NCBI GenBank assembly: GCA_963842885.1
Contig: CAWJIE010000005.1
Location: 160,001-224,000 of the forward strand
Reading direction: 5' to 3'
DNA: 64,000 nucleotides
Origin: an uncultured Nitrososphaerota archaeon
GTDB lineage: Archaea; Thermoproteota; Nitrososphaeria; Conexivisphaerales; DTJL01
The position numbers and the translations under genes are program-made. Of the stretch, positions 1-64,000 are shown one piece after another. Every line of letters starts with the position of its first letter. Position 1 is the first letter of the stretch. Under the pieces are notes generated by a model. The model was not told where the DNA came from. It saw only the letters and a program-made list of their open reading frames with translations, and did not search any database.

Positions 1-1167
1 AGAGACGAACGAACCTATCATCGTCGCGACGCCGACGAGCGCGCTGTACACTCCGAGCCTCGACCCCTGGTTCTTCGCCCCGAGGGTATTGAAGATCATC
101 GTGTTGGAGGATGTGTAGTAGACCGCAAAGGCCAGGCCTGTTGCAATCGTGTAGAACAGAAGCGTCCCTCCGAGGTAGGAGAGCCCGCTGGTGAGGACGG
201 CGATGGCGCCGATGGCCGCGTAGCAGCCGGACCTGAGAAGGAGGCCCGCGACGGAGGACTTCCTCAGGTCTCGCTTCTCCACGTAAGGTCCGGCGAAGTA
301 GAACGAAGCGGTCTGGACGGCCACCCCCATCATGGAGACGAGGAAGACCTCGCTGGCGCTGAGGCCCGCCGCGCTCAGGGAGGGGACGAAGGAGGTGTTG
401 AAAAGCCCGCCTGCCACGTAGAACACGAAGACGGAGAGGTAGAGAAGGGGAAGCTGCCTGGTCAACGCGCCCCTGAGTCCTTTGAAGACGGACTTGAAGT
501 CGACCAGGCTCGGGATTCGGAGGAAGAGCAGCGGGAGCACTAGGAGTCTCTGCTGAAGGCTGCGCTTCTGCAGGACGATGAACTCACGCTCGAACGAGAA
601 CGAGGGCTCCCTTATCATCACGAGCGAGAGGAGCGCGGAGGCCAGGGAGAGCACAGAGAGGGGGAGGACGAGGAGTGAGACTGGGAGGAAGTTGGACCAT
701 GCTATGCCCAGCACCAGGCCCAAGGTCGTCCCGACGGCCGAGACCATAGAGAACCTCGCAAAGGCGGACGCCCAACGAGACTTCTGTTGAGTCTCCATGA
801 TAAGGAGGTTCGCCGGCGTCGCAGAGGCGGAAGAGACCAGTGAGAAGAGCGCGTAGGTCATGGCAACTCCGGATATGCTTTTGGCCAGTGGGAGGATGAT
901 GAGGTTCCCCGAGATTGCCACAGAACTCAGGACAATTATGGTCTTCCTGCTCTGAAAGCGGTCCGTGACGAAGCCCCATATCAGCGCGGCGGGGATGCTG
1001 ACTGCGTTGAAGAGTGTAATCGCGAGGCCGACATCGATGACCGTGCCGTGGAGTTCGAGGATGTAGAGCTGGATCAGGGTGCTGACCGGCCCCGCCGCGA
1101 TGCCGACCGGGAGCAGCGAGTAGAACCAGCGCATCCCCGCTTCTTCCTTCGTCCCTCCGACGGTCAT
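1..1167 (-). CDS. MFS transporter (partial, runs off the window start)
   Basis: Manual translation from ATG 1167: MTVGGTKEEAGMRWFYSLLPVGIAAGPVSTLIQLYILELHGTVIDVGLAITLFNAVSIPAALIWGFVTDRFQSRK. Contains MFS motif A (WGxxxDR...RK) and many TM helices. Absent from the ORF track because it has no stop in the window. Confidence 0.85.
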   Translation of the reverse strand, partial: MTVGGTKEEAGMRWFYSLLPVGIAAGPVSTLIQLYILELHGTVIDVGLAITLFNAVSIPAALIWGFVTDRFQSRKTIIVLSSVAISGNLIILPLAKSISGVAMTYALFSLVSSASATPANLLIMETQQKSRWASAFARFSMVSAVGTTLGLVLGIAWSNFLPVSLLVLPLSVLSLASALLSLVMIREPSFSFEREFIVLQKRSLQQRLLVLPLLFLRIPSLVDFKSVFKGLRGALTRQLPLLYLSVFVFYVAGGLFNTSFVPSLSAAGLSASEVFLVSMMGVAVQTASFYFAGPYVEKRDLRKSSVAGLLLRSGCYAAIGAIAVLTSGLSYLGGTLLFYTIATGLAFAVYYTSSNTMIFNTLGAKNQGSRLGVYSALVGVATMIGSFVS

Positions 1168-1473
1168 TTGAATCTGTCCCGGGCTTCCGGAAGGCTCATC
1201 TTCCCGACCTGACGCTTCGTCCCCAAGAGGCCACCCTCATGGCCAGGCTGAACGGGGAGAGAATCGCCTACGCATCCGAGTTCTACGTCCCCCGTGAGCT
1301 TGCTGATAGCCTGTTCAATCCCCAATTTGAGTCGATAGAAGATGATACAGGCCAGACGAAGTTGGTTAGGGGTCCGCTCCATAGCCTCATCCGTTCTCCC
1401 ATGCCGTCGTAGTCAGCGTATTTATGCTGGATGGGCACTCAAATACATCCGAAAGTGAGCTGTTAGCTTGAAG

Positions 1474-1596
1474 ATGCTCAGAGAAAGGCACGATTCCCAG
1501 GACATCGTAGAAGAGGCTGAACTCAGGCGGCATCTGAACGATGGCTGGCAGTTCGTCAGCACGTTGTCCAGCGGGAAGGTCTTGATCCGCAATTAG
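1474..1596 (+). pseudogene. 40-aa remnant resembling the C-terminal tail of archaeal integrase/recombinase-type proteins
   Basis: MLRERHDSQDIVEEAELRRHLNDGWQFVSTLSSGKVLIRN resembles a QxIVxExEL..L..GWxFVxTLxSGKxLI tail. Recalled similarity only; no catalytic domain upstream. Confidence 0.35.
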
Positions 1597-1898
1597 CGCT
1601 TCTGTCCCTGCCGCGATGCAGCAGTTCATCGACCAATTCGGGCGGATTCGTGGCTACGTCGGTACTAGATTGGCCCTCTCAATCGACTTGGTGCCTAGGT
1701 TCTAACTTGCCGGTCGGCGAGGCAGATGGAACGTCTGTGCAAATGAGGATGCACGGTATTCTTGGACTTCTATTCCTGCTGGAAGAGGAATTAATATCAT
1801 CAACCACCAATCCTGGACGTGGGCTTGGACCTGCGAGAATGGGGCATGCCAAGCGACAATCGCTAGCTCGGTTCGGGAATAATGTCACCGGTGGGAGA

Positions 1899-2438
1899 CT
1901 AAGGGCACATGTTTGTCCAAGGATATGGCGGAGTGATACAGAACTTCGAGCTGTTCGAGCTGCTAATCTCGAGGGTATGCGGGACATTGTTAATGTACAA
2001 TGTCACAACGTAGACCGTATCGTTCCCACTGACGTAAGCCTTGGCTGTGAAGGTCGGGTTCTGCGTGCAAGGTAACCTGAAGGCGGCGCACACAGCCACG
2101 GCGCTATCTCCGGTCAATGTCACATTTGTGTAGCTGCCCGTCGGTGCAGGGAACGGGAATCCGCCCGTCAAATTCAGGACCTGCCATTGAAGACTCGTCA
2201 CCAGCTGCTGCACCGATGATAGGTTCCCCTGGTCGGAGGCAGCCTGTTGGCTCCAAACTGTCAGCTCTGTCTGCACCTGTTTCAGCTCGGACTGAAGGGC
2301 ACTGACGTCCGCCTTTGAATTCTTCAATTCTGACTCGTCCTGCAATAACAGGACTGCGAACGACGACGACACCAAAAGGAGGGCGACCAGGCAGACCACC
2401 ATGGCTGCCTCCTTCTTCCCCATCCCAACGCGTGGCAT
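1899..2438 (-). CDS. Membrane-anchored hypothetical protein with coiled-coil stalk and Cys-containing extracellular domain
   Basis: N-terminal hydrophobic helix, Q/L/S heptad segment, several NxS/T sequons, 4 Cys in the C-terminal domain. Confidence 0.65.
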   Translation of the reverse strand: MPRVGMGKKEAAMVVCLVALLLVSSSFAVLLLQDESELKNSKADVSALQSELKQVQTELTVWSQQAASDQGNLSSVQQLVTSLQWQVLNLTGGFPFPAPTGSYTNVTLTGDSAVAVCAAFRLPCTQNPTFTAKAYVSGNDTVYVVTLYINNVPHTLEISSSNSSKFCITPPYPWTNMCP

Positions 2439-2578
2439 CGCTCTATCGCCTCAAGCAGAACAAACAGCGTCCGTCCTATTTGATTGTAACTACAGCCCAC
2501 GTAAGCTTGGACCTGCGAAAAATGGGCCCCACCCTTGCCGACCAACTTGGAAGTCCTCATCATGATCCAAGCCGACGG

Positions 2579-3208
2579 CTAAGGTGAGACTTGGAAGTAT
2601 CCGATTGCTTCGTCTCCCCACGCGTCGAAGACGAGAACTGAATACTCTCCAGCTGGGAATCTCTGGAATGTGTAACTCTGCCGAAAGCCGACCCAGTAAC
2701 CCGAAACAACCGACGTTTCATTGACAAGCCGAGATTCGTTCTGTTGATAGCCACCGAGAGTTGCTTGTATCGTTGCCATCGCGCCGTTTGGTGAAAAAGT
2801 ATACTGAAATGTGAACAGTGCTGGGCAGAAGTAACGCAACGATGGGTTATAGAGCAAGAGTTCAGCAGCTTGTGATAGATTGCTGAGCGAGTAATGTCCC
2901 ATGTAGACTCTCACCCCCGTGGCAAAATCCTGCTGGCAGGGCCCGTAGGCAGGATTGTCGATGGAAGTTGAATTCACTTGAAGGTATGTTGATAGCGTAT
3001 TGTTGACCTCAGCGATGACGCTGACGTTCTGTTCCTCTGGCTCAATCGTAGCTGTCAGCTCCAGCCCGTCGTGTACGGGAGAATGAGCCACCATCGGTGT
3101 CGAGGCATTCTCAAGGAGATGATGCTCTTGACTCAGCAGTCCAAAAGCCAAGGCAGACGCCGCTACTAGCACACATAAGCCAATAACTAGCGTCCAGTTC
3201 TTCACCAT
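2579..3208 (-). CDS. Secreted or membrane-anchored hypothetical protein (beta-rich)
   Basis: Signal/TM helix, NxS/T sequons, C-terminal PAGEYSVLVFDAWG Ig-like strand motif. Confidence 0.7.
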   Translation of the reverse strand: MVKNWTLVIGLCVLVAASALAFGLLSQEHHLLENASTPMVAHSPVHDGLELTATIEPEEQNVSVIAEVNNTLSTYLQVNSTSIDNPAYGPCQQDFATGVRVYMGHYSLSNLSQAAELLLYNPSLRYFCPALFTFQYTFSPNGAMATIQATLGGYQQNESRLVNETSVVSGYWVGFRQSYTFQRFPAGEYSVLVFDAWGDEAIGYFQVSP

Positions 3209-3364
3209 CCTGACCCCAATCTGTACTACCTAGGCCTCCTCTTAGTTCTACCATCAGGAACAGTCACTCGGGTATCTGTTGCTGCTGGAGGGAATTGTTA
3301 TGTCCTCAAGACTACCGTGGACGAAACACAACTCACGAGGTTCGGAACTGGTAAATGGAATCCC

Positions 3365-3655
3365 ATGTCAAGACCCCAAGAAGAGGTGGTAAGTCAAAGA
3401 GTCGGTAACGGCGACGTTGTGGTCCTCCCCTGGGCAATCCACGGCAAGGTCCTAGCCAAGGAGTACACTTTCAAGGACTTCCACGACGGCCTTGAATTCG
3501 TCAAGAAAGTGGCCGTAATCGCCGACAAGCAGGACCATCATCCTGACGTGCTGCTGTCCTATGGCAGCGTGGTCCTCGAGCTGACGACTCATTCCAAGGG
3601 AAGGCTGACCGACAAGGACTTCAAGCTGGCTGCCGTTATCGACAGGCTGTCCTAG
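3365..3655 (+). CDS. phhB: Pterin-4-alpha-carbinolamine dehydratase
   Basis: FKDF...A..QDHHPD...LTTH..G.LTDKDFKLA signature. Alternative start GTG 3317. Confidence 0.9.
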   Translation: MSRPQEEVVSQRVGNGDVVVLPWAIHGKVLAKEYTFKDFHDGLEFVKKVAVIADKQDHHPDVLLSYGSVVLELTTHSKGRLTDKDFKLAAVIDRLS

Positions 3656-3796
3656 AGGAAGAATCCCTGCCCAGGGCACCGTGGATGATAGTTTACCCTT
3701 GGTTCGGTCCCCGTAGCTATCGGACCTGCGTAGGGCGAGACACCGATGCGAAAGATGCGTCTCGAATAAATACATCGCCCAGAGGACTCTCTAGCA

Positions 3797-4402
3797 ATGA
3801 CAAAGAGATACACTCTTCCGGATCTTCCGTACAAGTACGACTCGCTTGAACCGTACATCTCGCAGGAGATCATGAAGCTTCATCACGACAAGCACCATCT
3901 TGCCTACGTCAATGGCGCCAACGCTGCTCTCGACAAGCTTGAGCTAGGTAGAAAGAACAACTGGCAAGGGGTTGACCTGAAGGCGGTCGAAAGGGATCTG
4001 AGCTTCAATCTCGCGGGTCACGTGCTCCACTCCATCTTCTGGACGAACATGAAGCCGAACGGTGGGGGGAAGCCTGGCGGGAAGCTGGCCGACCTGATCA
4101 ACGAGGACTTCGGGTCCTTCGATGCCTTCAAGGCCCAGCTGGCGGCTGCCTCCAAGAGCGTCGAAGGCTCCGGATGGGGCCTTCTGATCTACGACCCTAC
4201 GAGCGACCAGCTGCTGACTATGCAGTCAGAGAAGCATAACCTGCAGGTGACCCAGACGTCGATTCCACTGTTGGTCTGCGATGTATGGGAACATGCGTAC
4301 TACCTCCAGTACAAGAACGATCGTGGCGCCTACGTGGACGCGTTCTGGAACGTAATAAACTGGGAAGACGTTGACAATAGGCTGACAAAAGGCAAGTCCT
4401 AA
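3797..4402 (+). CDS. sod: Fe/Mn superoxide dismutase
   Basis: LHHDKHH, HVLHSIFW, GSGWG and DVWEHAYY motifs. Confidence 0.97.
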   Translation: MTKRYTLPDLPYKYDSLEPYISQEIMKLHHDKHHLAYVNGANAALDKLELGRKNNWQGVDLKAVERDLSFNLAGHVLHSIFWTNMKPNGGGKPGGKLADLINEDFGSFDAFKAQLAAASKSVEGSGWGLLIYDPTSDQLLTMQSEKHNLQVTQTSIPLLVCDVWEHAYYLQYKNDRGAYVDAFWNVINWEDVDNRLTKGKS

Positions 4403-4433
4403 ACACGCCATAGCGCCTCGTCTACGCTTCGCA

Positions 4434-4461
4434 CGACCCGTTCCGCTGTCGGGTTTTCTTT
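4434..4461 (+). terminator. Putative terminator downstream of sod
   Basis: gacccg-N9-cgggtt stem followed by ttcttt. Confidence 0.4.
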
Positions 4462-4533
4462 ATCTCTGTTCGTCGTAGCATTGGGCAGGCTGGTTGGAAC
4501 CGTGCAAGATAGAGGTGTTCGCAATGCAACGCC

Positions 4534-5088
4534 TCAAGGCCAAGTGACAGTGCTAGGGTAGCTGTTGCCGGCGGCTGTGACCACGGTAAAGGCGTATGTG
4601 ACCCCTGACGTCGGGTTGCCAAGGTTCGCGGCGGCTATGCTCAGGGTCCCGGTGGTCCCGGACGCGAGGTTGAAGCTGTTGCCACTGGTGGTGAAAGGCC
4701 CGCCCGGAGTTATGGTTGAACTCGCCACGGGCGAACCGTTGAACACGACCTGCGTCACAGTGATCTGAGAGGCTCCCATGTTGCCGATGGAGATGATGAG
4801 GCTATCATTCTTCACGTAGGAGTTCAGGACCACCCTTTCGACCCCCGGGCTGGAGCCAGGAACTTGACCCCCCAACGAGGACAGGGCTGTCTGAAGTGAC
4901 GTCATCTGGACCTGGAGCTGGGAGTCCTGCGCCTGCAGCTGAGTGACCTCGGTCTGCAGCGCGCTGACGGTGGAGTTGAGATTAGCGTTCTGGGTCTGGA
5001 GCGACTGGTCCTCCAGGTAGAAGAACGCAGCGGCGATAGCTATGACGGCTATGAGGGCGACCAGCAGGGTGCGTGTCCATGAAGCCAT
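4534..5088 (-). CDS. Membrane-anchored coiled-coil protein with archaeal pilin-like/Ig-like head
   Basis: TM helix, ~45-aa Q-rich heptad stalk, C-terminal IxIGNMG..ITVTQV.FNG...YAFTVVTAAGNSY domain. Confidence 0.7.
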   Translation of the reverse strand: MASWTRTLLVALIAVIAIAAAFFYLEDQSLQTQNANLNSTVSALQTEVTQLQAQDSQLQVQMTSLQTALSSLGGQVPGSSPGVERVVLNSYVKNDSLIISIGNMGASQITVTQVVFNGSPVASSTITPGGPFTTSGNSFNLASGTTGTLSIAAANLGNPTSGVTYAFTVVTAAGNSYPSTVTWP

Positions 5089-5359
5089 GATTCAGGGTGA
5101 GGATTGCGCTCGCTTTTAGGGGTTGCTGCGCCGCGTCGGTTTCTTGAAAGCTCAGGAAGAAGCGTAAATATTTCCTCTCATCTCGGGGCGCTATCAGATT
5201 CCCCCCTCCAGGTACTCTCGCAGCCTGCATCCCGATTACCCGAGTCTGCCGGCCGGGCGGACTGCCTCAAGATCACCGAGACCTGCGGAAGGACGAAATG
5301 TGGAAGCTGGCACGCGGTTCTCAGTCTCATATAGCCAGCAGCCCTGAGACGTAGCAGCA

Positions 5360-5857
5360 ATGAAAGCGGCAGTCCTTTTCGACACTCTGTTCGGCAACAC
5401 GGAGAAGATAGCTAACTCTCTTGCCAGGGGTCTGCGGGAGAAAGGCATCGAAACCGACTGCGTCAACATCAACGCTGTGAAGATCGAGGACCTCCCTGGG
5501 TATGACCTCCTGGCTTTTGGAGCCCCCACGCGCGCCTTCACCGTCGCTAAGCCCATGAGGGACTTCCTCTCCAGGTTGGAGTCTACGAATCTCGGCGGCA
5601 AGCTTGGCTACGCCTTCGACACGAGGATCGACAACCGTCTTTCCGGAAGCGCGGCAAAGTACATCGAAAAGAAGCTGGAAGCGATGGGCGTCAGGATGGT
5701 CAGGCCGCGCTCATCGGCGTTCATCGAGGGAAAAGGGCCCGCGGACAGCCCAGGTGGAACATCTCTCAGACAGGGGATGGAGGAGAGCTTCGAGGCCATC
5801 GGTCGCGAAATTGGTGACGCGTTCAAGAGTGGGGCTTCTGCTCACGGGCCTCCCTGA
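5360..5857 (+). CDS. Flavodoxin family protein
   Basis: DTLFGNTEKIA FMN-binding loop, GAPT, YAFDTR. Confidence 0.9.
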   Translation: MKAAVLFDTLFGNTEKIANSLARGLREKGIETDCVNINAVKIEDLPGYDLLAFGAPTRAFTVAKPMRDFLSRLESTNLGGKLGYAFDTRIDNRLSGSAAKYIEKKLEAMGVRMVRPRSSAFIEGKGPADSPGGTSLRQGMEESFEAIGREIGDAFKSGASAHGPP

Positions 5858-5881
5858 CCGGAGGCTCCTCTCCACACGGCA

Positions 5882-6841
5882 TTACGATTCTGTTGGTTTT
5901 GACTTGGCGTGCCTTCCGCGCAGCCCCAAGGACAGCAGCGCCGAGAAGGCGATTACTGTCAGAACTACGGCTATCGAGTCCAAAGTGGGTATCACAAAGC
6001 CAAACTCACCGGCTATCATCTTGATCCCGAAGAAGACCAAGACCACAGCGAGCCCCTTGCTAAGGTACTCAAGCTTATACATGAACATCGCCAGCGCCGT
6101 GTAGAGGCTCCTCAGGCCGAGTATCGCCGAAATGTTCGAGGTGTAGGCGATGAAGAAGTTCAGAGTTATGGCGATGACCGCCGGCAGGGAGTCAAGGGCG
6201 AACACGATGTCTGTGGTCTCAATCGCCAGGAGGGCGAGCACCAAGGGTGTCAGATACCTCCTTCCGTTGTCTTGAGCGATGAACTTCGAGCCGTAGAAAC
6301 GGTCACTGAAAGGAGCGAACCTTCTAGCAAACCTGACCACGGGATTGCGACCGGGGTCCACCTCCCCCATTCCGCTCCGCGCAAGCCTATAACCCGAGAA
6401 GATCAGGATGGCACCAAAGACCGCTATCATCCAGTCGAACCTTGCTATGAGCTCCAGGCCCGACGCGATAAAGACACCGCGCAGGATCATCGCGGAAACG
6501 ATGCCGACGTAAAGCGTTTTGTTCTGATAGGCTAACGGAACGGCGAAATAGGCGAAGATCACCGCGAAGACGAATAGGTTGTCGAAGCTCAGGGAGTACT
6601 CGACGAGATAGGCCGTGAAGTAAAGCAGAGAAGCGCTTCCGCCGAAGAAGAGACCTATCAGGGCACCCATCACGACCGCGACGGCCACCCAGACGAGGAC
6701 CCAAGATATGGCACTCTTGACAGTCGGATTGTTGCCTTTCCGGTGGAACATGAGGTCGATGCCTATGAACGCGACCACCACCACGTGATAGAGAACCCAA
6801 ACCCAGAGAGGTATTGGGGGAAATAGGACGGGGGAAGGCAA
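5882..6841 (-). CDS. TerC/Alx family metal homeostasis membrane protein
   Basis: EYSLSFDNLFVF, IETTDIVFALDSLPA, SNISAILGLR. Start placed at TTG 6841, ~28 nt below a TTTAAA box; the ORF track starts at 6901. Confidence 0.92.
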   Translation of the reverse strand: MPSPVLFPPIPLWVWVLYHVVVVAFIGIDLMFHRKGNNPTVKSAISWVLVWVAVAVVMGALIGLFFGGSASLLYFTAYLVEYSLSFDNLFVFAVIFAYFAVPLAYQNKTLYVGIVSAMILRGVFIASGLELIARFDWMIAVFGAILIFSGYRLARSGMGEVDPGRNPVVRFARRFAPFSDRFYGSKFIAQDNGRRYLTPLVLALLAIETTDIVFALDSLPAVIAITLNFFIAYTSNISAILGLRSLYTALAMFMYKLEYLSKGLAVVLVFFGIKMIAGEFGFVIPTLDSIAVVLTVIAFSALLSLGLRGRHAKSKPTES

Positions 6842-7133
6842 GCTGGCGATTCTGGTTCCCTGCATCATTTTAAACATGCTCAGCCGGGAACCCAGTTTCA
6901 CGGAGGCGCAACATAGTGCGAAATCTCCGAGAGAGCATCAAGAGCGCGCGGGAATCCCGCAGCAAGGCCTGTAGCTGCAGGCTGAATCACAAAATATGGA
7001 ACGCGAGAGTGGACGTAGCCTACCCCTACGAAAAGATTGCCATGGATATCTGCTGCTGGACAAGATTAGTATATCTTGAATCCTCGTTGGTGTTGATCAA
7101 GCGTGGAGTGAGTTCCAGTAATCCGGCGAGATG

Positions 7134-8636
7134 TCAGGCATCGAAGTACAGGTAGAATTCGTACGGATGGGGCCTGATGCTTATCGCCCTGTGGTCCTTC
7201 AGCTCCCTCTCGACGATGTCGTCCAGCACCTCCTTGGGGAAGATGGGCCTCAGGTACTCGGAATCGCTGAGCATGGCCTCCGTCGCCTCTACGAGGCTTC
7301 CCGGCAGCTGCTTGATGCCGAGCTCCCTGCGCTTCTCGGGCGAGAGATCGTAGATGTTCCCGTCGACCGGATCACCGCAGTCGAGCTTCTTCGTTATGCC
7401 GTCCAGACCCGCCGTCAGTATGGCCGACTCGGCGAGATAGGCGTTGCAGCTGGAGTCGGGCGTCCTGAACTCGACCCTCTTGGACTTCGGGTCCTTCGTA
7501 GTGTATGTGGGTATCCTGACGTTGGCGCTCCTGTTGCTCCTGCTCCACGCGATGTAGACCGGGGCTTCATAGCCCGGAACTAACCTGTGATAGGAGTTGG
7601 TCGTGGGGTTCGTGATGGCCGTGAGGCTCCTGCTGTGATTCAGGAGGCCCCCCATGAAGTAGCGGGCGGTCTGGCTTACTTCCGCATAGCTATCCGACTC
7701 GTCGTAGAAGGTGTTCTCGTCGCCGGCCTCTGAAGGTTGTGCAGCATCGCCCGCGGCGCCGTCGGCCTTTCTCCAAAGGCTCACGTGCACGTGCATGCCT
7801 GATCCGTTGTCCATGGCGATGGGCTTCGGCATGGCGGTGACTATCTTCCCTCGGCTCGCCGCGACGTTCTTCGCGACGTATTTGACAGTCGAGATGCCGT
7901 CGGCCATTGCCGTCAGCGTATCTCGCCTGACGTTGAACTCGACCTGGCCAGCCGTGGCGACCTCATGATGGTGCGCCTCGACGGGCACGTGGAAGTCGTG
8001 CGCAAGGTAGAGGCTCGTCTCATTCCTGAACTCCTGGAGTGTGTCCTGTGGGGAGGTCGGGTGATATCCTTCCTTGAAGCGGATGGGATAGCCATCGCCC
8101 TGGTTCCAAGCGGCCTCCTTCGACTCTATGGTGTAGGATTGTCCCCTATACGGGTCAAGGACGTCCCAAGTGACCCTGTCCAGCACGAACACCTCAAGCT
8201 CAGGACCCCAGAGGCCATAGCTGAAACCTCTGTCCTGGATGTACTTCTCGGCGGCCTGCGCGATGGCGCGCGGGTCCTTGGAGTACCTCCCGCGACGACG
8301 GTTCATGTACACGTCTCCGATCATCCTGGCCATCTTCTGCTCCGGCGGCGACCAGGGGATGACGGCGAAGGTGTCCGTGTCGGGCTTCAGCATCATGTCC
8401 GAGTCTCCAATTCCGGTGTAACCCCTGATGCTAGACCCGTCAATCTTTGGGTACCCTTCCTCGAGGTTCTCTTCTGTTATGTGGTACGACGGCACCGTGA
8501 TGTGGTTGATCCTCCCAGGGAGGTCAATGAACTGTAGGTCCATGAACTGGATTCCTTCCTTCTTGATTTCCTCGACGACCTCGGAGGCGCCCATCTTGAA
8601 CGGAACGAACTTGTTTCCATCTATCTTGAATGGCAT
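7134..8636 (-). CDS. glnA: Glutamine synthetase type I
   Basis: DGSSIRG, GPELE, HHHEVAT, PKPIAMDNGSGMHVH, RLVPGYEAP, NRSANVRIP, RVEFRTPD. Confidence 0.97.
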   Translation of the reverse strand: MPFKIDGNKFVPFKMGASEVVEEIKKEGIQFMDLQFIDLPGRINHITVPSYHITEENLEEGYPKIDGSSIRGYTGIGDSDMMLKPDTDTFAVIPWSPPEQKMARMIGDVYMNRRRGRYSKDPRAIAQAAEKYIQDRGFSYGLWGPELEVFVLDRVTWDVLDPYRGQSYTIESKEAAWNQGDGYPIRFKEGYHPTSPQDTLQEFRNETSLYLAHDFHVPVEAHHHEVATAGQVEFNVRRDTLTAMADGISTVKYVAKNVAASRGKIVTAMPKPIAMDNGSGMHVHVSLWRKADGAAGDAAQPSEAGDENTFYDESDSYAEVSQTARYFMGGLLNHSRSLTAITNPTTNSYHRLVPGYEAPVYIAWSRSNRSANVRIPTYTTKDPKSKRVEFRTPDSSCNAYLAESAILTAGLDGITKKLDCGDPVDGNIYDLSPEKRRELGIKQLPGSLVEATEAMLSDSEYLRPIFPKEVLDDIVERELKDHRAISIRPHPYEFYLYFDA

Positions 8637-8818
8637 GTTCTAATCGACCTGTTTCTTGAATAGCGCCACTTTGTCCTAGTCAGTTATAAAGATATTTGGA
8701 CTTCTGCTGGACGTATGACCAACAATGGCATGATTCGCCAGACGGATGTCCAACGATGCGGCATCGGTCGATAGGCATGCTGAATGCCTGTCCAATCCTT
8801 CGCCGGGAGCCTGCGCCG

Positions 8819-9274
8819 TCAGAAGAGGCGGAAGTCCTCCTTGATCGTGGTGAGCACGACATGGGTGTTGGTCCTTTCGGCATAGGGAAGAGAGAGCAGC
8901 TTCTTTGTAAAACCGCTCAGGTCCTCCCTGGACTTGAACTTGGCGATTATGAACATGTCGGTGAGGCCGGTGGCGTCGTAGACGGCGCAGACCATGGGCC
9001 ACATCGCTATCTCCTTCTCCGTCTCGAGGAGTTTGCCCTTCGAGACAGTCATCTCCGTGACGACCGTCAAGGAGTATCCGAGCTTCTCTTGGTCGAACAC
9101 CGCCGAGTACCCCTTGATGATGCCCACCTTCTCCAACCTCTTCGTCCTTGAAAGCACCGTCCCCACGGCGACGTTGAGCTTCTCGGCCACCTTCCTGTAG
9201 CTCATGCGTGCGTCGCGGAGGTACTCCCCCATTATCCGCATGTCCAAATCATCGACGTCCAGCTGCGTGTTCAT
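8819..9274 (-). CDS. Lrp/AsnC family transcriptional regulator
   Basis: N-terminal HTH (DARMSYRKVA...TV..R..RLEK.GII.GY) and C-terminal RAM domain. Start ATG 9274 lies ~25 nt below an AT-rich box. Confidence 0.93.
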   Translation of the reverse strand: MNTQLDVDDLDMRIMGEYLRDARMSYRKVAEKLNVAVGTVLSRTKRLEKVGIIKGYSAVFDQEKLGYSLTVVTEMTVSKGKLLETEKEIAMWPMVCAVYDATGLTDMFIIAKFKSREDLSGFTKKLLSLPYAERTNTHVVLTTIKEDFRLF

Positions 9275-9439
9275 GCATCGAATCGCCACCTGCATGGGTA
9301 TTTATCCATTCCATGGTGTTGCCTCCATCTCGATTTGCGACGCCTGCTTCCGGGAGTCGCAGCCGAGCCGGAGGACGACGCGGTCGGGACAGAAGCTTTA
9401 GATAGCTCAGGCTGAGAAGGCAAAAAAAGGTAAGATTGA

Positions 9440-10378
9440 TTGAGCGAAGAGCACCCGTATGACAAGGCTGTCATTGAAGCCGTGAACAGGGTCCTCCCGA
9501 GCGTCGTCACCATCTCCACTGTACAGGTGGTCGAGGAGCTCTTCAGGGCTCACCCCGTCCAAGGGATGGGGAGCGGCGTCGTGGTCCACCCCGATGGCTT
9601 CATCGCCACCAACAACCACGTTGTAGCCAACAGCCATCACCTTACCATCATGACGACCGACGGCAGGAAGTTGGAGGCCAGGGTGGTGGGTGCAGACCCT
9701 TCCAGCGACGTGGCTGTGGTCAAGGTCGAGGACAAGAGCCTCCCCGTGGCCGAGATAGCGGACGCGGAGGAGCTGAAGATCGGGCAGACGGTGGTAGCCA
9801 TAGGGAATCCGTTCGGCTTCTTTCTGGGGGGTCCCACCGTCACGCGTGGCGTCGTCAGCGCCGCCCACAGGGACATCAGCCTGGAGGAGAACATCTTCGA
9901 GGACCTGATTCAGACGGACGCGGCCATAAACCCCGGCAACAGTGGCGGCCCTCTGATCGACCTCCACGGCCATGTGGTGGGGCTGAACACGGCAATGATA
10001 CCGTATGCGCAGGGGATCGGGTTCGCCATCCCTGCCACCATTGTGAAGAAGGCGGTGGACGACCTGATACTGTACGGAAAGGTCAATCGGACCTGGTTGG
10101 GGATCGCCGGGTTCACCGTGGACAAGAACGTCGCCGAGCACTACAGGCTGCCGGTTGAAGAAGGAGTCGCCGTGGCAGGGGTCACCAAGGGAGGGCCGGC
10201 GCAGCGTGCCGGCGTCAGCCCCGGCGACATCATAACGGGCCTCGACGCCAACCAGGTCAGGACGATAAAGGACCTCAGGAAGTACATCAGGTCTCGGAAG
10301 CCTGGAGACGAGCTCCTCATAGAGTTGCTCAGGAATTCAAAGAAGTATCAGGCAAGGGCCGTCCTTTCTCAGGAATAG
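9440..10378 (+). CDS. HtrA/DegP-like trypsin-type serine protease with PDZ domain
   Basis: TNNHVV, DVAVVK, IQTDAAINPGNSGGPL catalytic triad; C-terminal PDZ. Confidence 0.95.
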   Translation: MSEEHPYDKAVIEAVNRVLPSVVTISTVQVVEELFRAHPVQGMGSGVVVHPDGFIATNNHVVANSHHLTIMTTDGRKLEARVVGADPSSDVAVVKVEDKSLPVAEIADAEELKIGQTVVAIGNPFGFFLGGPTVTRGVVSAAHRDISLEENIFEDLIQTDAAINPGNSGGPLIDLHGHVVGLNTAMIPYAQGIGFAIPATIVKKAVDDLILYGKVNRTWLGIAGFTVDKNVAEHYRLPVEEGVAVAGVTKGGPAQRAGVSPGDIITGLDANQVRTIKDLRKYIRSRKPGDELLIELLRNSKKYQARAVLSQE

Positions 10379-10445
10379 CTTCACTGGTGCGGACTAGGTG
10401 ACGGAATCACTTACGTAGAAACCTAGAGAGGTGAATTGCGATGGC

Positions 10446-10613
10446 CTAGGGGACGACCCAGTTCTGGCCCGCTCTGCGCTTGAGTTCGAAACGCTTCCTG
10501 TACTTTTCCCTTATGTTCCTCTTGGGGATGTGAGCCACTCTAACCCTTCCCTGAAGTTTCGGGGTCTGACTGCGGACTTTCCCTGCCTTGGTCAGCGACC
10601 CATGCGTTGGCAA
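10446..10613 (-). CDS. rps30e: 30S ribosomal protein S30e (55 aa, missed by the ORF track)
   Basis: Manual translation from TTG: MPTHGSLTKAGKVRSQTPKLQGRVRVAHIPKRNIREKYRKRFELKRRAGQNWVVP. GGAGG and a TATA box lie upstream. Confidence 0.95.
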   Translation of the reverse strand: MPTHGSLTKAGKVRSQTPKLQGRVRVAHIPKRNIREKYRKRFELKRRAGQNWVVP

Positions 10614-10788
10614 ATCCTTTCCCTCCTTTCCGATTTGCCTGAATCAGGCCACTATATAATTGTAACTCCGCTACGCAGAACACCCAGCCCCCGAGTGGGG
10701 CGCATTTCAGTCGTTGCGAGCGCCAAGAGCCAGTCTCACAAAGTTTTAAACGACAGCATAGCTACCATGGCAGGGGCTGGATGTATCA

Positions 10789-12114
10789 TTGAAGGCTAGG
10801 CTTTTCCTTTGCGAGGCGGGGCTGGCTCTTCTCGACGAGAAGGGCGAGCCGATGGCCGCGGCGCGGTTTCAGGACGACCTCTACAAGAAGTTCAAGTCGC
10901 TGAGCGTCGGCCTGAGCGTCGAAGAGTTCGACACCATCATCGACGCTGCCAAGTCCAAGGGGATCCAGGAGCTCGTCGTGCCGTACCCCGAGCTGGGGCC
11001 GCTGGCCGAGGAGAAGGGGCTCAAGGTCATCGTCAAGCCCGAGGACAGGGAGTCGCTGGAGAGCATCAAGGACATGATAATGGTGAAGTCCGGGCTCGCC
11101 TACAGCGCCGAGGAGGTTCTTGAGATAATCAGGGAGTTCGCCGTCAGGGAGAGCGAAGAGAAGATACGAGAGGCCGCCGCCCATCCGGACCTCCAGATCG
11201 TCCAGTCCATCAACAGCGTCGACGAGCTGGACAAGATCTCCAATCTCGAGGCCATGAGGGTGAGGGAATGGTACGGCCTCCACTTCCCGGAGCTGGACGC
11301 CTTGGTCCAGGACCCGATGGCGTATTGCAGGATCGTCGCCGACGTGGGGCTCAGGTCGAACTGCACGGCGGAGAAGCTTCAGCCGACGGGATTCAGCGAG
11401 GCGAAGATCGCCGCCATCGTCGAGGCGGCGGACAAGTCCAAGGGAGGGGAGCTGCGGCCCGAAGACCTCGACGCCCTCCTGCTGCTGGCGTCGGAAGCCG
11501 TTTCGACAGGCAAGCTCAGGGACAAGATGCTGCGGCACGTCGAAAGGAACATGGGCAAGCTCTGCCCCAACCTGACGGCCATGGCCGGGGCGGGCATCGG
11601 CGCCAGGCTCATCGCCAAGGCGGGCTCTCTCAAGCGCATCAGCGAGATGCCGGCCTCCACGGTGCAGGTCCTGGGGGCGGAGAAGGCCCTGTTCAGGGCG
11701 CTCAAGACGGGCGGAAGGCCTCCGAAGCACGGCATCATATTCCAGCACCCGGCCATCCATGCAGCTCCTCTCTGGCAGAGGGGGAAGATTGCCCGGCTGC
11801 TGGGCGCGAAGCTCGCGCTCGCCGCCCGGATTGACTACTATTCCGGGAAGCTGAACCAGCAGCTCGTGGACAAGATGAACGCGAAGCTGGAGGAGATCAA
11901 GAAGAAGTACCCTGAGCCCAAGCCCGGGCAGCTTAGGAAGGAACCGGAGCAGCGGGGCGGCCGGAGGGAGGACAGGGGCTACAGGGGAAAGAGGGAGTAT
12001 CGCGGTCGCGGCGGGTTCGGCGGCAGAGGAAAGGATGACTTTAGAGCCGGACGCCAGACGCTGAAGGGCTCTTCTGGGCTCAACTCAGAGAGAAGCGCTG
12101 GCCTGCCACGCTGA
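10789..12114 (+). CDS. nop5: Box C/D sRNP protein Nop5 (Nop56/58)
   Basis: REWYGLHFPEL, PASTVQVLGAEKALFRAL, PPKHGIIFQHP. True stop may be TGA 12062-12064 if the indel near 12055 is an error. Confidence 0.96.
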   Translation: MKARLFLCEAGLALLDEKGEPMAAARFQDDLYKKFKSLSVGLSVEEFDTIIDAAKSKGIQELVVPYPELGPLAEEKGLKVIVKPEDRESLESIKDMIMVKSGLAYSAEEVLEIIREFAVRESEEKIREAAAHPDLQIVQSINSVDELDKISNLEAMRVREWYGLHFPELDALVQDPMAYCRIVADVGLRSNCTAEKLQPTGFSEAKIAAIVEAADKSKGGELRPEDLDALLLLASEAVSTGKLRDKMLRHVERNMGKLCPNLTAMAGAGIGARLIAKAGSLKRISEMPASTVQVLGAEKALFRALKTGGRPPKHGIIFQHPAIHAAPLWQRGKIARLLGAKLALAARIDYYSGKLNQQLVDKMNAKLEEIKKKYPEPKPGQLRKEPEQRGGRREDRGYRGKREYRGRGGFGGRGKDDFRAGRQTLKGSSGLNSERSAGLPR

Positions 12115-12719
12115 ACCTGGCCCCTGGTAAGTCTGTCTACGGAGAGCTGATGCTGAAGGATGAGGGGAGGGAGTTCCGGGTCTGGGACCCTTTCAGGAGC
12201 AAGCTCTCCGCCGCCCTGTTGAAAGGGCTCAAGGTCATGCCCATCCGCACGGGCTCAAGGGTCCTTTACCTCGGAGCTTCGACGGGGACTACAGTCAGCC
12301 ATGTCTCCGATATCGTCGGAGAGGGCGGCACCGTCTTCGCCGTGGAGCTGGCCCACCGGGTCGCCAGGGAGCTCCTGGAGAACGTCGTGAAGCACCGGAA
12401 GAACGTTGTCCCCATAATCGAGGATGCCCGCAACGTCGATGCCTACAAGGTCGTGTTCGGCCAGGTGGACGTCGTCTACTGCGACATAGCCCAGCCGGAC
12501 CAGACCCCCATAGCGCTGACGAACTGCCGCAGGTACCTGAAGAAGGGCTACCTCCTCCTGGTGGTCAAGGCCAGGAGCATAGATTCGACGCGCGACCCCT
12601 CCGAGATAGTCCAGGAGGAGGCGCAGAAGGTGAGGGGAGGGGGCTTGGAAGTCCTTCAGACCATGGCGTTGGATCCGTTCGACAAAGACCACGGGATGGT
12701 TCTGGCTATCAGGCGCTGA
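12035..12719 (+). CDS. flpA: Fibrillarin-like rRNA/tRNA 2'-O-methyltransferase (apparent +1 frameshift near 12050-12062)
   Basis: ATLNLAPGKSVYGE, WDPFRSKL, LYLGASTGTTVSH, DIAQPDQ. The conserved N-terminus extends upstream of ATG 12150 to an in-frame TAG at 12042; out-of-frame ATG 12035 is the likely start. Confidence 0.92.
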
Positions 12720-13747
12720 TGTCGGCCTTTCGGTCGGAGGAGGAACCCCTCCTCTTGGGGGCGTCCTCCGAGGGGTCGTCGACGCCCTTTTCGTTGATTA
12801 TGAAGACCACTTCCCTTTCGGGGTGGTACGGGGAGTCCACCATGCGGGCGATCCTGCTCTTTGAGGCCTTGCGCAGGTAGATCCTGTAGGTGCTCGTGTG
12901 CGCCACGACGTGGCCGCCGACGGCCCTCGTGGGGTCGCCAAAGAAAAAGTCGGGCGCCGCCTGGACCTGGTTGGTGACCACGACGGCGATGCCGTAGATC
13001 TCCGCCAAGCGAAGGATCGTGTGCATGAACTTGTTGAGCTTCTGCTGCCTCTCGGCCAGGGTGCCCCTCCCCAGGTATTCGGCCCTGAAGTGGGCCACAG
13101 CCGAGTCGATGACCACCAGCTTGATTTTGGACTTTTCGATCAGTGAGCCCAGCTCCCTGACGATCAGCTCCTGGTGGGCGCTGTTGTACGCCTTCGCGAC
13201 GATTATCCTGTCAAGGACCGCCGCGGAATCGAAGCCTCGCGCCTCGGCGATCTCCGCGATGCGCTCAGGCCTGAATGTGCCTTCAGTGTCGACGTAGATG
13301 GCTCCCCCTTCGAGGCCCCCGGCTCTCATGCGTCTGCTGCACCATTACGGACAGCGTATGGCATATCTGTGACTTCCCGGAGCCGAACTCTCCGTAGAAC
13401 TCAGTCACGGCGCCGGTCTCTATGCCTCCAGCGAGAAGGTCGTCAAGGTTCTTCGAGCCGCAGCTGATGCGCTCTATGTTCTTCCTTCGCGTATAGAGCT
13501 CCTTGGCCGAGACGAAGTCCTTTTCGAGGAGGTTCAGCTCGATGAGCTTCGCCCTCGACTTGTTGATGAGCTCGGCGGCCTTCGCGGTGTCCCCGTTCAG
13601 GCAGTCGGCGACGTCGCCAACGCCTCGGGCCGCAAGGTCCATCAGGCTATAGATCCCCGCCTCGTGAAGCTTCTGCTTTGTGACGGGACCCACGCCCTCG
13701 AGGGTGTCCAGCTCGAGGTCCGCTTCGACAGCCATAGCTAATTCCAA
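12709..13747 (-). CDS. radA: DNA repair and recombination protein RadA (split by +1 frameshift near 13325)
   Basis: HhH N-domain and GEFGSGKSQ Walker A in ORF 13283-13747; [26 protein letters not shown] in ORF 12709-13329. Confidence 0.95.
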
Positions 13748-13786
13748 GCGTCATAGCGGCGTGGCGTTATTAAGGGTATAGCCGCC

Positions 13787-15106
13787 TCATGGAAAGAGGC
13801 GGTTCATCGTCCGGGGGAATATGGAGGTGGTCCTGATGTGTTTCAGACCCAGCATCCATCTCATCACCCTCTCCACGCCCATGCCGAACCCGGAGTGAGG
13901 CGGCAGCCCGTACTTCCTGAGCTCCAGGTACCATGTCATGGAGGCGGGATCGATGCCGAAGTCCTGAACCTTCTTGTAGAGCACGTCGTACTGGTAGATC
14001 CTCTGGCCTCCGGTGGCGATCTCTCCGTAGCCTCCCGGGGCAAGCAAGTCGGCGCTCATGGTGGCTTCGGGCTTGTCGGGATCGCTGACGTGGTAGAAGC
14101 TCCTCGCCTTGACCGGATAGCCGGTCACGAAGACGGGGGCGTCGAACTCCATGGAGACCACCCTTTCAGCTTCCGTCCCAAGGTCGTCCCCCCACTCTAC
14201 GTGGATCCCCTTCCTGTCGGCGATCATGAGGGCCTCGTCATAGGTTATCTTGGGAAACGGCGGCTCCGGGACCTTGACGGCCTTGCCGAGGGTCTCGAGC
14301 TCGGCCTTGCATCCCTCCTTAATCCCGCTCGCTATGGATCGGACCAACTCCTCTTCGACCTTCATCAGGTCGCTGAGCCCGGCGAAGGCCAGCTCCGCTT
14401 CGATCATCCAGAACTCCGTAAGGTGGCGGCTGGTCTTCGACTTCTCCGCCCTGAACGCCGGCTGCAGGATGAAGACCCTGTCGAATGAGCAGATGGCCGC
14501 CTCCTCGTAGAGCTGAGCGCTCTGGCTCAGGTAGGCTGTCTGGTCGAAGTACTTGACGGGGAAGAGGGTCGAGCCCCCCTCGACGGCCGCCTTGACGAGG
14601 ATGGGCGGCTGGATGAGCGTGTAACCTCGCTGGAAGAAGTACTGGGTGGTGACGTCCACGACTTTGGACCTGATCTTGAGGACCGCCGACGTCTTCGGGC
14701 CTCTGATGGCAAGGTGGCGAAGGTCGTAGAGGGCCGTGGGGGACCTGATTGCGCTCCTGGTTATCGGCCACTGCTCGCTGGGGCTGATAATCTTGAAATC
14801 GTGAATGGAGACCTCCTTCCCTCCGGGAGCGCGCGGGTCGTCCCTTATCACTCCCTTCGCATAGACCGCCGACTCCATGGCGGCGCTTCGGGCCGCCTCC
14901 CAGGCCGCATCAGGCGCAGTGCCCTTCTTGGCCGCGAGCTGGATGTAGCCCGATCCATCTCTGAGCCTCAGGAACACCAGGCCTCCTATGACGTTGCTTA
15001 CGCTCACCCAACCAAGGAGCTCCACCGTGGTGCCAGCGGGCGCCTTCAAGGCTTCGGATGCCGTGTGGCTGCGGACGGGCAAGGTCTCTTTCGTCTCTCC
15101 CACCAA
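13787..15106 (-). CDS. asnS: Asparagine--tRNA ligase
   Basis: OB-fold, YLSQSAQLY, FRAEKSKTSRHLTEFWMIEAE, DLLAPGGYGEI, PHSGFGMGVER. These motifs fit AsnRS better than AspRS. Confidence 0.85.
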   Translation of the reverse strand: MVGETKETLPVRSHTASEALKAPAGTTVELLGWVSVSNVIGGLVFLRLRDGSGYIQLAAKKGTAPDAAWEAARSAAMESAVYAKGVIRDDPRAPGGKEVSIHDFKIISPSEQWPITRSAIRSPTALYDLRHLAIRGPKTSAVLKIRSKVVDVTTQYFFQRGYTLIQPPILVKAAVEGGSTLFPVKYFDQTAYLSQSAQLYEEAAICSFDRVFILQPAFRAEKSKTSRHLTEFWMIEAELAFAGLSDLMKVEEELVRSIASGIKEGCKAELETLGKAVKVPEPPFPKITYDEALMIADRKGIHVEWGDDLGTEAERVVSMEFDAPVFVTGYPVKARSFYHVSDPDKPEATMSADLLAPGGYGEIATGGQRIYQYDVLYKKVQDFGIDPASMTWYLELRKYGLPPHSGFGMGVERVMRWMLGLKHIRTTSIFPRTMNRLFP

Positions 15107-15159
15107 ACCAGAACATAACTTAATCTACGGGGTGGTTTTAAAGCTTGCAGATTTCCGAG

Positions 15160-16403
15160 TTGCCGCCTCTGGACTTCAAGAGACTTCACAACCTTGGCGG
15201 TGCCCACCAGGACAGGGGACAAGACGAGGGACGAGGCGGCGGTCAGGCTGTTGTCGGCTCAGTGCGCTGACAGGCTGAAGGTCTTGGGCATACGGTGGGC
15301 AGGCCAAGATCGTCGGAAGGTCCATCGAAGTGAGGGGAGGAGATCCCGTCAGGGCCGCGGATGTGCTTTCGAGGTTCACCGGCGTGGAGAGCGCCAGCGT
15401 CGTGCGGCTGGCCGCTCCGAGCCTTGCGGAGGCTTCGAAGGCCTTGACGGAGGCCGGGGAAAGGCTCGTGTACCCGGGCGAAAGGTACCGTCTGTCCGTC
15501 GATGTGGAGCCGGGGCTCGGGCTCAGCGCCACTGACGTCGAATACGCCTCCCTCGCCAAGCTCATCGACATCCTGGCGGCGAGAGGAAGCAAGCTCTCCG
15601 ACCGGCGGCCCGACAGGACCATCAGGGCGCACATCACGCGGTCCGCCACCTACGTCAGCTACCTTCACTACCCGGGGATGGGAGGCCTGCCTGCCGGCGT
15701 GAACGGGAAGGCCATCGTCTTGCATTCGGGAGGGGTGGCGAGCTACTTCGCCGCCATCGACACGATGAAGGCGGGGATGGAGATGACCCTGCTCTACGTC
15801 TATACCAGCGAGACGCCACCGGCCAACATGAGGAGGGCGGTCGCGACGGCCACATTGCTCAGGGAGCATCACCCTTCCAAGGAGATGGAGCTGGTGGCCG
15901 TGAGCTTCGACGCCGTCCAGGCTCAGGTCAAGGAGAGCATGGCGAAGGACCTCCACGGCCTGGCGCTGCATAGGGCGATGGCGTCGGCAGCTTCGCTCCT
16001 GGCGCAGGAGCGGGGTGCGACCTGGATATCTTCCGGCCTGACGCCCGATGCAGGAATCGAGAACATGTCAGCCTATTCTGCCGAGGTCGCCGCCAAAGGC
16101 GTCACCGCGATGTTCCCTGAGGCTTCGAGGACGAGCGGCGAACTCTGGAGCATGGTGGAGGACGAAAGGCTGAAGGCAAAGATGCCCAGGCTGGCCTGGA
16201 AGCTGATTCCCGCTTCGCAACCTTCGGCCGACGGTTCCAGAGAAACCGCGTTGGCACAGGCCTGGGCGACGGGGAGGCTGTCGGAAGCGGTGAAGAAGTC
16301 CGTTTCAGGTGCCTTTCGGGTCGGGCTGGGGCGGGGGTTCATCGACTACTTTGCCTGCATGGACAGCTTCGCTTCGAATCTGAAGTCTAGAGGAGCTCCC
16401 TGA
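15160..16403 (+). CDS. ThiI-like THUMP/PP-loop protein, degenerate active site (apparent frameshifts near 15180 and 15297)
   Basis: LSRFTGVES, PDRTI, YPGMGGLPAGVNGKAIVLHSGGVAS. The N-terminal part lies in ORF 15194-15535. Confidence 0.7.
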
Positions 16404-17549
16404 CGACGGCCAGCGTGTTCGACAGGCCATCGTTCCCCTCCGCCACATGGCGCAGATGCTCCGCCCGCCTCCTGTAGGAGTCGTCCGCCAGAACCTCCGA
16501 CACCGAGGAGGCCATGATGCGAGGGGTGACCGTCAGGGGGTTGAGCGCCTTGGCGAATCCAAGCTTCGCCGCCTTCGTTGCGTTTCCCCATTGCTCGCCA
16601 TGGTAGGGGATGGGTAGGAAAAGGCCAGGGCACCCCCTCATCATTACCTCAGCGAGGGTGGTGTGGCCACCCCGTGCGACCACAAGGTCGGCGGAGGCGA
16701 TGAGCTCGTCCTTCATGGGGCACCACTCGAACAGCGTGAAGCCATCGAGGCTCTGGGGCCTGGGGTCCCCGATGGGGTCGCCGAAGGAGACGACGAGGCT
16801 GATTCCGTCGCCGAGCAGGGGCGCCATCTTCCGAATCAGGAGGAGCATCCCCGAGCGGCTGCTCCTGGGCCCGCTAATCTGCGCGAAGACCAGCTTCCTC
16901 CCGGGGGCGAATCTGGTGCGTGTAGCGGAGCGGACCTCGTCGGAGACCTCCTTCGCGCGCATGAGGAATCCTACGTACCTCAGCTTCCCTGCCGCCACTT
17001 TGACGCCCCAGAGCTGCTGCTCGGAAAGGGTGTAGGGCGGAGGGAGATCGGGGCTAGGATGGCCCGGCTCCTGTCCCAGCCCAAGGCCAAGAGCTCTGCC
17101 GAGACCCTCTCGATGGGGGACCTCAGGCCGCCCGCCACTGGTGGGAGTGAGATCCGCAACTGGTTTATGATGAGAAGGCTGGGGATGCCGCAGAGCCACG
17201 CCGCCACGACGGACGAAAGCCTAGAATCCGACAAGACAAGCTTCGGCCTCATGCGAAGCATGATGTCGCGCTCTTGGACCGACTGGCGGGCGAAGTTCAC
17301 GTACGCATAGGGGAACCTCCGGAGGGTCTTCTTGAAGGCCATCCTCCCCGCTTCACCCCATTCGACGTCGACGGGCGGGACCTCGGTGCATAGATGGCCC
17401 GACTCGAGGAGGAACTCCAAACCCTCCCCCCAACAGGTGAAATAGCTGTGGACGTCAGGCTTCAGGGCTTCGGCGAGCAAGGAGGTCCTGGAAGCGTGGC
17501 CCAGTCCCGAGCCGTAGACCCCAAAGTGGACCCGTTCAGACCGGCTCAA
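16387..17549 (-). CDS. GT-B glycosyltransferase (GT28/MJ1255-like), split by a frameshift in a C-run near 17050
   Basis: GSGLGHASR N-terminal motif; DLVVARGGHTT and HGEQWGNA C-terminal motifs in the second frame. Confidence 0.85.
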
Positions 17550-18156
17550 GAGACATCTTCCTCACCGTGCCGGCGGGGGCGGTCTCTTCGAACACTATCG
17601 CTTGAAAGGTGGAAAGCTGGATCTGGCCTGACAGCCACAGATCAGGTGTGGCCCCAGCCTTCATGCAGGCGTACGAAAGGTAGGTGTCGATGTCCCACTT
17701 CTCCTCCACAGGGACCTGCGGCAGCAGCAGTCCCGACCCGCCCCTCCATCGGACGATCACCCCGTCGCGGCCGATGACGACTCTGTCCCGGTATTCCCTT
17801 GGGGACCTCACCTCCATTATCACAGGCTCCGTAAGGACGCTGACCTCGAAGGTCAGTGAGGGAAGCTCGTCGGCCGTCACCGGGTCGAACCTGGGGTCCC
17901 CCACCGCGGCGTCGACGGCGGAGTCCTTCACAGCGTCGATGAGAGGCTCGCTGGGATAGGGCCTTCCGATGCAGCCGCGAAGATCGGAGTCCGGACAGGT
18001 GCGGATGGTCACAAAGGCCCCCCTTTTCTCTCTGAAACGTTTGGGCATCTCCGAGGAAGGAGCCCGTCCGGCCACCTTCAGAAGGGACTCGACAGTGTGT
18101 CTGGCCGTCGTGACCAGAAAGACGCCCTCATCGAGGGTGTAGTCCTCATGCGTCAT
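17536..18156 (-). CDS. AMMECR1 domain protein (TIGR00296)
   Basis: GAFVTI, LRGCIG, DPRF, EVSVLT, GLLLPQV. Confidence 0.95.
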   Translation of the reverse strand: MTHEDYTLDEGVFLVTTARHTVESLLKVAGRAPSSEMPKRFREKRGAFVTIRTCPDSDLRGCIGRPYPSEPLIDAVKDSAVDAAVGDPRFDPVTADELPSLTFEVSVLTEPVIMEVRSPREYRDRVVIGRDGVIVRWRGGSGLLLPQVPVEEKWDIDTYLSYACMKAGATPDLWLSGQIQLSTFQAIVFEETAPAGTVRKMSLEPV

Positions 18157-18629
18157 CCTTTCAAAGCCTCCTTGACCTCTTCATCGAACCGGGCCAGGCG
18201 GAACCAGTGTCCGCCCTCCCAGTACAAGTGTTGACAAGACGCGCATTGATAAAACCTCTCCTGGCGCGCAAGGACCAGGGGCGGGACTAGGGAAGTGACC
18301 TCCCCTTTCTCGACCTCACGAACCTCTCCGTTGCACAGGGGGCACCTGGCGGAGGTGGGGTCCAGAGAGGGCTCAAGCCCCATCTCCTTGAAGATCAGCG
18401 CCGCCATGGCGGCCTCGCCTTTCACCGAAACGTGCACGCAGGGGACGCCCCTTCGGATGGCCAGGAGATGAAGCTCTTTGTCAGCGGTCAGTAGCACGCG
18501 GCCTCGTTCCTCGCTTATCCGCAGGAGCGCGTCGTCAGCCATGTCCGGATAGTAAAGAACGTCCAGGCCGTAAAGCCTCAGCTTCCTGGTGAGCGAACCA
18601 AGCATGCCGTCGGCGACGAACCTAGGCAG
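18153..18629 (-). CDS. Mut7-C RNase (PIN) domain protein
   Basis: RFVADGMLGSLTRKLRLYGLD, LLTAD, RCPLCN, CASCQHLYWEGGH. Start codon unclear. Confidence 0.9.
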   Translation of the reverse strand: MPRFVADGMLGSLTRKLRLYGLDVLYYPDMADDALLRISEERGRVLLTADKELHLLAIRRGVPCVHVSVKGEAAMAALIFKEMGLEPSLDPTSARCPLCNGEVREVEKGEVTSLVPPLVLARQERFYQCASCQHLYWEGGHWFRLARFDEEVKEALKG

Positions 18630-18662
18630 GCATGGTCCATGCTCCGGCAGGAAGGCAGCCCC

Positions 18663-19235
18663 CTACGGCTTCTCTGGCGTCTCTGTGCGACACTCTTCGC
18701 AGATGTACTTGCCGTCCATCTCCGCAAGATAGTCGGACCACTGGTTGCAGAGGTCGCAGTAGCCGGAGACGAACCCGGGCGTCCGGCGGCTTTCGCCCGT
18801 CAGGATCCTTGCCTTCTCCGAGACTATGTCGACCAGCTCCGGCGTCACGCTGAGGACATCCGACATGGAGATGATGCCCACCACCTTGTTCCTGTGGAGG
18901 ACACCCAGCCTCTTGATGCCGAGCTTCCGCATCATCCTGGCGGCCTCGGTCACCTCCTTGGCGGCATCGATAGTATAGAGCGGCGTCGACATGACGTCCT
19001 TGGCCTTGGTGCCGCTGGGCTGGAGGTCCCTGGAGACGACCTTCTTGACCATGTCACCGTCCGTGACCACGCCTTCGACCTTGTCGCCTTCGATGATCAC
19101 CACGCTGCCGACTTTGAACTCGACCATCTTCTTGGCTAAATCGGAAATCGTGTCCTCCATGGAACCCGACACGAGGGGGGAGTTCATCACGTCGCGTACG
19201 AAGATCCTGAACGGGATGTGTCTCTCCAGAGCCAT
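18663..19235 (-). CDS. CBS-pair protein with C-terminal zinc ribbon
   Basis: Two CBS repeats (VRDVMNSP, AKDVMSTP); GYCDLC...ICEEC. Confidence 0.9.
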   Translation of the reverse strand: MALERHIPFRIFVRDVMNSPLVSGSMEDTISDLAKKMVEFKVGSVVIIEGDKVEGVVTDGDMVKKVVSRDLQPSGTKAKDVMSTPLYTIDAAKEVTEAARMMRKLGIKRLGVLHRNKVVGIISMSDVLSVTPELVDIVSEKARILTGESRRTPGFVSGYCDLCNQWSDYLAEMDGKYICEECRTETPEKP

Positions 19236-19295
19236 TACCTTACAAATGGATACACTAGTACGTCTCTTTTTAACGGTTTTCCCCGATTGGGGGAC

Positions 19296-21230
19296 CTAGG
19301 GCCCGCCGTGGTCAGTTCCGGCCTCCCTCCCCTTCAGGATACGGAGCTGGCGCAGCTTGCCAGTGGGGAGGGCCCGGATGAACTCGTCTATGTGAAGGCT
19401 GTCCACGAAGACCTTGGGCGGCCCCTCCAGGTGAGCGGAGAACTCCCTCTTCATCTTCTTGCCGGCTTCGGGCGTCGGGAAGTGCCCTGGCACGAGTTCG
19501 ATGACAAGGATGCATCTCTGCACCAGGGCGCTCGCGGGCCCGCTGAAGAGCATGAGCTCTCCTTCGAGTGTGCCGACGCCGAGCGAGACCCTCAGCTCTA
19601 TCCCCTTGAGATAGTTTCTCTCCCCTTCGATCACGAAGCTTCCCTTCGGTAGGTACTGGCCGGAAGGAGCGCCCCTTAGCACCTGCTCGGGTTTGACGTA
19701 ATAGGCGTCGGCGGCAGTCAGGCCCTCCCTCCACGCCCGGCTGTAGGAAACGGTGGCCTCAGCGACCTCCCTGATGCTCTGCTCGCCCGCCCCCTGGCCC
19801 CCCTTCAGGATGAAGAAGGACGAACCGGTGATCTCGGTATGGAAGACGAGGTCCGTCGGCTCCATGTGCTTGCGCACGAGTATGCTGTTGCTCCCCGCGT
19901 CACGGCCTCCGATGGCGAAGTACCCCTCTGACGTGTAGAACCATCTGAACTTCTCGAACCACCTCCTCTCCTTCCTCTGCCTTACCACAACCTTCGCCTC
20001 TCTCTTCTTGTCGATGGAGGACGCGAGCTCCACTCTCCTTTTCTCGAGCCTTACCAGCGCCTCCTCCAGCTTGCCCGAAGAAGCCTCCACCTCCTTGGCG
20101 TCGGAGAAGATCTGGGACGCCAATGCAAAGGGCGAATCCACCCGGATGCGCCTTCCATCGAAGGACCAGCTCCCGGAGGCCCTTTCGAATCGGTAGGCGG
20201 AGGAGACTGCCTTGAGTTCGGCGGCCGCTGTCTCGTAGTCCTTCGACCCCGCCATGAGAGCGGAGGCGACGGCTTTGAGGCCTGACGCCCTAAGGCGCAG
20301 GGCTTCGAGCTCCTTCCTCTTGGAGCCGATGCTGGCTTCGAGCATCTTCAGGTCGTCGAACTCGGTCTTGACGCTTTCTGACGCGAGCCCCTGGACTACC
20401 CTGGGCGTGAAGAGATCGTCCATCGCGGCCAAGATGTTGGGGTATGGCTTCTCGATGACGGCGTCGCCAAGTTGGATCCTGACTGATGATATCTCGACGG
20501 GCTTGCCATCCGAGAGGTAGACGTATGCCTCGGAGCTTTTCGAGGCCTCCGCGACTATGGTGTCGAACGATTCAAGGAGGAGATCCACCTCTGAGTCTGT
20601 AAGAGACGTACCGGCCCTGCCCTTGGCAAGGCCCGAGCGCCTCAGGGCCTCCTCGACGATCCTCCGCGGTATGGCTATCCCACGGCCGAGAAGTCGCTCT
20701 ACGGGGTCATCGGAGCTCAGGACCCGCTTCAGCTCTTCGCGGCCGATCCTGCTCAGAGGGAGCGACCGAGAGATGGGCGGCTCATACTTGATCCCGGGCC
20801 TCACAGTCCGCCCCTTCACCTCCAGGGTGTAGAGGCAGGCGATCACGATGGAGGAGGCATCGAGGAGGACGATGTTTCCTGCCCCGAAGAACTCCCCCAC
20901 GAGGGAGAGCCCACCGTCGGGGTGCGAGAACTCCAACACCAACATCCTCTCCCCCTCGGGAGCCCTGGCGGCCGTGAACTTTGCCCTTGTCAGCTTCGCC
21001 CTGAGTTCTGACACGAACCTGTCCGCTGGGGCCCTTGGCAGCTCTGCCGAAGTGATCCAGGCGCCCATGCGGGGTGACACCAGGAGCGAGACCTCGGGGT
21101 GGTCGCTCATGTGGAGCTTCAGGATGACCGTCGACGAACCTGTGAGGTAAATGTTATTAACGTAATAGCCACCTAGGGTCGAATCGAGCTTGCCAGCCAA
21201 AGACCCAAACTCCAAGCCTGACAAATCCAA
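19296..21230 (-). CDS. rqcH: Ribosome rescue protein RqcH/NEMF (NFACT)
   Basis: GERML, GEFFGAGNIVLLD, WFEKFRWF, GGRDAGSN, GQYLPKGSFVIEG. Likely start TTG 21230 with upstream GAGGT. Confidence 0.9.
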   Translation of the reverse strand: MDLSGLEFGSLAGKLDSTLGGYYVNNIYLTGSSTVILKLHMSDHPEVSLLVSPRMGAWITSAELPRAPADRFVSELRAKLTRAKFTAARAPEGERMLVLEFSHPDGGLSLVGEFFGAGNIVLLDASSIVIACLYTLEVKGRTVRPGIKYEPPISRSLPLSRIGREELKRVLSSDDPVERLLGRGIAIPRRIVEEALRRSGLAKGRAGTSLTDSEVDLLLESFDTIVAEASKSSEAYVYLSDGKPVEISSVRIQLGDAVIEKPYPNILAAMDDLFTPRVVQGLASESVKTEFDDLKMLEASIGSKRKELEALRLRASGLKAVASALMAGSKDYETAAAELKAVSSAYRFERASGSWSFDGRRIRVDSPFALASQIFSDAKEVEASSGKLEEALVRLEKRRVELASSIDKKREAKVVVRQRKERRWFEKFRWFYTSEGYFAIGGRDAGSNSILVRKHMEPTDLVFHTEITGSSFFILKGGQGAGEQSIREVAEATVSYSRAWREGLTAADAYYVKPEQVLRGAPSGQYLPKGSFVIEGERNYLKGIELRVSLGVGTLEGELMLFSGPASALVQRCILVIELVPGHFPTPEAGKKMKREFSAHLEGPPKVFVDSLHIDEFIRALPTGKLRQLRILKGREAGTDHGGP

Positions 21231-21537
21231 GAAGACCTCGCCCCCGCAAAAGCCAGTAGGCATGGTTCCTCTAGATAAAGTGTACTGGGCACGGTGTGCC
21301 ATGGCGGTAGTGGCCGGGCTGGTCGCAGGGGCCACGCTCAAGAACCTACCCCAGCCCACAGGAGGGCTGAGCGTCCTAATCGTCTTCTACTTTTTCAGCG
21401 TCCTCGTGGCCCGGGCTCTCGTCGGCGAAACCGTAGGCACTGAGAGACAGCTGTACACCCAGGGCGTGGGAACCTTCCTCCTTCTGTGGTTCATGGTCTT
21501 CTCCCTCTACACCACCTTCATCCTTTACCCCGCCTAG
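21190..21537 (+). CDS. EMC6-like three-TM membrane protein
   Basis: DKVYWARCAMAVVAGLVAG ... RQLYTQGVGTFLLLWFMVFSLYTTF resembles the EMC6/Rab5ip pattern. Alternative start ATG 21262. Confidence 0.65.
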   Translation: MPAKDPNSKPDKSKKTSPPQKPVGMVPLDKVYWARCAMAVVAGLVAGATLKNLPQPTGGLSVLIVFYFFSVLVARALVGETVGTERQLYTQGVGTFLLLWFMVFSLYTTFILYPA

Positions 21538-21822
21538 GCCTCTGACGTAGAGCAGCCAGGTCTTGATGTAGGCGAAATCTATGACATCCAGGAGGACGCC
21601 GTCTTGAATCCTCACCAGCTGTTCTGTGGACGGCATCGGCTTGCCGGCATCGGAGCCCTGCTCGAGTGCGGAGATGCCCTTCAGGGCCATGGAGACCCCC
21701 TGCTTCTCGCCGGCTGAGAGGGGAGACTCGGCCACTTTGGCGAGGGCAGATTCCCAGTCTGCCTTCCCCGCTGTCAACAGTTCCTTCAGCCAACCGTCAT
21801 CAAGGGTCAGATCAGACGTCAA
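21376..21822 (-). CDS. Hypothetical protein coupled to the RadA paralog
   Basis: Start overlaps the upstream stop (TTGACGTCTGA); helical composition. The C-terminal tail overlaps the opposite-strand gene and may be spurious. Confidence 0.55.
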   Translation of the reverse strand: MTSDLTLDDGWLKELLTAGKADWESALAKVAESPLSAGEKQGVSMALKGISALEQGSDAGKPMPSTEQLVRIQDGVLLDVIDFAYIKTWLLYVRGLGGVKDEGGVEGEDHEPQKEEGSHALGVQLSLSAYGFADESPGHEDAEKVEDD

Positions 21823-22534
21823 CTATCCCGGCGGGGCCGATGACGAACTCCGCCCTGTCGTGTGAGTCAAGGTCGATCGCAAGCCATCGATCCCCGTTCC
21901 TGCTCAGGCTAATCCGCGTGTGTATATAAGCAGCGGTGTGGTCGGAGCCTTGGGCTGCCGTGGTGTTCGTGTCGGGATTGTAGCGGACGCCGTTCGTCAC
22001 GACGACGAGAGTCCCCCTCGTCAGGGCGCTGTAGGCGAGCTCCCTGCAGAAGAGCGAAAGGCGGGCCGTGTCTCTGGAGAACTCGGTCCCTCCATAGAAG
22101 AGGTCGCTGAGAGAATCGACAAAGACGGCTGAATAGCGCCCTGATTCCAGGGCGGCCGTGACATCGGCAACCACCTTCTCGAAGGACTTTGCGCCAAGCA
22201 CGTCGACGTTGGAGAGAACGGCGTCGGGCTCCCTCTTCCGTAGCGTAGTGATTTGATGAACCCTCTCCGGACGGAATGTGCCCGCCGTATCCACGAAGAG
22301 AATCCTCCCCTTCTCGTCGGGGAAGTCGACGGCCAGAGTGAATAGAACCTGGGACTTGCCTGCCCCGCTGTCGCCCGAGAACTCGGTCAGCCTGCCGAAG
22401 GAGACGCCACCCCCCAGCACCAAATCCAGGTGCCTGGACCCCGTGCTCACCCTTGCGACGGGGTCTATCGCCCGGCGGTCGATTTCATGTCTCGAAGGAG
22501 GACCGCCAGCCAGGTTGTCGTCTTCTAGCAACAA
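21812..22534 (-). CDS. RadB/RadA-paralog ATPase
   Basis: STGSRHLDLVLGGG, GDSGAGKSQ, DTAGTFRPER, VDS, VTN; lacks the RadA N-terminal HhH domain. Confidence 0.85.
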   Translation of the reverse strand: MLLEDDNLAGGPPSRHEIDRRAIDPVARVSTGSRHLDLVLGGGVSFGRLTEFSGDSGAGKSQVLFTLAVDFPDEKGRILFVDTAGTFRPERVHQITTLRKREPDAVLSNVDVLGAKSFEKVVADVTAALESGRYSAVFVDSLSDLFYGGTEFSRDTARLSLFCRELAYSALTRGTLVVVTNGVRYNPDTNTTAAQGSDHTAAYIHTRISLSRNGDRWLAIDLDSHDRAEFVIGPAGIVDV

Positions 22535-22683
22535 GAGGCCTCCTGACCGGACGCTCTCACTCGAATCCGAGCTAAAAACGTATGCGCCTCCAGGTGCTCA
22601 GAGCGGGCCGCGTAAGATGCAAGATGCGAAGCAAAGCAGCCGACAGAAGGCTTTTATTAGTGTGGGTCTTCCCTCTTGGCAGC

Positions 22684-22950
22684 TTGAGCGAGAATCTCAC
22701 ACCCAATTCATCTATGAAGAAACCGCTTGTAGTTCTACAGAAAGCGATAAACAAGCCCGTGAGAGTCCGACTGAAGAACTCCGAGGAGTACAGGGGGGTC
22801 ATGGTCAACATAGATCCCTACATGAACGTCTTCCTGTCCGACGCCGCCGAGTTCGATGACGGTGGCTCTATAGTGACCAACTACGGCAAGGTCGTCATTA
22901 GGGGGAACAACGTACTCTTCGTGATGGTCGAAGAGGCCCTCAAGATCTAG
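22684..22950 (+). CDS. Sm-like archaeal protein (LSm/SmAP)
   Basis: VRVRLKN...YRG....DPYMNVFL and IRGNNV Sm1/Sm2 motifs. Confidence 0.93.
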   Translation: MSENLTPNSSMKKPLVVLQKAINKPVRVRLKNSEEYRGVMVNIDPYMNVFLSDAAEFDDGGSIVTNYGKVVIRGNNVLFVMVEEALKI

Positions 22951-23830
22951 GCCTCCCGTCCAGGATTTCCGATACGGCTGCCTCCGCTTCATAGCTTAGG
23001 CCATAGCGGCGGTTGAAGAATCGGACGATGTTCGTGACGTCCTTTCTCAGGTGGTCTCTGGCGTTCGGATGAGATTTCCTTATCGCTTGAGGCCAGTCGA
23101 TGAGGACCACCCTGTGCTCGGAGGTGATCAGAACGTTGTATTCGCTCATGTCTCCGTGCACGACGCCGGCTGCATAGCAGCCCTCGATGGCCAGAAGTAT
23201 GGATGCGAGCACGGCCTTCGCATCGTCCAGGGCCTTGACCTTGTACAGTGGAATCCCCAGCTCCATCTCCATCATGACCGTGTGGTAGATGAAGTCCTTC
23301 ACCTTGGGGACCGGCAGCCCGATTCCCTCCAGGCCCTTCAGCACCTTCGCCTCTCTCGCAGCGGCCTGGATGCTGGCAGTGAGCCAAGCGTGCTCTTCGG
23401 AGGAGGCGTATCCTCTCTTCCTCTTGATGTCCCTGAAGCTTATTCGTCCGAGCCTGAAGAACTTGAGGGCGAAGATGCGCTCGTCTTTGTCCATGGCCTC
23501 AAGGACGTCGGATTCCTTGCCCACGGCGATGGAGGGCCCCAGCCTGGCAAGCAGGCCCACCTCGGCGTAGGAATGGAGGGCTAGGGCGTCCAGCCCTTCG
23601 CCAAGGAGCTTGTAGCCCTGCCTGTCTCCGTTGATGAGGCCTATCTTCTCCAGCTTTGCCAGGTGGAACTCGGCCCTCTCTCGGGGTTGGGCGCTCAGGG
23701 CCGCGACGATCTCCAACGGCACCCTGTCGAAGTTCTTCAGGGAACGAACGAATTCCCTGAGGATGACGTAATCCTCTCCTTCAAGGAGCTCGGTGGCCTC
23801 TGCCGCCCGCCTGACCTGTGACAAGCGCAA
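22940..23830 (-). CDS. rio2: RIO2-type Ser/Thr kinase
   Basis: N-terminal wHTH, GKESDV, KFFRLGRISFR, HGDMSEYNV, IDWPQ. Confidence 0.93.
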   Translation of the reverse strand: MRLSQVRRAAEATELLEGEDYVILREFVRSLKNFDRVPLEIVAALSAQPRERAEFHLAKLEKIGLINGDRQGYKLLGEGLDALALHSYAEVGLLARLGPSIAVGKESDVLEAMDKDERIFALKFFRLGRISFRDIKRKRGYASSEEHAWLTASIQAAAREAKVLKGLEGIGLPVPKVKDFIYHTVMMEMELGIPLYKVKALDDAKAVLASILLAIEGCYAAGVVHGDMSEYNVLITSEHRVVLIDWPQAIRKSHPNARDHLRKDVTNIVRFFNRRYGLSYEAEAAVSEILDGRPRS

Positions 23831-23912
23831 CTTGCCTCGGCTGGACCTGCCTTAAAAGAGTAAGCGTGATGAGCCTCCACAAGACAGTTAAGCATGGTCG
23901 GTTGGCTCGGAC

Positions 23913-24692
23913 ATGGACAGGATGTTCGAACCTCATACGCGAGCGACCAGGATCGCGTACGGAGCCGTCTTCGCAGCGCTGGTCGCAGCCAGCACCAGCG
24001 TGCTGAATATCAGTATTCCGTCGACGAGGGGCTACTTCAATCTCGGCGACCTGATGGTCTACACCACGGCCATCCTGACGGGCCCCTTGGTGGGAGGGCT
24101 GGCAGGGGGGGTTGGCTCCGCCCTTTCGGACACGCTCCTGACGTACTACACGTACGCGCCTGGGACCTTGGTAATCAAGGGATTGGAGGGGCTCATCGTG
24201 GGCTACCTCTTCAAGAAACGGGACTCGCCCACCATCGAGAGGCATTGGAGGGCGGTGACGCTAGTGATGAGCGCTGTGCTCTTCCTCCTCATCGCCTCCA
24301 TGGACTCTTTCTACTATTCAGGAGGGCTCAGCCTCGGGACCAACTTCGTGGGGATGATGACGGGGGGATACTCATATAGTGCCTACTTCGACGTCTGGCT
24401 CTTGGGCGGTGCCGTTGCGGCCGTACTCGTTGCCTACTGGGGGCTCAGATCGGAGCCGAGGCTTGGGTGGAAATCCCTCAGCATAGTTGTAGGTGGGGCG
24501 GAGATGGTGGCGGGATATTTCACCTATGAGGTGTCCGTGCTCGGAGTGCCCGTTCCGGCGGCTCTGGTGGAGGTCCCCGTCAACGTCGCCCAACTGGTCT
24601 TCGGCCTAGTCGGCGCTCTCTTCCTGACAGAGGGTGTGGCGGCAGTTTTCAAGAGGCCTTCTGCCCGGACCCCGCGACCACAGCCTCGATGA
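23913..24692 (+). CDS. ECF transporter S component
   Basis: TRGYFNLGD, GGVGSALSD, YAPGTLVIKGLEG, EVPVN..Q; extra internal TM segments. Confidence 0.85.
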   Translation: MDRMFEPHTRATRIAYGAVFAALVAASTSVLNISIPSTRGYFNLGDLMVYTTAILTGPLVGGLAGGVGSALSDTLLTYYTYAPGTLVIKGLEGLIVGYLFKKRDSPTIERHWRAVTLVMSAVLFLLIASMDSFYYSGGLSLGTNFVGMMTGGYSYSAYFDVWLLGGAVAAVLVAYWGLRSEPRLGWKSLSIVVGGAEMVAGYFTYEVSVLGVPVPAALVEVPVNVAQLVFGLVGALFLTEGVAAVFKRPSARTPRPQPR

Positions 24693-26281
24693 AGGCCTCG
24701 AAAACCTGTTCTGGTGCGCCGGGTCGGCTGGAGAACTCCGGGTGGAACTGCGTCGCCATGTAGAACCTGTTGCTAGGGAACTCCAGTATCTCGGCCCTCA
24801 GCCCGCCGTCGCTGAAGCCAGAATAGACGGCACCCTTCTCTTCGAGGAGCGGGCGGAGCTTGGGGTTGATTTCGAAACGGTGCCTGTGCCTCCTCCGTAT
24901 GACGTCGCTCCCATAAATACGGCGTGCCTTGGTGCCGTCCTATGAGCTTGATGTCGTGTCCTCCCAGCCGCATGGTGCCGCCCATGTCGCTGACGGACGC
25001 CTGCTCGGGGAGGAGATCCACCACCGGCTCCGGCGTGTCCGGGTCCAGCTCGGTCGAGTTGGCCCTCTTCAATCCCACCACGGAGCGGGCGAAGGCGACC
25101 GTGGCCAGCTGGAAGCCGAAGCAGAGCCCCAGGTAGGGGATGTCGTTGATTCGCGTGTAGTCCGCCACTGCGATCTTGCCCTCGCTCCCACGCTTGCCGA
25201 AGCCCCCGGGGATCACAACGCCGTCGTATCCTCTCAACGCTTCAGGGCTCTCCTTCTCGAACCTCTCGGAGTCTATCCATTCCAGCTTCAGTCCCACCTT
25301 CAGGTCGGCGGCCGCGTGATGGAGGGAGTGGTTAACGCTGACGTAGCTGTCAGCCAAGTTCACGTACTTCCCCACCATCGCGACACGCATCGTCCTCGAA
25401 TATTCGATGAAACCCGAAACCACGTCGGGCCAGTTGCCCCACCTCACTTCGCGCTGGGGAAGCTGGAGCCTCCTGAAGAGGGGCTTCAGGATGCCGTCCT
25501 TGGCGAGCACGCCGGGCAGGAGGTAAACGGACTTCAGGTCCGGGTTGGATATCACCGCATCGGAATCGACGCTGGTGAAGAGGGAGATCTTCTTCTTCGC
25601 TTCCACAGGAAGCTCCGTCTTGCTTCTTACCACTATGATGTCGGGCTGGATGCCAATCCTTCTCAGCTCCTGGACGCTGTGCTGGGTCGGCTTCGTCTTG
25701 ATCTCGCCCACGGGGTCGAGGGTGGGGGCGAGGGTGACGTGGATGAAGAGAGTGCCATCGGGACCCTCCTCCATCTTCATCTGACGGAAGGCCTCCAGGA
25801 ATGGGAGGCTCTCCATGTCGCCCACGGTGCCGCCGCATTCCACGAGGAGCACGTCGACGCCGCTGGAAGTCGCCAGCTCGCGAAGCCTCTTCTTGATCTC
25901 GTCGGATATGTGGGGGATGATCTGGACACAGCTTCCTAGGTAGTTCCCCTTGCGCTCCGCCCTGATTACCTCCTGGTAGACCTGACCGGTAGTGATGTTG
26001 TGCTGGCGCGTGAGGTTGGCGTTGAGAAAGCGTTCGTACGTCCCCAGGTCCATGTCGCATTCGCCGCCGTCGTCAGTGACAAAGACTTCGCCATGGACGA
26101 TGGGATTCATCGTCCCCGCATCCACGTTCAGATACGGGTCGATCTTGGCGATCGTGACCTTGAGGCCGGCCATCTGGAGGAGCTTGGCGGTTGAAGCGAC
26201 GGTGGCTCCCTTCCCGAGACCCGACATAACACCTCCGGTGACGAAAACAAACTTCGGTTTCCGAAAAATGTCTTCCGGCAC
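24649..26281 (-). CDS. pyrG: CTP synthase (apparent +1 frameshift near 24939)
   Basis: TGGVMSGLGKG, KIDPYLNVDAGTM, KTKPTQHSV, GLCFGFQ. RHRHRFE and TQFHPEF continue in the shifted frame to TGA at 24649. Confidence 0.96.
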
Positions 26282-26322
26282 AGAATATCTACTGGAGAGA
26301 TATTCTTAAACCCTTTCCCGGT

Positions 26323-27294
26323 TCACTTCACGAAAGGATAGAGCATCTCGGCGAGGTCGGCGATGTCGACCAGGAGGCGCCTGATGTCCTCCAGCCGGTC
26401 GGCCACCTGGACGAGGGGCGCGTCCCTCCTCATCTCTTCGAGGAACTCCTCCGCGTCGTTGGCCTTGGCCAGGAAGGAGGGGTAGGTGGTCCCCTTCCCT
26501 CCGAGGAAGTAGGACGTCGCCATGTCGTGGAGCTCCGCCAGCCTGGAAGCCGTTTCTGCGAACATGCGCCTCTTCGCCTTGTCGACGGGCAGGAGCGGCT
26601 TCAGATGAGAGGCTAACGCGAACGAATGGTCCCCAAGCAGCTCGACATGGTGCGACGCCAGCCGATAGTCCAGGCACTGCACGTTGGTCAGCCCGAGCTT
26701 CGCCGCCATCCTGGTGTCGGCCATCGTGCTTCTGAGAAGTCGGACCATCAAGAAGAAGAGGCGGTTCACTTCTACGTCTCTCTGCATCACGTCGTCCAGC
26801 AGCGAAGGGTCGTCGGCCGATGCGGCCTCAAGGGCGTCGACATACATGCTCCTCGCCAGGTTATTCATTCTGCGATAGAGCTTCTCAGGAGGGATGGTGT
26901 CCAAGTCTAGGAGGAACTGGAGAGTGAGGCTAATGGGCTCCTCGCTAACGACCTCCAGGCCGAGAAGGCCGTGGACGGACTCCCTGAGGTACCTCTTCAC
27001 CTTCGCCACCTGAGTCCGATCTCCGGCGACGTTGATGACGTTGTAGCCCAGGAGGTAGGCGGCGGTGACGTCTCGGACAACCGCCTGGGGGTCATCTCCG
27101 GCAGCCTTGACGGAGACGTAGCTCTTCTCCTCGACGCTGGCCACGTCCTTGGGGTAGACGAGCAGGGCGCCTGAAGGTGTCTCCTCCAGCCCCACCGTGT
27201 CGCCGTGCTGAAGGCGGCTCTTGACGACCCAGACTTTGGGGAGAGAGACCAACAGCGTGCCGCCTCCGAGCGACTGGAGCTTCCGGTATTCCAT
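26323..27294 (-). CDS. AbrB-PhoU phosphate uptake regulator
   Basis: RKLQSLGGGTLLVSLPKVW AbrB motif, AAYLLGY, PhoU helices (DVEVNRLFFL). Confidence 0.9.
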   Translation of the reverse strand: MEYRKLQSLGGGTLLVSLPKVWVVKSRLQHGDTVGLEETPSGALLVYPKDVASVEEKSYVSVKAAGDDPQAVVRDVTAAYLLGYNVINVAGDRTQVAKVKRYLRESVHGLLGLEVVSEEPISLTLQFLLDLDTIPPEKLYRRMNNLARSMYVDALEAASADDPSLLDDVMQRDVEVNRLFFLMVRLLRSTMADTRMAAKLGLTNVQCLDYRLASHHVELLGDHSFALASHLKPLLPVDKAKRRMFAETASRLAELHDMATSYFLGGKGTTYPSFLAKANDAEEFLEEMRRDAPLVQVADRLEDIRRLLVDIADLAEMLYPFVK

Positions 27295-27341
27295 TACGAG
27301 TTTAAAGTCGTTAGTACTTGTATAAATGTCAGTCGTGGGCT

Positions 27342-28418
27342 TCAGATGATCAGCAGGGACTTTGTGAAGTGAGTGAGAACCTGCGGCTTGTCCTTGACTA
27401 TAACCGAGTCCTCGATGCGCACGCCGTACCTCCCCTTGAAGTAGACGCCGGGCTCCACGGTGACGGCCATGTTCTCCTTGAGGATCTCCTGATCGCCACG
27501 TCTGATGAACGGTGCCTCGTGCACGTCAAGCCCGACGCCGTGTCCGGTGCCGTGGACGAAGTACTGCTCCAGCCCCTGCTGGGAAAGCTGACTTCGGACG
27601 GCCCTGTCGACGTCGTCAGTCCTGGCCCCGACCCTCATGGCGCCGATGCCTGCCAGCTGTGCCTGAAGCACGGCGTCATAGGACCTCTTCATCTCCTCCG
27701 AGGCTGAACCTATGGCGAACGTCCTGGTGGCGTCGACGACGTAGCCGAAGTACCTGAGGACGTAGTCGCATACGACGAAGTCATCCTTCTCCACCTTCCT
27801 CTCCGTGGTGTACGCGTGAGGGAAGGAGCCGTTGGCGCCCGCGGCCACGATCAGGGGGTTGAGGGTGTTGGCGTAGGCGGGCGGGTCTGCTTTCATCCGT
27901 ATCATCTCCTCGAGGATGGCCGCTGCAATCGTCCTTTCGTCGATCCCGGGCGACAGGAGCTCTGCGGTGACTTCGTAGAGCTTGTCCATCACCTTAGCCC
28001 CCTCCACCAAGTACGCGAGCTCGGCCTCGTCTTTCACCTTGCGGCTCGTCATCAGCGCTTCGGGGTCGGCCGTGAGGCCCGAAGGGAGGATAGACGCGAA
28101 CCGGTTGAACGTGACGACGTCCACGTCGTCGATAAGGGCCTTCCTCGACCCGACCTTCTCCTTGACCTTGTTCAGCATGTCTGCCCCACGGTCGCTGCCT
28201 ATCACGTTGACGTCAGGGGCCGATTCTCTCGCACGCTCCAGCTCGAGGGCGGGCACCACGATACTGGTTTCGTCCCCGGTGACTATGACGCTGGCCTCCC
28301 CCCAAAAGCCCGTCAGGTAGTAGATGTTCTGGGGTTCCCCCGCGAACACGGCGTCGAACCCCTTGCTTCGGGCGTAGTCCAGCACGTTGCGATGCCGCCG
28401 GGCGTAATCGACCTTCAA
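27342..28418 (-). CDS. Xaa-Pro peptidase (M24B)
   Basis: NIYYLTGF, DATRTF, HGTGHGVGLDVHE, TVEPGVY, GVRIED. Confidence 0.95.
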   Translation of the reverse strand: MKVDYARRHRNVLDYARSKGFDAVFAGEPQNIYYLTGFWGEASVIVTGDETSIVVPALELERARESAPDVNVIGSDRGADMLNKVKEKVGSRKALIDDVDVVTFNRFASILPSGLTADPEALMTSRKVKDEAELAYLVEGAKVMDKLYEVTAELLSPGIDERTIAAAILEEMIRMKADPPAYANTLNPLIVAAGANGSFPHAYTTERKVEKDDFVVCDYVLRYFGYVVDATRTFAIGSASEEMKRSYDAVLQAQLAGIGAMRVGARTDDVDRAVRSQLSQQGLEQYFVHGTGHGVGLDVHEAPFIRRGDQEILKENMAVTVEPGVYFKGRYGVRIEDSVIVKDKPQVLTHFTKSLLII

Positions 28419-28551
28419 GCTGATTCAGCGCGGTATGGGCTGCTTGACCGTAATTAGCCTTTCTGCCCTCTCGTCGCGGGACTTTTCTGATGCCAAGCCG
28501 CTACAGCTTAAATACTGTGGCGGCTGATTCCCCCGTAAGCGCGCAGCGAGC

Positions 28552-31500
28552 TTGGTTCACATCAGCAAACTGACTGTCAAGGGCTTCAAATCCTTCCCCC
28601 AGAAGCAAGTGACGGTCAACCTGGAGCTGGGACTGAACGTTATCACCGGACCAAACGGATCAGGGAAGTCCAACATCATCGATGCCATCCGCTTTGCGAT
28701 GGGTGAGAACAGCGCCAAATCCCTTAGGCAGAATTCGATGACCGGGCTCATCTACGATCCTGGGACGGGAGCGACGGACCTTGCAAGGGTCTCCGTCACA
28801 TTCGAGAACGGAGACAAGTCGCTGGCGGTGGAGGATGATCGTGTGACCGTGGTTCGCGAGCTCAAGCCGAACGGCGACAACGCCTACTACATCAACGGGA
28901 AGAAGATCGCCAGGAACTCCCTCATTGAGCTTCTCGGCGCAGCCCACATCACCCCCGAAGGGCTCAACGTCATCCCGCAGGGTGCGATAGGGAGGCTCGC
29001 GGAGCTCCATCCCAACGAAAGGCGGCAGATTATAGAATCCGCCATAGGGCTCAAGCATTTCGATGAGAAGAAGTCCGAGGCCCTTGACCGCCTCAGAGAC
29101 GCCGACAACCAGCTGGCGGTATCTTTCGCCAAGCTCGACGAGAGAAGGGGAAGCATCGAGAGGCTCGAGGTGGAGAGGAACGACGCGCTCCGGTTCAAAC
29201 AGATTGAGTTCGAGATAGACAGGCTTCGCAAGGCCATAAGCCAGAAGAGAATCAGAGAGGTGGACGATCAGCTGAACGTCCACGCCAGGAAGGCGAGCGA
29301 GCTCCTCCTCCAGCAAAATCAGGCCAGGTCCAGGATCGCCGAACTGGAGGTCTCCCTGAGGGAGATCGAAGCGGAGAGAGATGCCTACTATGGCACCAAA
29401 TTGTCCGTCCCCAGCCAGAAGCTCATAGACCTGGGGCTCGAGATTGGCAGGTTGGACACTCAGCTTGGCGGTCTTGAGGAGAAGAAGCGGGAATACGAGC
29501 TGACCCGCACGTCCCAAAGGGAGACCTCGAACCAGCTGGAGGGGATGCTCAGGGCTTTGGAAAAGGAGGCGGCGGAGGTGGTCGATGTGGTGGCGGGCCT
29601 CCAGGGGGAGCTGCGGAGGCTCGACGAAGAAAGCCGCGTCGAGGCCGAGCACAAGAAGGAGCTCCTCAGGAGGCGAGAGAGGTTGGTGGGAAGGAGCCAA
29701 AGGGTCGAGGTCAAAGACCTGCGTCTGGCGGATAGGAAGGGAAGGGCGGACCTCGCCGTCTCCGAGCTTCATACGAAGGTCAGGTCCTTGGAGAGCGGAG
29801 CTTGGAGAGGCCAGCAGTGCCCACGACGAGCTCGTGAAGAAGTACGACGAGGTAAAGGCCATGGTGGACACGATGCGGCATCAGCTTTCCGAGTTGGCAG
29901 CCGACATCAGGAGCTCGAAGGAGCTGCTGAAGGAGTCAGGAGACAATGCCGAGGCCTCTTCCAGGCAGAGGGAGAAGCTGGCAGCAGAAATCAAGATAGC
30001 GGACGGCATCCTCTTCAGCGCCACGCAGACCATCCTCAAGTACGAATCGGGGAAGGAGATAGCTGAAAAGTTCCTGACGGAGGAGCTCAACTCTCAGAAG
30101 GTAGAGGAGCTCGCGAAGTCGGGCGTGGTTGAGGGCTACAGGGGCAAGCTATCCGAGAACATCAAGTACGAAGAGGAGCATTCGTCGGCCGTAAGGGCCG
30201 CAGGGCAGGAATGGCTCTCGGCCATGGTGGTGGACGACATGGACGGCCTCCTCCAGCTGGCGGGGCTGTCCAAGAGGTTGAGGAGCGCCCGCATAAGGAT
30301 CCTGCCGGTGTCGGAGCTGAACAACGCCCCCATGGCCCGCATACCCCACTTGGAAGGCGTCCTCGGCCGCCTGAGCGACTTCATCGAGTGTGACGCCGCC
30401 GTCGCGCCGGCGGTGGAGTTCGTCTTCGGGAACACTGTGCTCACCAGCACGGCGAAGGCCGCCTACCCTCTCTGCCGGAGGGGCTTGAGGTGCGTCACAT
30501 TGCAGGGAGACCTCTTCGAAGCAGGAGGGAGGGCGATGGAAACGGGCAGAGTGAGCGAGCTCTCCCTCAAGCAGCTTGGCATCAGCGACCCCGAGGAGCT
30601 CAAGTACGTCGAGGAGTCCCTCAAGGCGTTCAGGATCTCCATCGACAGGCAGAGGAAGGGGCTGGACAAGCTGGACCAGAGCCAGGAGGGGTTCGAGAAG
30701 GAGAAGTTCAAGGTCGCCCTGAGGCTGGAGAACGCCGAATCCAGGCTGCGGACGCTCGTCCCCCTGGTCAGGCGCTATGAGCGGCTGGAGAAGTCCTCCA
30801 AGCGTCGCATCGAAGAGCAGGAGGAGGGCATGGTCAAGCTCAAGAAGAAGTTGGACAAGGGGATGTCCCTCCTGCCGAAGCTCAGGACGAAGACTGCGAA
30901 GCTGGCCGAGAGAAGGGCGCAGCTGGGCCTGATGTCTCTGGGAGCTCTGGTGGCCGGGATCGAGGGGGAGCTGGCAGAGATCTCTAGGTCGGAGGAATCC
31001 TCGGCCAGGGCCATCCTGAACATCAACGCTTCGCTTTCGACTCTTCAGACCCGCCTGAACAGCGAGCTAAATCCCAAGGCCGGGCAGATGAGGGAGTCCC
31101 TGACGAAGGCCAGGGCGGACCTTCGTGAGGCGGACGAGAACTTGCCCAAGGTGCTGGAGGGTATCACGGCGCTTTCGCGCCAGAAGAAGGAGCTCTCTGA
31201 CGAGGAGGCCAAGATTCGCGAAGACAGCGAGCAGGCGCTCCCCAGGCTGAAGGAGATCGAGGCGACGCAGAAGGCCGTCAGGGATGAGATAGCTTCGCTC
31301 CAGCAGAAGAGCCTCAGGATCGAGAAGGAGAGGCTTAGGATTGACAGCACAGCCCAGAACCTCAGGAACGAGAGGGAGAACGCGCTGCATGCCATGAACG
31401 AGCTGGGGATCGAAGAGGAGGTCGAGTTCCATCCGCAGACGGAGATGTTTCTCTCGATGTTCCTTGAAGAGAGGTCCTCGCTCCAGGGGATGGTGAACCT

Positions 31501-32092
31501 GTTGGCTGACCAGAGCTACAAGGAGGCCTTTACGTCGTACAGGGACGCTTCGAAGCGCAGGAACGAGCTGGAGAAGGACAGGAACGCCATCGTGAAGTTC
31601 ATCGAGGAGGTCGAATCGGAGAAGAAGAACACCTTCATGACGGCCTATGAGAAGCTCGACAGGGAACTGAGGGTCATTTTCACCAAGCTGACTGATGGAT
31701 CGGCGTGGATGGAGCTGGAGAACCCCGCGGACCCCTTCTCCGGAGGGGTCTTCCTCATGGCGCAGTTTCCCATGAAGGCGGCTAGGGAGTCCAGCAGCAC
31801 CAGCGGCGGGGAGAAGGCCGCCGTGGCGGTCTCCTTCCTTCTGGCCTTCCAGTCGGCGTATCCTTCTCCGTTCTACCTGCTCGACGAAATCGACGCCCCG
31901 CTGGACGCCGTGAACGCGGAGAAGCTGGGCAGGCTGCTGGCAGAGTGGTCCTCGAAATCGCAGATAGTTGTCGTCACCCTGAAGGAGGCCATCGTAAGCC
32001 AGGCCACGAACAAGATAGGCGTCTACGGAGTCAACGGCGCGAGCAACGCCGTGCGCTACAAGTCCAAGGCAGAGGTGACGGTCAACGTCTGA
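28552..32092 (+). CDS. smc: Chromosome segregation protein SMC (split by +1 frameshift near 29794)
   Basis: GFKSF, GPNGSGKSN Walker A, Q-loop PQG, coiled coils, hinge (VFGNT, VTLQGD), SGGEK, LLDEIDAPLD. Confidence 0.95.
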
Positions 32093-32745
32093 AACGGAGG
32101 GGCCTTCCGAAAGGATCCGCCTCCTGCTCAACCCTGAGCTGGCCTCCAGGCAGAGGCCCTGGGACATCTCCATCCAGCTCCTCCTCGAGGACTTCATCCT
32201 GTATCTCAGGAAGCAGCCCGTCCTCGACATGAGGCTGGGCGGCCTCGCCCTTCTGACGTCCTCCATAATCTACAAGCTCAAGGTGGAGCGCCTGTTCTAC
32301 GACGAAAAACGCTCTCTACAGGAAGAAGCCGTCCGACCTGCAGGAGCCCGTCGAAGCACTCTCCATGCCCTTCAGGCTGCAGACGCCTGTGAGCGACATA
32401 GACGACCTCGTGGCCGCCTTGGAGTCCCTCATGAAGGAGATCTCGAAGAGTCCCTCCTCGCCCGTCGAAGAAGGGGTCTTCCAGCCCGGCCTCGAGGCGC
32501 GGGTCGTGGAGCAGGACACCATCGCCATGATGCTTAGGACGTACTCCGACGAGCTCCTAGCGGGGCTCAGCAGGAAGGAACCCACGGGCTTCGGCGACCT
32601 AATCAAAGGGATGGAGCCCATAGAGGTCGCCAGGGTGTTCATCGTGCTGCTCTTCCTTGCCCATTCAGGAAGGATCATCCTCCTTCAGGAGGAGGACGCT
32701 GAGGACTTCAGCGTGCTGGGGGTAGGAGAGGCCATTGCCCGATGA
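32085..32745 (+). CDS. scpA: Segregation and condensation protein A, kleisin (frameshift near 32313; no canonical start)
   Basis: PWDISIQLLLEDF...DMRLGGLALLTSSIIYKLK N-domain and FIVLLFLAHSGRIIL.Q C-domain; lies between smc and scpB. Confidence 0.85.
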
Positions 32746-33265
32746 GCAGGTCGAGGCGCTCATTGAGGCTGCCTTGTACGCGGCCGGCAAGCCTCTGACC
32801 GTTGATGAGCTCTGCAGGGCGGCGGGCACCACTTCCAGGAGGAAGGCACTGGACGCGGTGCGCCGCATCTCGGCAAAGGTGAACTCCAACTTCAAGGCCA
32901 TCGAAATCACGCAGGTCGGCGAGAGCAGGTACGTCCTCCAGCTGCGAAAGGAGTTCAGCCCGGTCGCGAAGAAGTTCGCGACACAGCAATTGCTAACCCG
33001 TTCCGTCCTCAAGACCCTGACGATGATCGCCTACTTCCAGCCTGTGAGCGGGAGCAAGCTATCGACTAGGAAGGGCTCGCAGGTCTACGAACACCTGAGG
33101 ATTCTGGAGTCGATGGGGTTCATCTCGTCGACTCTGGAGGGGAAGAACCACCTCTACCGGACGACGCCGTTCTTCTCAGACTACTTTGGGCTGCCGTCGG
33201 ACCCAACTGCCATGAAGCACAAACTCGATTCCCTCTTCGAGCCAGCCACATCCGGCAAGCCTTAA
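32735..33265 (+). CDS. scpB: SMC-Scp complex subunit ScpB
   Basis: IEAALYAAGKPL, LKTLTMIAYFQPV, YRTTPFFSDYFGL. Confidence 0.93.
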   Translation: MPDEQVEALIEAALYAAGKPLTVDELCRAAGTTSRRKALDAVRRISAKVNSNFKAIEITQVGESRYVLQLRKEFSPVAKKFATQQLLTRSVLKTLTMIAYFQPVSGSKLSTRKGSQVYEHLRILESMGFISSTLEGKNHLYRTTPFFSDYFGLPSDPTAMKHKLDSLFEPATSGKP

Positions 33266-33310
33266 ATGTGCGTCGAATGACCCCTAGGAAACTGAAAGGG
33301 GAAGCTCTGT

Positions 33311-33697
33311 TTGCAGAAGCCAATGGAGAACCTCAGGAAGAGGAAGCTCACGGGCGGCCGGCGCGTGCCATCTAGGGGACGTAGAGGCTACGAGAAGGAC
33401 GGGTACTCGAAGGAGACCGTGCTGGGCGCCAAGAAGCTCTCCACCAGGCGCCTCAGGGGAGGGTCGTCCAAGGTCACGGCCGTCCGAATGGACATGGCCA
33501 ACGTCATGGACCCGGCGACTCACACCGCCAAGAAGGTCAAGATATCAAGGGTCCTCAGCAACGCTGCCAACAGGGACTACGAAAGGCGAGGCGTCATGAC
33601 GAAGGGCGCCGTTATCGAGACCGAGGCTGGGAAGGCCAGAGTGACCTCGAGGCCGTCTCAGGATGGTGTCGTCAACGCCGTTCTCATCCAAAAATAG
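33311..33697 (+). CDS. rps8e: 30S ribosomal protein S8e
   Basis: RKLTGG, RLRGG, TKGAVIETEAGKARVTSRPSQDGVVNA. Confidence 0.97.
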   Translation: MQKPMENLRKRKLTGGRRVPSRGRRGYEKDGYSKETVLGAKKLSTRRLRGGSSKVTAVRMDMANVMDPATHTAKKVKISRVLSNAANRDYERRGVMTKGAVIETEAGKARVTSRPSQDGVVNAVLIQK

Positions 33698-33728
33698 AAA
33701 TAGCACCCGTCACAAGATGGGCTAGCCA

Positions 33729-34024
33729 ATGAAGGACTACGGCAAGCAGAGTCTTCTGGCTGGACTACTTCGACTCAGCGCTGAGCAGGGAATCCGGAAG
33801 GAGGGTGAGCCTCCCCCTGGCCACGAGGAGCCCGACGGTGGAGGAGCTGGCAGCGGCGGCAAGGATCCTCGGCTACGAGCCGCACGTCGAGAAGGCACGG
33901 CATCCCGCCAGGCCCACCAAGCCCTCCGGCTACATCCAGGTGGAGAAGAAGGACGAGCAAGAAGGAGGCGCTGCTCGCCCTTGCCAAGGCCTTGGCCGAA
34001 GGCAGGGCCCAGCAGAAACGCTGA
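33729..34024 (+). CDS. srp19: Signal recognition particle protein SRP19 (two apparent +1 frameshifts, ~33750 and ~33952)
   Basis: Reconstructed MKDYGK.VFWLDYFDSALSRESGRRVSLPLATRSPTVEEL...HPARP...GYIQVEKK.SKKEALLALA. Confidence 0.85.
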
Positions 34025-34074
34025 CCTGACCGAGGGCAAGCTTAATACGGCGCACGCCCGCACCTTCGTCCGTT

Positions 34075-34299
34075 TTGCAGGAGATTGGGACCATCATTCG
34101 CAGGGCTCGCAGCGGCATGGTCATCGTCAGGCTGGCTAAGGAGCCCCACGAGGGACAGGTCCTGTTCGATTCCAAAGGGCGCTCGGTCGGCCGGGTTACC
34201 GAAATCTTCGGACCGGTGAAGGGCGCGTACGCTTCCCTCCTGCCACACACGGACAGGATCGAAGGTCTGGTGGGGGAGAAGGTGTTCTCCAGGAATTGA
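34075..34299 (+). CDS. gar1: H/ACA RNP protein Gar1
   Basis: FDSKGRSVGRVTEIFGPV..AY; conserved position upstream of tfb. Confidence 0.88.
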   Translation: MQEIGTIIRRARSGMVIVRLAKEPHEGQVLFDSKGRSVGRVTEIFGPVKGAYASLLPHTDRIEGLVGEKVFSRN

Positions 34300-35480
34300 A
34301 GCCGAGGTTCGAAAAGGACTCCGAGTCGCAGCCTTCGAAGTGCCCCCAGTGCAACTCGCCCCTCATAGGCGACCGTGCGGCCGGCGAAGTCGTGTGCCCG
34401 ACCTGCGGCTACGTCCTACTTGACGAGGTCGAGTTCGAAGGGCCGGAATGGAAGGCCGTAGACCCAGAGGACAAGCTGAAGAAGAGCCGGGTCGGGGCGC
34501 CGCTGACCTACACACTTCACGACTTCGGGCTGACGACGACCATCGACGGTAGCGGCGTCGATTCACACGGCAACAGGATCACGGGGGACGAAAGGGCCAA
34601 GATGGAGCGGATGAAGACCTGGCAGTTCAGGCTGCGCACCATCGACAGCAAGGAGAGGAGCATGTCCAACGTCCTCCAGAAGATCCATGAGATATCGGTG
34701 GGCCTGAACCTCCCAGGGAACGTCTCGGAGACGGCCGCCTACATTTTCAGGCAGTACTCCAAACCCAACTTCTGCCGACGCTGTAAGGAGGAGGTGGAGC
34801 CCGCGGAGGTCCCCGTCTGCCTGGACTGCGGAATAGGGATAGTCAGGAAGTGCCCCCAGTGCGGCGTGAGGGGTTCGTCGGACGAACGGTACTGCAGGTA
34901 CTGCGGGACGTCGGTGAAGAGCAGCTGCGTCAAGTGCGGAAGGGAGTATCCCTCCGAGCCCTTCTGCCCACGTTGCGGCACGCCCCTTCACAGCAGGTCT
35001 CGGGGGAAGCAGGTGGCGGGGGTGGCGTCGGCGGCCATATACTTGGCCTGCAGGAAGTGCGAGGTGAACAGGTCGCTGGCGGAGGTGGCGGAGAGGTCGT
35101 ACCTCGACAAGAAGGTGGTGGCGAAGTACTACCGGCAGATGGTCAAGGAGATGGAGATGAGCAGCGTCCCCATGGCCTCCATCCAGAAGCACATCTCCAA
35201 GCTATTCAACAACCTCAACTCCACGACCAAGATGCCCGAGAAGGTCGAGCGCCTGGCGATCAGCATAGCCACGAAGGCCTCCGGTGCGTCGATGAGCAGC
35301 GGCAGGTCCCCTGCAGGGCTGGCGGCGGCCTTCCTCTACGTCTCGGCGAACCTCCTCAACGAGCACCTCCCCCAGAGGGACGTGGCGGAGGCGGCCGGGA
35401 TAACCGAAGTGACGATCAGGAAGCGCTGCAAGGAGCTCTTCGAGAACTTCAACATCTCGGTCAAGGTCCACGCAGCATAG
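34296..35480 (+). CDS. tfb: Transcription initiation factor IIB with inserted multi-zinc-ribbon domain
   Basis: B-ribbon CPQC/CPTC, GPEWKA B-reader, HDFGLTT, two cyclin repeats (AAIYLACR, GRSPAGLAAA, GITEVTIRKR); extra six-CxxC block at aa ~157-232. Confidence 0.92.
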   Translation: MKPRFEKDSESQPSKCPQCNSPLIGDRAAGEVVCPTCGYVLLDEVEFEGPEWKAVDPEDKLKKSRVGAPLTYTLHDFGLTTTIDGSGVDSHGNRITGDERAKMERMKTWQFRLRTIDSKERSMSNVLQKIHEISVGLNLPGNVSETAAYIFRQYSKPNFCRRCKEEVEPAEVPVCLDCGIGIVRKCPQCGVRGSSDERYCRYCGTSVKSSCVKCGREYPSEPFCPRCGTPLHSRSRGKQVAGVASAAIYLACRKCEVNRSLAEVAERSYLDKKVVAKYYRQMVKEMEMSSVPMASIQKHISKLFNNLNSTTKMPEKVERLAISIATKASGASMSSGRSPAGLAAAFLYVSANLLNEHLPQRDVAEAAGITEVTIRKRCKELFENFNISVKVHAA

Positions 35481-35560
35481 GCTATGGTCATATTCAGAAA
35501 GAGCTTTTAGGAGGGAAAACGCTCAGAGACTTCGTTACAACCAACCGGAGGGATTGTGCC

Positions 35561-35944
35561 TTGCAAGAAGCAGATGAAGACCTAATCAGCAAAGTGTATC
35601 GTCTCGTCATAGAGAACGGCGAATCTGGGATCCTGCAGAGCGAGCTCTGGAAGGTGCTCGGTCTGACCAGCAGGGACGGCTCGAGGATAGCTTCCAGGCT
35701 TGAGAAGAGGCGTCTCATCAAGAGGGAGAAGGTCCTTGAGAGGGGAAGGTGGACGTACAAGCTCCTCCCCCTGGTCATCCCCATCGACACGAGCAGCATC
35801 GAGGAGGCTCCATGCATCCGGTGCCCTGACGAGGAGAGATGCTTCGTGGACGGAGAGGTGAGCCCCCTCACATGCCTGAAGATCGAGAACTGGTACAACC
35901 TGGAGTACCAGGTGAGACACGGCGATGCGCCCGCTTCAAGCTAA
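35561..35944 (+). CDS. TFE beta / RPC34(C39)-like winged-helix Fe-S protein
   Basis: GILQSELWKVLGLTSRDGSR wHTH and PCIRCPDEERC...SPLTC..I..W Cys cluster; TTG start with GGAGG; follows gar1-tfb. Confidence 0.85.
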   Translation: MQEADEDLISKVYRLVIENGESGILQSELWKVLGLTSRDGSRIASRLEKRRLIKREKVLERGRWTYKLLPLVIPIDTSSIEEAPCIRCPDEERCFVDGEVSPLTCLKIENWYNLEYQVRHGDAPASS

Positions 35945-36521
35945 GAGGGACCTCTACAGGCGCAAGGCCAGGGAAGAGGGGTACCGAAGCAGGGCGGCAT
36001 ACAAGCTCATTCAGCTCGACGAGAAGTTCGGCCTCATGGAGGAGGGTGACACTGTGCTGGACATAGGATGCGCCCCGGGCGGCTGGCTGCAGGCGGAGTC
36101 GGAGCGCGTCGGCCGTGACGGTCGGGTCGTGGGGGTCGACATCAACCCGGTCGAGCCTCCGTCGGGAAACGTGGAGACAATGGTGCTGGATATCACGAGC
36201 CCAGCGGCCGCCGAGGAGCTCAGCGCCAAGCTGCCCGAGGGGGCCGACGCCGTCTTTTCGGACCTGTCGCCAACGATGATGGGGGTATGGGAGGTGGACA
36301 GCGGGAAGCAAATCGACATGACCAGGGCGGCGTACGACATCGCCTGCAAAGTGCTGAAGAAGGGGAAGAACGCCGTGTTCAAGATCTTCGAAGGCGAATT
36401 CACCGAGGAGTTCGTCAGGTATGCCAAGCCCAGGTTCGAGAAGACGGACCTGGCGAAGCCCGAGGCGAGCAGGAAGGCGAGCAGCGAGCTCTATTTCGTC
36501 TGCCTGGGCTTCAAGGGCTGA
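35925..36521 (+). CDS. rlmE: 23S rRNA Um2552 methyltransferase RlmE/FtsJ
   Basis: YRSRAAYKL, DIGCAPGGWLQ, SDLSP, KPEASR..SSELY. Confidence 0.95.
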   Translation: MRPLQAKRDLYRRKAREEGYRSRAAYKLIQLDEKFGLMEEGDTVLDIGCAPGGWLQAESERVGRDGRVVGVDINPVEPPSGNVETMVLDITSPAAAEELSAKLPEGADAVFSDLSPTMMGVWEVDSGKQIDMTRAAYDIACKVLKKGKNAVFKIFEGEFTEEFVRYAKPRFEKTDLAKPEASRKASSELYFVCLGFKG

Positions 36522-37672
36522 TCGGGGCCGAGGGCCGAAAGGACGTCCTTCACTGACGCGTCCGTCTTGACGCCCTGGCTGTCGACGCTGGACCTGGCGG
36601 AGCGGAAACCCATCGAGGCGAGGCGCTCGACGAGGTCGGTAGGGCTGATGCTGGCGACCCCCAGCTTGTCGGTGAAGAACGGGATCTTGTAGTAGAAGGG
36701 AGGGAAGCCCAGCTCCTCCTTGGCCCGGGTGAAGAGGGCGAGGTATCGCTTCATCCCGTTCGAAGCCGCGAGCTCGGCCAGGGAATCGAGGAAGGCGCTG
36801 GCGTGGAGGTCTCCGGTCCAGAGGGGACCGGCGGCCTTGAGCTTCCCTCCGCAGAGAGGGCAGGTCTCCTTCGTGGAAGGCGAAGACTCCCTGTGGCCGC
36901 ACTTGAAGCAGTGGAGGAGATGGCCGATCTCTGCAAGCGATTCGTTGGCCTTGGAAGGCGATATCTCCACACGGCAGTATGCCCTCGCGTAGTGCTGGTC
37001 CGAGTGGCAAAGCAGGGGCTCGACCACCATGTCGTAGACAAGGGCCCTGCGGGCGACGAAGCCCAGGAGGATCCTCAGCATGGACTCTCGGCCGTAGTCC
37101 GTGCGAAGTGCCAGGGCCCCGTACTTTCTGTAGGCCACGTCGGGGTAGAGCCCGCTGAGCACTGCAGTGTCGGTGGCCGTTACAGCCAGGAGCCCCCCGT
37201 CGGCGAGGGCCCTGAGCGCGGACTCCACGAATGGCGCAGGCGTGCCGAACGGGTCGATGTCGATGATGTTGGGTCTCACGTCGGGGGATGACTGCTGGGC
37301 GAGGAAAAGGTTGGCGTCGAGAGTCGTGAACCTCACCTTCCCTTCGCAGCCGTTCAACTGGGCTGCCAGGGACGCGGCCTGGATGGCCATGGGATTCAGG
37401 TCGTTCGCCCGCACGACGGAGACTCCAGGGCACTCGGTGGCGACGCGGAGGGACCTCCCTCCCACCCCGGAGAGGGCGTCGGCGAGGACAGAGGGCGAGG
37501 GGGCCTTCTTGGCGAAGCCCTCGAAGGCGAGGACGGAGACGTCCCTGACCGCCTTTCCTCTTGGATTGAAGAACGCCGGGAAGAGCTCAGGAGGGCCCTT
37601 CCCGAGGCTCTGCTTAGGCACCAGGAGCGTGGTGCGCCCTTCCTTGTGGCGGACGAACCCGTCCAGGCTCAA
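36491..37672 (-). CDS. trm1: tRNA (guanine26-N2)-dimethyltransferase
   Basis: FFNP, DALSGVG.R.LR, NDLNP, DIDPFGTP, TATD, zinc ribbon, GPLWTG.LH. Confidence 0.93.
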   Translation of the reverse strand: MSLDGFVRHKEGRTTLLVPKQSLGKGPPELFPAFFNPRGKAVRDVSVLAFEGFAKKAPSPSVLADALSGVGGRSLRVATECPGVSVVRANDLNPMAIQAASLAAQLNGCEGKVRFTTLDANLFLAQQSSPDVRPNIIDIDPFGTPAPFVESALRALADGGLLAVTATDTAVLSGLYPDVAYRKYGALALRTDYGRESMLRILLGFVARRALVYDMVVEPLLCHSDQHYARAYCRVEISPSKANESLAEIGHLLHCFKCGHRESSPSTKETCPLCGGKLKAAGPLWTGDLHASAFLDSLAELAASNGMKRYLALFTRAKEELGFPPFYYKIPFFTDKLGVASISPTDLVERLASMGFRSARSSVDSQGVKTDASVKDVLSALGPDQPLKPRQTK

Positions 37673-38356
37673 CGGCGTACCCCACCTTTCGAATAGGTTT
37701 CAGCGAAATAGCGGCAGGTGGAGCTGACCGGGCAGGAGCCGCAGAGGGGCCTCTGGGCCTTGCAGACCCTCCTTCCATGAAGGATCAAAGCGATATGCCC
37801 CTGGAGGCGTCGGCCCCGAGGGATGGCTACCTCCAGCGCGGACCTTACTTCTTCGTACGAGGCCCGGGGCGGAACGTATCCCATGCGCTTGGAGACCCTG
37901 TTCACATGGGTGTCCACGGGGACCACGTCTCGCCCCAGGGCGAAGTCCAGCACTATGTCCACCGTCTTAGGTCCCACCCCCTTGAAGCCGGAGAGGGCCT
38001 CGCGGACGCCTTCGTCGTCAAGAGATGAAAGGAAGTCCAGGCCGGCAGGATAGCGCGCCATCACGCCCTCGGCGACCTCCCTGATCCTCGGTGCCTTCGT
38101 GTTGTGGAGGCCTCCCACCCGTATGGCGTCGGCGATGGCTTTCGTGTCGACGGCTTCTGAGAGACTCCGGCGAGATGCCGACCTCCCGCCTGAGGGCTTC
38201 GAAGGCCCTCCCGCTGTTGAGGTCGTTCGTGTTCTGGGAGAGGATGGTCTGGATCAGCACCTCGAAGGGCTTTCCCCTGGCTTTGGGCCTCCTGACGCCG
38301 TAGAGCCGGATGAGCGTCTCGATTTCAGTCCAGCCGGGACCCTTCAAGGCAGCCAT
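37669..38356 (-). CDS. nth: Endonuclease III (frameshift near 38156)
   Basis: PFEVLIQTILSQNTND, GVGPKT HhH, PVDTHV.RV, C-x6-C-x2-C-x5-C Fe-S motif. Confidence 0.93.
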
Positions 38357-38383
38357 CATCTTAAATAACGCCTGATATAATCC

Positions 38384-38962
38384 TTGTCGGTTTTGGCGGC
38401 CATTGAGACGAACTCCAGGATGGTCCTCCTGACCGGCAGGCCTGGCTCGGGGAAGACCACGGTCGTCTCGAGGGTCGTCCTGCTGCTCAGGACCGACGGG
38501 CTGTCCGTTGGAGGGATATACTCGAAGGAGCGGCGTTCGCACGGGACCAGGGTGGCATTCGAGATGGTGGACCTGGCCACCGACGGCCATGAGACGCTGG
38601 CTAGCACGACGGCGACCGGGCCACGCATGGGACGGTATAGGGTCAACCTGAAGGGGCTGGGCGAGTTCGCGGCTCCGGCCATAGTCAGGGCCACGTCGGA
38701 GAGCGACGTCGTCGTCTGCGACGAAGTGGGGCCCATGGAGCTCATCAGCCCGGAGTTCCGCCGGGCGGTCGAAGGCCTCATGGTGGCCAGCAAGCCCTGC
38801 CTCGTGGTGGTGCACGCGGAGATGGCCGACCCCCTGCTGGTGAGGCTGAAGAAGTCGACGGACGCGCAGCTTCTCGAGGTCACCGATGAGACGCGCAACT
38901 CGCTTCCGGAGACGGTCTACGGCAAGATAAAGGCCTGGATGAGGAGCAATCGAGGGTCGTGA
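38384..38962 (+). CDS. Nucleoside triphosphatase (THEP1/NTPase_1)
   Basis: TGRPGSGKTT, GRYRVN, DEVGPMEL. Confidence 0.92.
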   Translation: MSVLAAIETNSRMVLLTGRPGSGKTTVVSRVVLLLRTDGLSVGGIYSKERRSHGTRVAFEMVDLATDGHETLASTTATGPRMGRYRVNLKGLGEFAAPAIVRATSESDVVVCDEVGPMELISPEFRRAVEGLMVASKPCLVVVHAEMADPLLVRLKKSTDAQLLEVTDETRNSLPETVYGKIKAWMRSNRGS

Positions 38963-39687
38963 AGGACAGGCTGATCGTCGGGACGGACGACGCCGGCAGG
39001 GGTTGCATCATCGGCCCCCTGTGCATCGGAGGCGTGACGGCGCCGGCGAGCATGGAGGAGCGTTTCAAGGAGATGGGCGTCAAGGACTCGAAGCTCCTGA
39101 CCCCCGAGTCGAGGGAGCGCCTCTACGGCGAGATCAAGGCCATCGTCCCGAAGTCCCTCGTGCTTAAGATCCCCCCGAGGGAGGTGGACGAATACGTTAG
39201 GCACCGCAAGAAGCACACCAAGCTCAACTACCTCGAAGCCATCTACATGGCAAGGGTCATCAACGAGCTCGACGGCGAGATAGCCTATGTTGACGCTTCC
39301 GACACCAATGTGAAAAGGTACGCCGAGCAGATCGAGGAGCACCTCACCCGGAAGGTGAAGGTCGTCTCCACGCATTTCGCCGACAGAATCTTCCCGGTCG
39401 TCTCAGCGGCCAGCATCCTGGCGAAAGTGGAGAGGGACAGAGAGATAGCGATGCTCAGGGACAAGCACGGCGACTTCGGCTCGGGCTACCCCAGCGATCC
39501 CCGCACCATCGAGTTCCTTGAAGAGTGGATGAAGAAGCATTCCGAGGCGCCGTCGTTCTCTCGCCTCACTTGGAAGACCTGGAACAGGATCGGCGTAGGG
39601 GAAGAGGAAGGAGGCGGACAGGGCAAGCTGGACGGCCAGGGCGAAAAGCGACCTGACCTGTCCCTGATGGAACACGTAAGGTATTGA
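38959..39687 (+). CDS. rnhB: Ribonuclease HII
   Basis: GTDDAGRG.IIGP, VKDSK, VSAASILAKVERD, FGSGYPSDP. Confidence 0.95.
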   Translation: MKDRLIVGTDDAGRGCIIGPLCIGGVTAPASMEERFKEMGVKDSKLLTPESRERLYGEIKAIVPKSLVLKIPPREVDEYVRHRKKHTKLNYLEAIYMARVINELDGEIAYVDASDTNVKRYAEQIEEHLTRKVKVVSTHFADRIFPVVSAASILAKVERDREIAMLRDKHGDFGSGYPSDPRTIEFLEEWMKKHSEAPSFSRLTWKTWNRIGVGEEEGGGQGKLDGQGEKRPDLSLMEHVRY

Positions 39688-39714
39688 CTGACTTTCAGGC
39701 GTAAGACCTTCATC

Positions 39715-40008
39715 ATGGCGTTCATCGTGCTGGCCGTCGTGGCGGCGTCGCCTCTCCTCGTTGGACTAGGCACCATGGCCTCCCTCATGGTGCTCGAGGG
39801 GACCAAGTCGCTCATCAACCTCCCGATTTCGGCGGTGATCCTCGTCGTGCTGACAGGGCTCATACTTCGCTCCCCCTCGGCGATAGGGAGGCCGCTGGTA
39901 AAGAACGCCTTCAAGGCCGTGAGCAGGCTCCCGAGCATAGTCCTGGCTGCGGTGGCGGCTCAGATGATACGCGACGCCCTGTTCGCCTTGGGCGTCTTCC
40001 GGCTCTAG
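39715..40008 (+). pseudogene. MarC-family C-terminal fragment, degenerate
   Basis: SPLLVGLGT (cf. PLLAGPG), SRL.SIVLAAVAAQMIRDAL; about half MarC length. Confidence 0.5.
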
Positions 40009-41078
40009 CGTTCCCTTCTGCCTTCGACGAATTCCAGGAAGAGCCGCTTGGCATCTTCGTAGGGCATCTGGATGGGCGGGTGTTTGAAACAGTAGGCCGA
40101 AAGGCTCGTCAGCGGTCCACCGATCCCCCTATCCAAGGCGAGCTTAGTCCCCCTTATCGCGTCTATCATGACGCCGCCGCTGTCGGGGGCGTCTATGACG
40201 TGGAGCTTGGCTTCGATGGTGACTGGAGTGTTGCCGAAGTACCGTCCCTTGAGCCAGATGTAGCACACCTTGTCGTTGTTGAGGAATTCGACGTAGTCGC
40301 TGGGGCCAATCCTGGTGGGCACCGGGTAGGGCGTCATGGCCCGGACTGCGGAGGTCTTGCTCTCCCTCTTGTCCACCAGCCTGCTCTCTTCGAGCATGTT
40401 GAGGAAGTCGGCGTCGCCGCCGATGTTGAGCTGATATGTCTCGTCCACCCTGACCCCCCTTTCGTACATGAGCTTGACCAGGGACTTGTGAAGCACAGTC
40501 GCACCAAGCTGGCTCATCACGTCGTCGCCGGCCACGGGGAGGCCCCTTTCCTGAAACTTCGCCGACCATTCGGGGTTGGAGGCGACGAACACGGGCATGG
40601 CGTTGATGAGAGCCATTCCCGACTTCAACGCTTCGTCGGCGTAGAAATGGACGGCCTTTGTGCTTCCCACGGGCAGGTAGTTGACCAGGATTTCGGCGCC
40701 CGACTCCTTCAGGACCGAGCTGACGTCCACCTCGGGTCCGTCGGCGACCTGAATGACCTTCGACAGGTACTTGCCTAGGCCATCGAGGACGTGGCCCTTC
40801 TGGACCTCGACGCCGAGCCTCGGCACGTCGTGGATCTTGGGCGTGTTGTTCAAGCCGCTGAAGATGGCCTCGCTGAGGTCCTTGCCCACCTTCTTCTTGT
40901 CGACGTCGAAGGCAGCGACGAATTCAATGTCACCGGGAGTTATCCCGCCGAGTTCGTAAGCGATCAGCCCGATGACATCGTCAGGCTTGGCATGAGAGTA
41001 GTACTTGATACCCTGTATCAGCGCGGATGCGCAGTTGCCCACACCGGCGACCGCGACGCGCACTTTCCCCTTGGGCAT
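40005..41078 (-). CDS. ino1: myo-inositol-1-phosphate synthase
   Basis: GVGNCASALIQG, NYLPVGS, GDD..SQLGAT, YQLNIGG..DFLNM, DAPDSGG. Confidence 0.95.
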   Translation of the reverse strand: MPKGKVRVAVAGVGNCASALIQGIKYYSHAKPDDVIGLIAYELGGITPGDIEFVAAFDVDKKKVGKDLSEAIFSGLNNTPKIHDVPRLGVEVQKGHVLDGLGKYLSKVIQVADGPEVDVSSVLKESGAEILVNYLPVGSTKAVHFYADEALKSGMALINAMPVFVASNPEWSAKFQERGLPVAGDDVMSQLGATVLHKSLVKLMYERGVRVDETYQLNIGGDADFLNMLEESRLVDKRESKTSAVRAMTPYPVPTRIGPSDYVEFLNNDKVCYIWLKGRYFGNTPVTIEAKLHVIDAPDSGGVMIDAIRGTKLALDRGIGGPLTSLSAYCFKHPPIQMPYEDAKRLFLEFVEGRRER

Positions 41079-41127
41079 GGACTTTTACGACCATAAAAGT
41101 GTATAAAAATATATCGAATATGTCCTG

Positions 41128-41790
41128 CTAGAGCGAGTCGGCCGTCAGGCGGACGAGCTTCGCATAATAGGACCCGTGCTCCGCCGTCTTCGAAGTGAAG
41201 GCCCAGTCGGTGGCCTTGGAGGGGTCAAAGCGGACGAAGGGGGAGGCCGGGTCCTTGTCCAGCTTCACGTAGAAGTAGAAATCGGATCCGTCGAAGTCGC
41301 CCATATGCACGAACGTCCCGAGATGGAGCTCGCTGCCATTCTTGGACAGATAAAGAGGGGCGTACGATTCGTCCATGACGTACCTGTAGGCGCCCAGCTT
41401 CAGAAGGCTGTTCACGTCGCCGAGCTCGACCCGCTGGACGTCTGCGTCCACTTGGTCCCTCTCCTCGATGGCGTCGAGGAAGGCCTTGGGCGTCTCCTTC
41501 AGGGTCAGGACTGGCGAATGAAGGTACTGGGTCAAAGTGGCGTCGTCGACGAAGGTGGCCTCTTCCAGGTCTCCGTCGAGCCGGTACCTGACATATGGCT
41601 TGAACGACTTGACGACCGTGTAGAAGAACACTGGAGCCTCACCGAGTTGCTCTGCATGCACCGCGAGGGCGAAGTCCCCCGACCCAAGTGGCATGGCGAA
41701 AAGAGGGCGAGGGATGCGCTCGAAGGCGCAGGAGAGCCGCGCCAGGTCCTTAAGCGATTCCAGTTCCCTGAAGATAGGTGCTTCCTTCAT
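41128..41790 (-). CDS. Hypothetical protein with internal duplication
   Basis: Coding-like 220-aa ORF with TTTAAA box upstream; two similar halves. Confidence 0.75.
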   Translation of the reverse strand: MKEAPIFRELESLKDLARLSCAFERIPRPLFAMPLGSGDFALAVHAEQLGEAPVFFYTVVKSFKPYVRYRLDGDLEEATFVDDATLTQYLHSPVLTLKETPKAFLDAIEERDQVDADVQRVELGDVNSLLKLGAYRYVMDESYAPLYLSKNGSELHLGTFVHMGDFDGSDFYFYVKLDKDPASPFVRFDPSKATDWAFTSKTAEHGSYYAKLVRLTADSL

Positions 41791-41902
41791 GAGTGATACG
41801 TTGACTTGCCTCAGCGGTTGGTTATTTAAAGTGTCTCTAAACTGCGGGGAGGATGTGCCAGCGGAGCAAGATTAAAGTCAGAGGTGCGACAATCCGAGAG
41901 CC

Positions 41903-42296
41903 GTGTCTTCTCGCAAGAAGGCCCAAACGGTGGTGGACAGCAACCGGATCCTGAAGACCCTCGGCGAAGCGGCCGCCCTTGGCGGACTCCCTGAAGGGGG
42001 TCGCCGTAGGGGTTGCCGAGAGGCCTGTGCTCAGGCGCGTCTACATGGAGGTGGAAACGTCGGTCTTCCTGCTCAAGTTGGCGGCGGGGGAGGACGAAGC
42101 TCCCCCCTACGACTCCTCGCTGGAGAAGTCGGAGAGGAGCGAGTTGGTATCGAGGATGGTGGAGAGCCTGGAAGCGGCCAAGGAGCTGGCCGCGGAGGAT
42201 CTCTCTGCCGCGCTGAAGCAGGCCAGGGTCGCCCGCGATTGCGCGGCCACGGTCTTGCATTCCGTAAACCTCGAATCGAGGAGGGCGAAGAGATGA
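41903..42296 (+). CDS. Hypothetical helical protein (apparent frameshift near 41979)
   Basis: MSSRKKAQ...EAAAL joins ADSLKG...VYMEVETSVFLLKL...; stop overlaps the next ATG (ATGA). Confidence 0.55.
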
Positions 42297-43306
42297 CTCG
42301 AGTGGGGAAGCTGGACAGGGAGACCCTGGAGAGGGACGTACTCGGGCACTTCAAGACGACGAAGAAGGAGCTTCTCCTGGGACCGGTCTTCGGGGTGGAT
42401 GTGGCCGTCATCAGATGCCCGTCTGGCTACCTGATCACTTCGACAGACCCCATAACGGGGGAGGTGGACGACATCGGGTGGTATTCGGTCCACGTTTCCT
42501 GCAACGACGTGGCTACCAGCGGGAACAGGCCCCAGTTCGTGGAGACGGTGATAATGATGGGGGAAAATGAAGAAGACGGGAGGGCGGCGGAGATCTCGAA
42601 GGGCATCGCTCGGGCCGCGAGGCAGGTGGAAGCTGACGTCGTCGGGGGACACACGGAGAGGACGCCTGGCCTCAGCCACAGCATTGTGGTGACGACGGCG
42701 TTCGCCTTCGCGAACGGGTATGTGACCGCTGCGGGAGCTAAGGAGGGGGACTCCATCGTGTTTACGAAGACCGCCGGCATCGAAGGGACGTCCATCCTGG
42801 CATCCATGCTGGAGGGGAGGCTCTCCGCGCTGGCCAGGAGGACGGTGAACGAGGGGAAGCGTCTGAGCCGGCTGATGAGCGTCGTCGACGAAGGAGAGGC
42901 GGCGTTCAGGGAGGGCGGGGTCCATGCCATGCACGACCCCACGGAGGGAGGGGTCCTAGGAGGTCTCTATGAGATGGGCGTGGGCTCAGGCCTCGGCTTC
43001 AGGATAGAGGAATCCAGGATACCTCTGGCTGAGAGCACAAAGGAGATAACAGGGGAGTTAAACGTGGATCCGCTTCGCCTCATCGCCTCGGGATCTATGC
43101 TGATGGCCGTGACCCCGGGGCGGGTGGCAGGGGTCCTGCGAGCGGTGAAAGGCGTCGGCGTGGATGCCACGGTCGTGGGCAGGTTCGGGGGAAGCGAAAG
43201 GGTCCTCCTGAGGAGGGACGGGAGTGCGGAGAAGGTAGACGAGACCGTCCTCGACGAGCTCTGGAGGGTCGTAGGTGAGAGCGGTCAGCGCCCGAAACGA
43301 CGCTGA
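42293..43306 (+). CDS. AIR synthase/HypE-like family protein
   Basis: GKL, GP.FGVD.A, STDPITG, NDVATSG, GGHTE, AMHDPTEGG, DPLRLIASG, DELW. Confidence 0.9.
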   Translation: MTRVGKLDRETLERDVLGHFKTTKKELLLGPVFGVDVAVIRCPSGYLITSTDPITGEVDDIGWYSVHVSCNDVATSGNRPQFVETVIMMGENEEDGRAAEISKGIARAARQVEADVVGGHTERTPGLSHSIVVTTAFAFANGYVTAAGAKEGDSIVFTKTAGIEGTSILASMLEGRLSALARRTVNEGKRLSRLMSVVDEGEAAFREGGVHAMHDPTEGGVLGGLYEMGVGSGLGFRIEESRIPLAESTKEITGELNVDPLRLIASGSMLMAVTPGRVAGVLRAVKGVGVDATVVGRFGGSERVLLRRDGSAEKVDETVLDELWRVVGESGQRPKRR

Positions 43307-44083
43307 CGCCTCTGATAGGTGCGGATGGCACGAAGGAAATCGACCTTCCTGAAACCCGGCCAGTAGACATCCATGAAGACCAGCTCGCTGTACGCCGACT
43401 GCCAGAGGAGGAAGCCGCTCAGCCTGACTTCGCCGGACGTCCTGATGATCAGGTCGGGGTCCGGGTCGGGGAGCTCCGAAGTGAACAGGTAGTTGGAGAA
43501 GGTCTCTTCGTCTATCTTGGAAGGCATCACGACGCCTTTCTCCACGTCGCGGGCGAGCCTCTTGACGGCATCCACTATCTCCATCCTCCCTCCGTAGGCG
43601 ATGGCGATGTTCAGGTAGAGGGAGTCATGCGCCGCCGACACCCGTTCCAGCCGGAGCACCTTTTCCTTGATCTCTTCGGGGACGAGAGAAAGGTCGCCGA
43701 GGCCCTTCACCTTGACGCGATGCTTCTGGATGGAGCCGTCCGTGAGCAGCTTCTCCAGCCTCTCGCTTATCACGCTGAATATGACGTCGAGCTCCTCCTT
43801 TGATACGCGTGAGGTTCTCGGTGGACAGGGCGTAGATCGTAAGCGCCTTCACGTCATACTCCAGGCACCACGTCATTAGGTTCTCGACCTTGTCCGCCCC
43901 GAAGGAATAGCCCATCCACTTCGGGTATTCGTTGGCCACGGCCCACCTCCGGTTCCCGTCCAAGATGACGCCGATGTGGCGGGGCCTTGGGAGGCCCTTC
44001 ACTTCGTCGGACAGCCTCCATGTATAGAGCCTGTAGACGCCGATGTCCTTCAGGAAGGAATCGAGGAAGCCTTCAACTTTCAT
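43285..44083 (-). CDS. uppS: cis-polyprenyl diphosphate synthase (frameshift near 43804)
   Basis: HIGVILDGNRRWA, YALSTEN, AIAYGGR, DLIIRTSGEVRLSGFLLWQ, RRFG. Confidence 0.95.
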
Positions 44084-45197
44084 CGCGGCTCAGCGACCGC
44101 CTTCCCTGGTAGAAGTTGTAGGCAAGGTAGACCACGACCAGAAGGACTGCTAGCCCCGCGTAGACCACGATAATAAAGTTGAGGGTGTTCGCCGTGCTAG
44201 GGCTGATCAACGCTTCCGCCATTCCGGCGACGGGAGCGTAGAGCAGAACCAAGCTGGTGAGGGCGATGGCGTCCCTGATTATCTTGGTGCTCTTCCTCAT
44301 GGCGTGGTACACGAATGCCACCACGATGTTGGTGGCGATGGCGATCCAGACCAGGAGCTGGGCATTCAGGATGAAGGTGCCGGAGAACTCCGCGAGATAG
44401 GTCCAGATGGTGGAGGGACGGAGGAGGTAATCGGCATAATCTGGAAGGAGGAGCACCTTGCTGTACGCCTGAAGGGAGGCCACCACGACCAAAATGACTG
44501 ACACGATGAAGGCGAAGAGCCGCGGGAAGAAGTAGGTACGCCGGCGGACACCGATGATCGCCTTGTCAATGTCGAAGGCGCGGATCAGGAAGCTGACCCC
44601 CAGGACGAACGCGATGCCGTAGCCAAAGTCGGCCTGGTTCAGACCCAAGGCGGAGACGAAGATGTAGAGTAGCAGAACCGCTCCGGGAACCCCGAGGAAG
44701 AACTTGGAGTACCTGGGGTCGTATACAAGCATCTTGAGATACCTGCCGAGCACTTCATATGTCTCCTCGACGCTGGCGCTGTGCTTGATCACAACCCTCC
44801 TGATGCTGACGATAGGGACGAAGGACTGAAGCACCGGTGCGAGCTTCTCGTCCTCTATCCCGTCAGAGACGAGGACCAGCCCCTCTGGCTTCAAGCTGCC
44901 TACGACCACTGCTGCCTCTCTCCTCACCTTCTGATCGGCCTCGAAGCCGCTCTCCGAGACGCCGGCCAATACGGCGACGCTGCAATCGTACCCCTTGGCG
45001 ACGAGCTCGTCGTACATTTTCACTGTGGCGAAGATGGCGTTGGCGTCCGCTTCTTCGGGGTCGGCGAGGCAGAGCTTAGCTGCCGCATCCAGGCACTGCT
45101 GGCGGCCAACAATGGGAGTCTCTAAACCGGCCTTACCACCGATGTCGTTGTCTCGGTCCACGTTGATGACCAGGAGGCGGCCGCGCAGCGACTCCAT
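44073..45197 (-). CDS. DUF373 family membrane protein
   Basis: LVINVDRDNDIG, DPEEADAN, VSDG.EDE, RVVIKHS, FFLGVPG. Confidence 0.88.
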   Translation of the reverse strand: MESLRGRLLVINVDRDNDIGGKAGLETPIVGRQQCLDAAAKLCLADPEEADANAIFATVKMYDELVAKGYDCSVAVLAGVSESGFEADQKVRREAAVVVGSLKPEGLVLVSDGIEDEKLAPVLQSFVPIVSIRRVVIKHSASVEETYEVLGRYLKMLVYDPRYSKFFLGVPGAVLLLYIFVSALGLNQADFGYGIAFVLGVSFLIRAFDIDKAIIGVRRRTYFFPRLFAFIVSVILVVVASLQAYSKVLLLPDYADYLLRPSTIWTYLAEFSGTFILNAQLLVWIAIATNIVVAFVYHAMRKSTKIIRDAIALTSLVLLYAPVAGMAEALISPSTANTLNFIIVVYAGLAVLLVVVYLAYNFYQGRRSLSRDES

Positions 45198-45252
45198 GCG
45201 GGTGTTGTTAGGAAAAGCGTCGATTTAAGCTAATCTAGACGAAACGTCCATG

Positions 45253-46107
45253 TCAATTGTTTGAGGATGATAGGTCCTCGCCGTAGAGGACTCGCAGCTC
45301 GTCGAACGTCAGACTCTTGCCGCTCTTCATCTTCGCGAGCGCGTCGTTTCGCGCCCTATCCAGAACCAGCCTGTCCACGTCCGCCCTGACCCTGTTGGAG
45401 TTTATCCTCTGGGTGCTGCGCTCCTTCGCCAGCTCCTCCCTGGCGACCGCAATCTTCGCGTCGATTTCGCTGAGGGTCTTTTCGAGCTCGATGATGTCGA
45501 CGTCCACGGCCCTCAACTCGTCGGAGACCTGCTTACGTGCCTCGATGTAGTTGCGGATCTTCTGCCTCTTCTCCTTGAGGGCCCCAACGACCTCCTCCCT
45601 CTCTGCCTTGGTCTCCATCATCTTGGCAGCGTTCTCGTCGAGCTGGGACTCGAGCTTGTATACCTCCTCGCGGACGTTGAAGGCCTTCCTCCAGACCGAG
45701 ACAGACTTGGCCAGCTCCTTTACCTTGACCAGGACCTCCTGCTCCTGCGCGCGTGTGAGGGGCTGGGTCTGGAGGCGCCACTCCAATTTCTTGAGCTCAT
45801 CTTCGAGGCCTTCTCCCTTCCTCAGGAGCTTCGGCTCCACTCCCTTCATCTGCTCGTCAGCTGCCTTGAGCTTAATCCGGTCGGCTCTGAGCTTCTCCGC
45901 CAATCCCTGTCTCATGTCGTTCAACTCGTTCATCTTCGCTTGGAAGAGCTTGTGCTGGTCGTTTTCCACGTCCAACTTCTGCGTGAGGGACACAATCTCG
46001 TTCTTGAGCTCGGCGCGTCGCGTCCTAATCTTCTTCAACTGCTCGATGATGCCCTTGTGCTGCGTGAAGAGCTCCTCGAGCTTTGCGACGCGGTTATCCT
46101 CCGACAT
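45253..46107 (-). CDS. Archaeal coiled-coil protein (COG1340-like)
   Basis: Long heptads, LEWRLQTQPLT...E, C-terminal GKSLTFDEL. Confidence 0.8.
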   Translation of the reverse strand: MSEDNRVAKLEELFTQHKGIIEQLKKIRTRRAELKNEIVSLTQKLDVENDQHKLFQAKMNELNDMRQGLAEKLRADRIKLKAADEQMKGVEPKLLRKGEGLEDELKKLEWRLQTQPLTRAQEQEVLVKVKELAKSVSVWRKAFNVREEVYKLESQLDENAAKMMETKAEREEVVGALKEKRQKIRNYIEARKQVSDELRAVDVDIIELEKTLSEIDAKIAVAREELAKERSTQRINSNRVRADVDRLVLDRARNDALAKMKSGKSLTFDELRVLYGEDLSSSNN

Positions 46108-46190
46108 TCCCCACTCCTCGCCCTTCATGGAAGGTCTGATATAAGTAAGGCTGTTCCAAATTGAAGGAAGGCGCAGGCTTTCCGGGGGAC

Positions 46191-46658
46191 CTAGCCCCTG
46201 GTGTAGTTCCACAGGTAGGTGCCGCCCTGCACCGCCAGGAACGAATCGGCGCCGACGGCGGCCTCGGCCCATTGGTGGGTTGAGTTGTCGAAGTAATACC
46301 AAAGCCAGTAGGAAGAGGAGCTCCCTGAGAGCCCAAGGATTCCTGTCACGAAGAGCTCGGAGACGTTGCCAAAGCTATAGACCTGGGAGGTTACACGGCC
46401 GCCGGTGGAGACGTAGGTGGCGTTGAAGACGGACGAGCCCACGGGGACATAGGTGTCGTTGTACCAGAAGCGCGTGCCGTTGCCGAAATCCACCCCCACG
46501 TTCACCGTTTCGCTCACCGATCCCAACCTGCTTCGGAGGTAGTCGTTTTCGGAACGGAGCGACCCGGACTCTTCGCAGAAGTAGATGGCGCTGTATGCGG
46601 CCAACAGCAGGGAAGTCAGCAGTAGGACGGTTATCGCCTTCCAGGCAGTATTAGACGA
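46191..46658 (-). CDS. DUF4430-type membrane-anchored protein, putative ECF/B12 substrate-binding partner (start codon unclear)
   Basis: TM helix, VDFGNGTR.W, FVTGI.G, YWLWY, VGADS; the frame is open up to the S-component stop. Confidence 0.75.
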   Translation of the reverse strand, partial: SSNTAWKAITVLLLTSLLLAAYSAIYFCEESGSLRSENDYLRSRLGSVSETVNVGVDFGNGTRFWYNDTYVPVGSSVFNATYVSTGGRVTSQVYSFGNVSELFVTGILGLSGSSSSYWLWYYFDNSTHQWAEAAVGADSFLAVQGGTYLWNYTRG

Positions 46659-47181
46659 ACCTGTCTAACCCCCTGAAGAACGACCTCTTCGTTTCGACCA
46701 CGATCAGTGGCGCCAGAGCCGCAAACAGGACGACGTTCGAAATGATGTGGGCGGCGCTGAAGAGCAGTGTGAGAGGGTTGAACATGCCCGTGAGAATCGA
46801 GGCGTAGAAAAGGGCGCCCGCTACTGCGTTGGTCACCAAATCGTACGCCAGGGTCGCCCCAAGGCCCACCAGACCGAAGGCCCAAGACATCTCCAGTGGT
46901 GAGCTAGCGATTCTTTTCCTCAAGGCCCCGCCCAGCACGCCATAGATCATCTCCATGGGGACTACCGTGAGGAAGGTCAGCAACGAAAAGCCGAGCGGGT
47001 TGACGGTGCCGTACACGGTCCATGACAAAGCACCAGCCGCCGCGCCGTAAAGCGGGCCCATCCAGAAGCCCGCCAGGAAGACAAGCATGTCCATTAGTTT
47101 CACATTCGTGAAGGCGAACATCGCGTAGTTCGTGCTTACGATTAGAGCCACGATCATGGACAAAGCCGCAGGCTTGTTCAA
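46651..47181 (-). CDS. ECF transporter S component (CbrT-like)
   Basis: NVKLMD..VF, NPLG, TLAYDLVTN, HIISN; likely TTG start at 47181. Confidence 0.8.
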   Translation of the reverse strand: MNKPAALSMIVALIVSTNYAMFAFTNVKLMDMLVFLAGFWMGPLYGAAAGALSWTVYGTVNPLGFSLLTFLTVVPMEMIYGVLGGALRKRIASSPLEMSWAFGLVGLGATLAYDLVTNAVAGALFYASILTGMFNPLTLLFSAAHIISNVVLFAALAPLIVVETKRSFFRGLDRFV

Positions 47182-47268
47182 CAGCCCTGGATGGATAATC
47201 CAACCATTTAAAGCCTCCTCGCAGGCGACTGCCAACCATTATATAATCCTGGAGGGCAAGCAGGGACG

Positions 47269-47889
47269 TTGCTTCTCCATGAGATGAAGAAGCTGGTCGA
47301 GGAAGAGGCGCCCGGACCCCATCCCTCCTTCTCTCTGGTCCACGCCCTGTACGCCATCCTGATCCTCGGCGAGCGACCCGTGGGCAGGCAGAAGCTGGCC
47401 GCCCGACTCTTCATCGGAGAAGGGTCCATCCGGACGCTGCTCCGAAAGCTCACACGGAGGGGATTCGTGGTCACGGATTCTGCTGGCTGCCACCTTACGC
47501 CCAAGGGAGCTTCCCTCTGGGAAGAAGCAGAGAAGGCCTTCTACCTCTTCGAGCCCAAATCTGCGAGCCTTCCCGGCAAGGCCAGGTTTGGCGTCGGAGT
47601 CAGGGGAGGCGGCCGCATCGCTAGGGGGATCCCAGAGCGGGATCAGGCGATAAAGGCTGGAGCCGATGGCGCACTGGTCCTGATCTACAAAGGGCGGGAA
47701 CTCCTCATGCCGGGCCTCTCGAACGTCTCCAGGGAGCACCCCGCCCTGTCCAAGAGCATTCTTGAAACCGTGGCGCCGTCGGACGGCGACGCCATCATAG
47801 TCTCCTGGGGCGATGATGCGAGTGGAGTCGTCTACGGCTCTTTGAATGCCGCCTGGTCCATCTACGAGCGGCTGTCAAGCAAGGGATGA
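47269..47889 (+). CDS. DUF4443/HTH domain putative regulator
   Basis: GPHPSF, GRQKLA..L.IGEGSIRTL, LTPKG, RDQAIKAGADGA. Confidence 0.8.
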   Translation: MLLHEMKKLVEEEAPGPHPSFSLVHALYAILILGERPVGRQKLAARLFIGEGSIRTLLRKLTRRGFVVTDSAGCHLTPKGASLWEEAEKAFYLFEPKSASLPGKARFGVGVRGGGRIARGIPERDQAIKAGADGALVLIYKGRELLMPGLSNVSREHPALSKSILETVAPSDGDAIIVSWGDDASGVVYGSLNAAWSIYERLSSKG

Positions 47890-48189
47890 CGGCTTTACTT
47901 CGGTGAGTACCCACCGCCCTTCCTTCTTGGTGGCCAAGAGCGGCCTTGCTCCGAAGGCTTTCCCCCATTTATAGAAGAGGGCCTTCTCATCCTTCGAAAT
48001 GTAGGAGCCCTTTTTCACTTGAACCACCACGATGCTCTTGCCGTTCGTAGCTATTAGGTCGACGGGCGTGTGGGACCCGGCGCTCCTGATGACAAACTTG
48101 AATCCTTCTGATATGAGCATCCTCTTGATTGCGTACTCCGCGTTCCTGCCGGAGATGTAGTTGCTCAAGGGGAGGTACCGACTCGCCAA
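47875..48189 (-). CDS. Hjc-like PD-(D/E)XK nuclease (Holliday junction resolvase family)
   Basis: Y.SGR.AEY, IRSAGSH.PVDLIA, VQVK. Confidence 0.8.
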   Translation of the reverse strand: MASRYLPLSNYISGRNAEYAIKRMLISEGFKFVIRSAGSHTPVDLIATNGKSIVVVQVKKGSYISKDEKALFYKWGKAFGARPLLATKKEGRWVLTEVKPSSLA

Positions 48190-48287
48190 GCTACGCAGAA
48201 GGCCAATATAAGAATGAGCGATGGCAGGAGACTACAGGTCAAGGTTTTAAGCTTAGCAGGCATTAGAGCACAAGAAAGGGCCTGGCC

Positions 48288-49235
48288 TTGAAGTCGAGCG
48301 TCTTCGAGATGATCGAGGAGAGCAGAGAGCTCACCGAGAGGCTGTTCGGGAAGGAACTGGTATTCTACAAGCCCGACTTCCTCGGGTCCTCGAAGGACTC
48401 GTTTCCGACATTCTCTGTGACAGGCGCATCCTGTGCCCTCCAATGTGAGCATTGCAAGGCCGAAGTGCTGCGTTCGATGAAGCCGGCGCCGACTCCCGAG
48501 ACCCTCTTAGAGGACATGCTCTCGGCTCACGCCAAGGGCGCAAGGGGTTGCCTAGTGAGCGGCGGCTCCCGTCAAGACGGGTCGGTCCCTCTGGAGCCAT
48601 TTATCGATGCTATAGCTTCGGCCAAGCGGGAGACGGGGATGATCGTCGTCGTGCACACTGGGCTGACCAGGAAAGGGACGTCGTCGAAGCTGGCGAGGGC
48701 AGAGGTTGACGCGGCGCTCATCGACCTCCTGGGCGATGAGCATTCAATTCGGGACGTCTGCCATCTCGACTCGACAGTGAGCGACTACAGGCGGGCGGTG
48801 GCGGACCTCGTGGACGCCGGGATCCCGCTGACCCCCCACTACATCGTGGGGCTCGGCGCCAAGCCGTCGGCAATCGAAAACGTCCTCGACATGCTCGAAG
48901 AGCACCGGCCTCGGGCATTCATCGTCATCGCCCTTAGGCCCCTGCAGGGTACGCCGATGGCCGAGACTCCTCCTCCGACGCCTGAAGACGTCGGGCACGC
49001 CCTGGCGAGGGCGAGGCTCCGATTGAGGGACGTCCCTCTCGCGCTTGGATGCATGCGCCCAGTCGGGCGGCAACGCGAAGAGATAGACAGGATGGCCGTG
49101 GGGGCCGGAATCAACGCGCTGGCCCATCCGACTCCAGGCGCTTACGCCGCGGCGGAGAGCGGCGGTTGGAAGGTCACTGAAAGATTCACCTGCTGCTCGG
49201 AAGTCTTCGTCGACTACCCGACTCAGCCAGCCTGA
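48288..49235 (+). CDS. Radical SAM protein, LipS1-like (archaeal lipoyl synthase subunit)
   Basis: SVTG..CALQCEHC, LVSGG, HTGL, LGCMRP and C-terminal TCCS. Confidence 0.75.
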   Translation: MKSSVFEMIEESRELTERLFGKELVFYKPDFLGSSKDSFPTFSVTGASCALQCEHCKAEVLRSMKPAPTPETLLEDMLSAHAKGARGCLVSGGSRQDGSVPLEPFIDAIASAKRETGMIVVVHTGLTRKGTSSKLARAEVDAALIDLLGDEHSIRDVCHLDSTVSDYRRAVADLVDAGIPLTPHYIVGLGAKPSAIENVLDMLEEHRPRAFIVIALRPLQGTPMAETPPPTPEDVGHALARARLRLRDVPLALGCMRPVGRQREEIDRMAVGAGINALAHPTPGAYAAAESGGWKVTERFTCCSEVFVDYPTQPA

Positions 49236-49981
49236 TCTTCGCCGCCCTGGAACATGTTCGCGATGGCTGCAGAGAGGTCAAGGATCCCCTCCCCGCTAGA
49301 AGAGGACACGGGCCACAGGCGGCTTATGAAACCTTTCGAGCTCAGGGTCCTGAGGAGGCCAGAATACAGGAGGTAGTCATCTCCGGAGAGCTTCGAAGAG
49401 AGTTCGTCCAGAATCGTGCCGGGCTTGCGTGCCCACCCCTGAATCTTCTTGATCGAATCGGGGACCAGGTCGGCCTTCGACAGGATAGGAATGAAGGGGA
49501 CGCCGAACCTGAGCTTCACCGAGGAAGCCAGGAGCATCAAGGAGAGGAAGTTCGCCGCGTCGTTCATCAGCCAGGAGTCGAAGAGGAACAGGAGGGCGCT
49601 TTCGCCCTGCCCCATCTGCTTGACAATGAAAGGGCCGCTGGGCCGATAGGCGAAGAGCTCCATCTGCCCTGGAGTGTCGAAGATGACGTAGTCGGCATTG
49701 AATTCGTTGATCTCCTCTTGAAGCTCGGATGTCTTTGAAGCGATCATGTCGGCGGCCAACACGAGTCCGCCGTTAGGGCCCAAGTCATACTTCTCCATCA
49801 GCTCGTGGAGATTGACGGAGTTCCTGACGTCTACATCAGGGTCGTAGGGAAGGCTTTCGACCCCCGGGTCAAGGTTCACGGTCACCACATCCCATTCTTT
49901 GCCCACTAGCAGATCCTTCAGGGCATGTGTCATGAGGCTCTTACCAGCCCCTGCGGTGCCGACGACGAAAAGGTTGCTCAA
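49223..49981 (-). CDS. GPN-loop GTPase
   Basis: GTAGAGKS, NLDPG, LGPNG, DTPGQMELF, SKAD. Confidence 0.95.
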   Translation of the reverse strand: MSNLFVVGTAGAGKSLMTHALKDLLVGKEWDVVTVNLDPGVESLPYDPDVDVRNSVNLHELMEKYDLGPNGGLVLAADMIASKTSELQEEINEFNADYVIFDTPGQMELFAYRPSGPFIVKQMGQGESALLFLFDSWLMNDAANFLSLMLLASSVKLRFGVPFIPILSKADLVPDSIKKIQGWARKPGTILDELSSKLSGDDYLLYSGLLRTLSSKGFISRLWPVSSSSGEGILDLSAAIANMFQGGEDQAG

Positions 49982-50086
49982 CCGAAGGACACCAAGGAAG
50001 TGTTTTCTGTGTCCGTCATCAGCCCGATATTAACGTAGCTGATCTGCTGCAAGGCCCCCTCTATGGGTTTATAGAGGAGTCAGGCG

Positions 50087-50920
50087 TTGGGCGTCATTGT
50101 GAACTCACCATTCACCGCCGTAGTCATCGGCGTGGGGAACGAGTTGCTCAACGGTAGGACGGCCAACACGAACGCCCAGTGGTTGTGCGGCGAGATCTAT
50201 TCGTTGGGAGGATCGGTCAAGAGGGTTTTGACTGTCCCCGACGACCTTCAGGAGATCGAAGCGGCCTTGCGGGAGACCCTCCTCAGAGGGCCCCGATGGG
50301 TGATAATGACGGGAGGCCTGGGACCCACCTACGACGACATGACGCTCACGGGCGTGGCCGCGGCATTGGGCCGCGGACTGTCGGAGGACGAGGCGGCGAG
50401 GGAGATGATCTTGAAAAGGCTGAGAGAGTACAAGGTCCAGGGGAGGACTCAGCCACTCGACCTCACTCCAGAGAGGGCGAAGATGGCACGCATCCCGACC
50501 GGCTCGAAGCCGCTCTCAAACTCGGCGGGCACTGCGCCAGGGGTGCTGATCGAGTTGGACGGAGGATACGTCGCCTGCCTGCCCGGCGTCCCCTCCGAGA
50601 TGAAAGCCATCTTTCAGGAGCACCTGGCCCCGATGATGGCCAGGAATCGGCTGAAGACCGTCACCGTCGACACCGAGATCAGGGGCATCCCAGAAGCGGC
50701 GCTGGCGCCGACTCTCGCCATTCTCGCCAAGAAGTATCCGAGAATCTACGTTAAATCGCATCCAAGAGGCTTCGAAGGGGTGAGCAAGGTCCTCGTGCAG
50801 CTGACCGGGCGCGGCGACGAAGGCATTGATGAAGTAGAATCCGCCAGGAAGGAACTGGCCGCAGTCCTGGACAGATTGGATGCCGCCTACGAAATGCGGG
50901 CCAGACAGGACAACCAGTAG
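50087..50920 (+). CDS. CinA-like molybdopterin-binding domain protein
   Basis: GNELLNG...NTN, TGGLGPTYDDMT, GTAPG, LPGVPSEM, YVKSHP. Confidence 0.9.
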   Translation: MGVIVNSPFTAVVIGVGNELLNGRTANTNAQWLCGEIYSLGGSVKRVLTVPDDLQEIEAALRETLLRGPRWVIMTGGLGPTYDDMTLTGVAAALGRGLSEDEAAREMILKRLREYKVQGRTQPLDLTPERAKMARIPTGSKPLSNSAGTAPGVLIELDGGYVACLPGVPSEMKAIFQEHLAPMMARNRLKTVTVDTEIRGIPEAALAPTLAILAKKYPRIYVKSHPRGFEGVSKVLVQLTGRGDEGIDEVESARKELAAVLDRLDAAYEMRARQDNQ

Positions 50921-50947
50921 GGCTGGGTCACGCGACTGCCGACTGCA

Positions 50948-51163
50948 TTATTTCTTCTTGTCGCTGAGCCACCAGGCGAGGTAATCGTCCTCCATCCTCC
51001 GCCGCTTCTTCTTGTCGTCCTCGCCCCCCTCTCTTATCCTGGTCTTGATGTCATCAAGTTGCTCTCTCGTCACGAAGAGCCCGCAGCGTTTGCATTGAAA
51101 ATGCTTTGTCGACAGTTCGTAAACCATGTCTCCGCCACATTCAGGACAGACCGTTTGGGACAT
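50948..51163 (-). CDS. Small zinc-ribbon protein
   Basis: CPECGG...CKRCG, C-terminal YLAWWLS.KK. Confidence 0.8.
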   Translation of the reverse strand: MSQTVCPECGGDMVYELSTKHFQCKRCGLFVTREQLDDIKTRIREGGEDDKKKRRRMEDDYLAWWLSDKKK

Positions 51164-51293
51164 TCAACCGCCCCGGTTCTTAGAAGGCTCTCCCGGGGTC
51201 CTCTCCTTAAACCTTTTCCAGCAGATGGTCACGTCCTTCCTCCGGGATAGCTTTAAAACAGAGCCGAAGGTGATAAGGCGAGCTGATTGCCAC

Positions 51294-52181
51294 TTGGATG
51301 AAGTATACGTCGCCGGCGGCCCCGCGTCTCTCCAGCTCGCTGACGAGACCGCGAAACTGCTCAGGGCGAAGCAGATCAAGGTGGACCACAAGCTCTTCCC
51401 GGACGGCGAGAACTACTTCAAACTGACCGGGGACGAAGTGGCACATAACGTGTTCGTGTTTCAATCCACCTACCCGCCTCAGGATCGCCACCTGGTGCAG
51501 CTCATGCTGATGTCCAACAAGTTGCTGGAAGACGGCGTAAGGGTCGTCGCGGTCGTCCCTTACCTGGCATACGCCAGGCAGCACAGGACCTTCCTTCTAG
51601 GCGAGGTAGTGTCGCTCAAGGCCGTAGCGAGGATGATGGCCTCGGCAGGCATCAAGAGGATTATCACCATAGACATCCACAACTTGGAGGGCTTGGGGTT
51701 CTTCGACATCCCCGCCCACAGCCTTTCTGCTGTTCCTCTCCTGGCAGACTATCTGAGTGCCAGCGAGTCGATGAACAAGCCGTTCGTGATGGCCCCCGAT
51801 GCAGGGGCTTCCGTCAGGGCGGAGGCCATGGCGACGAGGATGAGATGCGAGTTCGCAGCCCTGGAGAAGACCAGGGACAGGGTCACAGGAGAGACCTCCA
51901 TACGCATGCCGCAGGATGTCGATGTGGCCGGCAAGGACGTCGTGGTATTGGACGACATGATCTCCACCGGGGGGACCATCGCGAAGGCAGCTAAGCTTGT
52001 CAGGGAGAAGGGAGCCAAGGGGGTAATCGCGGCCTGCACTCACGCCCTGTTGGCCGAAGGGGCCATGGGGAAGATGAAGGAGGCTGGGATAAGGGAGCTG
52101 GTGGCTACGAACACGGTCCCTTCACCGTACAGCAAGGTTTCGGTCGCCCCGCTGATAGCCGATTTCATCAAACAGCTCTGA
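51294..52181 (+). CDS. prs: Ribose-phosphate pyrophosphokinase
   Basis: FPDGE, PYLAYARQ, DIH, APDAGA, DDMISTGGT, TNTV. TTG start at 51294. Confidence 0.95.
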   Translation: MDEVYVAGGPASLQLADETAKLLRAKQIKVDHKLFPDGENYFKLTGDEVAHNVFVFQSTYPPQDRHLVQLMLMSNKLLEDGVRVVAVVPYLAYARQHRTFLLGEVVSLKAVARMMASAGIKRIITIDIHNLEGLGFFDIPAHSLSAVPLLADYLSASESMNKPFVMAPDAGASVRAEAMATRMRCEFAALEKTRDRVTGETSIRMPQDVDVAGKDVVVLDDMISTGGTIAKAAKLVREKGAKGVIAACTHALLAEGAMGKMKEAGIRELVATNTVPSPYSKVSVAPLIADFIKQL

Positions 52182-52193
52182 CACCTCCGTGAA

Positions 52194-53333
52194 CTACCCA
52201 CGAATGAATTGGTGGGCTTCTTGCTTCACTGGAGCGAACTTGCTTATCCTCCTGCGTTGGACGAGTAGAGGCTGCTCCTCCGCACAGGCCTGTTCCAGAC
52301 CCGCCTTCAGGATGTTTCGTGCCGCATTCACATCCCTGTCCATGACCAGTCCGCATTTCGGGCAGCCATGGACTCTTTCCGATAGCTCCTTCAAAACCAC
52401 TTCTCCGCACCCAGAGCATTTCTGCGACGTTCCGCACGGGCCGACGAGGATTACCCGCCCACCACGCCTTTCTGCCTTGTAGACAGTGAACTGGCGTAGC
52501 TTACCCCATGCGGAGTCCATTATCGCCGATGCGAGGGAATGGTTCTTCACCATGTTCCCGATCCTGAGGTCTTCGAACACGATGACCTTGTTCTCCTTCG
52601 TTAGTTGGTCAGAGAGTTTGTGAGCGAAGTCATCCCTCTGCCTCCTCACCTTCCTCCATGCTTTCGCCAAAGATACTTTGGCTTTCTCCCGATTGTTGGA
52701 ACCACGCTCCTTACGAGAAAGCGTCCTCTGGAGCGATTTGATTCGTTCCGCCGAGCGTTTCAAGAAATGAGGAGCGCTTACGAGAGTTCCATCGCTGAGG
52801 GCGACGATGTTCGAGATTCTCATGTCTATGCCGACCTTATCATCTCCTGATTGCACTACGCTGGGAGCTTCCTCGGCTAGCAGGGCCACAAACCACTGGT
52901 CGATGTCCCTGATCACGGTGACCCGCTTTATCGCCCCAATAACATTGCGATGAAGTGTCACTCTTACCTTGCCGATTGCGCTGAGTCTGATTCTGTGGTC
53001 TTCGAGCCTGAAACCAGACTGGGGATAGGTGAACGAGTTGTAACGCCCGCTCCTCCTGAACTTCGGGTATCTGCTCAGCCCAGCGAAGAAAGCCTGATAC
53101 GCCTTGTCGAGCCTCAGGACGACGTCCTGCAGGACCTGAGAGTGGATTGATCTGAGGTGCTTGTCATTCTGCTTCAATTCCGCGAGTTTCCGCTTCTGCT
53201 CGTAGAAACCACTATGGTTCTCAATCCTGTCGGCGAGCATGGAGTTGTAGAGCCTCCTGCAAGTTTCAAGCGTCTCCTCCATGATTCTCGCCTGCGCCTC
53301 GGTCGGATAGATGCGGAACCTGTAGGTCATCAT
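52194..53333 (-). CDS. tnpB: RNA-guided endonuclease TnpB
   Basis: YRFRIYPT HTH, RuvC GID / FEDL / DRDVNAARNI, zinc finger CSGC..CPKC; ATGA overlap with tnpA. Confidence 0.95.
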   Translation of the reverse strand: MMTYRFRIYPTEAQARIMEETLETCRRLYNSMLADRIENHSGFYEQKRKLAELKQNDKHLRSIHSQVLQDVVLRLDKAYQAFFAGLSRYPKFRRSGRYNSFTYPQSGFRLEDHRIRLSAIGKVRVTLHRNVIGAIKRVTVIRDIDQWFVALLAEEAPSVVQSGDDKVGIDMRISNIVALSDGTLVSAPHFLKRSAERIKSLQRTLSRKERGSNNREKAKVSLAKAWRKVRRQRDDFAHKLSDQLTKENKVIVFEDLRIGNMVKNHSLASAIMDSAWGKLRQFTVYKAERRGGRVILVGPCGTSQKCSGCGEVVLKELSERVHGCPKCGLVMDRDVNAARNILKAGLEQACAEEQPLLVQRRRISKFAPVKQEAHQFIRG

Positions 53334-53728
53334 ATCCCTTTCTGCTCCTCCACATACCTCTTGATGGTCTCTGAAGAGACGTGCCCATGCGTCGAAACGA
53401 AGTAGCTCCTCGTCCAAAGGGTAGGGAGACGGGATTTGAGCTCTGGGAACTCCTCCCTGAGCACCCGGGAAGTGTAGCCCTTGATTGCCGCTATGATCCT
53501 GTTCGGTGCTATGGTGGGCGCAGACTGGACGAAGATGTGAACGTAGTCGGGCATGGTTTCGAGGGCGAGGATGGTGCATCCGAGTTCGGCGGCCTTCTCC
53601 TGAATCAACTGCTTGAGCCTCGATTCGACGTCACCAACTATAACCTTCCTCCGATACTTCGGGCACCAGACAAAGTGATAATTCATGAAATGAACAGATG
53701 TTTCGGAGGAAAGGTATCCCTTCGGCAT
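53330..53728 (-). CDS. tnpA: Y1 HUH transposase TnpA (HUH reads YVH)
   Basis: YHFVWCPKYRR, PDYVHIFV, KGYTSR, LWTRSYF, YVEEQ. Confidence 0.92.
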   Translation of the reverse strand: MPKGYLSSETSVHFMNYHFVWCPKYRRKVIVGDVESRLKQLIQEKAAELGCTILALETMPDYVHIFVQSAPTIAPNRIIAAIKGYTSRVLREEFPELKSRLPTLWTRSYFVSTHGHVSSETIKRYVEEQKGI

Positions 53729-53878
53729 TGTATTAGATGCATATGTTACATCTATATATAACTTTGTTGGGGACACAAATTCATCCCACCCATAAATGGT
53801 GTGGGGTTTCTTTGTTTCCCCAAACCCCTTCATTGGCTAAATACGGCCGCCTCCTCCGCCATTGACGGGAGGGCCTCC

Positions 53879-54868
53879 TTGATAGTGTACGGCGACCCCA
53901 GCGGCGGCAGGCTCGACGTTGCAGCGGCCGAACTGGAGGCGCTTATGGAAGCGTCCGGTCAACGTGCGACCGTCAGGGCTGAGGGGGGGCTTGTGACCTG
54001 TGAAGTGAAGGAGCTTCGGGCCGAAACGATCGCCAGGGCTGCGTACCTGCAGGACGTCGGAGAGCTCCTGTACCTTGCCTGCGACCTGCCCGATGACGCG
54101 AAGAGACTGGATTTCTCTCGGCTGGCGGGGAGGACCTTCAAGGTCGACGCCGAGGGGTTCAGCGGAGGGGGGAAGAGGTCCATCGACGAGGCCTACGGCG
54201 ATTGGGTCCTCAGGTCGGCCGAGGGCTCGTCCGTGAGGATGAAGGAGCCTGACGCGGTGGTCCGGGTCGTGAAGAAGGGGAAGATGTCGTTCGTCGGGCT
54301 TACGACCCCGCGGGGAAGAGGGAAGTGGGTAGAGAGGAGGCCCAGGGCGCGCGCGTTCTTTCACCCTTCCGCTCTGTTCCCCAAGCTGGCGAGGCTCATG
54401 GTGAACCTGTCGGCGGTCGGTCCCGGTGAAACCTTCCTCGATCCGTTCTCTGGGACAGGAAGCACGGTCATCGAGGCCTGCTTGGTCGGGGCGTACGGCC
54501 TCGGTTTGGACGTCGACAAAAGGATGGTCTTCGGCGGCCGGAGGAACCTGCGAGGGTTCGGCCTTGACCGGGAAAGTCAGGTGCTGCGAGGAGATGCAAG
54601 GTTCCTTCCGTTCAGGGAGGTCGACGCCATCGCGGGGGACGTCCCGTATGGGAGGGCGAGCTCGACGAAAGGCGCGGCCTCGAGAGACCTCCTTGAAGCC
54701 CTCCTGGTGCGAGGGAGACGGTGTCTCCGGCATGGCGGGAGGCTAGTGGTGATGCACCAGAAGAGCGCGCCGCTGGGCGAGCCAAAAGGATTTGAAGTAC
54801 TAGGGGAATACGAGTTCTACGTGCACCGAAGCCTAACCAGGGTGATATCGGTGCTGAGGAAGTCCTGA
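53879..54868 (+). CDS. THUMP-domain tRNA m2G10 methyltransferase (Trm-G10/Trm11-like)
   Basis: RPRARAFFHPSAL.PKLAR.MVNL, DPFSGTGS, DVPYGR, VHRSLTR. Confidence 0.85.
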   Translation: MIVYGDPSGGRLDVAAAELEALMEASGQRATVRAEGGLVTCEVKELRAETIARAAYLQDVGELLYLACDLPDDAKRLDFSRLAGRTFKVDAEGFSGGGKRSIDEAYGDWVLRSAEGSSVRMKEPDAVVRVVKKGKMSFVGLTTPRGRGKWVERRPRARAFFHPSALFPKLARLMVNLSAVGPGETFLDPFSGTGSTVIEACLVGAYGLGLDVDKRMVFGGRRNLRGFGLDRESQVLRGDARFLPFREVDAIAGDVPYGRASSTKGAASRDLLEALLVRGRRCLRHGGRLVVMHQKSAPLGEPKGFEVLGEYEFYVHRSLTRVISVLRKS

Positions 54869-54872
54869 GGGC

Positions 54873-55784
54873 ATGTTCAGGGTGACGCTGCTGGGGACTG
54901 CGGCCGCGGCCCCGACTAGAGAGAGGGGGCTCCCAGCCGTGGCAGTGGAGAGAGAGGGGAAGCTCATGCTTTTCGATTGCGGCGAAGGGACGCAGCGGCA
55001 GATGATCATGGCCAAGCCTTCGATCTCAAATCCCAAATGCGTATTCATCACCCATCTCCACGGCGACCACATGCTGGGGCTGCTGGGCCTCATCCAGAGC
55101 CTAGCCCTTCAGAACAGGGAGGAGCCGCTCCAAGTGTTCGGTCCTCGCGGACTGGACGAGATCATCAGGTTCAACCTTTCCGCCCTTCACGTCTATGTTC
55201 CATACAAGATCTCCTTCCATCGTGTCTCGCCCGGCGTCGTGCTGAAGGAGAGGGAGTTCAAGGTGAAGGCACACAGGACTCATCACACTGATGACAGCTT
55301 CGCGTACCGCCTCGACGAATCGACTAGACCCGGAAGATTCTTCCCCGAGAAGGCGCGGGCCTTGGGCGTTCCGAAGGGCCCTCTCTGGAAGAGGCTCCAG
55401 GATGGCAGGACCGTCAAGCTGAACGGGCGAATCATACGGCCTGGCCAGGTGTCAGGCCCCAGGAGGAAGGGGAGGAGCTTCGGTTATTCAGGGGATGCCA
55501 GGCCCACGAAGGACCTGGTGAGTTTCTTCCGAAAAGTCGACCTCCTGGTCTTCGATGGGACCTACAGCGAGGAGTTCGCCGACAAGGCGAAGGAGTACCT
55601 ACATTCGACGGTGGGCGAGGCCGCGCAGCTCGCATCAGGGGCGAACGTGGGAAGCCTCGTCATCACCCACATCAGCGCGCGCGTCAACGATGCTACGCTG
55701 TTGCTGAGGCAGGCTTCGAAGCGCTTCCGGAACGTTTCAATAGGCGAAGATTTCAGCAGCTACGATTTAGCGCTTCCTGAATGA
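54873..55784 (+). CDS. rnz: Ribonuclease Z
   Basis: LGT, DCGEGTQ, THLHGDH, GP-rich exosite, YSGD, HST, THISAR. Confidence 0.95.
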   Translation: MFRVTLLGTAAAAPTRERGLPAVAVEREGKLMLFDCGEGTQRQMIMAKPSISNPKCVFITHLHGDHMLGLLGLIQSLALQNREEPLQVFGPRGLDEIIRFNLSALHVYVPYKISFHRVSPGVVLKEREFKVKAHRTHHTDDSFAYRLDESTRPGRFFPEKARALGVPKGPLWKRLQDGRTVKLNGRIIRPGQVSGPRRKGRSFGYSGDARPTKDLVSFFRKVDLLVFDGTYSEEFADKAKEYLHSTVGEAAQLASGANVGSLVITHISARVNDATLLLRQASKRFRNVSIGEDFSSYDLALPE

Positions 55785-56222
55785 ATATCTGGGACGCCGC
55801 AGGTCGGGCGCTATCCAGTCGATCAAATGCCCCACTTCCGGCGTCTCCACATGGACGGTGATCGGACCCAAGGGGGACTCCGCTTCGTTTTCGCAGAAAA
55901 CGACGATTCCTCCTGCGGCCACCTGTTTGTTCAGCATGAAGCTCGTGGAACCTTCCTCTTGGCGCTGCCTCAGAAGTCGTCTAAGGACGCTGATCGTCAT
56001 CCTCGACCTCGCCTGCTCGTAGACTTTGGCGAGCGCCTGATCCCCCGCGTACTCGGCTACGACGAATCCGGCCGAGGACGAGAGGCCCGTCCTGGAGGCG
56101 GACCCGAAGAGCAAGTCCACGGCTGCCAAGACCTTCGCCGGATCTTCGGAGAGGTTGACCGGTGCCCTGACCGTGACCGTCAGCCCGAAGGCGAAGCGGT
56201 TCCTCAGGCGTTCCCCTGCCAT
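55767..56222 (-). CDS. UPF0201/DUF54 putative RNA-binding protein
   Basis: SEDPAKV..A, LNKQVA, SPLGPI, IDWIA. Confidence 0.85.
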   Translation of the reverse strand: MAGERLRNRFAFGLTVTVRAPVNLSEDPAKVLAAVDLLFGSASRTGLSSSAGFVVAEYAGDQALAKVYEQARSRMTISVLRRLLRQRQEEGSTSFMLNKQVAAGGIVVFCENEAESPLGPITVHVETPEVGHLIDWIAPDLRRPRYSFRKR

Positions 56223-56767
56223 TCCGCGACAACCCCTCTGACTCTATCGTCGAGCATCTTGATAGAATTGCTCTCATTTTCGATGATCCGGTCGGCGAGT
56301 GCGATGACCTTGCCTAGCCCAAGGTCCAGCTCCCTCTGATCCCTGGCTTCGAAGTCGGCAAACGAAATGGGATCGTCGTGGCGTCCTCGCGAACTGAGTA
56401 GCTCGTAGCGACGCAACGGGGAGGCGTGGATGCCCAGCACCTTGACCGTGCCCACGCCCCTGAAAGTGTTCACCTCGTCCAGAGACCGTGCGCCGTCTAT
56501 CACGACCTTCCGAAGGCCCTTCAATCGTATCTCTTCCACGCATAGCTTCGCTATGGCCGCGGGCCCTCCTTCGGCCCTTAGAGTGAGCATCATCTGCATC
56601 TGCCCCTCTTTATCCAGACCCAACCCTCTCTTCTGGGCCTCACGCCTGACGACGTCGCCCATGCTCACGATCGTGAAGCCGGAACTCACCAAGGCTTTCG
56701 TGGCGGTGGTCTTCCCAGCTCCGGGCATGCCCGTCACGCAAACTATGAAGGCGTCTCCGCCGTTCAA
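56204..56767 (-). CDS. UPF0200 P-loop kinase (dephospho-CoA kinase-like)
   Basis: TGMPGAGKTT, MGDVVR, IDGARS, RGR.DD, RDQREL.LG. Confidence 0.85.
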   Translation of the reverse strand: MNGGDAFIVCVTGMPGAGKTTATKALVSSGFTIVSMGDVVRREAQKRGLGLDKEGQMQMMLTLRAEGGPAAIAKLCVEEIRLKGLRKVVIDGARSLDEVNTFRGVGTVKVLGIHASPLRRYELLSSRGRHDDPISFADFEARDQRELDLGLGKVIALADRIIENESNSIKMLDDRVRGVVAEWQGNA

Positions 56768-56888
56768 AGGCCGTTTCTCCGGATACAGGGTCTTATCGGC
56801 TTGGTATTAAGGAGGTCGGGGAAGTGAAAGCGTTTCGCGCGTCTTCATCAGAACATACATATCTACCTCGACAAGCCATGGAGAACCC

Positions 56889-57440
56889 GTGAGCTTGCGG
56901 ACGTTCGTGGCTCTGGAGCTGAAGGACCAGGCGCTCAAGCGGAAGATAGCGGAGCTCCAGAGGCTCCTCCTCGCCACCGGAGCGCAGCTGAAGGCTGTGG
57001 AGACGGATAATCTCCACATCACGCTGAAGTTCATCGGGGACCTCCCTGAGGCTTCCGTTGAGCCTGTGGTCGAATCTCTGAGGAAGATCAGGATGCCTTC
57101 ATTCTCCGCTCACTTCAATGGCCTCGGCGTATTTCCATCGAATTCGAGGATCAATGTGGTCTGGCTGGGCGTCGCTGAAGGCGGGGAAACGATGAGGGCC
57201 CTCAGTTCGCTCGTGAACGAGAAGCTCGCCTCCTACGGCAGGCCAGAGGATTTCCGTGCCCACCTGACCATCATGCGCGTCAAGGGGGGGCGCAACGTCG
57301 CGGAGCTGTCCGAGTCCGTCCGGAAGCTAGGCGAGGAGGAGGGTGGGAATGTCGAGTTCAGAGAGTTCCAGTTGAAGAAGAGCGTCCTCACTCCTGTGGG
57401 TCCGCTCTACAGCGACTTGGCCGTCTTCCCCCTAGGGTGA
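56889..57440 (+). CDS. thpR: RNA 2',3'-cyclic phosphodiesterase (2H family)
   Basis: Two HxT motifs (HITLKF, HLTI), S.LTP.GP.Y. Confidence 0.92.
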   Translation: MSLRTFVALELKDQALKRKIAELQRLLLATGAQLKAVETDNLHITLKFIGDLPEASVEPVVESLRKIRMPSFSAHFNGLGVFPSNSRINVVWLGVAEGGETMRALSSLVNEKLASYGRPEDFRAHLTIMRVKGGRNVAELSESVRKLGEEEGGNVEFREFQLKKSVLTPVGPLYSDLAVFPLG

Positions 57441-58807
57441 GCCCGATGGACCTCGAGGGAGTCATCGCCAAGGCGAAGAAGGTATCGACGCCGAGCGTGA
57501 AGCGGCGAAGGGTCGTTGCAATGGCTGTGGAGAAGGTCGTCCAGCTCCTCGAGAAAGCCTCGAAGGAGGCCACGATGTCGCCGAGAATAGAGATAGGAGG
57601 TTCCTACGCCCACGACACATGGCTGGAGACCGAGACGGACGTGGACTTCTTCCTCGTGTACCCGAAGGAAGTGGGTCGGGCGCAGTTCGAGGAGCTGGGG
57701 CTCTCCCTCGCGGAGGCCGCCCTGCGAGGGCGTTCGCCGAGGAGGAGGTATGCCGAGCACCCGTATGTCGAAGCTGAGGTGGACTCCGTGACCGTCAACG
57801 TCGTCCCGTGCTACGGGGTGGCGAAGGGAGAGTGGAAGAGCGCCGCGGACCGCTCACCCTACCATACGAAGTACATGGAGGCCCGCCTGAACGGACGTCT
57901 GCGGTCCGAGGTCAGGGTGCTGAAGAGATTCCTCAAAGCGCAGGCGCTCTACGGCGCCGAGATCCGCGTGCGAGGCTTCAGCGGCTACGCCTGCGAAGTG
58001 CTCATCCTGAAGTACGGGTCATTTGTCGAGCTCCTACGATCGGCAGCTTCCTGGGGGAAGGGCGTCGTAATCAGCGTGGAGGGAGGCGAAGAGAACGCCA
58101 AGGCGCTGTTCGAAGGGGGAGCATTCATCCTCTTGGACCCGGTCGACACAACAAGGAACCTCGGGCTTGCCGTCTCACCGACCAAGCTGGCAGAGTTCGT
58201 TCATCTGTCCAGGCTGTTCCTGAAGAAGCCCAGCCTCGAATTCTTTGGCGCGAGGCAGCTGCGGCCTCTGAGCGCCCCCCTGGGACACATCAGGAGCCAC
58301 ACGCTGATGTTGAGGTTCGCCTTCAGGGACCGAAGCGAAGACATACTGTGGGGCGAGCTATGGAAAAGCGCCAACGGCATTGCCGAACACCTGGCCAGAG
58401 ACGGGGTTCGCGTCTTGAGGTACACCGTAGCCGCAGAAAGGGGGCGGGCGTCAATGGCCTTCCTTCTTTCGGTCGAAGTGCTGCCGAGGACGCTCGAAAG
58501 GATTGGTCCCGAGGTCTTCATGAAGGACGCAACTGACAGGTTCCTGGCCGCTTCGACCGGCCGGGCCGACTCATGGTGGCTGGGCGACGACATGAGGAGC
58601 CACGCCGTCTTCGAGAACGACATCTCCAGGCCTGCCGACCTCCTGCTGAAGTACATGGAGGATCCCGTGACCAGGGTCGGGTTCGCGAAAGGCCTGGCGG
58701 TCGAGGCTAAGAAGACACATGAAGTACTCATCGGCGGAGGGGCATACTCCAGCAGGCGAACCGTCGACAGGATGGTGTTGTCGGATCTTGCCGGCTTCCG
58801 GTTCTAG
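57437..58807 (+). CDS. cca: CCA-adding enzyme (class I)
   Basis: GGSYAHDTWL...DVDFF, YAEHPY, VVPCY, SAADRSPYHT, GFSGY, DPVD..RN. Confidence 0.95.
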   Translation: MSPMDLEGVIAKAKKVSTPSVKRRRVVAMAVEKVVQLLEKASKEATMSPRIEIGGSYAHDTWLETETDVDFFLVYPKEVGRAQFEELGLSLAEAALRGRSPRRRYAEHPYVEAEVDSVTVNVVPCYGVAKGEWKSAADRSPYHTKYMEARLNGRLRSEVRVLKRFLKAQALYGAEIRVRGFSGYACEVLILKYGSFVELLRSAASWGKGVVISVEGGEENAKALFEGGAFILLDPVDTTRNLGLAVSPTKLAEFVHLSRLFLKKPSLEFFGARQLRPLSAPLGHIRSHTLMLRFAFRDRSEDILWGELWKSANGIAEHLARDGVRVLRYTVAAERGRASMAFLLSVEVLPRTLERIGPEVFMKDATDRFLAASTGRADSWWLGDDMRSHAVFENDISRPADLLLKYMEDPVTRVGFAKGLAVEAKKTHEVLIGGGAYSSRRTVDRMVLSDLAGFRF

Positions 58808-59558
58808 GAAGGTGGACGTCGAGGGGCTCGGCGTTTCTCCCTTCTTGAGCGTGCTTTGCTATCCTTCGGGCTCGCAGGCGGAAGCTCTGCGGCGCATCAT
58901 CTCCCTCAAAGAGATGGGAGTGGAGGCTCTGGTCTTCGCCGGCAGGACAGAGGTTGGTGGCCTCAAAGTGCTCGGCAAGGGACATGTCGGAGTGGTGGTC
59001 GCTTGCCTCTGGAGGGGGAGGAGGGCAGCCCTGAAGATCAGGCGGACGGACGCGGACAGGGAGAGCCTGGAAGGTGAGGGAGAGGTCCTCAAGGAAGCGA
59101 ACAGGTCGAACCTGGGGCCTCTTCTGTTCGCCGCGTCACGAGATTTCATCGTGATGGAGGAGCTGGCGGGCACCAACCTAGTCGACTGGTTGCAGGGGTC
59201 TAACGACCTCGCCGACGGCGTCTTCAGGAGAGTCCTCATCGACATCTGCGGCCAGGCCCGCCTCCTTGACGTCGCTGGCGTAGACCATAAGGAGCTCTCG
59301 GACCCGCGCCGCCATGTTATTGTCCAGCCGGACGGACGGGCACGGGTCCTGGATTTCGAGACGGCGTCCACAGGAGGGAAGCGAAGAAACGTCAACGACC
59401 TTCTGCAGTACCTTACCATCTCGATGCCTTTCGGCCCGAAGGTGCTCGCTCGGCTGGGGGCGGAACGCGGCAGAGTGCTCGATGCCCTCAGGGCCTACAG
59501 CAGGTCGCCAGACGAAGAGTCTTACAACAGGGTACTCGAAGCCATGCGGCTTGGATAG
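58788..59558 (+). CDS. RIO-like Ser/Thr protein kinase (COG2112-like)
   Basis: LGKGHVGVV, ALKIRRTD, DHKELS, LDFETAS. Confidence 0.85.
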   Translation: MPASGSRKVDVEGLGVSPFLSVLCYPSGSQAEALRRIISLKEMGVEALVFAGRTEVGGLKVLGKGHVGVVVACLWRGRRAALKIRRTDADRESLEGEGEVLKEANRSNLGPLLFAASRDFIVMEELAGTNLVDWLQGSNDLADGVFRRVLIDICGQARLLDVAGVDHKELSDPRRHVIVQPDGRARVLDFETASTGGKRRNVNDLLQYLTISMPFGPKVLARLGAERGRVLDALRAYSRSPDEESYNRVLEAMRLG

Positions 59559-59598
59559 GATCAGGGTTTGAAGCAGACGCTTTCCGCCGGTCCTGGCA

Positions 59599-60209
59599 TC
59601 ACAGCAACCGCATGTAGAGACTGAGTTCGAGGAACGTGAGAGTCACAGCCAGCACGGCACCTGCAACCACCTGGGGGAGAGTGTGGGCCTTCAGGGTCAT
59701 CCGAGCCCATCCCACCGGAATCAACAGAAGAAGGAATAGGTAGCCGACGGGACCGAAGACGACTCCGAAGGCAGGTGCGGGGCCCGCGACGCCGGTAGCG
59801 TGTATGCTGATCTTCCAAACGAGCGTGATGACAGTCATTACGATTGTGTTCACTAGGTAGCATAGCATTAGCGCTGATATGAGGGAGGCGCGTCCAAGAT
59901 CAAGAGCAGGCCGAAGCCGACTGCATAGCTTCCGACGGCGGCCAGGAAAGGAACGACGCGGCTCCTCCTGTCGGAGGCGTAAAGGTCAGGTATCATTTTC
60001 TTTTTTGCGAGGATGAAGAGGATAGCGATCGGAACCAGCGCGGCGAAGAAGACGGCGACGCCAAGCACTGAAAGGCCCGCTTCCCGGCCTTCGGCACCCA
60101 CCAAGATTACGAATGTGTAGGCGGCCACCAGGGGGGCGTTCAGGGAGGCGGAGATTACCTTCGCCAGACTCAACCACCTGGATGCCGGCATGTTGTGAGC
60201 CGCCGGCAT
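59599..60209 (-). CDS. PAP2-like membrane protein (frameshift near 59884)
   Basis: R..R..PF, WKISIHA, WAR..LKAHT..QV..G across two frames. Confidence 0.8.
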
Positions 60210-60365
60210 TACGGAATAAGAGCTTTTCCAACATGAGTCGTTTGCGAATTGCCGTAGCAGACCGTCGGAGCGCATCCAACGTCCTGGGAGCGGCCCAGTT
60301 GAAGGGCGGAAGGCGACCTGCCAATATGTATATAGAACAGAGCTTCGAGCCTTTCGAGTGAGTGT

Positions 60366-60507
60366 GGGGCCGTCGTCCAGAGCCGAACCAGTGCTTCCGC
60401 ATTGTTCGGTGGATAGCTTGGACTAGGATGTCTAGCCTGATCGTGCGGCTGCAGCCGTGCGAGGCCAAGGGCGCTAGAGATCGCCGGTTCAAATCCGGCC
60501 GGCCCCA
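60366..60507 (+). tRNA. tRNA-Pro(GGG) with two introns: 60381-60416 (position 15/16) and 60440-60468 (position 34/35)
   Basis: Acceptor GGGGCCG/CGGCCCC-A, D stem GTCC/GGAT, anticodon stem CTAGC/GCTAG, T arm GCCGG-TTCAAAT-CCGGC. Both introns are hairpins with BHB-like junctions. TATA-like element ~60325-60335; no encoded CCA. Confidence 0.88.
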
Positions 60508-60655
60508 TATCATTCCATCCGGCCAAGAGAGATATTGTTGAAGACGCGCGCTCGGAATAGATGTCATGTCTGTACTAATTGTATGGGATTCGCTGTCCCT
60601 GGACGCGTCTGGCAGTTCGGAGCATCAATGCCGTTGACCGCCGATGTCCCCACCT

Positions 60656-63169
60656 TTACTTCTTCCGCTTGCCTGCCAGTTCCAGCTGATCGACGCGTTC
60701 CTTGATGAGACGGTTCTCTTCCCGAAGCTTATCGAGATCGTCTGAGAGACGCTTGAGCTCGTCATCCGACGTCCTGCTCGCTCTTAGCCGACCGATTGAT
60801 TCTCGAATCAGACGCCTCACCCTTCCGTCCAGCTCCTTTTCCGCTGCCTTCGAAAGGGCCGGTATCGCGTCGGTGGCCTTCAGCTCCGCCAGCGCAGACG
60901 CCGCGTATCCTCTGACCCTGAACCAGTAGTCGCCCAGCAGGTCCGTGAGCCGATCGGTGACTCCGACGTTGTCCCTGCCGACCTTGCCCAGGGCGACGGT
61001 GGACGCCTCCCTCACGCGGAGGTGATTCCCCAGCTTGACCTTCTCTAGCAACACGGGAACGGCCTTCGGGTCGCCGAGGCTGCCCAGACCGTCGACGCCG
61101 CCGACCTTGACGACCTCCTGCCATGACGGCCTCTCCATGCCCTTGACGATGAACTCGTATGCTTTCTCCGACTTCGTCTTGCCGATGCTGCGCAGGCATT
61201 CGGCCTCGACAAAGTAGCTCGGGTCTCCCTTTGCGAAGAGAGATAACAACGCATCGGCTGCCTCCTCCTTCTTGAACTGCCCGAGGGCGGAGACCACTGC
61301 CCGCCTCACCTTAGGATGGCTGACGGAGAGGCTTTCGATCAGAGCCTTCAGGGAGGACTCGTTCCCGATTTCACCCAACGCCTTTGCCGCCTCAGCCTGC
61401 ACACCCCAGAAGGGGTCGCTGGTCAGGGCCTTCTTGAGAGCCTCCACCGCGTCAGGCGAGGCATCCTTCGCCAGACCCTTCGCGGCCTGGATCCGGCCAG
61501 GCACGGTGTCGGACGACAGCTGGGCCAGCATCATCTCCCTCGGCCGGGCATATTCGATGGTCTTCAGGACCTCGAACTTGGGGTCCACGGAGACGTAGAG
61601 CGGCCTTCCGGCCAAATGCAGGGCTATGCTCTGGTCCTTGGAGTTAATGACGCTGCACGTCTCCTCCGCGGAGCCCTGATACTGGACCTTGACCCTCAAC
61701 CTAAAGTTGAATGCGTCCTCAGCCTGCTTCTGGACGACCCTCAGCACGGCCAGGTCTTCAGCCTTGGATTCATAGTTCACAGACAGGTCGGGGTGACCGG
61801 GTCGACCCGTCCACTGGGCGAAGAAGGCGTCCAGGTTTATTCCGGAGGCCTTCTCGAAAGCGGCCCTCAGATCGGAGGTCTCCACGTTCTTGAAAGCGTT
61901 GTCCTTGACGTAGAGTTGGATTCCTCGCCAGAAGGTCTCCTGACCCACCATCGACCTGAGCATATGAAGCACGACGGAGCCCTTCTCGTAGAGGTGCCTG
62001 TCGAAGAGCTCTGAGGCCGTCTCGAAGACGTTCGTGACTATCGGGCGCGCGTAGCGGTCCAGCTCGCCCAGGTAGATGTCCTGGTTCTGAAGCATCTCGA
62101 ACAGGTATTCGTCGTCCCCCTTGCTGAACTGCGTGTACAGGGCCTCGCAGAAGGTCGCGAACCCCTCGTTGAGCCATGCATGCTTCCAGTATCGGCAGGT
62201 GAGGAGGTCGCCGAACCACATGTGAGCCAGCTCGTGCGACACAAGAGGCACGCTCGAGAAGTCCAGATGGGCTCTTTCGTCGTGCAAGGTCGTGTCTGTC
62301 AGCGTAGTGGCGGAGGTGTTCTCCATCCCTCCGAAGATGTATTCGCTGACGCAGGTCTGGGCATACTTGTCCCAGGGATAGGGCATCCCCGTCTTCTCGG
62401 CCAAGAACTCCACCATCTTGGGGGTCTCCGAGAAGCTGCGCTTGGCATCATCTTCTCTACCCTTGGGTACGTAATAGAGGAGCGGGATTCCATTCGCCTC
62501 ATCCTTCAGCTCCACGAATTCGCCGGCCACGAGGGTGATCAGGTAGATGGAATGAGGCTTGTCCTGGACATAGTGGTAGGTCTTCAGACCCTTGGCGGCG
62601 TCCTCCTTCACTTCAGCCAGCTTCCCGTTGGAGATGACGGTGAAGCCCGCCGGGACGGTGGCCAGGACCTCGCTTGTGGCCTTCTGTGCGGGCGTGTCGA
62701 TGCATGGGAACCAATAATGGCTGTCTTCGTCCTCCCCCTGTGTCCAGAGCTGGACGGGCCTGCTGGGGTAGTCCTTGTCGGGCTTCCTGAAGTACAAGCC
62801 CTTCCGTGGCTTTCCGCCGTATTCCACGGCGATTTCGATCGTTGAGCCGTACGACACTTCGTCCGGGAGCTCGGCCACGACCTTGCCGTCCTCGCTGTGA
62901 AAGAGCAGGAGCCCCTTGTCCTTCAGGCTTATCGACTTCACCTTGAGGTCCGCCATGTCGAGGGATACCGATTCCACCCTGTCGGCTAGGGCCTTGAGGC
63001 TCAGGGTCGCGGTGCACTCGATGCTCTGCTGCTCGAAATCGGGGACCACGCTCAAGACGATGTGCTCAAGGTTCAGAGGCCGGTCAGGCGTAAAATGCGG
63101 CTTGGAGAAGGGAGTAGCGAAGGGCTTCAGGGCGGAACTGGCGCACTTTTCACCGTAATATGAATCCAT
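60656..63169 (-). CDS. pepN: M1 family aminopeptidase with C-terminal HEAT repeats
   Basis: WTQGE, GGMEN, HELAH-x18-E (WLNEGFA), YEKG, HEAT/PBS repeats, terminal coiled coil. Confidence 0.92.
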   Translation of the reverse strand: MDSYYGEKCASSALKPFATPFSKPHFTPDRPLNLEHIVLSVVPDFEQQSIECTATLSLKALADRVESVSLDMADLKVKSISLKDKGLLLFHSEDGKVVAELPDEVSYGSTIEIAVEYGGKPRKGLYFRKPDKDYPSRPVQLWTQGEDEDSHYWFPCIDTPAQKATSEVLATVPAGFTVISNGKLAEVKEDAAKGLKTYHYVQDKPHSIYLITLVAGEFVELKDEANGIPLLYYVPKGREDDAKRSFSETPKMVEFLAEKTGMPYPWDKYAQTCVSEYIFGGMENTSATTLTDTTLHDERAHLDFSSVPLVSHELAHMWFGDLLTCRYWKHAWLNEGFATFCEALYTQFSKGDDEYLFEMLQNQDIYLGELDRYARPIVTNVFETASELFDRHLYEKGSVVLHMLRSMVGQETFWRGIQLYVKDNAFKNVETSDLRAAFEKASGINLDAFFAQWTGRPGHPDLSVNYESKAEDLAVLRVVQKQAEDAFNFRLRVKVQYQGSAEETCSVINSKDQSIALHLAGRPLYVSVDPKFEVLKTIEYARPREMMLAQLSSDTVPGRIQAAKGLAKDASPDAVEALKKALTSDPFWGVQAEAAKALGEIGNESSLKALIESLSVSHPKVRRAVVSALGQFKKEEAADALLSLFAKGDPSYFVEAECLRSIGKTKSEKAYEFIVKGMERPSWQEVVKVGGVDGLGSLGDPKAVPVLLEKVKLGNHLRVREASTVALGKVGRDNVGVTDRLTDLLGDYWFRVRGYAASALAELKATDAIPALSKAAEKELDGRVRRLIRESIGRLRASRTSDDELKRLSDDLDKLREENRLIKERVDQLELAGKRKK

Positions 63170-63236
63170 GTCATGCAGGCACCTTTGGATGACGATATCT
63201 TGGGAATCCATGAGACGACTATAAAAGGAAACTGGG

Positions 63237-63608
63237 CTACGGCGTCAGGTTCTGCTTGACATATCGCTCGTACTCCTCCCAGATGGACTCCTCGACCTTC
63301 TGGAAGTAGAGCCTGGTGGCGAAGGGCATCCCCTGGAGGTTCTTCTCGATGGCCTCCACGACGAACGGGACCGCGCGCTTGGAAGCCTTGAAGTTGTACT
63401 TAATGGGGAGGAGGTCGTCCTGAATGACCTCGATCGTGTCCTTCAGGTTCGCGGGGGCCAGCTCACGGGCGTCATGCTCGACCTTCTCGTACCAAGTCTT
63501 GATGATCTCCGGGTCCAGGCCGGAGCGTAGGTCCTCAATCATCTTGGCGTATTTGGAGATCGTGCCCATCGACATGAGGTCGTCGCCCGGCTCGGGCTTG
63601 TCACTCAT
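63237..63608 (-). CDS. Hypothetical protein
   Basis: Coding-like ORF (WYEKVE...AP, SKRAVPFVVEAIE, MPFATRLYFQKV) co-oriented with its neighbours. Confidence 0.75.
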   Translation of the reverse strand: MSDKPEPGDDLMSMGTISKYAKMIEDLRSGLDPEIIKTWYEKVEHDARELAPANLKDTIEVIQDDLLPIKYNFKASKRAVPFVVEAIEKNLQGMPFATRLYFQKVEESIWEEYERYVKQNLTP

Positions 63609-63725
63609 CCCGATGCCGGAGAGGGCCTTCCGAGAAGAAATAGAGATAGCGTCAATTAAGTCGACCTGCGGCTGAAAAGTAGTTGTCCGTCCGGCGGGTT
63701 GGCTCGGCCCCTCCTGTCGCCTCAA

Positions 63726-64000
63726 TCAGAGGTCTAGGAGGAACCTGAGGGTGTATCTCCCGTCCTTCCTCGTGATCGACATTTCGTGGTAGGTGATGGC
63801 CTTGACGTCTCGCTTGAAGACGTGGCGTTTCGCATCCACGGACTCGCCGTGGAGGGTGCCTCGAAGGGAGAGGCCGTTGTGTGTTGTCTTGATCCTTACA
63901 TGCGACGACCTGAAGATCTCCTGGTCTATGTCCTTCTTCACGAGGACCGCCTCCAGCCAGTTGTAGAGAAGGCTCTCCTCGTCGAAGCCTTCTGCGACGA
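63726..64000 (-). CDS. Archease (partial, starts beyond the window end)
   Basis: LLYNWLE, GE..D..RH....DVKAITYH.M...FLLDL C-terminal signature. Confidence 0.9.
   Translation of the reverse strand, partial: VAEGFDEESLLYNWLEAVLVKKDIDQEIFRSSHVRIKTTHNGLSLRGTLHGESVDAKRHVFKRDVKAITYHEMSITRKDGRYTLRFLLDL

Follow-up and report, generated by a model that had tools for sequence, protein, structure and literature searches.

A triple zinc-ribbon insertion nested in the first cyclin repeat of a gar1-linked archaeal TFB

Introduction

What is a cysteine-rich segment doing inside the first cyclin repeat of an archaeal TFB, and is it a genuine part of the protein? The question is raised by a gene in a 64,000-nucleotide stretch of DNA (the window) from an uncultured Nitrososphaerota archaeon, in which a sequence-only reading had noticed about 75 extra in-frame residues with six CxxC pairs. 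That reading had suggested a specialised TFB with a built-in metal/redox sensor or a DNA/activator-binding module. Our favoured explanation, to which we give slightly less than an even chance, is that this is a real, translated and selected domain insertion, gained once, which would add a DNA or pre-initiation-complex contact to a TFB2-type TFB.

Results

The extra residues inside cyclin repeat 1 were confirmed by alignment with insert-less orthologues, and their number was found to be exactly 75, flanked by YSKPNF on the left and by SRGKQ on the right (Table 1). The stretch originally marked, 34764-34991, was correct in substance and imprecise at its ends, the true start lying 9 nt to the right and the true end 6 nt further on. 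All six CxxC pairs (CRRC, CLDC, CPQC, CRYC, CVKC and CPRC) were found in the insertion. The loop between K156 and G237 has 5 residues in 114 of 122 aligned TFBs, a set that takes in two of the four insert-less orthologues of the sister genera; the 8 sequences that carry the insert have 80 residues there.

Table 1 Features of the gar1-TFB locus, in coordinates of the window
Feature	Residues	Position	Strand	Basis or remark
BRE/TATA-like element AAGCTTAATAC		34038..34048	+	Single match in the window, some 28 nt before the gar1 start codon
gar1 (H/ACA RNP component), 74 aa		34075..34299	+	Pfam Gar1, E 1.1e-07, 32 bits against a cut-off of 29.3
TFB gene, gar1-linked paralogue carrying the insertion		34296..35480	+	394 aa, TTG start
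N-terminal TFIIB-type zinc ribbon	15-54	34338..34457	+	Pfam PF08271
Cyclin repeat 1, first part	117-159	34644..34772	+	AF2 secondary structure; alignment to P. woesei TFB residues 4-44 (PDB)
Insertion, 75 residues, 12 Cys, three CxxC-x9-11-CxxC zinc-ribbon units	160-234	34773..34997	+	Alignments
Ribbon 1, CRRC-x11-CLDC	160-178	34773..34829	+	Sequence; Cys kept in 8/8 insert-bearing sequences
Ribbon 2, CPQC-x10-CRYC	186-203	34851..34904	+	Pfam DZR best stretch 186-228; Zn_Ribbon_1 185-206
Ribbon 3, CVKC-x9-CPRC	211-227	34926..34976	+	Pfam DZR best stretch 186-228
Cyclin repeat 1, remainder	235-292	34998..35171	+	PDB alignment; AF2 model
R236-G237-K238, aligned with human TFIIB K152-G153-R154 (BREd-contact loop)	236-238	35001..35009	+	PDB phmmer
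Cyclin repeat 2 with BRE-reading helix-turn-helix	296-384	35181..35447	+	Pfam TFIIB best stretch 298-383
STTK, 4-residue insertion in the linker between cyclin repeats	309-312	35220..35231	+	Alignment
RPC34/TFEbeta-like gene, 127 aa, winged helix and CxxC-x5-C-x10-C		35561..35944	+	Downstream of TFB

The proposed resemblance to double-zinc-ribbon (DZR) repeats was upheld by profile searches. The 34764-34991 stretch alone (76 aa) matched Pfam DZR (PF12773; E 1.3e-14, 54.5 bits against a cut-off of 27.3), Zn_Ribbon_1 (E 1.1e-10, 41.4 bits against 25) and DZR_2 (E 2.9e-07, 30.6 bits against 27), and the full-length TFB matched DZR at E 2e-12. The insert passes the gathering score for DZR membership and keeps its paired CxxC knuckles, with 12 of 12 cysteines retained in 8 of 8 sequences alongside synonymous TGC/TGT changes; its charge is net positive (K+R 11-14 against D+E 7-10). 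The regular spacing of the six pairs and the zinc-ribbon profile matches are, judged from sequence, the look of structural Zn(Cys)4 sites, and the triple Cys4 unit is predicted to provide about three extra metal sites.

Structure comparison of the insert returned generic zinc ribbons only and was uninformative on the novelty of its fold. Foldseek against the PDB gave no matches at E<=0.001, the best being the zinc modules of PolD DP2 (E 0.019), and VIA-align against 48,161 chains gave 35 matches at Z>=2, none of them at Z>=5, with 6htj_B at the top (Z 3.2, rmsd 3.8 over 44 residues) and with RPB9 and the Brf1 ribbon among the weak matches. The AF2 pLDDT block means over the insert were 79-89; folded alone, the insert was confident in only two of five AF2 models.

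Outside the insertion the TFB is complete, as had been claimed, with an N-terminal zinc ribbon, a B-reader and two cyclin repeats that are either above Pfam cut-offs or invariant at their key positions. The zinc ribbon matched PF08271 at E 6.6e-10 (38.8 bits against a cut-off of 29) and the TFIIB repeat PF00382 at E 2.1e-28 (98.6 bits against 23.6), the latter in three stretches because the insert splits repeat 1, the first part of which has predicted helices at 118-136 and 141-155. The NCBIfam TFIIB subfamily model NF001658 was matched in two stretches and below its cut-off (278 bits against 384), owing to the divergence of this paralogue class and to the presence of the insert. Across the 122 aligned TFBs, zinc-ribbon residues C19, C34 and C37 never vary and C16 hardly does; W52, W109 and R114 as well as E371, T373, R375 and R377 are invariant, with T370 and V372 nearly invariant. 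We take W52, W109 and R114 to be B-reader residues and E371-R377 to belong to the helix-turn-helix, partly from the literature and partly from general knowledge. The best Foldseek matches of the TFB were TFIIB/TFB chains (7nvu_M, E 1.3e-11; 1d3u_B, E 1.5e-09). A second, smaller difference lies at 305-317, a segment of 11 residues in the same 8 insert-bearing sequences and of 7 in the other 114, so that STTK co-occurs with the large insert. Only 10 residues follow repeat 2, and a C-terminal extension is absent.

The insertion lies in the loop between helices 1 and 2 of cyclin repeat 1 and ends two residues before R236-G237-K238, with RGKQ directly after it in all 8 insert-bearing sequences. By phmmer against the PDB, residues 236-380 align with human TFIIB 152-291. 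The earlier statement that the RGR/K motif behind the insertion contacts DNA agrees with this alignment, given that the G153/R154 loop of human TFIIB is described as touching BREd DNA downstream of TATA, where the G153Q:R154A variant was studied (PMC4529316). In P. furiosus, cyclin repeat 1 of TFB1 is reported to cross-link at -16 to -20 (PMC13502027).

The gar1-tfb-TFEbeta arrangement, which had been called conserved, is present in nine of nine loci, where the TFB lies in a gar1 operon and has the RPC34/TFEbeta-like gene at the same downstream position. The gar1 stop codon overlaps the TFB start (TTGA), and NCBIfam Gar1 models reached E values down to 9e-12, yet stayed below cut-off. The downstream gene is TFEbeta-like by matches that also lie below cut-off (Pfam Rpc34, E 3.6e-4; MarR_2, E 3.7e-4); its family has been described, and pairing with the neighbouring TFB was proposed (PMC2770514). 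A complex prediction of cyclin repeat 1 with its insert (residues 117-292) and this neighbour, run without controls, gave scores of 0.01 and 0.02, where the mark is 0.32; they weigh neither for nor against a pairing. The element AAGCTTAATAC is probably the promoter of a leaderless gar1-tfb operon, to judge by its sequence and place; a related element, AAGnTTAAT(T)AC / AAACTTATTTAC, occupies the same place in nine of nine aligned loci. With three occurrences in the whole genome, AAGCTTAATA is too rare to define a regulon.

The genome holds seven TFBs and four TBPs, and the insert-bearing TFB shares 33-36% identity with the six others. By synteny, it is the gar1-linked, TFB2-type paralogue, and TFB2 in Sulfolobus is presented as a cell-division-phase factor in a 2026 preprint (bioRxiv 10.64898/2026.09.06.749720). 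The idea of a specialised TFB is therefore plausible on account of the seven TFBs, the four TBPs and the TFB2-type identity of a gar1-linked paralogue; the insert, which had been offered as the reason, does not carry it.

The insertion was found in five of five species genomes of one genus, soil and peat archaea of the Conexivisphaerales-related Nitrososphaerota, and in none of four sister-genus genomes at the same S8e-SRP19-gar1-TFB-TFEbeta-like-FtsJ locus; it is conserved within its clade, as had been put forward for checking. It occurs in 5 of 401 genomes of the class and in 1 of 81 genera sampled. Far from being widely annotated in TFB families, the architecture formed one 50%-identity cluster among 1.84 billion representatives, and the same insertion was recovered from five independent species assemblies and three further protein clusters. 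In a protein atlas restricted to clusters of at least 50 members, the nearest clusters were ordinary TFIIB families, none with DZR. The text covered in the listed literature on archaeal TFB or DZR/PF12773 showed no TFB with a zinc-ribbon insert. The architecture was thus found nowhere else in the databases searched than in this one genus, in line with the earlier remark that no such TFB had been described.

In a quick tree that covers Nitrososphaerota sequences and the paralogues of the same genome only, the insert-bearing sequences lie on one side of a single branch (SH-aLRT 97), sister to the insert-less orthologues of the family. Tree and distribution point to a single gain, in the common ancestor of the genus. 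When the 2.03-Mb genome was searched with the insert by tblastn, no donor paralogue was found; the hits were generic zinc-ribbon motifs only, the best with 29% identity over 92 aa (E 9e-6, C7:11757).

Judged from codon substitutions, the insertion is kept by natural selection. Its length is exactly 75 residues in 8 of 8 sequences, free of indels. Over 10 pairs its dN/dS was 0.114 (range 0.055-0.214), compared with 0.032 elsewhere in the gene, values that are approximate because dS is about 1 and that derive from five sequences of one genus, which are not independent. Variable sites at codon positions 1, 2 and 3 number 24, 15 and 52 of 75 each, and GC3 of the insert matches that of the rest of the gene. 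Numerous non-Cys positions of the insert are invariant in the five genus sequences. Non-synonymous change is 3-4 times faster in the insert than in the rest of the protein, which fits a looser role.

The integrity of the junctions was examined in contigs of sequencing runs whose labels read freshwater, peat or simply 'metagenome'. In three of four runs, each from a different study, single contigs bridge both junctions without joints, and the chimeric join that had been named as a danger was not seen; in the fourth run (X2), the right junction was bridged by no single contig with 31 letters on both sides. An intein is rejected, in agreement with the earlier observation that its hallmarks are lacking: the insert has 75 aa, ends in ..LHSR|S with no terminal His-Asn, and shows no Hint/intein family among its 17 Pfam matches at E<=1. 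Inteins generally have a size of about 130 aa or more. No unusual RNA pairing was found at the junctions (cofold z -0.83; segment MFE z -0.31), and an Rfam search of 33000-37000 returned no matches; an archaeal bulge-helix-bulge intron is rejected by the junction cofold, by the pattern of variable codon positions and by the dN/dS of 0.11.

Discussion

Most likely, the insert serves as an extra contact to DNA or to the pre-initiation complex, a function that we infer from where it sits. Three Cys4 zinc-ribbon units have been placed between helices 1 and 2 of repeat 1 in the gar1-linked TFB. By alignment, the interrupted loop is the promoter-contacting one, which meets the DNA immediately past TATA; the R-G-K motif is retained behind the insert, and the module may thereby add a nucleic-acid or pre-initiation-complex contact on the BREd-facing side of TFB. 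Such a contact may alter the stability of the complex or the promoter preference of the insert-bearing paralogue relative to the six other TFBs. Against an added contact we count that the DZR family is without an established function and that the structure matches of the insert are generic.

Known factors share parts of this design. With the Pyrococcus woesei TFB core (1AIS, 1D3U) the protein has in common the zinc ribbon, the B-reader with its invariant Trp, two cyclin repeats and the helix-turn-helix of repeat 2 (phmmer E 3.4e-28 against 1d3u_B; TM on target 0.63 for the Foldseek match), whereas canonical archaeal TFBs are without the 75-residue triple-ribbon insert and the 4-residue linker insertion. 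Sulfolobus TFB2 likewise lies in a gar1-tfb operon beside an RPC34/TFEbeta-like gene and coexists with more canonical-looking TFBs, according to the preprint (bioRxiv 10.64898/2026.09.06.749720), the available text of which does not mention a zinc-ribbon insert; its putative orthology with the insert-bearing TFB is taken from synteny. TFB2 is described there with cyclic expression and a cell-division regulon. DZR domains on other scaffolds are reported for haloarchaeal CdrL, which joins RHH and DZR and thus carries the same Pfam domain type on a DNA-binding scaffold (PMC7439475), and for the Bacillus phage ECF sigma factor Gp17, where DZR replaces sigma-2 (bioRxiv 10.1101/2019.12.11.873521). 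In these two the DZR is terminal or replaces a domain and, as far as these sources go, has no established function; here, in contrast, it is nested in the cyclin fold. The winged helices of TFIIF RAP30/Tfg2 and of Pol III C34 lie at or opposite BREd and are described as stabilising promoter DNA above the cleft (PMC7111264, PMC4671959). The insert would be expected to emerge near their neighbourhood, downstream of TATA, as a functional analogy only, for those winged helices have another fold and are separate, eukaryotic polypeptides.

A reading that we consider somewhat unlikely is that the ribbons bind protein and not DNA, forming a docking platform. Candidate partners are an RNAP surface, for instance its protrusion or its wall, as well as TFE-alpha/beta, any of the four TBPs, a regulator and the machinery of degradation. 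Zinc ribbons commonly mediate protein contacts in the transcription apparatus, and RPB9 and the Brf1 ribbon are among the weak VIA matches. The co-occurrence of the linker insertion with the insert also speaks for a platform, as do the Pol II and Pol III winged helices of TFIIF and C34 opposite BREd (PMC4671959, PMC7111264) and the neighbouring RPC34/TFEbeta-like gene with its proposed TFB pairing (PMC2770514). However, the TFEbeta-like winged helix is nearly identical between genera that carry the insert and genera that lack it, and it is free of indels.

The insert could instead be a metal/redox switch, which we hold to be unlikely: Cys4 oxidation or loss of zinc would unfold the module and perturb the adjoining DNA-contact loop, so that initiation by this TFB would track redox or metal status, in the manner of Brf2 and with an unrelated sensing element. 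Twelve conserved thiols beside that loop are consistent with a switch, as is the origin of the contigs in freshwater, peat and 'metagenome' runs, peat being a redox-variable habitat. The spacing and profile matches, however, are those of ordinary structural zinc ribbons, and the N-terminal ribbon of every TFB is likewise Cys4 and is not considered a sensor. Human Brf2 is the precedent for redox sensing by a member of the TFIIB family. Parts added in its lineage where it meets DNA and TBP tune the formation of the complex: a minor-groove element reads a BREd-like site, and one exposed Cys (C361) belongs to a 'molecular pin' that follows the cyclin repeats on their C-terminal side (PMC4671959). 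In that account, sensing depends on the single exposed Cys at the TBP/DNA interface and not on a zinc site. Here, by contrast, 12 cysteines form zinc-ribbon knuckles inside repeat 1, and the added parts are unrelated in sequence. A Brf2-type single-Cys pin is rejected, since there is no C-terminal extension and the extra cysteines all form CxxC pairs inside repeat 1.

About as unlikely is that a zinc-ribbon cassette is tolerated in a surface loop as a passenger without new activity, the purifying selection on its cysteines arising because a misfolded insert would harm an important factor. Constraint 3-4 times weaker than in the rest of the protein fits this, as do the narrow distribution (1 of the 81 genera) and the plentiful generic CxxC-x10-CxxC ribbons in the genome. 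Yet the length is exact and indel-free in all 8 sequences despite a dS of about 1, many non-Cys positions are invariant in the five genus sequences, and loss is seen in none of the five species; moreover, the site is a loop critical for function, whose length is otherwise fixed, in 114 of 114 insert-less relatives.

Less probable again is a sensor-clamp, drawn by analogy, in which metal-loaded ribbons would lie along the DNA from TATA to the bubble, in the place of the TFIIF/C34 winged helix, and oxidation or demetallation would release the grip. If true, it would make a TFB2-type, possibly cell-cycle, initiation factor directly gated by redox or metal state, the first case of a basal initiation factor in archaea that carries its own environmental switch.

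That the insert is missing from the mature protein, as an assembly chimera, an intein or an intron cut from the mRNA, is very improbable: a length divisible by three and a first residue Cys would suit it, but the recurrence of the insertion in five species assemblies and three further clusters, jointless contigs from three studies, a size below that of inteins with neither terminal His-Asn nor Hint family, the coding pattern and dN/dS, and ordinary junction RNA with an empty Rfam search all stand against it.

TFB/TFIIB is among the most conserved transcription proteins of archaea and eukaryotes, and the loop interrupted here has 5 residues in all 114 insert-less relatives. The module is confined to a single uncultured genus and has only a putative function, so its reach is limited for now. 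A predicted metal-binding module of 75 residues exactly at the contact downstream of TATA is an experiment by nature, which can show to what extent the pre-initiation complex tolerates rebuilding on that face. Given that the gar1-linked paralogue is tied to cell-cycle transcription in Sulfolobus, the locus may also give a handle on how TFB paralogues gain distinct promoter behaviour, and the insert makes that handle concrete because isogenic factors with and without it are easily made.

A zinc-ribbon module within TFB cyclin repeat 1

The sequence-only reading had described a TFB with a six-CxxC module lodged in cyclin repeat 1, and profile searches matched both TFIIB and DZR (double zinc ribbon), which together with alignment confirmed this architecture. 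The protein belongs to the TFB family, and the insert that it carries belongs to the DZR family. The originally proposed stretch, 34764-34991, searched by itself, matched DZR (E 1.3e-14), Zn_Ribbon_1 (E 1.1e-10) and DZR_2 (E 2.9e-07) in Pfam, each above the gathering score; its location was right, and its ends were off by a few bases. Alignment with the nearest insert-less relatives resolved a single clean insertion of 75 residues, flanked by ..AAYIFRQYSKPNF and SRGKQVAG... The motifs CRRC, CLDC, CPQC, CRYC, CVKC and CPRC all lie within it and form three units with CxxC-x9-11-CxxC spacing. Across an alignment of 122 TFBs, the segment from K156 to G237 spans 5 residues in 114 sequences and 80 residues in the 8 that bear the insert.

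The 8 TFBs that bear the insert, and none of the other 114, also have four extra residues, STTK, in the linker joining the cyclin repeats, perhaps as a compensatory or co-adapted change. Furthermore, an identical 16 nt encoding K-C-P-Q-C occurs in both the N-terminal ribbon and insert ribbon 2, where the ribbon spacing differs (14 versus 10 residues); this could be a codon-bias coincidence or a trace of internal origin.

Positions of the TFB gene, its domains and neighbouring features (window coordinates unless stated)
Feature	Position	Strand	Detail
TFB ORF	34296..35480	+	394 aa, TTG start
TFIIB zinc ribbon	residues 15-54		Pfam E 6.6e-10
TFIIB cyclin repeats	three stretches		Pfam E 2.1e-28
DZR (PF12773)	best stretch, residues 186-228		Pfam E 2e-12, whole protein
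Insertion	34773-34997		residues 160-234
STTK insertion	35220-35231		residues 309-312
16 nt, first copy	34337-34352		first knuckle, N-terminal TFB ribbon
16 nt, second copy	34847-34862		insert ribbon 2
(C/T)GCA(C/A)C motif region	34038-34075		also in L010-L013 (four congeners)
RPC34/TFEbeta-like gene	35561-35944		
SRP19	33729 to ~34030	+	
Extra A bases in SRP19	~33750 and ~33956		
ScpB gene	32735-33265		Pfam E 5.4e-30
TBP-TFB pairs	G000 C3:164197-165728, C3:171424-173253, C3:512238-513930		contig of the same genome, outside the window

The insert is genuine coding sequence

The insert DNA is real, and it is real coding sequence. The 394-aa form is found in all five species genomes of the genus, and the insert is also carried by three protein clusters derived from other sources (97, 85 and 82% identity). 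Contigs of public sequencing runs from four studies were placed on the gene, and a junction counted as bridged when a contig extended 31 or more letters to either side of it. One contig spanned both junctions in three runs (X1 records 5 and 6, X6 record 18, X9 record 24), and run X2 bridged the left junction only; none of these contigs indicated a joint or a deletion form.

Among the five genus sequences, we found no indels in 382 aligned codons and retention of 12/12 Cys codons with synonymous TGC/TGT changes. By the Nei-Gojobori method (10 pairs, ratio of means; approximate, as dS is ~1), dN/dS was 0.114 for the insert (range 0.055-0.214), 0.16 for the insert minus its Cys codons and 0.032 for the remainder of the gene (range 0.026-0.037). 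Variable sites in the insert fell 24/15/52 at codon positions 1/2/3, and its GC3 equals that of the gene's remainder. This coding signature ruled out an intron; RNA pairing at the junctions was ordinary (z -0.83 and -0.31), and an Rfam search of 33000-37000 returned no match. An intein was likewise ruled out, as the insert is just 75 aa, lacks the terminal His-Asn, as had been noted from the sequence, and has no Hint family among its Pfam matches.

Probable gain within a single genus at a conserved locus

The order S8e, SRP19, gar1, TFB, RPC34/TFEbeta-like, FtsJ/RrmJ is constant in 9/9 family genomes, bearing out the proposed conservation of the gar1-tfb-TFEbeta locus. The insert is present in five of these loci, those of the five species genomes of the genus, and absent from the four of three sister genera; by position, the gene with the insert is thus orthologous to an ordinary TFB of 311-331 aa. 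Using a 116-aa query (insert plus flanks), we detected it in 5 of 401 class genomes, or one of 81 genera sampled. When 1.84 billion representatives were scanned exhaustively with HMMER, 690 proteins reached E<=0.001; among the best 150 listed, only the database protein P0004, from the same clade, covered the whole query, the others matching the ribbon part, and none of these 149 contained TFB cyclin sequence. A word-based search of 5.8 billion clusters recovered the same three relatives.

In a quick IQ-TREE analysis, a branch with SH-aLRT 97 set the eight insert-bearing sequences apart from the rest, with the family's insert-less orthologues as sister (99) and the genome's other TFBs far off (100). 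The simplest reading is a single gain in the genus ancestor; a search of the genome turned up no donor gene for the insert.

The start codon of TFB and the stop codon of gar1 overlap (TTGA), and a BRE/TATA-like element lies ~28 nt upstream of gar1 in 9/9 loci. A (C/T)GCA(C/A)C motif 11 nt past a conserved AAGCTTAATAC element occurs in 5/5 genus loci, in two of which the surrounding stretch is otherwise variable; no such motif is apparent at the four loci from sister genera. Within the RPC34/TFEbeta-like protein, the winged helix hardly varies across the family, and substitutions particular to individual genera occur in the C-terminal 4-Cys region (e.g. LKIENW.NLEYQV versus RLLEDWV..EYRQ). Relative to the four congeners of this assembly, its SRP19 has two extra single A bases, each shifting the frame and the second without restoring it, leaving the gene in three frames, either through assembly indel error or because SRP19 is broken. 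Just upstream of the S8e-SRP19-gar1-TFB block lies a gene for ScpB, an SMC segregation and condensation subunit.

The module adjoins the DNA-contact motif

Using phmmer against PDB sequences, residues 236-380 aligned with human TFIIB 152-291, and the match to P. woesei TFB was broken exactly at the insert. R236-G237-K238 therefore corresponds to human K152-G153-R154, supporting the earlier placement of an RGR/K motif directly after the insert in the DNA-contacting loop, which in human TFIIB touches BREd (PMC4529316); RGKQ is kept in 8/8 insert-bearing sequences. For a residue in cyclin repeat 1 of P. furiosus TFB1, PMC13502027 reports cross-linking to DNA at -16 to -20. Together, these comparisons put the exit point of the module directly N-terminal of the DNA-contact motif, on the face of repeat 1 that is turned towards DNA. 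AlphaFold2 (122-row alignment) gave a mean pLDDT of 77, with block means of 79-89 and short strands over residues 161-230. Folded by itself, the insert reached pLDDT 83.7 (2/5 models confident), and structure searches with it returned generic zinc-ribbon modules only.

The insert-bearing protein is one of several TFBs

The genome encodes seven TFBs and four TBPs. Four canonical TFBs are near-identical (86-94% mutual identity), two divergent ones are 55-56% identical to these, and the insert-bearing TFB shares 33-36% identity with all six others. Three of the four TBP genes adjoin TFB paralogues, in directly adjacent pairs; two of these cassettes, with TFBs 91% identical and TBPs that score identically, look like recent duplicates. 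Every family genome has at least two TFBs, and Thaumarchaeal genomes with 8-11 are already known (PMC4084955).

TFB-RPC34 co-transcription with Gar1 nearby is described for Crenarchaeota and Thaumarchaeota in the accessible portion of PMC2770514. As far as the available text of a 2026 preprint (10.64898/2026.09.06.749720) goes, the gar1-linked paralogue of Thermoproteota is TFB2, which in Sulfolobus is essential and cyclically expressed, binds the promoters of division genes as well as its own, that of gar1-tfb2, and is degraded via its cyclin fold, with TFB1 serving housekeeping genes. By synteny, the insert-bearing TFB is assigned to this gar1-linked TFB2 class. It is not a Brf2-type factor.

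Discussion

Our analysis revealed a TFB that is itself intact and that carries, beside the BREd-contact motif, an extra module with three Cys4 knuckle pairs, which is conserved and predicted with confidence. In the reading that we tentatively favour, the Cys4 sites would bind zinc structurally and the module would lie beside the stretch of DNA that separates TATA from the upstream edge of the bubble; an added contact there, with DNA or the pre-initiation complex, may alter how stable this paralogue is or which promoters it prefers. The retained RGK motif, strict length conservation and net positive charge of the insert (K+R 11-14 versus D+E 7-10) hint at such a contact, and eukaryotic TFIIF and C34 winged helices sit in the same neighbourhood in the portions of the sources available. 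It is unlikely that the insert is instead a protein-docking platform. A redox or metal switch, which would work as in Brf2, is rather doubtful, and a tolerated passenger seems similarly improbable. An artefact, intron or intein is scarcely credible.

In the literature searched, we found no TFB with a zinc-ribbon insert and no DZR nested in a cyclin fold, in line with the initial view that no such TFB had been described. DZR is likewise fused to transcription proteins in CdrL (PMC7439475) and a phage ECF sigma (bioRxiv 10.1101/2019.12.11.873521), as the accessible parts of these sources describe. Confined to one uncultured genus and fixed within that clade, the insert clearly remodels a critical surface of an initiation factor that is universal.
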